From Bispira polyomma (taxonomy: Eukaryota), in assembly GCA_965649765.1 (NCBI GenBank), contig OZ287757.1, positions 31,558,001 through 31,622,000 of the forward strand: a stretch of 64,000 bases of DNA, in the 5' to 3' direction. Shown here in pieces: positions 1 through 64,000 of this stretch (position 1 is the first letter of the stretch; the number at the start of each line of letters is the position of its first letter). The notes under the pieces are model-generated. The model was not told the DNA's origin. It saw nothing but the letters and a program-made list of their open reading frames with translations, and searched no databases. Both the position numbers and the translations under genes were made by a program.

Positions 1-3000
1 TTAGTGGTTACTAGTGCTTCAGTACTTGTTTTGTATACCCTTGAATCTGGGCTGCCATGATATATGATCTAGTCTGTTAAAACCTAAATCTAAATTATAA
101 ATTATTTTTGTGGTACTCTTTAGAGCCAAAATAATTTAATAAATTTCACTAAACTTACTGCAAAACTTATGTAATTTACTGGTAGTGTTGCTTAATGTTA
201 CCTACACGCTTTATTTTTGGAAAAGAGTCTTTTTGAGATCCAAAAAGCTAAATATGAACAAAATAATGACTGCTGTCTACTGACATTTGCAAATGCATTT
301 GTCTGCTTGACACATAACACACAGTGGCTGCCAAGACCGAGCTAAATATAGTACTAGGTGAAAGACTGGAGAGACTGTACTCCTTCTGTTATTGTATTCC
401 TGGGGCCATCTTCTCAAATGAAACTCTGAGCACAAACTCAGATTATACTCAGGTAAAGGCTATGTCTAAACTCATTTATATGAAAATAGCATACACTTGT
501 GACCATTCATTTTAATAGAGCTTTCAGTACTGAAATATAATATACAGTTAGCTTTTACTTCTGATGTTTTTTTAAACTGATATTAAGAGTTGAGTTTGGC
601 TATGGTTCTTTGGTTAAGATTATGCACCCGGTTATAAATCCGCATTTAAAGCACTTTGCTATTGTTACTTGTCACTGCAACACCATTGTATACGTCTTCA
701 GCAAGCAATGATTTACAAGAAAGCTCCCCCATGAAACATGTGCATGTGTATCATAGGCAACGTCTAGTTTAGTATTATTCCTCTATTACTAGTTCATGGC
801 TGTGTCACAGACATGAGGTATATCAGTTAAAATACCCACATTCCATTTATCATAGTAGGCAAATGGCGTATTAATATTTTCTCAAATGATGTTATCTGCT
901 GGCAGTGACAATTTTTGGTGTGTTACAAAGAAACCAGGATTTTATTGTTTCAATCAAGGTCACGTGATCTAGTTATGATTCAAAACACAAACCCAATGGA
1001 CTTAACTTTTAATTTAATTTGGATTATTTAGAATAATATACTTTCATATTACAGATATCCACATCTTGTTAATAAGCTAAGATCCTCAAACCCCATGACC
1101 TTGAAAGTTGCTGAAGGATTGATAACCACACTAGAGAGTTTAAAGTGCCCTTTCTTTGAAAACCCTTCTCAAACGGTTTCCTTTGTGGGAGAAAGTTTCC
1201 CTGTACTTTTTGTTGGTCGATTGCAAATAAAAATAAAACCACCGAAAAAAATAAAAAAAAAAGAATAGAAAAATAGCACTAAAAGAAAAAACACAATGTC
1301 GTGAAAGAGGAACAGCCAAGGTAGCAATATTTATATTACCTTATAAAAAATATATATTTATTTGAGCTTAGTTGTTGTGGATTTATATGCATTTTCCGAG
1401 AGCCTATTTCAATGATAGTACTTGTATATCACATGGTAACAGACAGATAAGTCATCCCTTTGTATCTGCATAATCCTGTCATAATTCATCAGGTTTCAGC
1501 TATAAGTTGATCTGCAAAAGTAGGTCATTCTCTCAGGCAAATAAAATACAAGAAACAGTATTTAGGGCAATAATAAACTTGGGGATATGTTATTTTTATG
1601 TATTATTTATTTTTCATGGTGATAAATTATATGTAATAAAAACAATTAAGATATTGCACTAACACAAGATAACGCCCAGCCCTAAATGCCTGCTTTTTAA
1701 TTATTATGAAGGGCCAGTTTTACAATAAATGTGCCTTTGCTTAAATTTACCAGCAATAATCAAACTTATATTTTTCACTTAGTAAAACTTTATTTAATTT
1801 TATGCCCATGTTAGTTGAAGTATTCACTCACTTTTATTTTATTTGGGTATTCACTCGAATATTTACCAAAAGGGTGACAAATATACAAGAACTGGATTTC
1901 CTCTTCAAACACAACTGTCACAAGGCTTACATATTTTGTTCATCAACATTTTTCTTTAGTACCTTCCTGGCTCTATATAAAAGGTGGTAAAATGCCTATT
2001 ATTTTAACCAAAATATAGATCTTTCAAATTTTAAAATACATGAACAGAACTGACGTAAGGTTCTACACTATTAAAATATATAAGTTCTCAATTTCAGCAT
2101 TGGTGCAAGTCCATCTAAAATGGAAAAATCGCCGACATCAATTATTGGCATATTATGGCCATTAAAGTAAAGATTGTTTACACTAAAATACACACTGCTT
2201 AGTAACAAAAGAAACCGTTTGTGTAAAAAGGTCCAACCTAATTTTTATACACAGGTTTACCTATCCACAGACAGACAAGGATTTCCTTTTATAAAGTTTT
2301 ATTATCCTCACCCTTGCTTTTTATCACAGTACACCAAATTACACTGGGGCCTTTGCGATATTTCTGTCTCTTACAAACACTAGCAGTTTTTTTTTATTTG
2401 TGAAATTAGTCTGGGTGGTTCTTTTTCTTGACCCTAGGTTGAGTTTAATTTACCCTTTGTGCACTATTTTCTCTTATAAATATAAGCTTTTCAAAAAGAA
2501 CTCTTAAATCTACAAATAATTAAGGCTTCAATGGTTTTCTCCTTGAATTTTCTCTCCACATGGTAATGCCATCCAGCAAATAAATATTTAGAGTAACAAA
2601 GACATATTGTCTTTGGGGAAATCTGTCTGTATTGGAACAGACATTTCTCTTTTTATTTTCTGCTTCATCAATTCTGTTTCTGATAGGAAAAGTTTGTGCC
2701 AAAAAACTAAAGAAAAAAATTTGGACAAATAATAGAACATTGGCAGACTGAAATGGTATTGAGAAAGGCATTCTGTGTGGTTTAGAGCTGCTGTCCTTTG
2801 AAATTAACACAATATCTTTGGAGTTTCAATTCATCACAAAGATCTTATTATATTTTTTTGCTATAGTAGCACAAATGAACTTTACAGGTATAGGGGCAAA
2901 GGGACACCTCAAGCAAACAATAATCTGAAAGCATTGAAAATAGTTGTTTACTAGGATCGACAGAATGACCCTAAAAGCGAAAGTATCTATCTTACTGTTG

Positions 3001-5774
3001 TGGTGATGTATGCAGTGTAGAGAAATAGAGTTATTTCAACTTAGATAGAATAAAATCTGAAACTGAAATCAAAAATAAAATGTATTTACTTGACTGATAT
3101 GTTACTTGCGACAAGACAATGTTGGTGGGTGTTGGACTGATGGCTGAGAAGTCATTGGTTTAATTCGCAGCATTGGATATATGGAAATGGGCAGGTCTGC
3201 ATGTGTGGTAACATGTGAGGTTGGCAGATTAACCTTCAGCTAAATTACAGACTATATATACATGTACATGTTACCTTAATGTTTTAATATGTGTTTTGAT
3301 GGCAAGATTACATAAATACTTCCATGATTAAATCTGCACATTTTACAAAACAACATGGCTTCCACAGTCTTGATATCAAATTATTGCCACAGTAAATGAT
3401 CAATATTTTAATTTTGATGCGAAGTTTCAAGATACACTACACAGGTATATACTTCTCGAGGTATCAACCTATCCCACAATTTATTGTGAATATCAATGTG
3501 AAATTTAGTTTTTCAGACTCATGTTTGCTGCAGTGTCAAGAATGATTTCATAAAGTGGGTGCGGGGACTGGAACTGCCAATGATGTGAAAAGCCATAGCT
3601 AACAGGTAGGGAAAGAGCAAACTGTCTGTGCTAATAAAATAGCATCACAGGGCTATATGTCTGTCTAGGTTCACATCTGGGGGATCCTTAGAATTAATGA
3701 ATAACACATGACAAACTATGATATATGGTGATTTTACAACAATTAAAGGCGTTGTAACACAAAAGAGGAGCCTGAGTGTTTCTGCTTTCCAAGAGTTTAT
3801 GTTAATAGCGTTTGTCAAAGTTTATAAAATATAAAAAAATCCAGTGCTTTGGGTGGTCCAAATTGAAAATCAAACAACCCATCTTTATAACAAATTGATA
3901 AATATCATATTCACTATGTATCTGTGATATTTAGAAGAGGTGTGTCATTGTAAAATGTCGGAGATCAGCTGTCAAGCCGTTCTTAATAATGGTAATCACC
4001 AAAAAAGGCTTAGCAAATTGCAGCATGTCTAGAGGAAATGACTGTCATTATAAAGGCTTCCTAAGTGGGTGGGTGGCTGTGGGTGTAATGAGTTCTTACA
4101 TTTCCAGTGACACACAAAGTAGATCTGCTTTTTTCCTCTTTACTGAGTAGGAAAGACTTATATGGAGTGATATTTATCCAAATACTTAAATTCAAAATAA
4201 TCTCAAAACATGTCCTGAATGTACACAAAATATATTTACAATCTAACTATAGATTTGAGTTCCTCACTGGAAGCTCAATTAAAATGAATACTAACATGTC
4301 TAGGTTATTCCCATTCACTTGGAATATCTTAGGCATGACTTTTGAGATTAAATTTAGGCGTCCTAAAAATACAGCCCCGGGTAATAAGTAAGATAATTTC
4401 TTGATATCTTTATTCTTAAATTACCCAAATCTGCAGCACTGGTGTCTATTTATACAGAGAGGGGATTGGATGTAAATAAAATGATGAGGCCAAAAAAATT
4501 ACTGCTTAAAGCCTTGCAAGAGAGCTGGGACAATTTTGCTATAATTTCAAAGCCTTACCAGGACCTAATATTAGTGAGTTTAAGTAGTGATACACTGCCA
4601 AAAAGGCCCAGTAAATATATAACATAAAATAATTATACTCTTCTAAGATGGTACTTCATAACTGGAAAGTTTCAGTACAAAGTAATTTTAGCTAGAAAAT
4701 CTTAGATAGTGAAAATTAATTCCCAGTTTAAAATTTACATTCGTCTGATTAATTAAACTAAGCATTTGCTAATGGTAAAACAATCATTCAAGTGAATTTC
4801 TCACAATTGTCAAAATTGTGAAATATTCCTCAAGTCTCAACACTTTCAATGTATACACATATTTGAGGTATATCCCTTCAGGGATTGTTGTCACAGATAA
4901 AAAGCCAGAACCTGATTATTCTTGCCTTTTGTTGGGTACCTGTCTCTGTAGATGTTCTGATGTTGAATTTAATAGACGTAAACTTATTGTCCTTGAATAC
5001 AGATTCATAATTATTTTGTTGTTTAAACATTTATCTAGTGACAATTGCCCACAGTTGCTATACCATGGGGGGTTTTACCCTAATTTTGGCAATGTCATTA
5101 CATACAAATATTTTAGTGTAAATACTAAAAGTTTTATTTATTCAAGTTATATTTATTTACTATGACAGTATAAAAATATATTATATATATATATACTATA
5201 AATACTAATTTTCTAAGATTAAACATCTGCAGCTGATTTCAAGATGGTTATTGATTGCAAAATAATTGGTTAATGGCACTTGTACAAATTCATGGGAAAA
5301 GTATCTCCTTTAAATAGACACTCAATGAATCATTCATTCTAAAGTATTAGATGGCTATTAGGATCTTGATATAAAAAGTACAGCTTTATCTAAAGTGTTA
5401 TATAATAAAGGTAATTTGTGAGGGACACACAAACTACATTGCCTTGATAATGTACTTTGGCCCATATAACACGTTCAATGGCCTTGCATTAATGCTTTAA
5501 TGCTTTGGGTTTATGCAATACTTTTTAGGACAAGAAGAAGTAGAATGAATCACAAATTGCTCTCAAAATGCTTCATTCTACACTGAAAAAACCATGAGAG
5601 TGTCATTTCATAGCCTTCATCTGAAAACAAAGTTCAAATAGTAGTAACAGAATGACATTGAAGTGAAAGTGTCTGTTTTTCAGCATTTGTGGTGCTCTTC
5701 GAAAATATAGTTGTTAGAAATTAACAAATTTAACCCACAAAATAATTAATTGGAATATATGAAATGTATAAACA

Positions 5775-6330
5775 TTATTAAATCTTGAGCGCTTAAGCTC
5801 TGTACTAACAACAGTCAAAATCATTGTTCAGTACTTGTATTGTATTTAACAGAAAACAGGGTTGTTACCAGAGAGGGAGTCGGTTGTGGAAAGACTGTGT
5901 CAGATAGAATAAGCTCTTTTAATATAGATAGGTTTTTTGATTTGCTTCTAAAGGTTGAAAGGGTAAGTGAGCATCTAATATATTGTGGTAGGTCATTTCA
6001 AATTATGAGAAAATATAATTGAAATGGACTTTTGATCTGTATATGTGGTGATCAAAGGTAGGAAGATTGAGAAATCATTTGTTAGGATTACCACGATGGG
6101 TAGTGACTTGAGAGTAAGGGGTGAGATATGGTCTGATATTTTAGGAGGCCTGTATTAAGAGACTTGTACATTAGTATGGTAGGTTTGAGCATACATCAAA
6201 ATTTAACATGTAGCTAGTGTAAATCTTTTAAAACATGAGATATGTGGGCATACTTTGTGGTATGAGTGACTATATGAGCTAAGGTATTTGAATTCAAATG
6301 GTTATAGTCATAATAGTGGTAGATGTAAAC
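5775..6330 (-). mobile_element. Decayed 3' fragment of an L2-clade LINE
   Basis: Reverse strand resembles the C-terminus (..FP) and 3' UTR (taagcgct) of the L2 at 53625-54910. Also present in P copy 2. Confidence 0.7.
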
Positions 6331-6474
6331 CTTTCAATTAAAAATCGTACCTATAAAAATTTTCCATTGGTTAGTTCTGATTTACCTTAAAAAATAATCC
6401 TTCTGCATGGATCTGTTCTCAAGCTTCATATACCCTCTCAGTGTTTCAGACTGCATTCATATAAGGGAATATGG

Positions 6475-6554
6475 TTCAGTATGTGTGTAATCATCGTAAC
6501 AAACAAACAAGAAACAGACCCAGGTGAAAACATAACCTCTTTTGGTAGAAGTAA
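6475..6554 (-). mobile_element. Possible terminus of a non-autonomous Helentron/DINE-like element
   Basis: Reverse strand ttacttctaccaaaagaggttatgttttcacc...tgtttgtttgtt resembles the ttacctccgccaaggaggttatgttttc + GTTT-repeat head recalled for such elements. Only one end recognised. Confidence 0.4.
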
Positions 6555-8519
6555 GTCTTTTGATCCAATTACCTTAGTCCATTGAACAAAATAAAGCAGA
6601 TGTTTTGGGCACATAAGTATCAAGTGGAAGTTCAGTTCTAAAATGTAGGAGCATTGTATGCATGAATTAAAGCAACTGAAGCCCTTTTAGAATTTATCAA
6701 TACATTCAAAGTATATTTTATTACAATTACTTCCCCCCTCCAATTATTTTAGTATTACCACAGTTTTCCTATTATCACTATTATGCATCTTGGCTTCTAC
6801 CTTTGGTAAATTACATCATGTTTTCCATTTCTAAATAATTTTATTCAATCCCTTGACCACCAGCTTCAATCTTGGTTGAATTACATCTTATTTTTCCCTT
6901 TTTATGATTTAACCATTTCACCGCCAATAAACTTAAATGTCTAATCTTTTTTCTGATTGGCAGGCTAGCACTATTGGTAGTTTAGTGAAGACCGTAAATC
7001 TAAATTAATCAAAGACATAATTATGTATAAATAGTTTATTTCCAGTTATAAAGTCACATTTGTTATACTCATCAAGGGACAAATATTAAACATTATATTT
7101 GAAAATTGAAGGAAATTTGAATCAATACTATATGTATATGACATTAAAATACATGGTAACACATACTCACACATATTGACCTAATACAATGTATCTCACC
7201 ACAAACAAGGTTTTAATAAATATGAAAACAAATGGCTGCAGTTTTATTTACTGAATGTCATACTCGTCATAAAATTTAACCAGAATAAGTCACAGCAGCT
7301 ATAAATGGACAAAAACGGACACCTGGCAGCTACTTGTTTCTACATTTAGCCCATCAACTCTGAGTTGCTGTAAAACCCTACATTTTAAAATGAATTAAAC
7401 TAGACATATGACGTCACAGAAAGACGTCAGTCAAAATTACCAGAGGCTCAGACACTCTTGTCAATAAATGTCCCAAAACTTAAAATGCAACTTAATTTCA
7501 AAATTTGTCTTGCTGTATTATGTTTTGTATATCTAAAAATCATACTGCAGCTAAAAGCTGTATGCAAATGAATGTTAGCATGTCCAGCTTGTGTGCATTA
7601 ATAAGTAAATATATTATAAGTATTAGACTTTTTTAAGCATGAGTTGAAATTGTTAAAAAATACGGGTCCCCCAGGAACTATACTGTTTATAGCTGCAATG
7701 TCAAAGACAGTTGAAACATCAGCAGAAATCTCTAGACATCAGTACAAAGCCAACACTGAAACAAATGTTTGGAAAATTTGCAAACACCTAAACTGGCCAT
7801 TTTTTTTTTTGTTTTAATGCAAGCATCTCATAGTATTTTTTTCTGCCTTTGATAGACATAACATGTTTCTTATTATGAGAATGACGAAATTGGATTTTTT
7901 AAATTAGTTTTCTCTCATTACCTTGGGGAGCTGATTATTTTTTCAGAAAACACTGAATATTTTTGTGAATGATCATTTAAAATCACGTCTAAGAGGATAT
8001 TTATTATTTTCAAATTTTATTTGAAGTAATTGTTTGAAAATAGTGCTTTTTGCCATACCACAAAGAGCTATAAAACTAACCTCTACAAAATTGTTTGACA
8101 CATAATCCAGCTGGGTAGACGAATAAGTCGACATATTCATGCATAACTTCATGTGGAATCTTTTAATAAAGTAAGGAATTATTGGCTATTACCACATTTA
8201 TAGATATGTACTACTGGTATTCAATAATGTATCTGTCAAATTGGCTGTACCAATCTATCTTGGAGTTTCAGATGATTTACTTTACTTCACATGACCAACA
8301 ATCTTACTATGTTATTGCATTATCAACATTACATGATTATTTTTTGAATGAGAACCATGAAATATAGGTCAGGTCCAGTAGGTCATCATATTTGTCTTTG
8401 ATACTTATTGAAATTAAAAGTTATATTAGGCATTGTATTGTTGTAGTTAAAATATATACTCAGATTATTTATCTACCTTTGCCTGTTATTGTAAGTGCTA
8501 ATTAACATTTTTGTGACGA

Positions 8520-8715
8520 CTTCGCTACAGACAGTAACTACTCGTAACTGTCATTCCCCGAACTAAAGTGGGAGTGGGAATGTATTGCTGTCCCCAAAAT
8601 TATTTGGCATGCCACTGTAAGATAGGACCCCATGACGAAGGACCAGACTGGGATTCAACCCAGGTCATCTATCTTCCTAAGTAAGTATATTTGGCCAAAG
8701 TGAGTAACTGAGACC
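8520..8715 (-). mobile_element. Old tRNA-headed SINE remnant inside the repeat unit
   Basis: Reverse strand shows a degenerate A box and B box (gggttgaatccc). Homologues near 38480-38660, 38750-38900 and 48620-48790. Confidence 0.5.
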
Positions 8716-9009
8716 TACATATGATATCCTTATATTTTCATCAATATGGATTTAGGTTGGCCTTGTTTATTGCCTCTTTCATTACCTTTGTATTTTTTAG
8801 TCTTCAATAAAAAAGATTATACCATTGTATTATGTCATGACAGGAAATTTACTATTGGAGAAAACTAGTACAGATGACTGGGTCGTGATGTCTGTATAAT
8901 GTAAAGCACCAACGGCAGTACACAATTGCCTACTGAAGCTGTGCAATGTTCTGATTTATGAGTACCCATTAGAAACATGTGCCTTGCAGGATGCATGCAT
9001 CAATTCAGC

Positions 9010-9030
9010 TATATATATATATATATATAT
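9010..9030. repeat. (AT)n microsatellite
   Basis: About 10 TA units. Confidence 0.9.
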
Positions 9031-9237
9031 GCTTCAAACTATTAATATTAACCTCTAGGATGCTGCAATTATTTTTACCATTTTAGCTTGACTAAATATG
9101 TTTGTATGATTACTCCTTATATCCCATTTTAATATGCACCACTTCCCACATGGAGGAAGCAGTAGGGATTGAAGTCACTGTGCGCAGAGTTGAGAGTCTA
9201 GCGATATTAAAGCAGATGCTTATAACCACTAGGAGAA

Positions 9238-9402
9238 TTTTTTTTTTTTAATTTGGATATTTAACGTCCACTCAGTACCTGCACAGGTTATATTGGAATG
9301 GGTAGTTGGAAACGCTGGAGGAAACACTGCATACAGTTGATCAAGGTTCTGCACTGAAACCAGCGGCCCACAGTAAGGAACTACCACTTTTTCCACATAG
9401 GC
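9238..9402 (-). mobile_element. SINE 3' half with poly(A) tail (same family as 44049-44206)
   Basis: Reverse strand gcctatgtggaaa..gtggtagttccttactg..gccgctggtttc..tgcagaaccttga matches ~44140-44200. It ends in gacgttaaatatccaaattA(n). Confidence 0.75.
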
Positions 9403-9849
9403 TAATTTAATGTTTCAATGATATTTTCTGTCCTTATAAAATATATAAAAACAAAATTTGTAATTTCGCAAAAGTTACATTAGCAAGGTATACACATGCG
9501 AGACAATGTATCATAATACTGGCCAGTATTAACAAAAATGTATTTTAATTAATTTTCCTAAAGAATATTAATTTGCATATGCAATGCCAAAGCAAATTAC
9601 CTTGTAACATAAATATACCAGAAAATCCATTGACTTTATCTGACCTTAAAATAAAATGACCATTGTAGATAACACATAATATGGAATAATTCATACGCGT
9701 ACAATGAACATTTACGTGAATATAATTACATATATATGTACAATTATTCATCATCAGATTCTTTAAGAGCAGATGGAGGGGTAGTGTTTTCAATGGCACA
9801 ATTTTTCTAGAATCACAATGACAATATGATGTACTTGATAATCTGGCTC

Positions 9850-10045
9850 TTACCAAGATCTATATCATGCTGACCTTTCTGCTTTTTCATTGAGATTGTT
9901 TCTTGTCATATTTCCAAACAAAATACACCAAGAAGATGAATATGTCTGTGTCATCAGCTGTAATCTGAACATGTCTGAAATTCTCATGTAATCAAAGAAG
10001 GTAGCTAATACTAATAATATCTGTTTTTTTCGTGCTTAAAACAAC
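9850..10045 (-). pseudogene. Fragment of an XPG/PIN-like nuclease domain, as in Academ-type DNA transposon proteins
   Basis: With one frameshift the reverse strand reads KHE(K)TDIISISYLL*LHENFRHVQITADDTDIFIFLVYF, matching the HEEAD...VxxDDTDVFVLL motif pair. Not in the ORF track. Confidence 0.5.
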
Positions 10046-10080
10046 ACTGATCTTCACCCGATTAAGTGCAGAAGAGGGTG

Positions 10081-10455
10081 TTAATCTAATCTAAATTTAT
10101 AGCGCTTAATCTCTCCATCTTAGATTTGCATTTCCGTTAGACAAGCATGGGTCAGCACCATGAAGAGGCCGGGTGAATTTAGGCTAAGGTGGAAAAGCCT
10201 TCTCAAATAGGTAGGTTTTAAGTCTTTTTTCTAAATGATGTGAGTGAGGTTGCACAACAAACTTCGGCAGGTAATCCATTCCAGAGTGTTGGAGCATTAT
10301 AAGCAAAGCTAATGTTAAACTGACGTTTAGATTTGTGTACTGATGAGATAAATTTTGGTATGGTGAGGTAACTTTATTCTGGTCTGCTCCTTCTGGTATT
10401 AAGACTGCATGTGTAAGGTGTGAGGTATGGATTCCAGTATGTTGGAAGGCCATAA
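10081..10455 (-). mobile_element. L2 LINE 3' end with (TTAGA)n tail
   Basis: ORF ends LKTYLFEKAFPP like the L2 at 54751. 3' end agattaagcgctataaatttagattagattaa. Confidence 0.85.
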
Positions 10456-13400
10456 TTTAAGAATTTGTAGGCTGAAGTAGCTGTTTTCAACTATAAGCTG
10501 ACTGTCTACTGACATATTCAAATGGATTTGTCAGCCTGACATATAACACACAGCAGCCGCCGCGACCGGGCTCAAAATAGTACTAGGTGGGAGACTGGAG
10601 AGACGGTACTCCTTCTATTGATGTATTCATGGGGCCATCTTCTCCAATGAAACTTTAAGCACAAACTCAGATTATACTTAAGTAAAGGCTATGTCTAAAC
10701 TCGTTTATATAAAAATAACTTACACTTGTGACCATTCATTTTAATAGAGCTTACAGTACTGAATTCTAATATGCAGATTTTACTTCTGATCTTTTTTGAT
10801 ACTTATCTTAAGAGTTGAGTTTGGCTATGGTTTTTTTTGGTTGAAATTATGCCCCTCGGCTATGAATCCACACTTAAATCACTTAGATATTAAAAACACT
10901 TAAAGTTATATAAAGCACAGATCATACATCTATATGTTAATGAGCATTAAAATAATTATTGAATAAACATTAGAATACCTGAGTGCTGTGACCTTATAAC
11001 AGTTCATACAATGAACCTACTGGGGACTAAAATTATTTCTAACATTAATAAGCAAGTCTGTTTAGAGCTTGCAGGCAACTATTTTGGGTGCTATGGAAAG
11101 CTTAGACTTGTTTTCCGAAACAATTAATCTGGGTGTATTATAGTCAGTGAGACTTTGTTGTTGCAAATATAAGTATTTTTCTTCATTTCAATTACCATTT
11201 AGGACTTTTGCTATTGTTACTTGTCACTGCAATACCATTGTATACGTCTTCAGCATGCGATGAATTACAAGAAAGCTCCATAATGAAACATGTGCATGTG
11301 TATCATAGGCAACATCTAGTTTAGGTATATCAGTTAAAATACCGACATTCCATTTATCAAAGTAGGCAAATGGCGTGTTCATATTTAATCCAATGATGTT
11401 ATCTGCTGACAATGACAATTTTTGGTGCGTTACCAAGAAACCAGGATTTTATTGGTTCAGTGAGGGTCACGTGATCTAGTTATAATTCAAAACACTAGCT
11501 CAATGGAACTAAACTATTAATTTTATTTTGATTATTTAGAATAATATACTTTCATATTATAGATATCCACATCTTGTTAATAAGCTGAGATCCTCAAACC
11601 CGATGACCTTGAAAGGTGCTGAAAAATTAATAAGCACACTGGAAAGTTTAAAGTCCCCTTTACAATAGAAACCCTTCTTGAATATTGAATACGTAAAAAC
11701 ACCTTTCTTTGTTGGAGAAAGTTTGCCCTGTACTTTTCTTTGGTCAGTGGCCAAAAAAATAAAGCCACTGAAAAAATAAAAAATAGAAAAATAGCACTAA
11801 AAAAAGACACAATGTCATGAAAGAGGAACAGCCAGGGTAGCTATAGTTATATTTCCTTATAAAAAATATATTTGAGCTTAGTTGTTGTGGATTATATCTA
11901 TTTTCCGAGAGCCTATTTCAATTACAGTAGTTGTATATCACATGGTAACAGATAGGTCATCCCTTTGTATCTGCATAATCCTGTCATCATTCATTAGGTT
12001 TCAGCTCTAAGTTGATCTGCAAAGGTAGGTCATTCTCTAAGGCAAATAAAATACAAAAGACAGTAATTAGGGAATAATAATCTTGGGGATAATTTATTTT
12101 TATGTATTATTTATTCTTTATGGTGATAAATTATATATAATAAAAACAATGAAGATATTGCACATAATGCCCATCCCTAAATGCCTAATTTTTAATTACT
12201 ATGAAGGGCCGATTTTACAATAAATGTACCTTTGCTTAAATTTACCAGCAATAATCAAATTTATATTTTTTCAATTGGCAAAACTTTTTTTAAATTTTAT
12301 TGCCCATGTTAGTTGAAGTATTCCCTCAGTTTTATTAAATTTAGGTATTAACTCGAATATATACCAAAAGGATGACAAATATACAAGAAATGGATTTCAT
12401 CTTCAAACGCCTCTGTTATAAGGCTTACATATTTTGTTTATCAATATTTTTATTTTGTACCTTTCTGGCTCTGTATGAAAGGTGGTAAAATGCCTATTAT
12501 TTTTAACCAAAATATAGATCTTTTGAATCTTTTGAATACATGAACAGGACTAATGTAAGGTTCTACACTATTGAAACATTTTTATAATATATAAGTTCTC
12601 AATTTCAGTATTGATGAATGTCCATCTACTATGGAAAAATGGCAAACATAAATTAATCACATATTATGGCTTTTAAAGTAAAAATAGATTGTTTACACTT
12701 AAATACACACTGCTTAGTAACAAACGGAAACATTTGTGTAAAAAGATACAAACTAATTTTATCCACAGGTTTACCTATCCACAGACGGACAAGGATTACC
12801 TTTTATAAAGCTTTATTACCCTCACACTTGCTTTTTATCACAACACGCCAAATTACAGTGGGACTATCAAGATATTTCTGTCTCTTACAAACACTAGCAG
12901 TTTATTTGCAAAATTAGTCTGGATGCTTCTTTTTCTTGGCCCTAGCTTGAGTTTGATTTACCCTTTTTGCACTATTTTCTCATATAAATATAAGCTTTTC
13001 AAAGAGAAGTGTTAAATCCACAAATAATCAAGGCTTCAATGGTTATCTCCTTGAAGTTTTTCTCTACATGGTAATGTCATCAAGCAAATATTTATTTGGA
13101 GTAAAAAAAAAAACTAAAAAAATAATATGGCAAAAAAAAGAACATTGGCCCACTGAAATGGTATTGGGAAAGGCGTTTTGTGTGCTTTAAATGTGCTTTT
13201 TTTTTAAATTAACACAATATCTTTGGGGTTTTCATTCATTACAAAGATCTTATCACATTTTCTTGCTATAGTAGCACAAATGAATTACACAGATATGGGG
13301 CCATATGAACACCTCAAGCAAACAATAATCTAAAAGCACTGAAAATAGTTGTTTACTAGGATTGACAGAATGACCCTGAAAGCAAAACTATCTATTTTAC

Positions 13401-15424
13401 TGCAATAAAATTTATTTACTTGACTGATATCTTACTTGCATCAAGACAATGTTGGTGGGTGTTTGACTGATCGTTAAGAAGTCATTGGTTTAAGTTTCAG
13501 CATTGGATATCTGGAAATGAGCAGGTCTGCATGTGAGGAAAAAAGGTTGGCAGAATGGCCTTCTGCCAGATTACAGTTTTTTATATACATGTACATGTTA
13601 CCTTCACGTTTTAATATGGGTTTAGGTGTTAAGATTACATAAATACTTCCATGATTAAATCTGCACGTGTTACAAAACAACATGGCTTCCACAGTCTCAA
13701 TATCAAAATATTGCCACAGCAAAATGTTTAATGTTTCAATTCTGATGCAAAGTTTCAAGAGACACTACACAGGTATATACTTCTCGAGGTATCAACCTAT
13801 TCCATAATTTATTGTGGACATCAATGTGAAAATTGAGTTTGTCAGACTCGTGTTTGCTACAGTGTTTAAGAATGATTTCACAAAGGGAGTGGGGGGTCTT
13901 GATCTGCCAATGATGTGAAAAGCCATAGCTAACAAGTGGGGAAAGAGCAAACTGTCTGGGCATCATAAAATAGCATCACAGGGCTATCTGTCTGTCTAGG
14001 TTTACATCTGGGGGCTCCTCAGCCTTGGGAAATAATTAATAACAATGACAAACTATGATGATTTTTACCACAATTGGAGGCGTAGTAACCCCCCCCCAAA
14101 AAAAAAGCCTGGGTGTTTCTGCCGTCCAAGAATTTATGTAATAGCTTTTGTCAAAGTTTATAAAATACAACCAAAAAATTCAGTGCTTTGGGTGGCCCAA
14201 ATTGAATACCAATACCCCATCTCTAAAACAAATTGATAAATATCATATTCACTATGTATCTGTAATATTTAGAAGAGGTGTGTCATTCTACAATGTCGGA
14301 TATTAGCTGTCAAGCTGTTCTAAATTAGAGTTATCACCCACAAAGCTTAGAAAATTGCAGCATTTCTACAGGAAATGACTGTCATTATAAAGGCTTTCTA
14401 TGTAGGTGAAAGGCTGTGGGTGTAAGAAGTTCCTACACTTCCGGTGACACACAAAGTAGATCAGCTTTTTCCCCTTTGCTGAGGATGAAAGAGTTACTAT
14501 GATATTTATCCAAATACTCACAATAATCTTAAAATATGTCCTGAATGTACACAAAATATATTATAAATCAAACTCAAATACGTGTATACGTAAAAATTGA
14601 TTGTAATAAATTCACTGAAATTAATTTTCACCATTAGCCAATGCTTAGTTTAATTAATCATACAAATTTAAATTTTAAACTGGGAATTAATATTTATTAT
14701 CTAAGATTTCTATCTAAAATTACTTTCTACTGAAATTTTCAAGTTATAAAGTACCATCTGGGTTTCTTAGAAAAAGTACAAGTAGTTTATGTTAAATCTT
14801 TACTGGGCTTTTTTTCAGTGTATCACTACCTAAACTTATTAGCTAATATTAGCTCCTGATGCGGCTTTGAAATTATAGTAAAATTGTCCTAACTCTCTTT
14901 CAAGGCTTTAAGCAGTATTTTTTTGTCTCATCATTTTATTTACACCCAATCCCCTCTCTGTATACATACACACCAGTGCTGCAGATTTCGGTCATTTAAC
15001 AATAAACATATCAAGAAATTATCTTACTTATGAACCAGAGCTGTATTTATAGGACGCTTAATCTCAAAGTCATGCCTAAACTCATATACCATGCAGAAAA
15101 TATTCCATGTGAATGGGAATAACCTAGACATGTTAGTATTCATTTCAATAGAGCTTTCAGCGAGGAACTCAAATCTATAGGTATATCCCTTCAGGGATTG
15201 TTGCCATAGATGAAAATCCAGAACCTGATTATTCTTGCACATTATTGGATACCTATCTCTGTAGATGTGCTGATGTGCTGATGTTGAATTTAATATACCT
15301 AAACTAACTATCCTAAAATGTAGATTCATTATTATTTGTTTGTTTTGAACATGTATCTAGTGACAATTGCCCACAGTTGCTACTCGATGAGGGGCTTTAC
15401 CCTAATTTTGATAATTTTTTGAAA

Positions 15425-16389
15425 ATGAGTAGAGGAAAAAAAAAGAGAAACTCTATTGAAACAGCCTCGTGTTCCAGATGTGAAATCTTTCACACACAAC
15501 CAGTAGAAAATTGCTGCAAACGCATCGCAGACACAAGGGATGATGATCTTCTTCAACCCAGCTTTGACAGTGATGGTCTTAGCAGTGTTTCTGAGGCAAG
15601 TGGTCAAGTCAGCAGTGAAAAATTCTATCGTTAGGCATACTCCACAGAGCAGAACATGAGGGAAACCCTGTTATCTACAGTTTCCAAATTACAAGAAGAC
15701 GTGTCAGACTTAAAATTTGAAAAGATGGAGACCAACCGTGTTTCATCTCATCACACATGCCGAGATCTTCACACAAGGTTACCCACTTCACTAGGGCTTC
15801 ATGACAGCCACAGAGGTCACACTGCCAGTGCGTTCGCGATTCCACCTCTCACAGCAGATTTTTCTTCATGCCAACCCACTAGTTCACATGGCGAGTATGA
15901 TCACGAAGCCACTCAATGTGCTTTCAAAGATACCATTCTTCCGACTCCCGAAGTGCTGAAGTAGTCGTCCCTCATACAGAATGAGGTCTCTCAACGACTA
16001 GCGAGATATGAAGCCTGGGCCACAGATGGGAGTATTCAAGGTAAGCTGACCACCAAAAGGAAAACTGGGCATTAAGTGTGTATCTGAACCCATGAGGCAT
16101 TGACCGAACGAGGCCTGTCTATCTGGCGTTAGCAAAAAGTGAGTATCTTTTGATCAATTGTCAGTCACACAGTTCGCTGCTTGCTAGATTCAAAACATTC
16201 TCGAAGTTAAGAACCCGCTTTCTTATTTTCAAGCCCTCATATCCAGCACTACTTGAGGGTAATAACAATATATTCAGACATATCTGTGCCAACTGCTTCT
16301 GACTTAACAAGAAAATAAACCCACATCCTGAGTCAAAATGTTTCAAAATATACGGACGCCTAAATGCGCCAGTGAACGCACCCGAATAG
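15425..16389 (+). pseudogene. E1 gag-like ORF (stops, frameshift, internal deletion)
   Basis: CSRCEIFH..CC N-terminal finger, ILPTPEVL, QGK, HICANCF..HPESKCFK; aligns to E2 gag. Confidence 0.8.
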
Positions 16390-18596
16390 GAACACGGACT
16401 ACCAGCAGACATAACTGCTACTCACCTTCAGTCCACTTCTGATGTCGTTATTGACCATTGTGTGCTGACAGGAAGTAGTGATTTAATCAGTAGCATTAAT
16501 AAGAGAATTTTGTAAGAACGACAGTATTAAGAATGATTTCATCAAAAAATTTAGTTGTCAACTTAATGAGTCAATTAATCAACTGAATTATGGTGATGCC
16601 AGAAAGACATCTCAAGTATTACCTAACAGTAGTTCCCTTAAAGACTTATGTAGGCAAGAATAGCCAGTTTGATGGAACATTATGTATTCTTTTTGGTGTG
16701 ATAATAATGGTCAAAAACCATCAGCTGTTTTTCATACAGTAGACATTTACGTTAGTACCAGTAATTTTAAGCCTGATTGTCCAACTTATTGTTATATTGT
16801 TTGTCATGATGAGTCATGTATTTCAGGTATATACACATGGACTTATTGTCATAATATGTGGTACCTACAACAAACCCCATATACACTGGATCATATATGG
16901 CCAATATCCTATGTGAACACCAGTTGTGTCATAATACTACACTATACTTAATCACATCAGTCAAAAAATCGTGCAAAGCATAATGTGGCATATACGCAAA
17001 CAAAAATTGGACAAACTTTTATTATACAGCAAATCAAATCTTCAACGACAGAGCTTTTAGTCTGGAGTTTCGAAATATAAACAAGTCAGGATTCCTCTTA
17101 AGAGTAACCTCAAAGTTGTAAATTGGAAGAAATATTTGACAGATTATCCTGACAACATCATATTACAATATATTGAATTTGGTTTTCCAATTTCACTTTA
17201 TGATAGACAGTTCAAGATGTTAAGAACCAGTACTCTTTTCCAGAAGCTGTCGACAAATATTTTGTCACAGAACTCGAACGAGGCACCCTAGTGGGTCCAG
17301 CTACTTCTGACCTTCACCCTGACATACATTGCTCTCGACTTCTGACTGTACTTAAAAACATTGACAAGCGCCGTCTTATAAGGCATTCGGTAAATGACTG
17401 CACTGTTAAAACACAGTTCGACCCAATCGACTTCACTTTGAAATTACCCACCATTGACCAAATAACTTACAAAATTATGGACATAGGACCTAAGGCGACC
17501 TTAGCAAAAGTGGACGTAGCTCACACATTTCGTTACCCAAGAATAGACCCTTATTATTGTTTGAAGCTGGGTTATATATGGAACAAGCAGTGCTTTCTTG
17601 ACTTAAGTCTGACTTTTGGTCTCACCCATGGTACTGCTGCTTTTATGATGACCTCATACTGTGTCACTTTCATAATAAAACAAAAGAGTTACACAGTTAT
17701 GAACTACATAGAGGACTTTATATTCATAGAGCACGAAGATAAGGCCACCTTAGCTGTCAAAACTTTACAGCAAATACTGACAGACCTAGGTCTTCCTATT
17801 AACCCCAGTAAGCTAGTACCTCCCAGCAAGCAAGTTACATGTATGGGCATTGTTATCGACATTGACAATATAGACGAAGACAAGCTAAATTTAATTCAAA
17901 ATACTTGCCTTGATTTCAAATACTTTGAGAAAGTTTGAAAACAAAAGTACCAGTTGTTGCTCGGTAAGCTACTCTATATACATCGCTGTATCAAACCATC
18001 TTGGATTTTCATGAACCGAATGCTTGCCTTACTACGCCAGTCTACAAGTCGTAAAACCATCATTCTAAATAGTGAATTTCATAAAGACTCACCGTGGTTT
18101 CTGCTCTTTCGGAAGTAGTTCAATGGTACTTGCAAGTACAATTATCTGAACAAAGATAATGACATCTCCTTACAGGTTGACGCCTGCTTATCAGGCATAG
18201 GTGGCATCTCAGACGACAAAGTGTTTAAGGTTGCTCTCCCTTCATTCATGACTGACAATTTTTCCATTGTACATTTTGAAATGGTCAGTGTTTTAATAGC
18301 ATTAAAGCTATGTGGCCATGAATGACAACATTGCTGTGGTGGCCGTTGTGCAGTCTTCTAAAACCAGAGTTGATTATCAGGGGCTATGCCTCCGAAACAT
18401 ATGGCAAATCTGTACTACCAAAAAATTAACTTAAATATCAGTCATATATCAGGTAAAGATAATATAATTGCAGATGTGTTATCTCGGTGGTATGAATCAG
18501 TACATCATGCTGATTATGTAAAAAATCTTTTTTTCAGGCAACTTCATCATGTATGACGTTTCAATTGACTTATTTACCCTTGACAGTTATATATAA
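16390..18596 (+). pseudogene. E1 pol (RT + RNase H), disrupted
   Basis: KVDVAHTFR, LTFGLTHG, NYIEDF, KLVPP, then DAC..GIGG, DNIAVV, IADVLSRW. Confidence 0.88.
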
Positions 18597-18602
18597 TTTC
18601 AA

Positions 18603-19560
18603 ACACTTCCTTACCAGCCACTTCACTGGTAAAAGGCGATTTTAGAGGTTTAGAACAGAGTCAAAGACCAAGAATACAGAAACAGTACAACCAGTTTTGA
18701 TTGTTTCTGAGTTTCACAGTTTATTGTGACTTAAAACAGACTTTTTGTTTCAACAGTATCATAGCTTTCTTTGAATTCTTGACTCAATCAGGAATCTCTC
18801 ACAAAGTCGTCACAAACTATCTCTCAGCATTAAAATACAACACTAAAGTGTTGAACATACAAAATACTGGTCTTTATGATCCCAGATTACCTCTTTACAC
18901 TAGATCCTTAGAGATCACCTTCAAGTATACACCAAAAGTCGAGGGGGTTTTTGACTTAAATCAGCTCTTACAAATATCCCAAACATGTGAACAACTTCAG
19001 TATTCTAAGTTATTTAGGAGGGCTTTCCTGTTTGCCTTTTTTGGTTTTCTACGAATATCAAATTTAACACCCTCTTCGGGTACCCCCTTTGACCCCACAA
19101 GACATCTCACAAGGTCAGATATCTTATTTGCTCCTCCTGGTATTCACTTAATCATGAAATGGTCCAAGACAAATCAGGCTAGGACTTTTCCAGATATTAT
19201 ACAGTTACCTTTACTCAGCAACCCTTGGCTGTGTCATGTTAGGGCTGCAATCTCCCTTTTTCAAAAATATCCACTTGGACCCATAGATCCTCTTTAGCAA
19301 ATCCTTCAAACAAAGGTATTTGCTTGACTGACAACAAGTTTAAGATCTACTTTAAAACTCATCCTCATTCAGTTACACATTCCCACTGAAAGTCATTCTT
19401 TCCATTGTTTTCCTCCTTAGCCTTTAATTTCAACATAAAACTCCAGCATATCCAAAAAAATGGGTGCTGGAAGTGAGATACAGTTTACTTAAAAAATACT
19501 TCTCATGCTTCTTCTATCATCCCCACCAACTTTGCTTCTATTGTCTCTTCCAAATTTTAG
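18603..19560 (+). pseudogene. E1 tyrosine recombinase, disrupted
   Basis: FFGFLRISNL, KWSKT, HSFHCF; strongly similar to the E2 YR. Confidence 0.88.
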
Positions 19561-19566
19561 TTTGGG

Positions 19567-19743
19567 TTTGGCATGTTAAAATTTTAGTTGTAATCTAAAA
19601 ATTTCTGTATAGTTGTACATAGAAGCTAAAGATTTATAAATAAATATCCCAAACTGCATCTGACCTCTTACCTTTCAAAACCTCACATACAAGATCAAAC
19701 CCCCATCTTATGATCTAGACCTCAAACCCATTTGACTCGGCTG
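19567..19743 (+). repeat. E1 split direct repeat B1 (contains AATAAA)
   Basis: 177-bp direct repeat of 20358-20534 (tttggcatgttaaaattttagtt...catttgactcggctg). Confidence 0.92.
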
Positions 19744-20357
19744 TCTTCATCACTGCCACGAAGTAGCATGGCTAGTCAACCGCGAAAATGCTATACTTTA
19801 CCGTACTTCTATTTCAAAACTATTTGCTTATCACAGTCACTCCGACCCCAATGCAGCATTTAGATATCAGCACCAAATAACACTCTTACTCTCCTCGGCT
19901 TTTCGCACCCTTTTCATAATCTCACTGATAAGTCAGAAGACAAGTCTCTCTTAGACTCCCCAGCGTTTTCGCGCACTTTTCATGATAAGCTCACTATTAA
20001 GTCAGAAGTCAAACTGACAACATCCAAAATCTCCCAACCCTCCTCCCTTGTACATATTTGTAGATTTTAGATTAAAAATATCTTAAAAATTGTGAGGTTA
20101 ACACTCACTTTTGTTGCCTTTTGGCTTTATTTTCTTAATTGTTTAAGCTATGATTTGTTATATTTACCGTATTGCTTTATCTGTATATTTTTAGCTATGA
20201 TTGGTTATATTTACCATATTGCTGTACTAGCATTTCATTTTTACTTTGTAGTTATCATTAGTTATATTTTCCATGTTGCTTTGTGTATGAGTTATCTTAC
20301 TCTTATATTTTTACCTTATGTGTTGGGTTCTTTAAACCCTCTTTCTTTTACTTGCCT
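19744..20357 (+). repeat. E1 A2-like segment between B1 and B2
   Basis: Its first ~60 bp (tcactgccacgaagtagcatg..actttaccgta) align with the 5' terminus of E2 (25827-25885). Contains a ~65-bp-period internal tandem at 19897-20012. Confidence 0.7.
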
Positions 20358-20534
20358 TTTGGCATGTTAAAATTTTAGTTCTTGTCTAAAATTTTCTGTA
20401 TACTTGTACATTGAAGCTAAAGATTTATAAATAAATATCCAAAACCGCATCTGACCTCTAACCTTTCAAAACGTCCCATACAAGTTCAAACCCCCATCTA
20501 ATGACCTTGACCTCAAACCCATTTGACTCGGCTG
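20358..20534 (+). repeat. E1 split direct repeat B2 (3' terminus)
   Basis: Copy of B1; host repeat resumes immediately (acatacaaatattttagtg). Confidence 0.92.
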
Positions 20535-21299
20535 ACATACAAATATTTTAGTGCAAATACTACTAATAAGTTTTATTGAATTAAGTTATATTTATTTACT
20601 ATGACAGTATAAGTATATACTGTAAATATACTATAAATAGTAATTTTCTAAGATTAAATGTCTGCAGCTGATTTCAAGATGGGTATTGATTGCAGAATAA
20701 CTGGTTAATGACACTTGTACAAATTCATGGGAAAAGTGTCTCCTTTAAAAAGACACTTGATGAATTATTTAATCTGAGGTAGTTAAAAGAGATGGCTATT
20801 GGGACATTGATATAAAAAGTACAGCTTTATCTGTAGTGTTATAATGAAGGTAATTTGTGAGGGACACACACACTGCATTGCCTTGATAATGTACTTTGGC
20901 CCATATAACACGTTCAATGGCCTTACATCAATGTTTTACTGCTTTAGGGTTATGCAATACTTTTTAGGACAAGAAGGGGCAGAATGAATCACAAATTGCT
21001 TTAAAAAGGCTTATCATTTTTCACTGAAAAAAGCATGAGAGTGTCATTTTAGGTTAACCATCATTTTGGGCCCATTTTGTCACAAGTTCGTAGCCGTCAT
21101 CATAAAACACAGTTTAGTTTTTAGTAAAATACTAGTAACAGAATGACATTGAAGTGAAAGTGTCTATTTCTCAGTGGTGCTCTACGAAAAGATAGTGGAA
21201 ATTAACAAATTTAACCCTCAAAATAATTAGAAAATAAGACAAACTCTATTATTTAAACAGATTATTACCTTAAATTTAAAATATATAAAATGTTTTAAC

Positions 21300-21830
21300 A
21301 TTATTGAATCTTGAGTGCTTAATCTCTGTGCTAACAACAGTCAAAATCATTGTTCAGTACTTGTGTTATGTTTGACAGAAAACAGGGTTGTCACCAGAGG
21401 GAGTCGGTGGTGGTAAGACTGTGTCAGATGGGACACAAGCTTTTTTGATAGAGATAGGTTTTCTACTTGCTTCTAAAGGTTGAAAGGGAAGGTGAGCATC
21501 TAATATATTGTGGTAGGTCATTCTAAAGTATGAGAAAATATGATTGAAATAGACTTTTGATCTGTGTATGTGGCGATCAAAGGTAGGAAGATTGAGAAAC
21601 ATTTGTTAGGATTACCAGGACGGCTATTGACTTGAGAGTAAGGGGTGGGATATTTTAGGAGGCCTATATTAAGAGACTTGTACACTAGAGTAGCAGGTTT
21701 AAACATACATCAAAATTAAAGAGGTAGCTAGTGTAAATATGTTAAAACAGTAGATATGGGGTAATACTTTGAGGTATGATTGACAATACGAGATGAGTAT
21801 TTGAATGCAAAAAGTTATAGTCATAATGGT
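21300..21830 (-). mobile_element. Decayed L2 3' fragment (duplicate of 5775-6330)
   Basis: FLNLPTFDRHIHRSKVYFNH resembles YLNIPTFDPRIHKSKVQFNH of the L2 at 53684-54751. Confidence 0.75.
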
Positions 21831-24364
21831 GGTAGATATAAAACTTTCAATTAAAAATTGCACCTATAAATTTTTTTTATTGGTTAGTTTTGCTTTTCCT
21901 TTAAAAAATAATTCTTCTACATGGATCTGCTCTCGAGCTTCATTCTTGATGGCAGTTACTTGTTTCTACATTTAGCCCATCAACTCTGAGTTGCTGTGAA
22001 ACCCTACATTTTAAAACTAATAAAAGTACATATGACGTGACAGAAAGATGTCAGTCAAAACCTTAAACAATTACCAGAGGCTCAGAGACTCCCGTCAATC
22101 AATGTCTCTAACCTTAAACTGCCACTTAATCTCAAAATTTGTCTTGCTGTATCATGTTTTGTATATCTAAAAATCATACTGCAGCTTAAAGCTGTATTCA
22201 AATGAATGTCAACATGTTTAGCTTGTTTGCATTGATAAGTAAATCTGTTGTATTTGTGGTATTTGACTTTTTAAGCACGAGTTAAAATTGTTGAAAAATA
22301 CGGCACCAGGAACTATGCTGTTTACAGCTGCAATGTCAAAGATAGTTGACACATGAGGAGAAATCTCTAGACATCAGTACAAAGAGAACACATTTGCAAA
22401 CACCTAAATTGACCAATTTTCAAACACATATTGTTTTCTGAACATATTTTTGGTTTTGTTTTTGTTTTAATGCAAAGACATCCTATTTTTTATGCCTTTG
22501 ATAGACATAAAGTGTTTCTTATTTTAAAGATGACAGAATTAGATTTTTTTTAAAACAGTTTTCTCTCACTACCTTGGGGAGATGATTATTTTTTCAGAAA
22601 ACAATGAATATTTTTTGGGGGGAATGATAATTTAAAATCATGTCTAAAAGGATATTTATTATTTTTAAAAAACTAATTGCTTGAAAAAGGTGCTTTTTGT
22701 AATACCACAAAGAGCTATGAAACTAACCTCTACAAAATTGTTTGAAACATAATTCAGCTGGGTAGACAAATAAATCCACACATTCATGCATAACTTTATG
22801 TGGAATCTTTTAAGAAAGTAAGGCATACTTGGCTGCTGCAAGTACCACATTTATTGATATGTATTACTGTTATTCAATACTGTATCTGTCAAATTGGCTG
22901 TACCAATCCAGCTTGGAGTTTCAGATGATTTACTTTACTTTACATGACCAACAATCTTACTATGTTATTGCATTATCAACAATACTTGATTATTTAGTGA
23001 ATGAGAGCCATGAAATATAGGTCAGGTCCAGTATGTTGTCATATTTGTCTTCGATACCTCTTGAATTACAAGATATTTTAGGCCTTGTATTGTTGTAGTT
23101 AAAATATATACTTAGATCATTTATCTTCCTTTGCCTGTTATTCAAAGTGCTAATTAACATTTTTGTGACGGCCTCTCTACAGACAGTAAATATTCGTAAC
23201 TGTCAATCCCCAAACAAAAGTGAGAAAAAAATGATTATACCATTGTATTATATCATGACAGAAAATTTACCATTGGAGAAAACTAGTACAGATGACTGGG
23301 TCCTGATGTCTGCATAATGTAAAGCACCAACGGCAGTACGCCATTGCCTACTGAAGCTGAGCAATGTTCTGATTTATGAGTACCCATTAGAAACAAGTGT
23401 CTTGCAGGATGCATGCTAAAAAATATTATTATTAACCTCTAGGATGCTGTAATTATTTTTATCATTTTAGTTTGACTAAATATGTTTGTATAATTACTCC
23501 TTATATCCCAATTTAATATGCACCACTGTAGCTATAGCTGTAGCTAACAGATAAACCACCCTATAATTAGTCCTGACACCATTGTAGCTATAGTTTACAG
23601 ATAAACAACTCTATCATTGGCCCTGACCTAATTAAATCAACCTTGTTTTGTATCTGGGAAGGCAACTCCTTATCCCTTAACCAATCCACTGACAAACTCG
23701 ATATTTATTGTATTTTAGGTCAAGTTTTGGGTAATATTGTGGTGGCAACTGAGGAAAACTGGTAAAATCTAACCACTGTTCCACAACTACTTGACTTACT
23801 ATCCCACATGGAGGAAGCTGTGGAGATTAAACTCACTGTGCTCCGAGTTGAGAGTCTAGCGATATTAAAGCAGATGCTTATAAACAAGTGGGAGAAATGT
23901 GTAATAGAATGAATTTTTACTTTCTCACATCAACTTACGTCTTTCTAAATGCCTAAGAGTAACTGAAAATTTATCAGTCAGCTAGTAGCTAATATAGTCT
24001 GTGCAATTCAGTCTGTCATTCCCTCCTTCTTCAAAATAAATTACTATAATATAGTGAGGAGTGGTTTAACACACTTACAAATGAAATTAGTAACTCAATT
24101 GTGGCTTATTTGTAGTGAGCCTCTGCAATAATAGAATGGACGTCACACCTTTTCAGAAAAAAAGCAATTGTAATGTAAATAGAACAACTTTGTGCGTCTG
24201 TGTTTAGAGCTGACAAATCATTCACTGCTAGACACTAAAAGTATGAACCTAGTTTTAACCATGAGCGTTATTTGTATATCTCTGTGGCATGTACATATTT
24301 GATTACTTAAAGACACATTTGTTTGACATTTTTGATTGTCTGGTACTTGTAAAATACATTGTTA

Positions 24365-24800
24365 CACTCCACCACGTCTTTGTCTGATCATGCATCTCAA
24401 GTCAACATGTCTGATAGAATTCTTATTAGAGATTTATACATGATACAACATTTACTTGAGATAAATATAGCTATTAATACATGCACTTGTTAGAAGCCAT
24501 ATATACTACTGCAACTCCCTCTCTACTTTTCTATCTGACCATGAGTTGAAAATATTGCAGTGTGTATCCAAATTCCCTTTGTCACATTTCAACCACCTCA
24601 ATTAGAAGAAACGCCATTTGCTCCCAGTTAAATTCAGAAATAAGTACAGAATTGTTACAAATACAAGTCTTGTGTATTTTATCTTGACTTTTAGCTAGTG
24701 TGCTCTAACCGTTGGTACTTCTTTACCTTTACATATTGCATCCAATCTCTTCAGAAAGCCATAAATCACACATTTGCATCAGTCTACTCTACTTCACTTT
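24365..24800 (+). mobile_element. Old L2 RT C-terminal remnant in the Q unit
   Basis: Degenerate HALVRSHIxYCNS..LQ..HxLPV. Homologues at ~40110-40400 and ~49260-49700. Confidence 0.65.
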
Positions 24801-26231
24801 CCTCATCCGTGGTCACACACTGGATTATTGACCCGGTTTTGTGAAAAAAGTCCTCTGTTTGAGTAAGATGTTGTGCTTGCAAAGGCTTCGATTTAAAATA
24901 TGAATATTTTTTAACCATAAACCACTTTGCAGGATCCATGTGGATGAAAGACCTGACATCCTGTTGAGCCAAAAAAGTTATGTTAATTAGCAGGTTAAAT
25001 ATTAGAACTCTCAATATCATATATGTGACATGAAATACTCTCCCATGCTACTTGCAAAATTAATGCATTAATGACCTAATCTGATCTTTTTGGGGTTTTT
25101 TATCCTAAAGAAAGTCAATTCTATTGTAATAAAGATAGAATATTTGTGTTTCAGGGTATAAAATTCCTGAAAGAGTTTACAATAATGTAACCAAAAAAAA
25201 GTATAAGGATAAAAAATATTGCTCAGTCTAAATGACTTGGGAAAACTTTTTTTGAGTACTTAGTTTTAGGATTTGTCAAATATTTTAAGCCCCTGACAAA
25301 TGAATAGTCTATCCTGCTTGACATGTTCAGGCACCACTTACACGACAGGCATAGAGCGTTATTATGCCCCCTTTCCAATAATGGAATAACAACCAAGGTC
25401 TAATAACACAAAAATTGCAAAGGAGGTATTTGTAGCTCTGTAAATGAGATTGGGACATTATAGTTAGATGTCCCTTTGAAAAGCAGTTGAAATATTGCCA
25501 GCTTTACATATACAACACACCGTATCCAAAGGATTCAGGATTTTGCTGAAAATTTTTGTGACCTTTAATTTTCTAATAATAAGGCATATTGTTTAAAATT
25601 TCAGGAAATGAGAAAACCATACCCCTAACAGTATTATAATCCCTGATTTTGTCTAAATGTGTTGAGACTGCTTAAAAATATTCATTAAGTCATACCTTTC
25701 ATCACTGAACTGTGACGTTAATTTGGCCTTAACTGATGGATAACAAATAATCAACCACTATTTTAGATACAGGAGTCTGGGTAAATCAATTTAATGTCAC
25801 TGGTATTAATGACAAGAATTTCGGAGTCACTGCCTCAAGACATGTCTTATCAGTCGCACAAATTAGCCACTTTACTGTATCTTTCCTAGCGCCCAATATG
25901 CATTAAGGGTCGTTAGGGTTCAATACACACGCCCCGTCTATTTCTCTTTCTCTTCATTATTAAACCCACAGCCAAAGGGTAAATACGTTTTAAAAATTAA
26001 AACAGGTGGCAGGCGAGATACGTTTTAAAACACCGCCATATTGGATTTTATATAAAAAAATATTTTATACATCGTTTTTAGTGCTTTTAGTTTACATGTT
26101 TTACATTTGTTTTAACAGAAGACGATAGTATATACGTTATTATATATTGTGGAAAAGGTTTGAATGAGTTTTTATTTGTTTTTGTAAGAAAATAGGTGAT
26201 TTCTGTTTTCCACGTATTAGTTCACACTGTT

Positions 26232-27398
26232 ATGGTTAAGACAAATAAAAGCACAGAAGTTTTCTGTGCTAAGTGTCAGTGCAAACATGGACGTCCAATG
26301 GGGGCAAGATGTTTGACTTTTATAGCATCTCTTGAAGAAGCAGATTCGGTTGGTGCAACTCCAGACAAAGGTATTGAAGCTTATCAAGAGATTTGTTCGA
26401 AACAACAGTCCATGATGGACACGCTACTTCACTCAGTCACGAAGCTGCAGAAAGATGTGGAAGACTTGAAGTCGCAAGGTAACAGTTCTCAAGTTAGTTT
26501 CATAGAAAATACAGTTGAGTCGTCTGATCAGACACCAGGAGCAGTTTCGCGTCCCATTTCCGTCGTGAAGAAGAGGTCGAATGTAGTTGAAAATACATTC
26601 AGGAACAGCACCACTTCGGTAGCTACACCTTCAGTATCAGCAGGAGGACAGTTCGTTTCTCCACTACCACCCGTGTCACAGTTTCACTCGTCTAGCATTT
26701 CACAGAATGATATTCTGCCTACAACAGACGTGTTAAGGCATTCCGCCTTAATTCAGAATGAGGTCTCAGCTCGTCTACAGCAGTACGAATCAGCAGCAGC
26801 TCAACAACTTTTACAGGGTAAGTCCCTTTTAAAAAAAAAATCCGGACGTTATAATGTAGCCGATACATGTACTTCCGACCCTTTATTCAGATGGCCGAAT
26901 GAAGGTTGCTTATCCAGCATTAACAAATAGAGGGTTTCCTTTGACGATCTGACAGTAACGCAGTTCGCTGCTGGTCAAATCCAGAACATTTTAGGGGACA
27001 CATTGAGGGATGCTTCTAACATTTCATGGGCTGTAGCCAGAGGCGCGTACGCGACGAATATGACAGATATTGAAGAAGGTCGACTTACTTGGTTGGACGA
27101 AACCAAGTGGACAATGAACCGCTTGTCGTACTCTCAAGCTCTTCTCTCATCTAACGTCACGAATGGTACTTTGCACAGCACTTCTAGCACAGGAACCAAG
27201 TCTCGGGTTCCCTGTCGTTACTACCAGCGGAACCAATGTCACCAGGATGCAGATCACGAGAACGCGACTACAGTTTTTAAGCACATCTGTGCTAATTGCT
27301 TTCGTACAAGCAGAAGAGAGAATGTCCATCCGGAAATGAAATGTTTCAAATTGCACGGAAAACCGAATTTTACCACCACACAGGGACAGGGACAATAG
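26232..27398 (+). pseudogene. E2 gag-like ORF (one internal stop at 26928-26930)
   Basis: CAKCQCKHGRPMGARC finger, coiled coil, WP..FDDL, C-terminal CRYYQ..C..H..HICANC..HP..C. Single frame. Confidence 0.85.
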
Positions 27399-30300
27399 GA
27401 CAGGAGACGACTGACAGTTACAGGCAGTGTTGGTATTATTAGCAATTTTGAAAGGCATAATGAGATTAGTGATGTTTCCAGGAGTAGTGACTTAAGTTTA
27501 GAAAGTAAATGTGTTCTCAGAAAGACGAATAATGAAATTTCTAGTTTAGATAAATTAAAGAAATTATATCTTGAGACTTCTGAATTTTCCAGGAGGAGTG
27601 ACTATATGTTGGATTGTAAATGTGAGTTTGGTAAGATAAACAATGAAATTTTTACTTTAGATAAGTTAATCACATTATCTACTGATGTGATAGACGAACA
27701 TTTTTCATCTGGTAATACAGATATAAGTACCAGTGAAATAATTCCAGATAACAATCAGAATAGTACTAAGTGTAATGTTTCAACCACTGGAATGTTTAAT
27801 TCTGTGCCACAACGTGCTCATTCTAACGTTTTTTCAGATTCCAAAATTGAGGACCTTATGACTTATATTTTCTAACGAAATCATAATGTCCATGAATTTT
27901 CAGAAAGTACTTTAAACAAGTTCATTACAGATAATAAGTTTCAGAGAAACCATAATGTTCTTAAATTTGCAGAATTTTCTCGGAATGAGCCCATTGTGAG
28001 TAATTTGGAAGATGTACTATATACTCACAATAATGTTAGCACCAATTTAGATATGACATATGCAGATGTGTACTTAAGTGAGAACACTAGTACTCATCAA
28101 AATATTTATTATGTCATTGACAAACTTAACCCAAATATAAAAGGTGTGTTTCAAGGTCAAATTTCAGGTGGCAACCTTGTATTAAAGGATGCCTGTATCA
28201 CATTGGCAGACATATGGCCAGTGAATTTTGTTACTTCGGCAATGATATACATTGTCAATGTTAACAAAAACATTGAGAAATTTCGTCTTAACAGTAGTGC
28301 TAACAAAAAAGTGAAGAAATCACATACTAAACTGAAAGTACACAGTACTCAATACTATACAGATATGATTGATAAGATGTGTAACATAATAGATAATGAT
28401 ACTTCACATACAGAAATTGCTACTACAGGTCGTTGTACTTTGTACACAAAAAAATTAGAAACAACAGAACAGTTTCAACGTCCTGATACAGATGCACACA
28501 AACAGACAATACAATGTCAAAAATACTCATTAAGTCAGAAACTATGTTCCTTTCAAGGTCAAGTGTCAGAATCCACAACATGTCATTATACTTCTTCTAC
28601 ATTGGCTGTACTTGCACAAGAATTGGATAGGGCTGAACTGACTCTAGACTGTACTAGTGATAAGGAAGACTACATTAAGTCTATGGATGACAGTAGTAGA
28701 CAGTATGGTTTTATACCTACATATAAGTCAAATTTTTCTTTTATAGGACTAGACAGAGAACCTGTGGACATTAAGGATTTCCAGACTTTAACTCGAGTAA
28801 GTGACATAGTTAAGGCTACAGGAAAACTACAGAGAAGCTCGTGTCCCTCTAGCTTCAGGACTTAACTTAAAACCTTGGAAAATTTACTTAAAGGACTATG
28901 ACGATAAGATTGTTTTGGATTATCTAGAATTTGGTTTTCCTATTTATTTACATGAGAGACAGTTATTAGATGTTAAGCATGTCGACAATCATTTTTTTGC
29001 TAATGCCTGAGTATGTTTGACAGGTATTTTGTAGAAGAAACAGACAGGGGCAATATTATTACTGTATCTAAAAGTGACTTAACAGAAGAATTCCATTGTT
29101 CTCCTTTATTGACAGTTCCTAAAGGGGAGGACCAAAGACGTTTAATCTTAATCTTTCTTACCCAGCAGGACTATCTGTCAATGACTTTACTTATAAGCAG
29201 AAATATGACAACTTTGGTTTTATTTTAAAATTACCAACTATAGACCAAATAGTTGAAGACATTAAGAGTATAGGTAAAGATGCCAGACTAGCAAAGGTGG
29301 ACGTTTCGCACGCTTTCCGAAATTTGAGAGTCAATCCTTATGATAGCTTGAAATTAGGTTACAAATGGGGACATAAACACTACGTAGATTTAACTTGGGC
29401 GTTCGGTCTCACCCATGGCACGTCTGTGTTTATGCGCATTTCGGATACAGTTACCTATATCTTAAAACAAAACGGATATAAAGTATACAACTACATCGAC
29501 AACTTTATTATCGTTGAAACTAAAGTTAAGGCCACCTTAGCATACAAATTATTACAAAAAGTGCTAAATGATATCGGTTTGCCTATTAATCAGAAAAAAC
29601 TAGTTCCCCCTGATACCAGAGTAACATGCATGGGTATCACTATTGATATAGAAAAGGGCACTTTAAGTATAGACGAAGAGAAATTACTGTCCATCCATAA
29701 AGTTTGCTTAGAATTCAGAAAAAGCTAAGAAAAACAAGTACCAGTCGTTGCTTGGTAAACTTTTATATATTCATAAATGCATTAAACCATCTAGAATTTT
29801 TCTAAACAGGATGCTTTAACTTTTAAGAGATTCAACCAGTTCCAAACACGTAATTTTGAATGATGAGTTTAAGAAGGACTTAAACTGGTTCAATAAATTT
29901 TTGATTAGTTTCAACGGAAGTATGACTTATGAATACAAACACTCTTTTAACAATATTTCCTTACAAGTCGATGCTTGCTTACAAGGAATAGGGGGAATTT
30001 CACAGGCAAACGCTTTCACAGCACCAATACCAGATTGGATGAGAGAAGACTATTCGATTGTGCATTTCGAAATGCTAAGCGTACTTGTAGCTTTTCGGTT
30101 ATGGGCTGATAAATGTCGTGATTCACGGATTCGCATACAGTCAGACAACATTGCTGTAGTATCTGTTATAAAGTCGTCAAAAACTAAAGATTCAATGTTG
30201 GCAACTTGTTTGAGAAATTTATGGTTAATTTGTGCAAATTATAATATTGATATTAAGATTGATAATATTGCTGGTAAAAACAATATTTTTGCAGATACCT

Positions 30301-30417
30301 TGTCTAGATGGCATAATTTGGGACAGTTTACAAGTGAGATTAAAGATTTAATGACTACCAGACTAGATATGTGTAAAGTTCCTTTAGCACACTTTATCTT
30401 AAAAAAATGACTTCTAA
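27399..30417 (+). pseudogene. E2 pol (long N-terminal extension, RT, RNase H), frameshifted
   Basis: QYGFIP, HCSPLLTVPK, DVSHAFR, YIDN, KKLVPP, VDAC..GIGG, DNIAVV, FADTLSRW. Confidence 0.9.
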
Positions 30418-30423
30418 TTTTAG

Positions 30424-31403
30424 GGACATCACAAGCTGCCAAGCTTTTACTGAAAGGGGCAATGAAAAGGATGGCAAACAACCTGAGACCCAGAACGACA
30501 CGACAATATGACAGTCAAATGAGACTTTTTCTTGCTTTCATAATTTATTATAACCTTGAAGACACTTTTGCTTTAGGTTCAGTCTTAGCCTTCATGGAAT
30601 ACTTACATCAGTCAGGTTCTTCTTACAAAGTGGTTAACAATTACTTGGCTGCCATCAGATATTATGAAAAGAGTTTCAATATTCAAAGTTCTCAACTTAA
30701 TGATCAAAGAATTCCATTGTATCAGAGGTCACTGATGATCAATTGTACTTTTCAACCTAAACCAAAAGGCATTTTTGACATCTCACAATTGCATAGCATT
30801 TCGCTTCAATGTCAGTTGTTAGATTTCCCTGAATTATACAGGACAGCCTTTTTATTTGTTTTCTTTGGTTTTTTGAGGATTTCGAATCTGACTCCAGCAA
30901 ACTTGTCTGATTTTGACCCTACTAGGCATTTGACAAGGTCAGACATCATATTTTCACCACCTGACATCTATATGATTCTCAAATGGTCTAAAACAAATCA
31001 AACTAGGCAGCACCAGAATATAATTCAATTACCAGTTTTAAAAAATCCTTGGCTTTGCCCTGTCAGGGCTGCAAAGACTCTCTTTGCCAAATATCCAAAT
31101 TCACCTCATACTCCATTATTGGCTGATCCCAGAATTGGGGGCAAATGTCTTACTGAAACAAAATTGAGTGTTACCCTTAAGAATATATTATCACAGATTA
31201 GCATTCCTCATTCTGGACATTCTTTTCATTGCTTTCGTAGATCTGGTGCTTCCTTTACTTTCAATAATAACATTAAACTTCAAAATATTCAAAAACATGG
31301 TTGTTGGAAATCAGATGCTATTTGGACTTATTTAGAATCCACTTCCCATGCAGCTTCAATTATTCCTGAAACTTTCGCTGCTATCATTCCTCCTTCCTTC
31401 TAA
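30424..31403 (+). CDS. E2 tyrosine recombinase (open frame; start taken at the predicted splice acceptor)
   Basis: Catalytic set R (FLRISN), K (KWSKT), HCFRR, HGCW and Y all present. Confidence 0.88.
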
Positions 31404-32194
31404 TTTTTTGGGGTTATTTGGCCTTTTAAAGTTTTAAAAATCACATATTTTAAAACTTTTGTATAGTTGTACAAAAATTATCTGTAAATAAAAATTCTCC
31501 AAACTAGCATCAGATCTTCCAACATCCAACATATCACTACCACTTCATCTTTATTTCCAAATAAAGATCAAAATCTCTAGACACAAGTATACTATTTTGA
31601 CCATTATTTACTACCAGCTATCTTGTGAGACTGCTAGAGAAAATGTTACAATAGAACCTGTTTTCGTCTCTCTAAACAGGTCTTATTACAAAAGGGTTTT
31701 CCTTATTGTAGTTGCTTCTTTTTCTTTGATAATTTATTATGTGTTAAGGGCAACTTCTATTTTCCCATCGATAAAATATACTTGTTTGTTGTGGGTTTTT
31801 CCTTATTGTCCTATGCCCAACTGTCTTTCTATAACAGTTACTCATATTATGTTTCTGTGATTCAAGCCATTTTGGACAATCACAAAAACTACAGTTCTTT
31901 GATCTAAGGCAGTTATTGATATATTTTCCAAGTTGGAGCTATATTTAGACCCATCAAGGCATTTTTAGATCAAACAACAGTTTTTATATTCCCTATTGAT
32001 AATATTTATGGGGCGTGTTTAGTAATGATTCTATTTCCTACTGTTTGCTGTATTATTTTATATAAAAACTTCAATGTCATTGTATGGGAAGATATTTTTC
32101 TCTATTCGACCTCATAGTGTTATCCCATTTTCACTGTAATTGTGGTTAATAAGTTATGTGGATCTTATTTTACAAATAATCATTATTGTTATGT

Positions 32195-32410
32195 CTGCAG
32201 GTGGGGCCTTTGAAGTTTGTCAGAAAAATGCTTGCCAGATCTTAAGAAAAGGATGGCATCAACTAAGCTCAAATTGAACCCAGATGAGATGGAGTTTATC
32301 TTAGTTGGATCCGGTAATTGGGTTGAACTGTTGGAAAACTTTTGACTTGTTTTACAGTCCATAATCTGGGTTAATTTACTAACACCCTGCTTCGGGACTG
32401 CTCTAACCTT
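32195..32410 (+). mobile_element. Old L2 RT remnant in the Q unit
   Basis: Degenerate MASxKLKLNPDxxEFIL. Complementary pieces (LLDLxxAFDTTDH) at ~42390-42590 and ~51570-51810. Confidence 0.65.
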
Positions 32411-34234
32411 ACATCCTCGATTAAAACATATTTGCTGCATTCCTCCAAAGCTATTGGCTAGTTACCAGTTGATCCTCTGTTGATGACTTTTTTCCATTTT
32501 AATTATAATTTTTTGGATACTGACTAACATTTAACCTAGAATTTGATATAAAGAATTATAAGCCTTGAAATTTGTTTAGTAATAATATTACAACATCAGT
32601 TTTTCTCTAATTTTAAATTATTGAAGGAATAATATTTTTGTCGGTTATTGCAAAACATAATATATATTTTACATATAAAATACACAAAGATATGTTACCA
32701 CACAGAAAAATATTGCTTAAGATTAAAAAATGGTATTTAATAATCCAAAAACCAATAGCTAGATCAATAAATATGAGCTATGATCAATTTGATACCATTC
32801 TCATCAACACTTATGGAACAAAATGCTAAAAGATGAGGGTAAAAAACATAATTTTTTAATTCACCATTTTTTGTACATATTAATAGTGAAAATATCTACA
32901 TAAAATCTTTAACTATTCATCCTTCAACCAAAGGTATCTATCAAATGTGGGGGCAGTATATGGACTAGTATATGGATGGCAGCACCGAGAAAAGACAGTA
33001 TTTTTGTCCAAGGCTATTGGAGATAGTAGCAAAAAAAGTAATTAAGTTTACAAAGTAAATGGTGGCCCAGATTCCTAGTGCTTTATGGGGCTTTACCGGA
33101 TATTTTTATCACTAATAACAAATATAGTATTTTTACTCAGTTTGGCAATTATAAGTGCAATTTGCTTGCTGGTTCCCATTCAACACAGGATGAGATTTGA
33201 ATCACATGTGAAATGGTCCACAAAAGGGTTTTGACAAAGAAAGTGCAACACAAACCATGCTGTCACATTCTTAAATGTGTCATAAAGAAGAAATGGTAGT
33301 CTTAACAGGTTAAATGACATGTTTTTTTTAAATGACTGTCTTTTGGAGCTATGTCAGTGATATGCTTCTGAAACTAGAGATTTTTATACAAATCAAACTC
33401 ACATTTGACTTTTATCTACATATTGTTTTTCTGTCTGTGGTTTATGGCTGTGATCTGATACATTCATGGACGAGTCTGTTAATACACAACAGATAAAAAC
33501 AAATGATAAAAAGCCATTGGGTTTTAAATGACATATTTAGCTTATTCAGTGGTTATATTATAAACAACTGGCGCATGTATCTTAGTTGTACCCTTTACTA
33601 AAATAATATGGTTAATTAAAGCATTATTGTTATATTTTTTTTAAAACAGTCTCTTAAAAATGGCCCTTTTAGTCAGATTACAAAGAGCAACAAGCTAACC
33701 AATACCAAGTTAAAGAAATGAAGACTACTACAGATATGCATAATTCAGTGAGTTCAACTGTCAAATCTATGTTTATTACTGTTATCCTATATTCAGAGCC
33801 CCCAATAATAGATCTGTCCACTTGGTTGTATTGATATGTCATAGTGTTTCAGATGAAGTAATGTACTTGATATGACTTATTTTTTTTAATCAACACTACA
33901 TGATTATTTTGTGAATCCAAACCAATAAATGCAAATCAGGTCCTGTGCCCAACATATTGATTATGGATATGACATACGTGGTCTGATTCACACATATTTT
34001 AGGCATTGTATTGTTATATTCAATATATATATTTTTCAATGTTCACATATTAACTTGAATGCCCAGTCAATTTGCACCAGTATATGCTATTCCCCTATCT
34101 TAAGAGAGAGGTTTTAGGGTGACCAATTATCAATGTCTGTGAGGTTCTTGATACTTCCATTCGGGATATGGTCTATTGCTGTTTTACTTCAAACCACCAA
34201 CCTACAACTATTACCTTTTAAACTTATTCATACA

Positions 34235-34362
34235 AAGGTAGCAGTGGGAATTGAACCCACTGTCATAAGAGGTGAAGGAAGCTAGTGATACTATGTCATA
34301 AGAGGTGAAAAAGCTAGTGATACTAAAGTGGATACTATAACCACAAGGCCATTGTGACCAGC
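34235..34362 (-). mobile_element. tRNA-derived SINE head with an internal 33-bp tandem duplication
   Basis: Reverse strand A box tggccttgtgg and B box gggttcaattccc. tgtcataagaggtgaa..agctagtgatacta occurs twice at 34261-34325. Confidence 0.6.
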
Positions 34363-35706
34363 CATACAATGATGAAAAATGAGTGTTGGCAGAAAACATA
34401 CTTTCTTCAACAAACAAAAACAATTAAAACATCAGTTACGATAGCTATTATGGCCCTTATATGCAGGCAATGCAAACTATTATTCCTTTATGTCATTTAT
34501 TCTCAGAAAAATTAGTCTAATCTCGAAAAGAGTAAGTAGTGGTGTAAAATGAGCAACACTTACAAACTAAAGCAGTAAGTCAATTGAAGCTGATTTGCAG
34601 TCAGCCTCTACAATAATAGAATGGGTGCCACATCTTGCAAAAAACAACAACATAGTTTTGTGAATGGGACAACCTTGTGTTTCTTTGTGTTTTACTGGCA
34701 ATCCCCTTTTACCAGTAGGACCATGATGGTCCATATATGCATATATGATTGACTTTTGCACATATAGGCCACTATTTTTCATAAAACAGAAAACAAAGCC
34801 TTAGCACAAACAAAATATTCTGAAATGTTGTACCCTTTTTTTTTAAATTGCCAACAGTACTGTCAATTAGCCTCGGAAATCAGTTAGAACTGTCAGTAAC
34901 TTAAACACTGCTCTAGTAATTTATTTCAGAAGACAGCTGTGTGATCCATTCATTCCAATAAGTGTTTCAAACTACTGACAGTTAGCACAGTGTCAATGTT
35001 TTTATTTAAGGTGTATTGTCGTAAGTAAGTCATTCTTGAACAATAGTAAATGCATTAGCTTATATTGTAAAAGCATTTTTAATAATAATAGTATTGAACC
35101 ATTTGCATAACACCCTTTTCTCTCTAAAGAGTCTCCAAGCTGCACATTCGGAAGAATAAACAGCCAGTAGTCATTGTCCAGAGTCGTCCAACTAGGCTAG
35201 ATGCACGAAACAGAAGTCCCAAGTTAACCTCTAAAAATGACTGTCCTGATTCGAGTAAGAAGTCTATTTTATTCTGAAGTGGCCGCCTTCTATATATCTT
35301 ATTTTACTAAATTCATTGACATACTATATACTTGCCAGGTTGATGTCTACCAATTAATAGTAAGTAATCGACCTGCTAGCTTATTTGCACCTGCATTTAA
35401 CAGAACAGACATAATTTCAGTGTGAATATCTTTTTGCAGCACAAGATTTTAAGATGTTGTAAAAAGCATTTATTAAGGAAAAATACCAGAGATGTTAGCA
35501 ATTCAGCAAGTGAGATAATGTCATATTAGTAAGATTTCCTCATGAAAAGCAATGCATGCCATATAAAATAGTGATAAAATACCACACAGTTTTCAAAAGG
35601 TTTGGGTTTTCCCTTAATGGAAATTATTGAAAAAATTACAGGCTTTGCGTTGTTAGGCAGATAACATTATTATCTCAACTGACCTTTAAGATCTCAATAA
35701 TAAGGC

Positions 35707-35955
35707 AAGCGATTATACGGCACCCTTCACCATGTGAAGCGTGAAAGGGAGTTGCGCCCCTTGTCGCCGGATGCTACGGGGTGGGTTAATACTCAATCTG
35801 GGTTGCTTGCTGATGAACCAGCTGTTAACCCCCCTACCCTTACCACCTTGCTATGCCCATGGACTTTACGATTGGATCACTGATTCTGCTGTTGCGCTTT
35901 AGAAGATGCCTGGCATCAATAAAGCGCGTTAAAAATGCATTATTATTATTATTAT
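35707..35955 (+). mobile_element. 5'-truncated retroposon (SINE or LINE 3' end) with (ATT)n tail
   Basis: GC-rich insert absent from the sister site at ~45250. L2-type end gcgctttag...aaagcgcgttaaaaatgc(att)5. Confidence 0.7.
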
Positions 35956-38900
35956 ATTCCATGACGTAAGCAAACCCGGCAGACAAAAGTATTAGGTTTG
36001 TGTATTAAGTAATAGGTGTTGCCCATCAAGTTGTCTGGATGTTGTCAGACTTCATGTGTGTATTTTATCATAGCCCACATCACAGCAACTAAAAACAAAT
36101 ACACTTTGGCTGTTGGATAATATATTATTAACTATTTCATATGGGCTGAGTAATTCACTTTTTAAAATAACAAAAATACTAAATAAAATGCGTAAAAGGT
36201 GATATTTCATATGTTCTTTTTTTCTTCTACAATTATTGAGTGGGTGTTGGAAGCATGTTTGATTTCCTATTATTAAGAATAATACTCTTGATCGTAGTTT
36301 TTTTTAGCTCTGACAACTTTTCAGCTGACTCTAATTCTTTAACAGTGACACACATTATGTTTCTGTGATTCAAGTTATTTTTGGACAATTACATGAACTA
36401 CAGTCCCTTTATCTAAGGAAGTTTTGACATTATTTCCAAAATGGAGCTTTATTTAGATCCGCCTGACCTATTACAAAAGTGAATTACCACCATCAGTATC
36501 TAGGCAGTATTTAGTTGCAAGCCTGACCAAAATATAACACAGTTAATGCCATTTGTTGGCGCATAATTGTTTTCTATATTAATACAACACCTCTCAGTAC
36601 CATCAAGCCATGTCACAAGAAGATTAGTGATAATTTGGATGTGAAATACATACAGAATAATACATTGAGACCAGTAACAACAACCAGATTTTGTAGGATT
36701 TATTTGTCAGTGCTTCCTAATTAATTTACTTATAATTTTCTGCAGATACATCTAAACTCAACGTAAATGAAGGCTACGTGAAAGTATCTTTATTGGGAAT
36801 AAAATTGTAACCATTTATTGTGGAAGAGCTTTCAATACTAAATTCAAATGCAGTCAGATTTCATAAGCCTTTACTCCAGTCAGAGATATGTGGACATTAG
36901 ATTGAGATTGTGTCTGAATTGAGCTTGGGACTGTTTGGGAGATATGGCCGATGGGGTTAAATTATTGCTGTATCTCCACCATAAGATGGTGAAGGTCAAA
37001 TGTCTAGCTTTTCTCTATTAATAAAGACATCGTAATCTTGAATAATGTTTAATAATGTTCCCTTGAGTTTCAATGACATGGCAGTTATATAGTAATATAT
37101 ATATATACGTAAACCATACAACAAAACTGTGGTGTTTTTTTTTTTTTTGCTTTTATATCTAATAATGCCATTTCTGTCCAGTGACTTTTAAATAAAATTG
37201 GAAGTCGTATGTCTATTTCAACCATACAGGATTGTTGTATGTGCTATAAATTTTGTTCCAATCAAATGAAAATGTAATGAAGATGTACTGGTATAATCCC
37301 TTAAATGTAAAACAGCTGACTGCACATATCTAAGGCCTTTTTGATGTGTCTAATGATACTTTTTAATTTACAGCCAATAACTGATGTCAGTTTGGTGAAG
37401 GAAGTAAATCAATATTGAGGAAATACAGAACTATGTCTAAATAGTCCCATGCTTATTATAAACCTACATGTTTATAGCTATCAAGGAAGCAATATTTAAC
37501 ATTATAATTGTTACAGTTTGATCTGTAATATATTAACATAATGTCAACGCACACAAACACATATAACACACATCAGTTGATAAAAACAACTTATTTCTGC
37601 CTTTGTCCGATCAGCTCCCAGCTTCTATGGTACCCCACATTAAAAAATAAAACTAGACATATGACAGAAATACGTCATTCAAAATCTCTAGAAATTTCAG
37701 CGCCCAGGACTCTCATTTATTAAAGTTCTTAAACATAAACTGCCACTTAATCTGAAATTTTGCATTGCTTTATCATTATTTGTATATTTAAATCACACTG
37801 CATATTTGAGATCATTGTTGAAAGCTGAATTAAATGAAATTGTTAACACGTCTGAGTTGTTTTCATTGCTAAATGAATCTGTTATAAGTGTCTGTGATTT
37901 GAGCTTAAACCCAGATGGCATTATAAAGCCAAGACTGAAACAAATGTAGGGCAAATTTACCAACACATAATTTCGCCACTTTTCAATAACATAATTTTTC
38001 TGAAATTTTGTTTTTGTTTTAATGTGAGTATCTCGTCCTATTTTATTCTGCCTTTGTTTGACGTGAGAGGTGACAAAAGTGCATTTTTTATTAGTTATTC
38101 TTAATCACCTTAGGGAGAAGATACATAGTTGATAACATTAAGAACAATCTCCAGACGTCATTATTTTTGTTTTTGTTTCAATGTAAGATTTTCTTTAAAC
38201 AAACAATAGTTTTTGCTGATAGCTGGCCCTGTTTCCATAACTGTGTTTTACAACTGCAATTTGTATGGATCTTTATTACTGTTATCCCATATTCAGAGCC
38301 TCCCTAATAATGGTATCACGTCCTGTATGTCATCATTATATTTGAAGAACTACTTGTTTTACTTAAAACATATATATATGGCGTCATATTGTTGTATTCA
38401 AATACATGCATTTACCTGTTATTCAAAGTGTTAAATAACGTTTTGGTGACTGCCTATCTACACACCATCACTTGTAACTGTCATTCCTCTAACTAAGGAG
38501 AGGGGCTTGGGAATGACCATTTATCAATTTACTTCAAAGTTCATTAGTCTACTACTGGGAGATACGACACAATGGCAAAGGACCAAACTGGAATCGAATC
38601 CAGCTCCTCCAGGTTATTAAGAGAGTATATTACTGACTGGGTGACAGTGTGTAACTGATTTTTACATATGATGTTCTTGTATGTTCATTAAAAGTGCTAA
38701 CTAACGTTTTTATGACTGCTTATCTACAATACCTACAAAAAAGTACTAATAACTGGCATTCGCCTTACTGAAGAGAGAGGCCTGGGGAATAGTCATTTAT
38801 CAATGCCTCCAAAGTTCTTTAGCCTGCCACTGGGATCAAGCCCAGATCCTTCAGGTTTTGAACTGAGTATATTACTTACTGGGCAACAGTGGGTAACTGA

Positions 38901-39709
38901 ATTATATACATGTACATGATATTCTTGTATTTTCATAATTAAGAGATTCAGTTTAATGTTGTTCTCTCTACCTTTGTATTATTATTATTTTTTGTAATGG
39001 TGAAAAAGATTATATCACTGTATTGTATCACAACAGGCAATTGACGGGTGGAGAAAACTAATCTGTAAGATTAGTTTCCGAAGATGTCTACATTACCCAT
39101 CGCTTAATTAAAACAACCTTGTCTTGTATCTGTGCACAATATTTTGTTATCCCTATAATAGTGACAAACTAGTGACAAACTCGATATCAAACAATTACCT
39201 CGCTAACTTGAGAGTCTAGTGATATTAAAGAAGATGCTTATAACCATTAGGTAACAGGCCTAAACACATACACAAAGATAAGAAATACATTAGTTTCTTA
39301 CATAAACTAACATTTTTTCAAATGTCAAAATTAAAATGAAAATTTATCAGTCACTGGTAGCTAATATAGTCCATGCAATGCAAACTGTCATTCCCTCCTC
39401 CCTTAAATGGAAATTACTGTAAAATAGAGAGGAGTCGTTTAACACACTTACAAATGAAATTAGTAACGTAATTGTGGCTGATTTGTAGTCAGCATCTGCA
39501 ATAATAGAATGGGTACCACATCTTGCCAGAAAAAAAACAATAGTAATGTGAATAGAACAATACTGTGTGTATCTGTGTTCAGCCCGCAAACCATTCACTA
39601 CTGGAAACTAAAGTCATGACCCTAGCTTTAACCAGGAAAGTTGTTTGTATATCTCTATGGCATATACATATTTGATTACTTTAAGAGACATTTGTTTGAC
39701 ATTTTTCAT

Positions 39710-39970
39710 CTTTTGTTGTGGCCCTGGAGAATGAACCCTCGGGCAAAGTCTTCACACAAGGTTGTCCCTCTCCACCCAAGTGCACAAATGGGTACCTTGA
39801 CCCTTATATGGGTGTTAATCTGAGAACCACATGTGACAGCATGGCTAGAATGCACTTTTAGGAAGATGAGAGTGAACAATTGGTTGACAAGTAGAAGAAC
39901 CTAGGCTGGGGGTGTAAACATTGTACAACGCTTCGAAGGAAAGCCCTATATCAATGCAAATTTCTTTAAA
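39710..39970 (+). mobile_element. SINE body with CORE/Deu-like segment and L2-type tail
   Basis: ccctcgggcaaagtc..ctctccacccaagtgcacaaatgggtacc, ending ttgtacaacgcttcga..aaagccctatatcaatgc. Absent in other Q copies. Confidence 0.6.
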
Positions 39971-42900
39971 ATTTACTGGGAACTGACGTTATGACTTCAG
40001 TTCTAACCAGGATAATTGGTTGTATATCTCTGTGGCATATACATATTTGATTACTTTATGACACATTTGCTTGACATTTTCAGGTGTTTTTACTTGGAAA
40101 ATACATCGTCTTCCATGTCTTGGTCTAATCATGTATCTCAAGTCATCATGTCTGCTAAAATTCCCATTGCAGATTTATACAGGATAAAACATATACTTGA
40201 CATGAATTTTCTTGTTAACAAATGAACTTGTTAGAAGCCATAAAGACTACTGCAACTCTCTCTTTACTATTCTATCTGACAGCGGGTTAAAAAGATATTG
40301 TAGTGTGTATACAAAATCTTCCTTTGTCACATTACAACCACATAACACCTCAATTGGAAGAAACTACAAGTCTCCAAAAAATTTTGGTAGTGTTCTCCTA
40401 CCTTAGGTACTTTTTTAGCTATTGCATCAAATCTCTCCTTGCATTAATGACCCTGTTTGTCAAACAATTTCAGTTTGAACTGCACCGAGTTCCCCTATTT
40501 GAGAAAGATATGGTGCCTGCAAAAGGCTTTGATTTAAAATATGAATATCTTTTAGCCACAAATCACTTTGCAGGATTCAGGTGGATGAAAGACCTGACAT
40601 TCTGTTATGCAAAAAAATACTGTCAATTAACAGATTTAATAAATTAGAACTATCAATATCAGATATGTGACATGGAATACTCCCCCATGCTACTTTGTAA
40701 AATTACAGCATTAATGACCTAATCTGATACATCTTCTGGCTTTTTTATGCTAAAGAAAGCCAATTTTATATCTATTTCACTTTTTAAAATTTTTCTGTGC
40801 AGTTAAAATAATGTTACATATCAAATTATTTGTGTTTTACTGCACATAATTGATTGTGGAGTTTACAACAATATAACCTATGTGTGGAGAAACACATTGC
40901 TCAGTCCAAATGACTCTTGTGGGGGAACTTGTTTCAAAGTTTTGTTGCAGGTCTTTTTATGCCTCCATTCACATATGTTCAGCCTTTGACAAATTAATAG
41001 TCTGTTCCGACTTGACAAGTTCAGGCACCACTTACACAACAGACAGAGAAAGTTATTATGCCCCTCCCAATAATAGAATGACAACCAAGGTCTAATGACA
41101 CACAAATTGCAAAGGAGGGATTTGTAGCTACATAAATGAGATCGGGATCTTTTAGTTAGATGTCCCTTTGAAAAGCAGTGAAAATATTGTAAGCTATACA
41201 TATATAAAACATTGCATCGTTTCTAAAGGATTCAGGATTTCGCTGAAAATGGGATTGCCTTTTAAAGAATTTCAGGCTAGGGATTGTCAGTTGAATGATA
41301 TTATCTCAACTGACCTTTACATTCTTAATAATAAGCCATATTGTTAAAAAATTCAGGAAATTATTAACAATATTAAGTGTGTACATTATTCTTGATTTTG
41401 TCTGGATTTGTTAAGATTGCTTAAATATAATATTTAAGTCATACCTTTCATCACTGAACTGTGGTAAGTAGAAAAGATACATCCATTTGGCCTTAACTGA
41501 TGGATAACAAATAATCAATCACTGTTTCAGATATATGAGTCTGGGTAAATCAATTTAATGTCTCTGGTAATAATGACAAAAATACCAAAGAAAATGCTAC
41601 AATAGAACCTATTTTTGTCTGCAATAGACAGGTCTTATGACAAAAGGGGTATTTCTTATTATAGTGGCTTCTTTTTTCAATAATTTGCTATGTGTTAAGG
41701 GCAACTTCTAGATCCCCATTGAGAAAAATACACTTATTTGTTGTTGTTTTTTTTTTTGCTTATTGCCCTTTTGTCCAACTGTCTTTCTATAACAGTTACT
41801 CATATTATGTGTCTGTGATTTAGGCCATTAAGGCCATTTTGAACAATCACAAAAACTACAGTTCTTTGATCTGAAGCATTTATTGACATTATTTCAAAGT
41901 TGGATCTATATTTAGATCCACCAAAGCATTTTTAGATAGAACAACAGTTTTTATATTCCCGATTGATATTTTTTATGTAGCCTGTTTTATTAATGACTCT
42001 ATTTCTTGCTATTCCCTGTATTATTCTATATAAAAACTTTAAAGTCATTGTATGGGAAGATGTTTTTCTCTATTTGATCTCATAGTGTTATCTCATTTTT
42101 ACTGTAATTGTTAGTTTTGTTTATCTTATTTTACAAATAATTGCCGCAATATAGAGACAAATTATTTAATTTTGCATTTACCAGGGTACATATGTTAGTA
42201 ATCACTATTGGCCACTGATTCTGTGATTGCTGAAAAAATGAAAACTTAGCTAAAGAAAATTATATATACCATCTTACCATTGCATTAGATTTATGATTTT
42301 ACCATTTAATTTGATTTACCATTTTAGCATCATTTAGTTTGGTTGACCACAGGAATCTTTTTATGAAATGGGTACAACATTTGTTTCAGCTTGTTGCACT
42401 TGTCGCCTGCTTGTTGGACTTGTTGGTTGCTTTTGACACTACTGATCATGGTATTCTCATGGCACCTCATTATGCCCTCCTATAATCAACCTATAACGTG
42501 TCATTTCTATGCTTATTTATGTACGTCACACCCTAGCACTTCAGATAGTGCCTTTGAACTTTGTCACAAAAATGCTTGCCAGATCCTATGTTGATGACTT
42601 TTTTCCATTACAATCATAATTTTTTGGATACTGACTACCATTTAACATGGAATTTGATATAAAGAATTATAAGCCTTGAAATTTGTTTAATAGTAATATT
42701 TAAAATAAAATTTTCTCTCATTTTAAATTTATGAGGGAATTTTTTTACCACACACAAAAATATTGTAAAGCCTATAAATATTGCCTAAGAGTAAAAAAAT
42801 GGTATTTAATAATCCAAAAACCAATAGCTAGATCAATCATTATGAGCTATGATCAATTTGAGAGCATTCCCATCAGCACTTATGGAACAAAATTCTGAAA

Positions 42901-44048
42901 GATGAGGGTAAAATACATATTTTTAATTCACCATTTTTTGTAGATATTAAAAGTGAACATATCTGGATAAAATCTTCAACTATTTATACATCGATCAAAG
43001 GTATCCATAAAATATGGGGGCAGTATATGGACTAGTATATGGACGGCAGCATTGAGAAAAGATCGTATTTTTGTCAAAGTCTATTGCAGCTTGTAGGAAA
43101 AGGAAGTAATTAAGTTTACAAAGTAAAAGATGGCCCAGATTCCTGGTGCTTTATGGGGCTTTATCGGATATTATTATCACTAATAACAAACATCATCTTT
43201 TTGCTCAGTTTTGCAATTTGCTTGCTGGTTTTCTTTCAACACAGGATGAGATTCAAATCACATGTGAAATGGTCCACAAAAGGTTTACGGCTGTGATCTG
43301 ATACATTCATGACTTAGACCAGTCTAAATGTTGGTGAATCGTTAGCACCACATTTTGCCGGGGAACATGGACGAGTCTGTTAATACACAACAGTGAGGTA
43401 TATATAGACAAATATAAAAACAAACAATTAAAAGCCATTGAGGTTTAAATGACATATTTAGCTGATTCAGTGGTTATATTATGAATAACTGGTACATATA
43501 TGTTAATTGTCCTTTTTATTAAATAAATATGGTTTATTAAAGCATTATTGTTACTTTTTATTTACAACAGTCTCTTGAAAATGGCCCTTTTAGTCAGATT
43601 ACAAAGAGCAACAAGCTAACCAATACCAGTTTGACTAAATAAAGAAATGAAGACTACAACAGATGGGCATAATTCAGGTTTGCAACTGTCAAATCTATGG
43701 ATGTTTATTACTGTTATCTTATACTCAGAGCCCCCAATAATAGATGTCCACATGGTTGTATTAATATGTTATAGTGTCCTAGATAAAGTAATGTACTTGA
43801 TATGACTTATTTTTTAATAATCACTATATGATTATTTTGTGAATCTGAACCAATAAATACAAATCAGGACCTACGCGTTCTAATTGACATATATTTTAGG
43901 CATGTATTGTTGTATTCAATATATAAAGCGGATGCTTATAACCACAAGGCCATTGTGACCTGCCATACAATGATGAGAATTGAGTGTTGGCACAAAAACA
44001 TACTAACAAACTAAAACAATTTAAACATCAGTTACTATAGCTGTTATG

Positions 44049-44206
44049 GGGACCGCGGTGGCCTAGTGGTTAGCATGCATTGCGCTTCACAATCACGGGT
44101 CTCTCACCTCTGGGCGGCGTGAGTTCGAATCCCGCCGATGCCTATGTGGAAATGGTGGTAGTTCCTTACTGGCCGCTGGTTTCTCTGCAGAATCTTGACC
44201 GATGCA
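44049..44206 (+). mobile_element. tRNA-derived SINE, 5' part
   Basis: A box tggcctagtgg and B box gagttcgaatccc, then a non-tRNA body shared with 9238-9402. Confidence 0.8.
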
Positions 44207-47200
44207 TATTTGATTGACTTTTGTACATTTTGATCACTATTTTTCGTAAAACAGAAAAGAAAGCTTTATCACTTACAAAACATTCTGAAATGTTATACCG
44301 TTAAAACAACTTCTTAAACTTGATAGTTTTAATTGCCAAGAGTATTGTTCACTTCGAAATGGCAGTAACTTAAACACTGCTCTAGTACTTAATTGTCATC
44401 AATTGTTTCAAACTATTGTCAGTTTGCATAGTGTCATTGTCTTTATTTAAGGTGTATTGTCGTAAGTAAGTCATTCTTGAACAATAGTAAATCAATACGT
44501 TAGCTTGTATTGTAGAAGCATTTTTATTAATAATAATACATATGGTACCTTTTTCTCTGTGTAGGGTCTCTCTTTACTAACACTCTATTTTGACAATGAT
44601 TTTCGTACTAATAAACAATCAGAATTGATAGATATGATATTGGCAATTTCAACGCCTAAACCACATTTGGATATACAAATATCCCAGCATTACTAAGAGT
44701 AATTTTAGATAACCTTGAAAATACAATATCTTGTAATGATTGATTTGTAATTTTTACAAAAAATTATTTTCTGTATTTTGTAGGTCCCAATATAGACTTT
44801 AGAGAATATTTCACTGTCAGAATATAATTAGTTTGGACAAAATACTTTTTAGTTTAAATGTAGCTTAGAGATATTTTGAGGGTTTTGTTCCAAGAGTAGA
44901 CTGCGCCTCAAATCTATTGAAATATTTTTAAGTCCATGACAAATGAATAGTCTCTACCTACTTGACAGGTTAAGATATCTATTGCACAAGAGTCATAAAA
45001 AGACAACCAAGGTTTAATAAGGCAAAATCACCAATGAGGTATTAGCAAAACAGCAAGTGACATGAGAGCATATTATTAAGATGTCCCCTTGACAAGCATT
45101 GCTTGCAATACATAATTGTGATAAAATATCACACATTTTTCAAAAGATTAGGGCTATTGTTCAAATTGGGATGTCTTTCAAAGACTTTCAGGCTTTTGTT
45201 TCTAAGTTGGATGATATTATTTTAACTGACCTTTAAAATCTTAATAATAAGGCAACTTTTTATACATTCTATGAAATAACAAAACAAGGCACACACAAGT
45301 ATTAAGTGTGTGTATTAGTGTTCTCCATTTTGTCTTGATGTGCTAAGATTGCTTAATAGAAGATTATACAACAAATACATTTTGTTGATTTATAATAAGT
45401 ACTCAACCACTATTTCATATGAATGCTGATAAAAATACCAGAGAAAAGCTTTACAATGGAACCTATTTCTTTTAGTTTGCTCTGCCAAAAGGTTATAATT
45501 CCTACATTTTATTATTGTTTTATTTTGTTATTATTTTATCAATTTCAATTTGAATTTCAGTGTATGAATAATTTTCAAACTAACTTTTTTAGTAGAAATG
45601 TTTTCTTTATTTAAACAAACATGCACATCGTACTATTATCATCCTTTCACTGTCTAATTGCCTCCGAAAATCGATTTAATATTTTCTTGTCTGTGTTATT
45701 TCAATAGTATAACATGTGGATTAATACCAACATTCACCAGATATGTGTTCAATTTATCAAAGTTGTCTTATAATGAAAAAGGTTGTCATATTATGTAAAA
45801 AGGTCAAATCGTGATAACAATATTTTAAAATTGTCAATTTAAAGAAACAAAGATACATAAAATATGGATATTTTTAAAATATGGACCTGAAAAGTTGCAC
45901 ATGTTAATCTTCATAAAATCCAGTTGTCATTGGGTACAGTTTAAGACCATTCCATTTGGAGAAAACGTGTTTTAAAGATGAGACTATGAGTACCTGACCA
46001 GTAATTAGTTGCAAATTGGACCAAGATACAACACCTGTTGGAGCATCAATTTTTATTGCATGCATTCAGTTACATCATAGCTTACAATACTTAAAGCCAT
46101 GTCACAAGAATATTTGCAATTATTTGGATGTGAGTACTTACAGAATAATAAAAGTACCATGTAACTATTAATATAACAACCAGCTTCAGTATTATTATAC
46201 TAGAAAATACAATATGAGCAATAGATACCTAATTGTGACATAGCACATGACAATAGAGTAAGAGAAGGATGGGTAAATAAAATAAACAGTAGTTCTCTAT
46301 AACGCTCTTGACAATATCTTGTAATGAAAATATTTGCTATCTCAATCGTGTCGTCTTAAATTAACATTTTACAATATAGATAGAACAAAGCATTAAATTC
46401 GCCAATTTGTGTATATACAAAGAGTAGATATATCTGGATAAAACGCTCAATTTTTCATCCTTGACCGAAATGGGGGATAATATCTGGGAGAAGAACTGGT
46501 ACAAGGACAACACTGCCAACCTAAAAAAACGTACTGCAGCTTGTAGGAACAGGAAGTAATTAAGCTTGCAAAGTAAAGGTGCCCCAGTTTTCTTTTGCTT
46601 TGTAGGCCTTCAGCTACTACTTGTGCTCAGTTTTAGAATTATATGTCCAATTTTCTTGTGGGGTCCCTGTCAACACAGGATATGAATTAAGTGACATCTG
46701 AAATGATCCACAACATGTTTTTGACAATAAAAAAATACAAACCCAGAAAAGCTCTTTCAGTCTTTTCTATGAGAAAGGGGGTCAATGTTAAAGGATATTG
46801 ATTGTCACTGAGGACTAGTCCAGTGATACATTCGCACATGAGAGGTCTTGGGAAGATATAGAAACTTGCATATAACTTCAATCTTTTTTATTTTTTATTT
46901 ATATATAGACAAAACTGCTGCAAAAAATACAGACAATAATAAGCCTATGTAAACTCTTACTGCATAGTTGAATTCAGTGCTGGAAGCTCTATTAAAATGA
47001 GAGGCTACAAATATAGGTCATTGTCACATGCTGAGAAAACAAGTTTGAGTTTAATACAAAATATGTATGATGGCCTTGATAACTGTCTGACTTGAGCACT
47101 GTTTAATCATGAAAACTGCCCCATAACTCACCTTATTCTAACTAATAGGAGCTGTCTTAAGTAAGAATACATTTTCGGCAAAACATGGTGGGACATTCAA

Positions 47201-50200
47201 GGTCACTCGTAGAAGGGAATTGTACGATTTATTTGCTGGTGCTTCCTAATTAATACACAAGCCTAAAATTGTATTAAATTTTTTCCAAATGAAATTGTAA
47301 TGGTACAATCTCTTGCATGTAAAACAGTTAACTGAACATATCTAAGGCCTGCATGATTGATTGGAATGTCTTAATCATACTTATTGATTTGCACCCAATG
47401 ACAAATATTAGTTTAGTAAAGGCAGTAAATTAATATTGAGGATATACAAAACTATGTCTAAATTTATAGTTTATTAAGGGACCAATATTTAACCAATAAT
47501 AAACATTATAATTGTTTTATCTGTAATATATTTCCATAATGTCAACACACACAAACACACATTACCTACCTCAGTTGAAAGGAATTAATTTTTTCTGCAT
47601 GTAGACCATCAGCTCACAGCCTCTATGGTACCCTACGTTAAAAAAAAACTAGACAAATGACAACGCAGAAAGATATTGCTTAAAATTTCTAGCAATTCCA
47701 AAGCAGAACTCTCATTTATCAACTAAAATTCCCACTTAATCTGACATTTTCCATGGCTGTATCATGCTTTGTATATCTAAACCATACTGCATATTTGAGA
47801 TTATTGTTGAAAGCTGTATAATGAAATTGTTAACATTTCTAATTTCCTTTCATTCATTAGTGAATCACTTATGAGTGCCTGTGGGATTTAGGTTTAAGTC
47901 TGAGTTGATGAATACGGTTGCCCCAGAAATTATAATGCTTACAGCTGCACTGTCAAAGATAGTTGAAACATAAAGAGAAAACACCAGACATCAGTATAAC
48001 GCCAACCATGAAACAAATGTATGGCAAATTTGCATAATTTGGCTAATTTTCCAAACCATATTTTTGTCTCAACATATTTTTTTTTTGTTTTATATTTGCA
48101 GTATCTCATCCTATTTTCTTCAGCCTTTGTTAGACATGAAGTGTTTCTTATAGTGTGGGGTGACAGAAGTTATATTATCAGTTTTCCTTAACCACATTAG
48201 GGAGAAATCTCCAGACGTCAGCATAAAGCCCACACAAATTTACAGCAAATTTGCTGACACATCATGTGGCCAATTTTATAAAAATGAAGCGTGCATATTA
48301 AGGTTATGACAACATTTTTTTCTCTGAACAACCTAGTTTTATTTTTTCTAAGCTTCCCTTTAGACAGATGATAGTTTTTGCTGATAGCTTTTGTAACTGT
48401 GATTCACTACTGCAACTGCCAAATATATGGATGTTTATTATTATTATAACATATTCAGAGTCCCCCAATAATGGGGTCAGGTCCAGTATGTTATCATATT
48501 TGTAGACCTACTTGATGTAATTAACATATCAGGTGTCATATTGTTGCACTATAATACATGCATTTTCCTGTTATTCAAAGTGATAAATAACATTTTCCTA
48601 ACTGCTATCTTATCCACAACTTGTAACTGTCATTCCCGTAACTGAAGAGAGAGGATTTGGAATGACCATTGATCAATGTACTCAAGGTTCTTTAGCCTGC
48701 TACTGGAGATACGACACAATGGCAAAGGACCAGACTGGAATTGAATTCAGCTCCTGCAGGTTCTTAAGTGAGTATATAACTGACTGGGTGACAGTAACAG
48801 AAGAAATACATACTTTCTTACATAAACTTACATTTTTTTTAAATGCCAAAAAGTAACTGAAACTTTATCAGTGAGCTAGTAGCTAATATAATACATGCAG
48901 GGCAAACTTCCATTCCCTCCTCCCTCAAAATAAATTACTGCAATATAGTGAGGATTGGTCTAACACACTTACAAATGAGATTAGTAACTCAATTGTGGCT
49001 GATTTGTAGTCAGTGTGTGCACTAATAGAATGGGCGTCACACCTTGCTAGGAAAAAGTAATTTCAAAATGAATAGAAAAACCTTGTGTGTCTTTGTGTTT
49101 TGCGCACAAACCATTCACTTCTGCAAACTAAAGTCATGAACCTAGCTTTAACCATGACAATTGTTTGTATATCTCTGTGGCTTATATATAATTGATTACT
49201 TTAAGACACATTTGTTTGACATTATTAGTTGTTTTACTTGCCAAATAAATTGTTCTACAGCGCCATGTCTTTGCCTGATCATGTATCGCAAGTAAGCAAG
49301 TCTGCCAGAATTTTTATCTGAGGTATATTTAGGATACAAAATTTATTTGAGATGAATATAGCTATTAACACATGCACTTGTTAGAAGCCATATAGACTAT
49401 TACAACTCTCTCTTTACTGTTCTATCTGACCATAAGTTGAAAAAATTGTAGTGTGTATCCAAATTCCTTTTGTCACATTTAAACCACATCACACCTCAAT
49501 TAAAAGAAATGCCATTGGCTCCCAGTTATATTCACAATTAAGTCCAGCATGGTTACAAATACAAGTCTTGTGTATTTCACCAAGGGTTTGAGGTGTTGTG
49601 TTCCAACCTTGGGTAATTCTTTAACTTTACACACTGCATCGAATCTCTTTGTTACTTTCTTCAGAAAGCTACCAGAATTCACACATTTGCATCAGTCTAC
49701 CCTAGTTAACACTTCCTTCGTCCATGGTCACATCTCCCTTCATTTATGACCCTGTTTGTCGAACAATTTTTGGTTGAGCTCCACTGAGTTCCTCCATTTG
49801 AGTAAGATGTTGTGCTTGCAAAGGCTTTGATTTAAAATATGAATATTTTTTGGCCATGAACCACTTTTGCCATAAACACCACTGGATTCATGTGCATAAA
49901 AGACCTGTCAGCCTGATATGCCATAAAATACTGTCTATAAAGACAATTTTATATAGATTTCACTTTGGTTTATTTTTTCTGTGTAGTTAAAAATAATGTT
50001 ATATATCAAATTATTTGTGTTTTACTGCAAATTACTGACAGTAGAGTTTACAATAACATGACCAATGAGTGGGGAAAAATATTGCTCAGTGCAAATTACT
50101 CTTGAGAAATATTGTTTCAGGGTTTTGTTTCAGGTATTGTTTATGCCTCTATTCAAATAAGTTTTGCCCCTGACAAATGAATAGTCTATCCCTGCTTGAC

Positions 50201-52839
50201 ATGTTTAGGCACCACTTACACAACGGACATAGAAAGTTATTATGCCCCATCCGAATAACGGAATGACAACCAAGGTCTAATGACACACAAATTGCAAAGG
50301 AGGAATTTGTAGTTATGTAAATGAGACTGGGACATTTTGGTTAGATGTACCTTTGAAAAGCAGTAGAAATATTGCAAGCTACAAATCATTGCATCGTTTC
50401 CAAAGGATTCAGGATTTTGTTGAAAATGGGGTTGCCTTTTAAATAATTTCAGGCTAAGGATTGTCAGTTGAATGACATTATCTCAACTGACCTTTAAATT
50501 CTTAATAATAAGGCACATTGTTAAAATTTTCAGGAAATTATTTACAGTATTAAGCATGTACATTATTCTTTTCCTTGATTTTGTCTGGGTGTGTTAAGAC
50601 TGATTAAATATATTCATTAAGTCATACCTTTCATCACTGAACTGTGGTAAGTAGAAATTATACAACCATATAATAGATGTATGCATATATACCTTTAATG
50701 ACAGATAATAAAAAATCAAATATTTATTATACTTGTGAATGGGTAAATCAATTTCATGTCACTGGTAATGATGACAAGAATACTAGAGAAAATGTTATAA
50801 TGGAACCTTTTTTAGTCTGCTCTATAAAGAAGTCTTATTACAAAAGGTATTTGTTATTATATTTACTTCTTTTTCTTCAATAATTTGTTTTGTGTTGAGG
50901 TCAACTTCTAGTTCCCCATTGCGAAAAATACACCTGTTTGTTGTGGGGTTTCATCATTGCCCTTTGCACAACTCATACCAGTTACTCATATTATGTTTCT
51001 GTCATTTAAGCCATTTTTAGACATTTGTAAAAACTACAGTCCTTTGATCAAAGGCAGTAAATGACATAATATCCAAGCTGCAGCTATATTTAGATCCGCC
51101 AAGGCATTTTTAGATCAAAGAACAGGTTGTATACCCTATTGATAATATTCATGGGATGTGTTTAGTAATGATCCTATTTCCTACTATTTGCTGTATTATT
51201 TTATATAAAAACTTTAATGTTATTGTATGGAAAAATGTTTTTCTCTATTCGATAATAGTATTAACCTATTTTCACTGTAATTGTGAGTTGTGTGGATCTT
51301 ATTTTACAAATAATTGCTGTAATATAAAGACAAATCACGAAATTTTATTTTGCATTTACCAGGGCATATATGTGAATAATAACTATTGGCCAATGATTCT
51401 GTGAATGCTGAAATGCAAACTTTGCTGAAGAAATTATATATACCTTTTTATCATTACATTAGATTTACGATTTTACCATTAAATTTGATTTACCATCTTT
51501 ACTATCATATTGTTTGATTGACCACAGGAATCATTCTTGTTATGAAATGGATACAACATTTCTGTCCAGCTTGTTGTACTTGTCGCCTGCGTGCTAGACT
51601 TGTTGGTTGCTTTTGACACTACTGATCATCATGCATTTAAATTTTTTCAGAAAATTCTTGCCAGATGTTAAGAATGAATGGCTTCAAATAAGCTCACATT
51701 GAAAGACTGAGTTCATTCTGTTTGGCTCCGGTAATTGTGTCAAACTGTTGGACTTGTTTTACTGTCCATATTCTTAGAAAATTTACTAACACCCTGCTTC
51801 AGGACTGCTCCTCTAAAGCTATCGGCTAGTTACCAGTTAATGACTTTTTTCCATTTCAATCATATTTTTTTCAAACTGCCAAACATTTAACATAGAATTT
51901 GATATAAAGAATCCTAAGCCTTGAAATTAGTTTAATACTAATATAAAAACATAAATTTTTCCCTTATTATAAATTTATGAAGGAATAATATTTTTGGGTT
52001 TATCACAATATATACTTTACAAATAAAATACACAAAGATAAGCTACCACACACAAAAATATTGCAAAGCCTATAAATATTGCCTAAGATTAACAAAATAC
52101 TATTTAATAATCCAAAAACCCATAGCTAGATCAATCAATATAAGCTATGATCAGTTTGAGATCATTCCCATCAGCTTTTATGGAACAAAATGCTGAAAGA
52201 TGAGGATAAAATACATATTTTTTTAAATTCACCATTTTTTGTAGATATTGAGAGTGAACATATCTGGATAAAATTTTCAACTATTTATACATCGACCAAA
52301 TGTATCCATAAAAAGCACAGAGAAAAGATCGTATTTTTGTCCAAGGCTATTGCAGCTTGTAGGAAAAAGAAGTAATTAAGTTAACAGAGTAAAAGGTGGC
52401 CAAGATTCCTAGCGCTTTATAGGGCTTTACCGGATATTTTTATCACTAATAACAAAAGTCATATTTTTGCTCAGTTTTGCAATTATAAGTGCAATTTGCT
52501 TGCTGGTTCCCATTCAACATAGGATGAGATTTGAATCACATGTGAAATGGTCCACAAAAGGGTTTTGGCCAAAAAAAGTGCAACTAGAACCATGCTCTCA
52601 CATTCTTAAATGGGTCATCAAGAAGAAATGGTAGTCTTAACAGGTTAAATAACTTGTATTCTTAAATGATTGTCTTTAAGAGCTATGTCATTGATATGTT
52701 CCTGAAACTAGACATTTTTATACAAATTAAGCTCACATTTGACGTTTATCTACATGTTGTATTTCTGTCGATGGCTTACGTCTGTGATCTGATACATTCA
52801 TGACTTGAAGCAGTCTGAATGTTAGTGGATCATCAGCAT

Positions 52840-53624
52840 AGTATCAAAGTATCAAAGGCTGCTGACAGATCCAGCAGTACTAAGGCAGTAGGCATACCTT
52901 TGGATAAAGATGTATGAACATCATTTTTGATGCAGAGAAGTGCGGTCTCAGTAGCATGACCACTTTTGTACGCTGACTGATACTTATTGGACAGATTGCT
53001 GATGTCAACATGTTGTTTGATCTGTAAGGCAACCGTGCATTCTACCAACTTAGAGATATAGCAAAGGCCTGAGACAGGACGGTAAGTTTTCAAGTCAGCC
53101 TTTGGAAGAGAAGGTTTTTTTATTAAAGGAGTGACAATGGCCCTTTTAAAATCATCTGGAAAGACGCCATTTACCAACGAGAGGTTGATAAGTTTTGTGA
53201 TTGAGGGCAATAAAATGTCAATACATTCCTTAACAAGGAATGTGGGCCACGGATCTAGCAAGCAAGATTTTACTGGTGATGCCAGTATAATATTCCTGAC
53301 TTCATCAACAGTTACTGTGGAGAAACAGTTGAAGATGGTTGGTGGAGCTGTTGGTAAAGGGGCATTTGGGGCAGCTAATGTAAAACCGTCACGGATTCTG
53401 GTAATTTTATCAGTGAAAAAAGTACTAAAAATGTTTACCAGTGATTTTCTATTACAATTTTCGGGTAGTATAGTCTGTTTTTTACGGTGGTGGGTGCTAT
53501 TTAGTTTTTGCCAAAGTTTCTTCGGGTCGCCCTCGCTTTGTGATATCATGTTGGCATAGTAGACACGTTTTGAGTAATTTATAGTGTTGTTGCACCGGGT
53601 GATCCATTGGCGTAGTCTAGAACT
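52840..53624 (-). pseudogene. Inverted L2 ORF2 segment (linker and first RT motifs)
   Basis: ORF 52833..53549 is open upstream to ~53624. Confidence 0.9.
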
Positions 53625-54751
53625 ATACTATTGATCACAAAGTTTTTCTTGAGTGCCTATCGTCTTGGTTCAGTATCAGCGGTATGGCGCTTAAGTGGTT
53701 CACGGCATATTTGTCTGATAGATTCCAATCAGTCAAAATTGGTAATATCTTATCCGACCCAACATGGTTAAAATTTGGTGTTCCCCAAGGTTCCGTCCTG
53801 GGTCCCATTTTGTTTTCCATGTACACCACTCCACTCAGCAAGATTATTGCTGCATACAAAAACATAAACTTTCACTTCTATGCTGATGATACCCAACTGT
53901 ACATCCACCTTACACCTGACTCTGCCCAGGCAGCTTTCACTTCCTTACAGAACTGCCTTGTTGATGTACAACACTGGATGGCAGCAAATAAACTCAAGCT
54001 GAACCCTGAGAAGACTGAGTTTATTTTGTTTGGCTCCAAGTCACAGTGGGAAAAATTGTCCAGCTGTTTTCCACTTGACATTCTTGGCAGCAGGTTTTTT
54101 CCAGCTGGCAAAGTACGAAACCTGGGTGTGGTGTTCGACTCTGAATTCTCCTTCTCTAACCATGTCGCATCGGTGTGTAGATCATGTTTTGTTGGCCTCC
54201 GTGATTTCAGGCGGATTCAACACTATCTTTCCAAATCCACTGCAATCACTGTTGCCAATGCTTTGGTCAGCAGCAGGCTTGATTACTGCAACTTTCTGTT
54301 CCGTTCCTTATCTCGTAGTGATCTCAGACGCCTTCAGAATATCCAATACTCATTGGCACATATTGTGACCAAAACTTCTACATTTTCCCACATTACTCCT
54401 GCACTCAAGTCACTGCACTGGCTCCCAATAAAATATCATGTTGCTTTCAAAACAGCAACAATAATATATAAATTTCTAAATTCTGGATTACCCACTTATT
54501 TTAGCCCCCATCTATCCAAATATACATGCTCAGTCTGGACAAGGCGCAGTAACCCTGATAAATTATACCTTAACATTCCCACTTTCGACCCTCGCATCCA
54601 CAAATCCAAAGTTCAGTTCAATCACTGCCTAGCTCATGATGGCCCCCTCATTTGGAACAGCCTACCTGATCATGTTCACCTGGCTCAAACTTTCTCCTTT
54701 TTAAGGAGTAAGCTGAAGGCCTATCTTTTTGAACAGGCTTTTCCACCTTAG
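53625..54751 (+). pseudogene. L2 ORF2 C-terminal half (RT core)
   Basis: QGSVLGP, YADD, KLNPEKTE, SRLDYCN, LHWLP. Confidence 0.92.
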
Positions 54752-55203
54752 CAGTCGCAACCATTTACGGTAGTCTCACTGGTTACGACTTCCATCCACC
54801 CACTATTTTTGATTTTCGATTAACGTTTTGGGTTTGTTGCGTCTTAGAATTTGTTGTACAAAGATTAAGCGCTATAAAAGTACGACTAGATTACATTAAA
54901 ATAGATTAGCATCACATTTTGCAGGGAAACATAGACAAGTCTGTTAATACACAACAGTGAGGTATATATAGACAAATGTAAAAACCATGATTAAATGTCA
55001 ATAAGATTTAAATGACATATTTAGCTGATTTAGTGGCTATACTATGAACAACTGGCACATGTATCTTAATTGTCCATTTTAATAAACAACTATGGTTTAT
55101 TAAAGCATTGTTGTTACACAGTCTCTTAATAATGGTCCTTTTAGTCAGATTACAAAGTGCAGCAAGTTAACCAATTGTTTAAAAGAACACTCCGGCTGGG
55201 TAG

Positions 55204-55347
55204 CCAATAAAGAAATTGTGGTGGGCTGACGCCCGTGCGACAGCCCCCCTCAGTTCTGGTGGCAGGTCACTGGGAGGCTAATTAAGCCACCTGGGGTCAC
55301 GGGGGCAAGTATAAAAGGGATTGCCGCCAACAGGCGCCATCATTAGT
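55204..55347 (+). promoter_or_regulatory. E3 internal Pol II promoter
   Basis: CCAAT at 55204, TATAAAA at 55310-55316, Inr-like TCATT about 30 nt downstream, in a GC-rich patch. Confidence 0.65.
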
Positions 55348-55450
55348 GAAAAACAGTTCTTAGATACAAGTGTTTTTACAATTGGGGTTTTTACTACCCA
55401 GGGCTTTTACTACCCAGATATTGTTTTACATTTTAGTTGAATGTGTAGTC

Positions 55451-56446
55451 ATGCCTAAGGAATACCCGTGTAGTGTATGTTCTGGTCGGCACGGACGTCC
55501 AGTTGGGAAGAAATGTAAATTTAATCCGTTGGACAGCGTCGCTGATGAGGTGGCTGCCGTTGATCCTGCTGTGCCTGCTGTTTCTGATTCCGTATCTAGT
55601 TTGATACTTCAACAACTGGTTGTAATGAATGAGAAGATGGACAGCATGGATCAACGAGTACAAGCTACTGAGGCGGCGCTGTGTAAACCCAGCGCCCAGG
55701 CATGTAACACAGTTTCTAAATCTGTATCTAATGTCCCTAGTGTTAGTGAACCAGTCATTGAGGCCGTTGTGCCCTCCCTAGATTACCTGCGTTCAAATTC
55801 CAGCTTACAAAGTCAGGTAGACCAGCGTTTGCTGCAACTGCAACAACTCCACGATTTAACGGGAGGTAAACTGAAATCCCAAAGAGGTGGCGCGGAAGCT
55901 CCCGTTAAACGTCATGTTGATTGGCCACAAAATTTTGTCTTGTCGGGTGTAAAAAAGGTTAGGCCCACTTACGATGACCTTACTTTGGTTCAGTTCGTTT
56001 CCGGCTTTGTTCGCTGTACGCAAGAGCAAAAAGACTCCTCGGTCCGCGAGGCTATGTTGGAATATCTGGCATGCCTGATGGATGACGCCCATGATTTTTC
56101 GTGGGACGCCGCCAAAGCCGCTCATGCCATTTTATTGACCAACATGGAAATGGACCGATTGAACTGGACAGATGTCGAAAAGGTCGACCGGATACGGCGC
56201 GCTCATGCACAGCGTCATGTAACGTCCTCAGCTAGTGGGTCTGGCCTTTCTAAAAGCAATATTGGCAGTAGGGGTAAAACCTCGGTGAAAACAGTGGGAG
56301 TAAACTGTCGATTCTTTCAGGAAGGCACGTGCAAATTTGATGCCAGCCATCGCACTTCTGGACAGTGGTTCAAACACTGCTGTGAGAGCTGTGGTGGCCC
56401 GCATCAAACCAAATTGTGCTTCAAAAAATCGGCCGCAAAAAACTAA
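55451..56446 (+). CDS. E3 gag-like protein
   Basis: ATG 55451 MPKEYPCSVCSGRHGRPVGKKC, coiled coil, WPQ..YDDL, C-terminal CRFFQ..C..H..HCCESC..H..C fingers. Confidence 0.9.
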   Translation: MPKEYPCSVCSGRHGRPVGKKCKFNPLDSVADEVAAVDPAVPAVSDSVSSLILQQLVVMNEKMDSMDQRVQATEAALCKPSAQACNTVSKSVSNVPSVSEPVIEAVVPSLDYLRSNSSLQSQVDQRLLQLQQLHDLTGGKLKSQRGGAEAPVKRHVDWPQNFVLSGVKKVRPTYDDLTLVQFVSGFVRCTQEQKDSSVREAMLEYLACLMDDAHDFSWDAAKAAHAILLTNMEMDRLNWTDVEKVDRIRRAHAQRHVTSSASGSGLSKSNIGSRGKTSVKTVGVNCRFFQEGTCKFDASHRTSGQWFKHCCESCGGPHQTKLCFKKSAAKN

Positions 56447-56471
56447 GGGGCCACTGCAGTAGTGCAGTGGC
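56437..56471 (+). promoter_or_regulatory. -1 programmed ribosomal frameshift signal
   Basis: A AAA AAC heptamer in the gag frame, 6-nt spacer, perfect 9-bp hairpin gccactgca-gtag-tgcagtggc. pol is in the -1 frame. Confidence 0.85.
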
Positions 56472-59022
56472 TGCTAAGAAACTTGTACGTGAAACCTGCT
56501 CCAGAGTTGTATATAATTCTACTTTTAGGGATTTTAAACTGTTTGATCATGTGTGTTGTAAAGATAATATGTATACTGGACCCCGACTTAACAGGTCATA
56601 CCGGGACGTGTTGCAACAGGGCCTTGTGGTTCCTGGTATCGAGATTGGTGAAAACCGGGAAATGGGGACAGTTAACCCTATGTCTGTTAATAGAGCCCCA
56701 CAAGGTAGTGTGTTCCATAATACCGCATTACACAAGTTGTCGGGAGGGAGGCATTCACCCGTGGAAGTGTTAAACACACCAGCTGACAGGCGACGTGAGA
56801 AAACAATTCACCAAAAGGTGTTAAGAAAAACACCTTTGGGTGGTGTGAAAACTTCTGTGAATAGGCGGCTCGGTAACCATGCAAACCGGGTGTTACAAAA
56901 TCAACCAATTGTGTCCAAAACAATTAAACTAAGTGATGGCCAAGGCGGGCCTAGACGGCTGGGTTCTCTGAGTGTGAAAACAATTGGCGCGGGTACCACT
57001 TCAAGTAATGCTAACAATAGTGGGTTTCGCCTTCCCCTGCATAACCGGTTTAGTGGCCTAGACATTCCTGATGTAGAATTTCCTGAATCTGTTGACACGT
57101 TCGGTAAGGTCGATTTCACACCTATTCCACTTCCTGACTCGAGTGACACGTTGGGTAGGGTCGATTGCACACCTATTCCACCACCTGACAAGAGATCTAA
57201 CCCGTGTGATGACAAGTATGTACTGGACCTCTCAGGAGGCCTTGATAAGAGACAGCGCTTAAATGCAGCTAAAGATAATGTGACCTACAAGTTGTGGGAT
57301 ATACAGAATAGTGGGAAGTATGGGTTCATACCAACTAGTTCCTGGGGTAACCCAGTGATTGATAGCTCCAATAACCAATTGATCACAGATGTGTTTACAC
57401 TACATAAGGCCCTTAAATTGGATGGGAGACCAAATTATAAGGGTTTACAAGTCCCCATACATACCCAACTGACGGTCCCTGCCTGGGATAAGTATTTAGC
57501 GAATTATTGGGATTGGGAACTCCCCTTACTGATAAAATTCGGATTTCCTCTTGACTGTAATGAAGAACATGACTTCAAGTCTGACTTGAACAATCATGCT
57601 TCAGCCAAGCAATATCCTGAGCATGTGAATCATTACCTGAAAGAAGAATGTTCTATGGGTGCTATGTATGGACCTTTCGTCCATCCCCCAATTGATGATG
57701 TGCACACATCTCCATTTATGACTAGAGACAAATCAAGCTCGGTTAACCGACGAGTCATAATAGATCTGAGTTGGCCCATCGGTCATTCGGTTAATGCAGC
57801 TGTGTCATCAAATTCGTATTTGGGCAAGGAATTTGTACTTACTTACCCTTCTATAGATGACATAACCCAACAAGTGTTGCAAAACGGTAGGGGCTCCTTG
57901 CTATTTAAAGCGGATATTAGTCGCGCATTCCGTCATGTGACCATAGACCCCAGAGACATCAATCGTCTGGGCTTATACTGGGACGGCTACTATCTCGACG
58001 GCTCGTTGCCCTTTGGCTACCGACACGGTTCAGTGATTTTTCAGAGAATTTCTGACAGTATAAGGTATATCATGGAAGGTGAAGGTCATAAAATCACCAA
58101 CTATATCGACGATCTCTTATGTTCTTCTGTTCCCTCAAAAATCTATGAAACGTACCACCGACTGCAGGCCCTTTTGGCCGAGTTGGGTTTGACTCTTAGC
58201 AAGAAGAAGCTGGTTCCTCCAGCCACCCGGGTAACCTGCCTAGGCATAGTTATAGATACAGTTCGGTTCACTACATCCATACCAGAGGACAAACTAGCTC
58301 AGGTTCAAAAAATATGTGCCAATTGGAGTGATAAAAAGCAGTGTACTAAGCGGGAGCTCCAATGTTTATTGGGTTCTTTGCTGTATATTTCCAAATGCGT
58401 GAAGTACTCACGATTTTTTTTGAATCGGATGTTGCAACTCCTCCGAAGCAATCACCACAAAACAAGTATCAAAATTAACCCTGACTTCAAAAAGGACCTT
58501 AACTGGTTCATTCAGTTTCTCCATACGTACAATGGGGTGACATTTTTTCATCATGCCCCCATCACTGACATTGTAGAGTTGGATGCCTGCCTAACAGGCA
58601 TGGGAGGAGTGTATGGCAAACAAGTATATTACCTTCCCATTCCTGCTGCTATGCACAAACATAATATTGCTTCATTGGAGATGCTCAACATTCATGTGGC
58701 TTTGAAGTTGTGGGGCAAATACTGGCAGGGACGTAGACTGTTAATTAAATGTGATAACCAGGCTGTTGTGAGTGTCCTTACGCATGGTAGAACTAGAGAT
58801 AGCGAATTAGCCCTGTACTCGCGGAACATATTCATGCTGGCTAGCCAGCTCGATGTAGACATACAGGTCGTCCATATTCTAGGAAATAACAATACCACCG
58901 CTGACCTCTTGTCTCGTTGGACAAATTCAAGTAAGGATAATGTTCTCTTACAGGAGCTGGTGGCCGATGTCCAATGGTGTGCCGTGACAGAGGACCACTT
59001 ACTGCTCAATCACCACATTTAG
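56437..59022 (+). CDS. E3 pol: reverse transcriptase + RNase H (entered by frameshift)
   Basis: RVIIDLSWP, KADISRAFR, LPFG, YIDD, LDAC..GMGG, E, DN, ADLLSRW. Uninterrupted frame. Confidence 0.95.
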   Translation, partial: KKLRGHCSSAVAAKKLVRETCSRVVYNSTFRDFKLFDHVCCKDNMYTGPRLNRSYRDVLQQGLVVPGIEIGENREMGTVNPMSVNRAPQGSVFHNTALHKLSGGRHSPVEVLNTPADRRREKTIHQKVLRKTPLGGVKTSVNRRLGNHANRVLQNQPIVSKTIKLSDGQGGPRRLGSLSVKTIGAGTTSSNANNSGFRLPLHNRFSGLDIPDVEFPESVDTFGKVDFTPIPLPDSSDTLGRVDCTPIPPPDKRSNPCDDKYVLDLSGGLDKRQRLNAAKDNVTYKLWDIQNSGKYGFIPTSSWGNPVIDSSNNQLITDVFTLHKALKLDGRPNYKGLQVPIHTQLTVPAWDKYLANYWDWELPLLIKFGFPLDCNEEHDFKSDLNNHASAKQYPEHVNHYLKEECSMGAMYGPFVHPPIDDVHTSPFMTRDKSSSVNRRVIIDLSWPIGHSVNAAVSSNSYLGKEFVLTYPSIDDITQQVLQNGRGSLLFKADISRAFRHVTIDPRDINRLGLYWDGYYLDGSLPFGYRHGSVIFQRISDSIRYIMEGEGHKITNYIDDLLCSSVPSKIYETYHRLQALLAELGLTLSKKKLVPPATRVTCLGIVIDTVRFTTSIPEDKLAQVQKICANWSDKKQCTKRELQCLLGSLLYISKCVKYSRFFLNRMLQLLRSNHHKTSIKINPDFKKDLNWFIQFLHTYNGVTFFHHAPITDIVELDACLTGMGGVYGKQVYYLPIPAAMHKHNIASLEMLNIHVALKLWGKYWQGRRLLIKCDNQAVVSVLTHGRTRDSELALYSRNIFMLASQLDVDIQVVHILGNNNTTADLLSRWTNSSKDNVLLQELVADVQWCAVTEDHLLLNHHI

Positions 59023-59101
59023 ATATTCCTTGTCCGGTTGCATGCTATTATGTTCTTCAGCCTTTACAAATGTTACTTTGTCTGCTTGTGTTGTGTTATA
59101 G

Positions 59102-60090
59102 CTAGAACTCCCCTGCAGCAGTTATTATATCAAAATGCAACGAAGAAGCTTCACTTGGCCTTCTGCAGGTCCACAGACAGATCTTATACTGCGATGTATA
59201 GGGTGTACCAAGCTTATGCATCCTTCTCGGATCTGCCTTGTGACCAGGTGACAGCTATTGATCTTCTTGCTTTTTTAGAATTTTTACACTTTAACTCTGT
59301 AAAACCTGCCCATATGGCTAATTATTTATCTGCTATTAAAGCTAAGAGTATTGTATACAATGTGCCCATTCTTGCCTTCAGTGACCCTCGCTTGGCTTAC
59401 TATCAAAAGTCTGTCCAATTGGCTGCCCCCTTAAATGTTCAGCTCAAAAAGATTATAGACATACCTCTTCTGACGAGTATTGTCAATGTCTCCAACACCA
59501 CTTACATGGGTCCTATCTTTACAGCTGTGTATTTGGTCAGCTACTTTTCCTTCCTCAGGTTATCTAATTTAGTACCCCATTCCTGTCTTCAGTTTTCTGC
59601 TTTGAGACATCTATCCAGGGCTGATGTCATGTTTCACAGGGACAAAGCTGTCCTTTTGGTAAAATGGTCCAAAACGATGCAGAGCAATAATCAGATTAGA
59701 CTTATTACTATCCCACGCTTGCTGGGTTCTCCTCTTTGCCCTGTGGGGTCACTGCAGGCAATTATGGCTCTTACTCCGTCTGAACCTAATTCACCCTTAT
59801 TTCAATTGAAAGACAAATCTCACTGGGTTCCGCTTACTGACACCCGTGTCCGCAGGCATTTCAAAACGATACTTGCCAGGCTCCAGTTGCAGGATTCTGG
59901 CCTCACACTGCACGCTTTCCGACGTTCGGGTGCCACTTTTGCCTTTAACCATAACGTCAGCATTCAGAACATCCAAAAACATGGCACTTGGACGTCGGAT
60001 TGCGTGTGGAGGTATGTTACCGACTCAGTGGATGCGGGACAGCAGGTATCGGACACATTTCGCCTTCATCTTGCTACTTCTTCTTCCTAG
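59102..60090 (+). CDS. E3 tyrosine recombinase (start at the predicted splice acceptor)
   Basis: FLRLSNL, KWSKT, HAFRRSGA, HGTW, WRY. Confidence 0.93.
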
Positions 60091-60404
60091 TTCCTACGTG
60101 CTGGGTTTGGGTGTTTCTACTCAAAATTTAGTCTATATTTCATATTCTAGATAATTATGTAATTTTTGCTTTACATGTAGTCACATGCTAGTCATGTATA
60201 GTGTCATATAGAATTTAAATTACTATTTCACTTGCTACTCATTTCATGTTACAACTATAAAGTTAACTTCACAGAGTAGTATTTTATTTCCTAGTAATTG
60301 TATGCTACAACTAGTAATTCAACTTCATGAAATAACTGTTTCATTAAAAGGTAATACAATCTGTAATTAACTGAAAAATTACAACTTAACTCTTCTTCTA
60401 TACA

Positions 60405-60675
60405 TTTTAGGGTCACCTCAATTTGTAATTCCCTTATGGGTTAAAAATTTAGTATACTAACCTGTATTTAAGGTGATCTTTAGCCCCCCTTTTGTAGTAT
60501 AAAATTTAAGATCATCTCCTTTTTAAGTACCCTACGGGCTTTGTCATTTCACTTATTTAAACTGTCTTGGGGTGACCTTATCTTGTTCTTTGAGGTTATG
60601 TAAAATATTTTATTACTTTCACTCAAATTAGTATGACTTAAAGTTACAAATTACCGTGACCTTAAGTCACGTTGT
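60405..60675 (+). ncRNA. Predicted structured RNA domain in the E3 3' UTR
   Basis: 14-bp and 10-bp helices complete with G-U pairs, plus hairpin cgtgac-cttaa-gtcacg. Confidence 0.55.
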
Positions 60676-60700
60676 ATATAGTAGTTTAACATAGACTAAC

Positions 60701-60706
60701 AATAAA
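60701..60706 (+). terminator. E3 poly(A) signal
   Basis: AATAAA followed by a pyrimidine-rich tract, 70 nt before the element end. E1, E2 and E4 have equivalents. Confidence 0.6.
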
Positions 60707-61532
60707 ATATTTTACCGCATTCTGCTTACTTACTATCTTGCTTTCTTGACCTCTGACCCTTTGGCCTGTCACGCGGGAAATGAGACTACTACGGATAAGC
60801 ATAATTCAGTTTTGCAGCTGTCAGATCTATAGATGTGTATTACTGTTATCCTATATCCAGAGCCCCCACTAATGGATCTGTCTAGATGGTTGTATCACTC
60901 TGTCATAGTGTCTTAGACGAAGTAATGTACTTGATATGACTTATTTTTAATCACACTACATGATTACCATGAAATACAGATCAGGTCCTGTACCTAGCAT
61001 ATTGATCATGGATATGGCCTACTTGTTCTGATTCACATATATTTTAATCATTGTATTGCTGTATTTAATATATATAAATGTTCAAATTCTTACTTGACAG
61101 CCCAGTCAATCAGCAAGTGATACTAAAGAGGATATTTATAACCACAAGGTAATTGTGACTGACATACAATCATGAGAAATCAGTTTTGGCACAAAACATA
61201 CTTACTTCAAAAAACTAATATTTTCTAAACATCAGTTACCCTAAACCATTCTTAGCCAGCTAATAGCATACTTAATATGGCCCTAATATGGAGTCAATGT
61301 AAACTGTTATTTCGTTATGTCATTTATTCTCTGGAAAATTAGTCAAATCTGGAAGAGAGTAAGGAGTGATGTGAAAAGAGCAACACTTACAAACTAAATT
61401 AGTAACTCAATTGGGTGCCACAGTGCCCTTGCGTGACCTTGGAGATTTATTGGAAACACAATGGCAAGAATTCTACTTGGGACAGTTAATTTATTCTTCT
61501 TTGGTCAGCTCTACGATATTTACAAACTTAGA

Positions 61533-61834
61533 AGACTAAGGCCACCTTTACATGAGGGTGAACTTAAATTTAAGTATCACCATCAATTTAGTTGCAGTTT
61601 TAATGTTACCAGAATTGAGTATACGAAACTCAAAAGTTTAAGGTCTTAACTTAGATGCCTTGAGAGTAAGGGGCAACCTTAAAGTCATTTTACTTTAATT
61701 TAAGGTTGCCTTAAACCGAGTATGATAATTTAGAGGAAGGTCATCTTAGTTAGGATGCGGTTTATATATGAGGTAACCTTAATCAGATGTTATTTATGGA
61801 AGTAAGTTTTGTGAAGTAAAGGTGGCCTCAGCCT
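61533..61834 (-). ncRNA. Predicted multibranch structured RNA in the E4 3' UTR
   Basis: 19-bp closing helix enclosing about five hairpins. Confidence 0.6.
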
Positions 61835-61898
61835 GAGATAACATTATTTTTCTATGCAAATATGTGTATTAGTGATAAAATGTAACCCAAAGGCCCAA

Positions 61899-62830
61899 TT
61901 AGGAGGTCGGATTTGAAAGTAAAGCTTGGAAACTATTGCCACTTGGTCTGAAGCCTGGTGGTCCCTGGTAACGTGCTTCCATACAAAATCGGAAATCCAG
62001 GTTTCATAGCTTTCGATATCTTAGAGGGGAACATGATTATTAAACGCGAGGGTCGCTCCTGCGCACCTAAAATCGTGGAAAGCAATAGGTGAGTCAGTTA
62101 AGTTTAGTCAGCTAAAATTTGCTTTAAGTTTGTTCTTATTTTGGAATCCCTTAAAGGGACCCAGCATGTGGAGTTTTATATTGAAATAGTAGTTAGTTTT
62201 TGGAACCAGGGGTTATGGAAAGCAGGTTTCTCATTGCTGTAACTGGACAAAGGTGGAATTGTGAATTATTGGTATTTGTAATATCCTTATAGCGTTCTGT
62301 TATGGAGAGTTTTAGTCCATTTAATAATAATATGTGAGCCAGGCGGCTAGAAAATTACATCAGCCCTTGCCAGTTGTTCTAGCGGAGAGTAACTATTAAC
62401 ATAGTGAGGGACCAAGCTGGAAATTCACAGAAACGAGAAAAAGGCTAACAGATATGAAGCTTTGAAAATTTGGCCCATGAACATTGAATCACAGATTTGG
62501 ATTTTTTTTGTGAGCAAGTCTATGTCTATTTCTCTATTAATCTTAGCTCTGCAATGTAAGGGCCCTTGGAAATATTTTATTTTTGAATCAGTAAATGCTG
62601 ATGTGTCAAGGCCATATAAGCTCATTTTAGCTTTGATTGCTGCTAGATAGTTAGCTATTGATGGTTGCGAAACTTTGTTGGCCACCAGCACCTGAGGAAG
62701 GATAACAGTAATACAGGGCAAGTCTGAAGTCTACTAACATTTACAAATGCACAAAAGGCAAGGTACAGCCTGAACATTTTTTGGTAAGCATTTTGTGTGG
62801 CGGGCCTGAAAACATAATGGACTGTATGAG
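61899..62830 (-). pseudogene. E4 tyrosine recombinase, disrupted
   Basis: FRPATQNAYQKMFRLYLAF, NYLAAIKAK, YLLAFFSFL*, KWTKT, WKHVT. Confidence 0.85.
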
Positions 62831-62870
62831 CTGCTTAGCCAGCTTAAGACAGCACCATAAAAGCGAGATC

Positions 62871-64000
62871 TCAAATATATTTAAATACTTTAATCAATTT
62901 CTTCAGTTCTTCTGCTACAATATGCCACTCAGGCACTGCAATTAATTCTGTAAGCTTAATATCAGGTTGGTGTGTGTTATCCCATCTATTGAGTAAATCC
63001 GCCACGTTATTTAGTTTACCCAATATATGAACCAGTCTGATATTGATGTCAGCCTTAGCTACCTCCATATAGATATTTCTAGCTATGGCGGTGAGAGTAA
63101 GATCTCTTCTTCCTGAATTTAAGATGGCGACAACAACCTGGTTGTCACAGTGGATTACCATTTTTTTTATCCTGCCAGAGTCGATGCCAGAGCCTCAGTG
63201 CTACCAGTATATTTAGCATTTCTATGTGCACTATTGTTAAACCCTTATAACCTTGTGGCAGCTTGGTTTTATAGAATATGTTATTGCAACGTCCTCCCAG
63301 GCCCATGAGACTGGCATCCAGTTCTATTTCGTCTGTAACTAGGCTATGGTAAAAAAAGGCACTGCCATTAAATTTCTTGACAAATTTCACGAAGCAATTG
63401 AGGTATTGTGCAAATGGTAGTTTTAACTTTATATTTTTGTTTTCCCCAGTATTTTGGAGCATGTCAAGCATTATATCAAGAATAACTCTAGGTACTCGCA
63501 CACATTTTGAGATATACAGCAACGAGCCGAGCAGAGATTGCAACTCACGCTTTGTGCAGGTGGTTCTGTTCACCCAACTGTTACAAAGGTCCACTATTTG
63601 GTTTAGTTTTTCCGGCGGAATCTCAACTGTGAACAGTTACGTGTCTATAAGAATGCCCAAGCATGTTACTCTAATACTAGGTGAAACAAGTTTTTTCACA
63701 CTAATGGCAAAGCCTAGGTCTTGTAATAGTGAGATTTAAGCCTTATGTATTTTTCTGACGTCACCGTACCCGATGACGTCATCAACTATATTGATGACGT
63801 CATAACCGCACATACTCATGACATAATGTATGACATCACTTAATCTTTGAAAAATGGCGCTTCCGTGGTGGAAACCAAATGGGAGGCATGTATAGACGTA
63901 ATATTTGTCTAGCTTAAGGCCAAGCAGGTCGTATTCGCCAAGGTCTAGCTTTATGTGCCTAAAGGCGCAGCTGATGTCCACTTTATAGATAAGTGAACTT
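62871..64000 (-). pseudogene. E4 pol (RT/RNase H), frameshifted, partial
   Basis: ORF pieces 63736-63981, 63145-63594 and 62871-63161 align in order to E3 pol. Confidence 0.88.

Follow-up and report, generated by a model that had tools for sequence, protein, structure and literature searches.

Downstream of the recombinase gene of a retrotransposon in the genome of Bispira polyomma lies a cluster of short, imperfectly repeated palindromes, and the question it raises is whether such a cluster works as folded RNA or as double-stranded DNA. The element, which we call E3, lies in a window of 64,000 nucleotides, the whole stretch of DNA analysed here (GCA_965649765.1, contig OZ287757.1, positions 31,558,001 to 31,622,000). 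The initial annotation described the cluster as a 3' UTR domain that folds as sense-strand RNA. We find that the motif array exists and that it can form one long sense stem, but RNA structure as its main role is not supported. On the sequence evidence assembled below the array is most likely, at a probability of about 0.55, a cluster of double-stranded DNA sites for a putative dimeric protein, probably one encoded by the host.

Structure and classification of the E3 element

E3 (55219 to 60782, + strand; ends set from the flanks of other copies, genes from open reading frames and Pfam) is a young Ngaro-like tyrosine-recombinase retrotransposon of the form A1-ORFs-B1, this copy being without the A2-C-B2 tail. 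The A repeat (55219 to 55381, +) contains a TATA-like box read from the sequence (55310-55316, +). It is followed on the same strand by a gag-like frame (55451 to 56446, first in-frame ATG to stop), which has no Pfam match and is named by position only, by a reverse transcriptase (RT)/RNase H frame lying in the -1 frame relative to gag (56386 to 59022, stop to stop; RVT_1, E 3.5e-08; RVT_3, E 1.7e-04), and by a tyrosine recombinase (YR) frame (59023 to 60090, stop to stop) whose Phage_integrase match, at E 0.0028, is below the curated cut-off. The recombinase has 512 homologues, and several among the best 120 carry PF00589. A programmed frameshift from gag into the -1 frame of RT is predicted at 56437-56471 (+), where a slippery heptamer, A-AAA-AAC, lies just 5' of the gag stop and is followed by a perfect 9-bp hairpin at 56450-56471.

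The split direct repeat B (675 bp; 60108 to 60782, +) contains the array, so the label of 3' UTR is too simple; in other copies a second B, 99% identical, is found about 1.4 kb downstream. B also includes an AATAAA (60701-60706, +) and a conserved ACCGCATT (60714-60721, +), which is 3' of the poly(A) signal and is complementary to the B|A junction (locus L007, 2186-2197) with one G-U pair. In the second of the two clades described below, a CCCAA after AATAAA matches a TTGGG near the element end. On the minus strand at 60749-60761, near the end of B, there is a DR1-like pair of half-sites, GGGTCA-G-AGGTCA, that is partly kept in clade 1.

When the genome (1.04 Gb, 75 contigs) was searched with 60091-60782, at least 40 scored matches among 367 candidates were 98-100% identical. 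In 14 of the 25 near-identical copies attached to a recombinase, B1 is followed by a direct repeat of A and some 570 unique bases, after which a second B is in view in nearly all cases; the remaining 11, E3 included, end at B1. Lone A-C-B units (locus L030) and a triple-B copy also exist (loci L004, L025, L026, L030), and these forms, together with the copies ending at B1, fit a circle resolved at two junctions. A permuted form with B upstream of A1 occurred in none of the 26 loci read out from 30 taken. RT/RNase H precedes the recombinase on the same strand as in Ngaro elements, and the split repeats A1-ORFs-B1-A2-B2 are present in the near-identical copies, E3 itself stopping at B1. The predicted layout is that of Ngaro or PAT elements, and the lack of a methyltransferase match in Pfam at E 0.01, in a frame that ends 33 residues past the RNase H match, points to Ngaro rather than PAT. 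Upstream of E3, a LINE-type RT fragment at 52833-54751 is made of two opposite orientations joining at about 53621, and a 95% copy of 54012-54912 flanks another locus (L023).

A 13-bp palindrome is conserved across recombinase families

The arms of the annotated stems had been taken for variants of a single motif, and this is borne out: across 213 copies from 42 families the consensus is a 13-bp palindrome, TAAGGYNRCCTTA, which contains AAGGTCA and whose halves are equally conserved (81-92% per position) around a free centre. In E3 the array consists of a C-centred motif 1 (60408 to 60420), a G-centred motif 2 (60469 to 60481), a decayed C-centred copy, motif 2' (60507 to 60519), that corresponds by alignment to the motif placed first in sister families, a G-centred motif 3 (60568 to 60580), and motif 4 together with another half-site 10 bp further on (60652 to 60671), which has a decayed twin at 60630-60645. 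The array lies 110-375 bp from the recombining end of B. Alignment with the sister families identifies 60507-60580 as the ancestral pair and 60408-60481 as an added unit that looks duplicated. A decayed element, E4, whose recombinase is about 35% identical, carries an array of its own on the minus strand (61533 to 61834).

We collected 126 regions 3' of a recombinase, 86 of them by protein similarity alone (E3 and E4 included) and 40 by the pattern of a motif pair. At least two copies of the motif within three mismatches were present in 125 of the 126, and in 85 of the 86 that had been chosen by recombinase alone. The regions yield the 42 families (28 recombinase-selected, 14 pattern-selected), with 5.07 copies per domain against 0.33 in shuffled sequence. 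The families fall into two clades about 30% identical in recombinase, between which the motif is kept while the spacers diverge until they cannot be aligned. The tree behind this division was built by a quick method from 41 of the 42 families using copies from this genome only, and all of the comparative evidence comes from this one genome. Intervals between copies range from 28 to 82 bp, the spacing of the main pair shows no helical phasing, and local duplications are common in B. At five loci (L309, L320, L322, L130 and L163) GGGCA/TGCCC extensions turn the first and last motifs into an inverted repeat of 18 bp around as much as 300-370 nt, and satellite-like arrays of the motif occur with periods of about 29 bp (L162) and about 28 bp (L313).

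Scanning metagenome contigs for the motif pattern gave 64 loci, all of them without similarity to YR or RT, and viral contigs gave no pattern locus and no YR relative. Several GC-rich metagenome contigs (L214, L222-L225, L236-L238 and others) carry repeats with a 21-bp period, built on a similar palindrome and without a nearby YR or RT, that are probably unrelated bacterial repeats.

The motif is retained within RT codons of E1-type elements

Two further elements of the window, E1 and E2, had been described as lacking the domain. The 3' array is indeed absent from both, but the motif is present inside their RT frames, at 17491 to 17503 (site 1) and 17740 to 17752 (site 2) in E1 and at 29527 to 29539 in E2. 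Among 50 relatives of E1 (65-100% identity) site 1 retains a match within two mismatches in 49 and site 2 does so in 48, and a plausible 3' array was found in just one of the 20 whose 3' end could be read. One E1-type locus (L392) has both internal sites and a small 3' array and is a possible intermediate state.

Of 23 lineages, seven were left for a synonymous-site test once those more than 90% identical had been dropped. In these seven, all six motif codons with a conserved residue and a synonymous choice are fixed, against a background of 10 of 51 among two-fold, 4 of 34 among four-fold and 2 of 20 among six-fold codons. The centre of the palindrome is the only codon position that varies. 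The two sites pair better in the antisense than in the sense strand in 7 of 7 lineages. E3's own RT is without the sites, and no match within two mismatches was seen in the RT stretch of 20 array-bearing families, a stretch that covers roughly site 1 only and was anchored in nine of them.

Limited support for the array as an RNA structure

As had been annotated, the outer arms of the E3 array (60408-60421 and 60567-60580) are complementary at 14 of 14 positions with two G-U pairs, and the mean pair probability of this helix is 0.96 in the sense strand and 0.65 in the antisense strand, or 0.97 versus 0.06 in a longer context. The inner helix (60471-60480 with 60508-60517) is complementary at 10 of 10 positions with one G-U pair, as proposed, but its pair probability in the ensemble is just 0.26. 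The short hairpin at 60655-60671 is present as a 6-bp inverted repeat, but it forms with a probability near zero and is replaced by a helix spanning 60631-60668. It had also been proposed that deviations from the motif are wobble-compatible only on the coding strand; this is true of the three wobbles that were named, but in the inner helix the adjoining pair (60470 with 60518) reads A-C in the sense orientation, and the asymmetry fails as a general rule, the two kinds of transition numbering 73:73 over the 213 copies of the 42 families. Folding of 60400-60680 on both strands gave z-scores of -3.23 for sense (equalled by 1 of 200 shuffles) and -1.98 for antisense (by 10 of 200), and E4, which has the array in common with E3, gave -6.62 and -4.76. 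Over the 42 families, at 14 shuffles each, the strand difference disappears (mean z -3.61 sense versus -3.72 antisense, p 0.46, sense lower in 18). A scan of eight loci with Rfam 15 gave nothing above threshold and one sub-threshold match to mir-32 (E 0.18).

Among 59 distinct B sequences of the E3 family the common alleles of the arms leave the nested stems intact or strengthen them, in most cases through A>G changes, and the short hairpin is broken in 24. Three sequencing runs, which consist of contigs, repeat this allele variation and no more. Simulations produced the nested pattern of E3 by chance in 4-9% of cases; the pattern is specific to E3, since 60408-60481 is an added unit. Many copies of the motif are unpaired or mispaired. 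A mainly RNA role for the array is not supported, because folding shows no strand preference across the families, the core is invariant and does not covary, so many copies pair poorly or not at all, and the motif recurs under synonymous constraint inside RT, where its two copies pair better on the antisense strand.

One convergent pair shows signs of a probable RNA stem

The arrangement in which a G-centred copy comes after a C-centred one occurs in 35 of the 42 families, and in 21 of the 28 that were not selected by that pattern. The order is fixed (235/229 against 14/12 for the reverse), and this main pair is better kept than other copies (0.6 versus 1.9 changes per motif). Its non-canonical pairs are G-T in 20 cases and A-C in 6 (p 0.009), and a hand count in the 21 unbiased families gives 15:5. 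The pair has an A>G bias, at 18:6 against 43:50 elsewhere (p 0.013), and 17 of the 18 wobble-type changes in the pair are A>G. The pair next inward from the core shows complementarity in 21 of 35 families, where 11.7 are expected, and in 5 of 31 when later G-centred copies are used. Covariation at this inner pair is seen in clade 1 (12 of 18 versus 6.3, p 0.003, by a permutation that ignores the tree, G-C having arisen on about three branches); clade 2 shows none (8 of 15 versus 9.0). In some families the stem is extended by 5-10 family-specific pairs, so that perfect stems reach 18 pairs in L130, 24 in both L174 and L182, and 19 in E4, where the outer helix joins arms 61816-61834 and 61533-61551. 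RNAalifold on 13 clade-1 families gave -23.3 for sense and -15.8 for antisense, and only 1 of 30 pairs in the consensus fold is doubly changed, the core being invariant. The native sense duplex of the main pair is more stable than the antisense duplex in 25 of 35 families; the strand gain relative to partners from other families is not significant (p 0.24).

Broader counts do not show this bias clearly. Best-matched motif pairs show no bias (31 G-T, 30 A-C), helices found without reference to the motif are at 38:22 (p 0.12), and single-motif mini-hairpins give no signal (52 G-T, 46 A-C; 7 compensated versus 6.2). Short tandem half-site hairpins stand at 23:4 under a rule set after the data were seen and at 42:39 under the earlier count. 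Little is lost when the motifs of an element are exchanged with one another: 25 of 300 permutations reach the observed score. Pairing of the first with the last motif was considered as a general rule and rejected: native partners do no better than those of other families (23 of 42, p 0.66), though such pairing is clear in a few families.

Copies of the motif elsewhere in the genome

The exact 13-mer occurs 2596+2550 times against 18+18 for a control (about 140-fold), and the C variant 1634+1606 times against 15+14 (about 110-fold). Of 20 sites sampled by hand spacing from the start of one contig, and so not at random, 11 lie in arrays of four or more, one lies in RT, two match other DNA that we had collected and six match nothing collected. 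Two of those six were searched and both are single-copy, by a DNA search that can miss repeats; lone perfect copies apparently lie in unique DNA.

Discussion

The array is real and conserved, and apparently undescribed. In the openly accessible papers searched, no account of the motif in these elements was found, nor was a definition of cis-acting signals for Ngaro-type elements found in the literature examined. As described in the accessible text of PMC9210276, PMC8547959 and PMC4157794, Ngaro-like elements (order DIRS) have gag-like, RT/RNase H and YR frames, A1-ORFs-B1-A2-B2 repeats and lone AB units. E3 resembles them in its three frames on one strand, its split repeats, its lone units and the lack of a methyltransferase match; it is unlike them in that some 570 bp of unique DNA separates A2 from B2 in its family and in that 11 of 25 copies end at B1. 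The accessible portions of those three papers hold no mention of a motif array or RNA stem in the B repeat. The VIPER/SIRE elements of Trypanosoma cruzi, in the part of PMC6681497 available, offer a likeness to the lone A2-unique-B2 unit of the E3 family (locus L030), for that unit also occurs alone there; they differ in belonging to a kinetoplastid group, and no palindrome array appears in the same portion of that paper.

The copies within RT are, on this sequence comparison, the deciding result in favour of a DNA site over an RNA structure. That the motif is kept in RT codons where sense pairing is poor, and that lone perfect copies exist, indicate that the motif itself is the selected unit. 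Because a symmetric site is kept without a pairing partner, independently of position, and unchanged while the proteins around it diverge to 30% identity, we infer that its reader would be a dimeric DNA-binding protein, most simply one of the host. The U3 regions of LTR elements carry arrays of transcription-factor sites, among them the nuclear-receptor half-sites TAAGGTCA and TNAAGGTCA, and the E3 array is like these in its variable copy number, local duplication, free spacers and position upstream of a TATA box. An AGGTCA-type half-site with a 5' extension, TAAGGTCA, is present in the C/G-centred motif. Unlike U3 or receptor sites, however, the two half-sites overlap by 3 bp inside the 13-mer with both halves kept, copies also occur in coding DNA, and the half-sites do not have the standard DR, IR or ER spacing; we know of no such spacing with a 3-bp overlap. 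Candidate readers are nuclear receptors, for TAAGGTCA or TNAAGGTCA, and proteins that recognise RFX half-sites, neither of which accounts for both halves of the motif, and no known factor has been matched to it.

A protein bound at the cluster would drive or license transcription of the element. At the B1-A2 junction B immediately precedes the A repeat with its TATA-like box, so that B and A together may resemble a split LTR in which B acts as the enhancer, and the same adjacency would arise in a circular intermediate, if one exists. Any two copies of a palindromic site can be expected to fold back on each other in a transcript, and the convergent pair with the C centre first and the G centre second probably does form a stem that has shaped it. 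From the bias that it shows we consider it quite probable that the main pair forms in the transcript, whether through selection or as a footprint of editing. The fixed order, better retention, A>G bias, clade-1 covariation, stem extensions and RNAalifold result of that pair all count against a DNA site, as do the missing helical phasing, the want of a matching factor and the hand spacing of the 20-site sample.

The same signals are what would be expected if the array were first of all a sense-strand RNA structure whose stems, formed towards the 3' end of the genomic RNA, load RT or Gag for packaging, priming or dimerisation. The eel LINE UnaL2 reportedly has a 3' stem-loop, and the E3 stem, like this and the hairpin proposed for DIRS-1, is near the RNA 3' end and is carried by non-coding partner units; it is unlike them in being invariant in sequence, multi-copy and kept where pairing is poor. 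The Ngaro group would need such a signal since no primer is known, and for DIRS-1, in the accessible part of PMC7192593, the primer is unknown and a 3' hairpin has been proposed. The pair's G-T excess, its more stable sense duplex, the post hoc tandem hairpins, the stem-preserving alleles of the E3 family and the 19-bp helix of E4 agree with this proposal. We nevertheless find it doubtful, for the core hardly ever changes on both sides, clade 2 lacks covariation, the looser tests and the cross-family strand gain are flat, E3's nesting can arise by chance, Rfam offers no match, and the RT-internal and lone copies go unexplained.

Two other proposals bear on parts of the same evidence. Phage integrases use arm sites, and the palindromes could by analogy be accessory sites for the element's own recombinase, or for a Gag-recombinase fusion, read either on circular DNA or on single-stranded cDNA that has folded. 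The proximity of the array to the recombining end of B would suit this, as would the preference of the RT-internal pairs for the cDNA strand and the single-stranded cDNA intermediates of DIRS-1 (accessible part of PMC7192593). It is improbable when one 13-mer serves recombinases only about 30% identical, when the sites of E1-type elements are some 2 kb upstream of the recombinase end, when the ends of the elements coincide with the B|A junction and not with the motif, and when lone copies sit in unique DNA. Least probable of all, in our estimate, is that mutation alone, through A-to-I editing of the fold-back RNA or template-switch perfection of inverted repeats during reverse transcription, left the strand bias and the stem extensions as footprints on repeats without a current function: the A>G excess among wobble-type changes and the frequency of local duplication in B speak for such processes, but fixed synonymous RT codons and retention over two clades are left unexplained. 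A footprint process may, even so, explain the strand bias of what is otherwise a set of DNA sites.

If the array is a cluster of DNA sites, a larger proposal can be framed, although we hold it only tentatively and think it unlikely as a whole. The entire radiation of these recombinase retrotransposons would rely on one undescribed host DNA-binding protein, its site being supplied either by an end-repeat array or by RT codons, and in the array-bearing clades two inverted copies would have become a stem in the RNA, one that shuts the 3' domain and takes the place of the RT-loading or priming signal so far missing from Ngaro elements.

An array of cis-acting sites in the end repeat of a retrotransposon is of a known kind; the copies within RT are what is new here. 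The motif offers an exact target of 13 bp for mutation in reporters and for use as bait; it has been kept among recombinases about 30% identical, and it can shift between a terminal repeat and coding DNA. Its two variants together exceed 8,000 exact copies in the genome, some of them dispersed by a family that has dozens of 98-100% identical members, and it may also be a host regulatory motif distributed by these elements.
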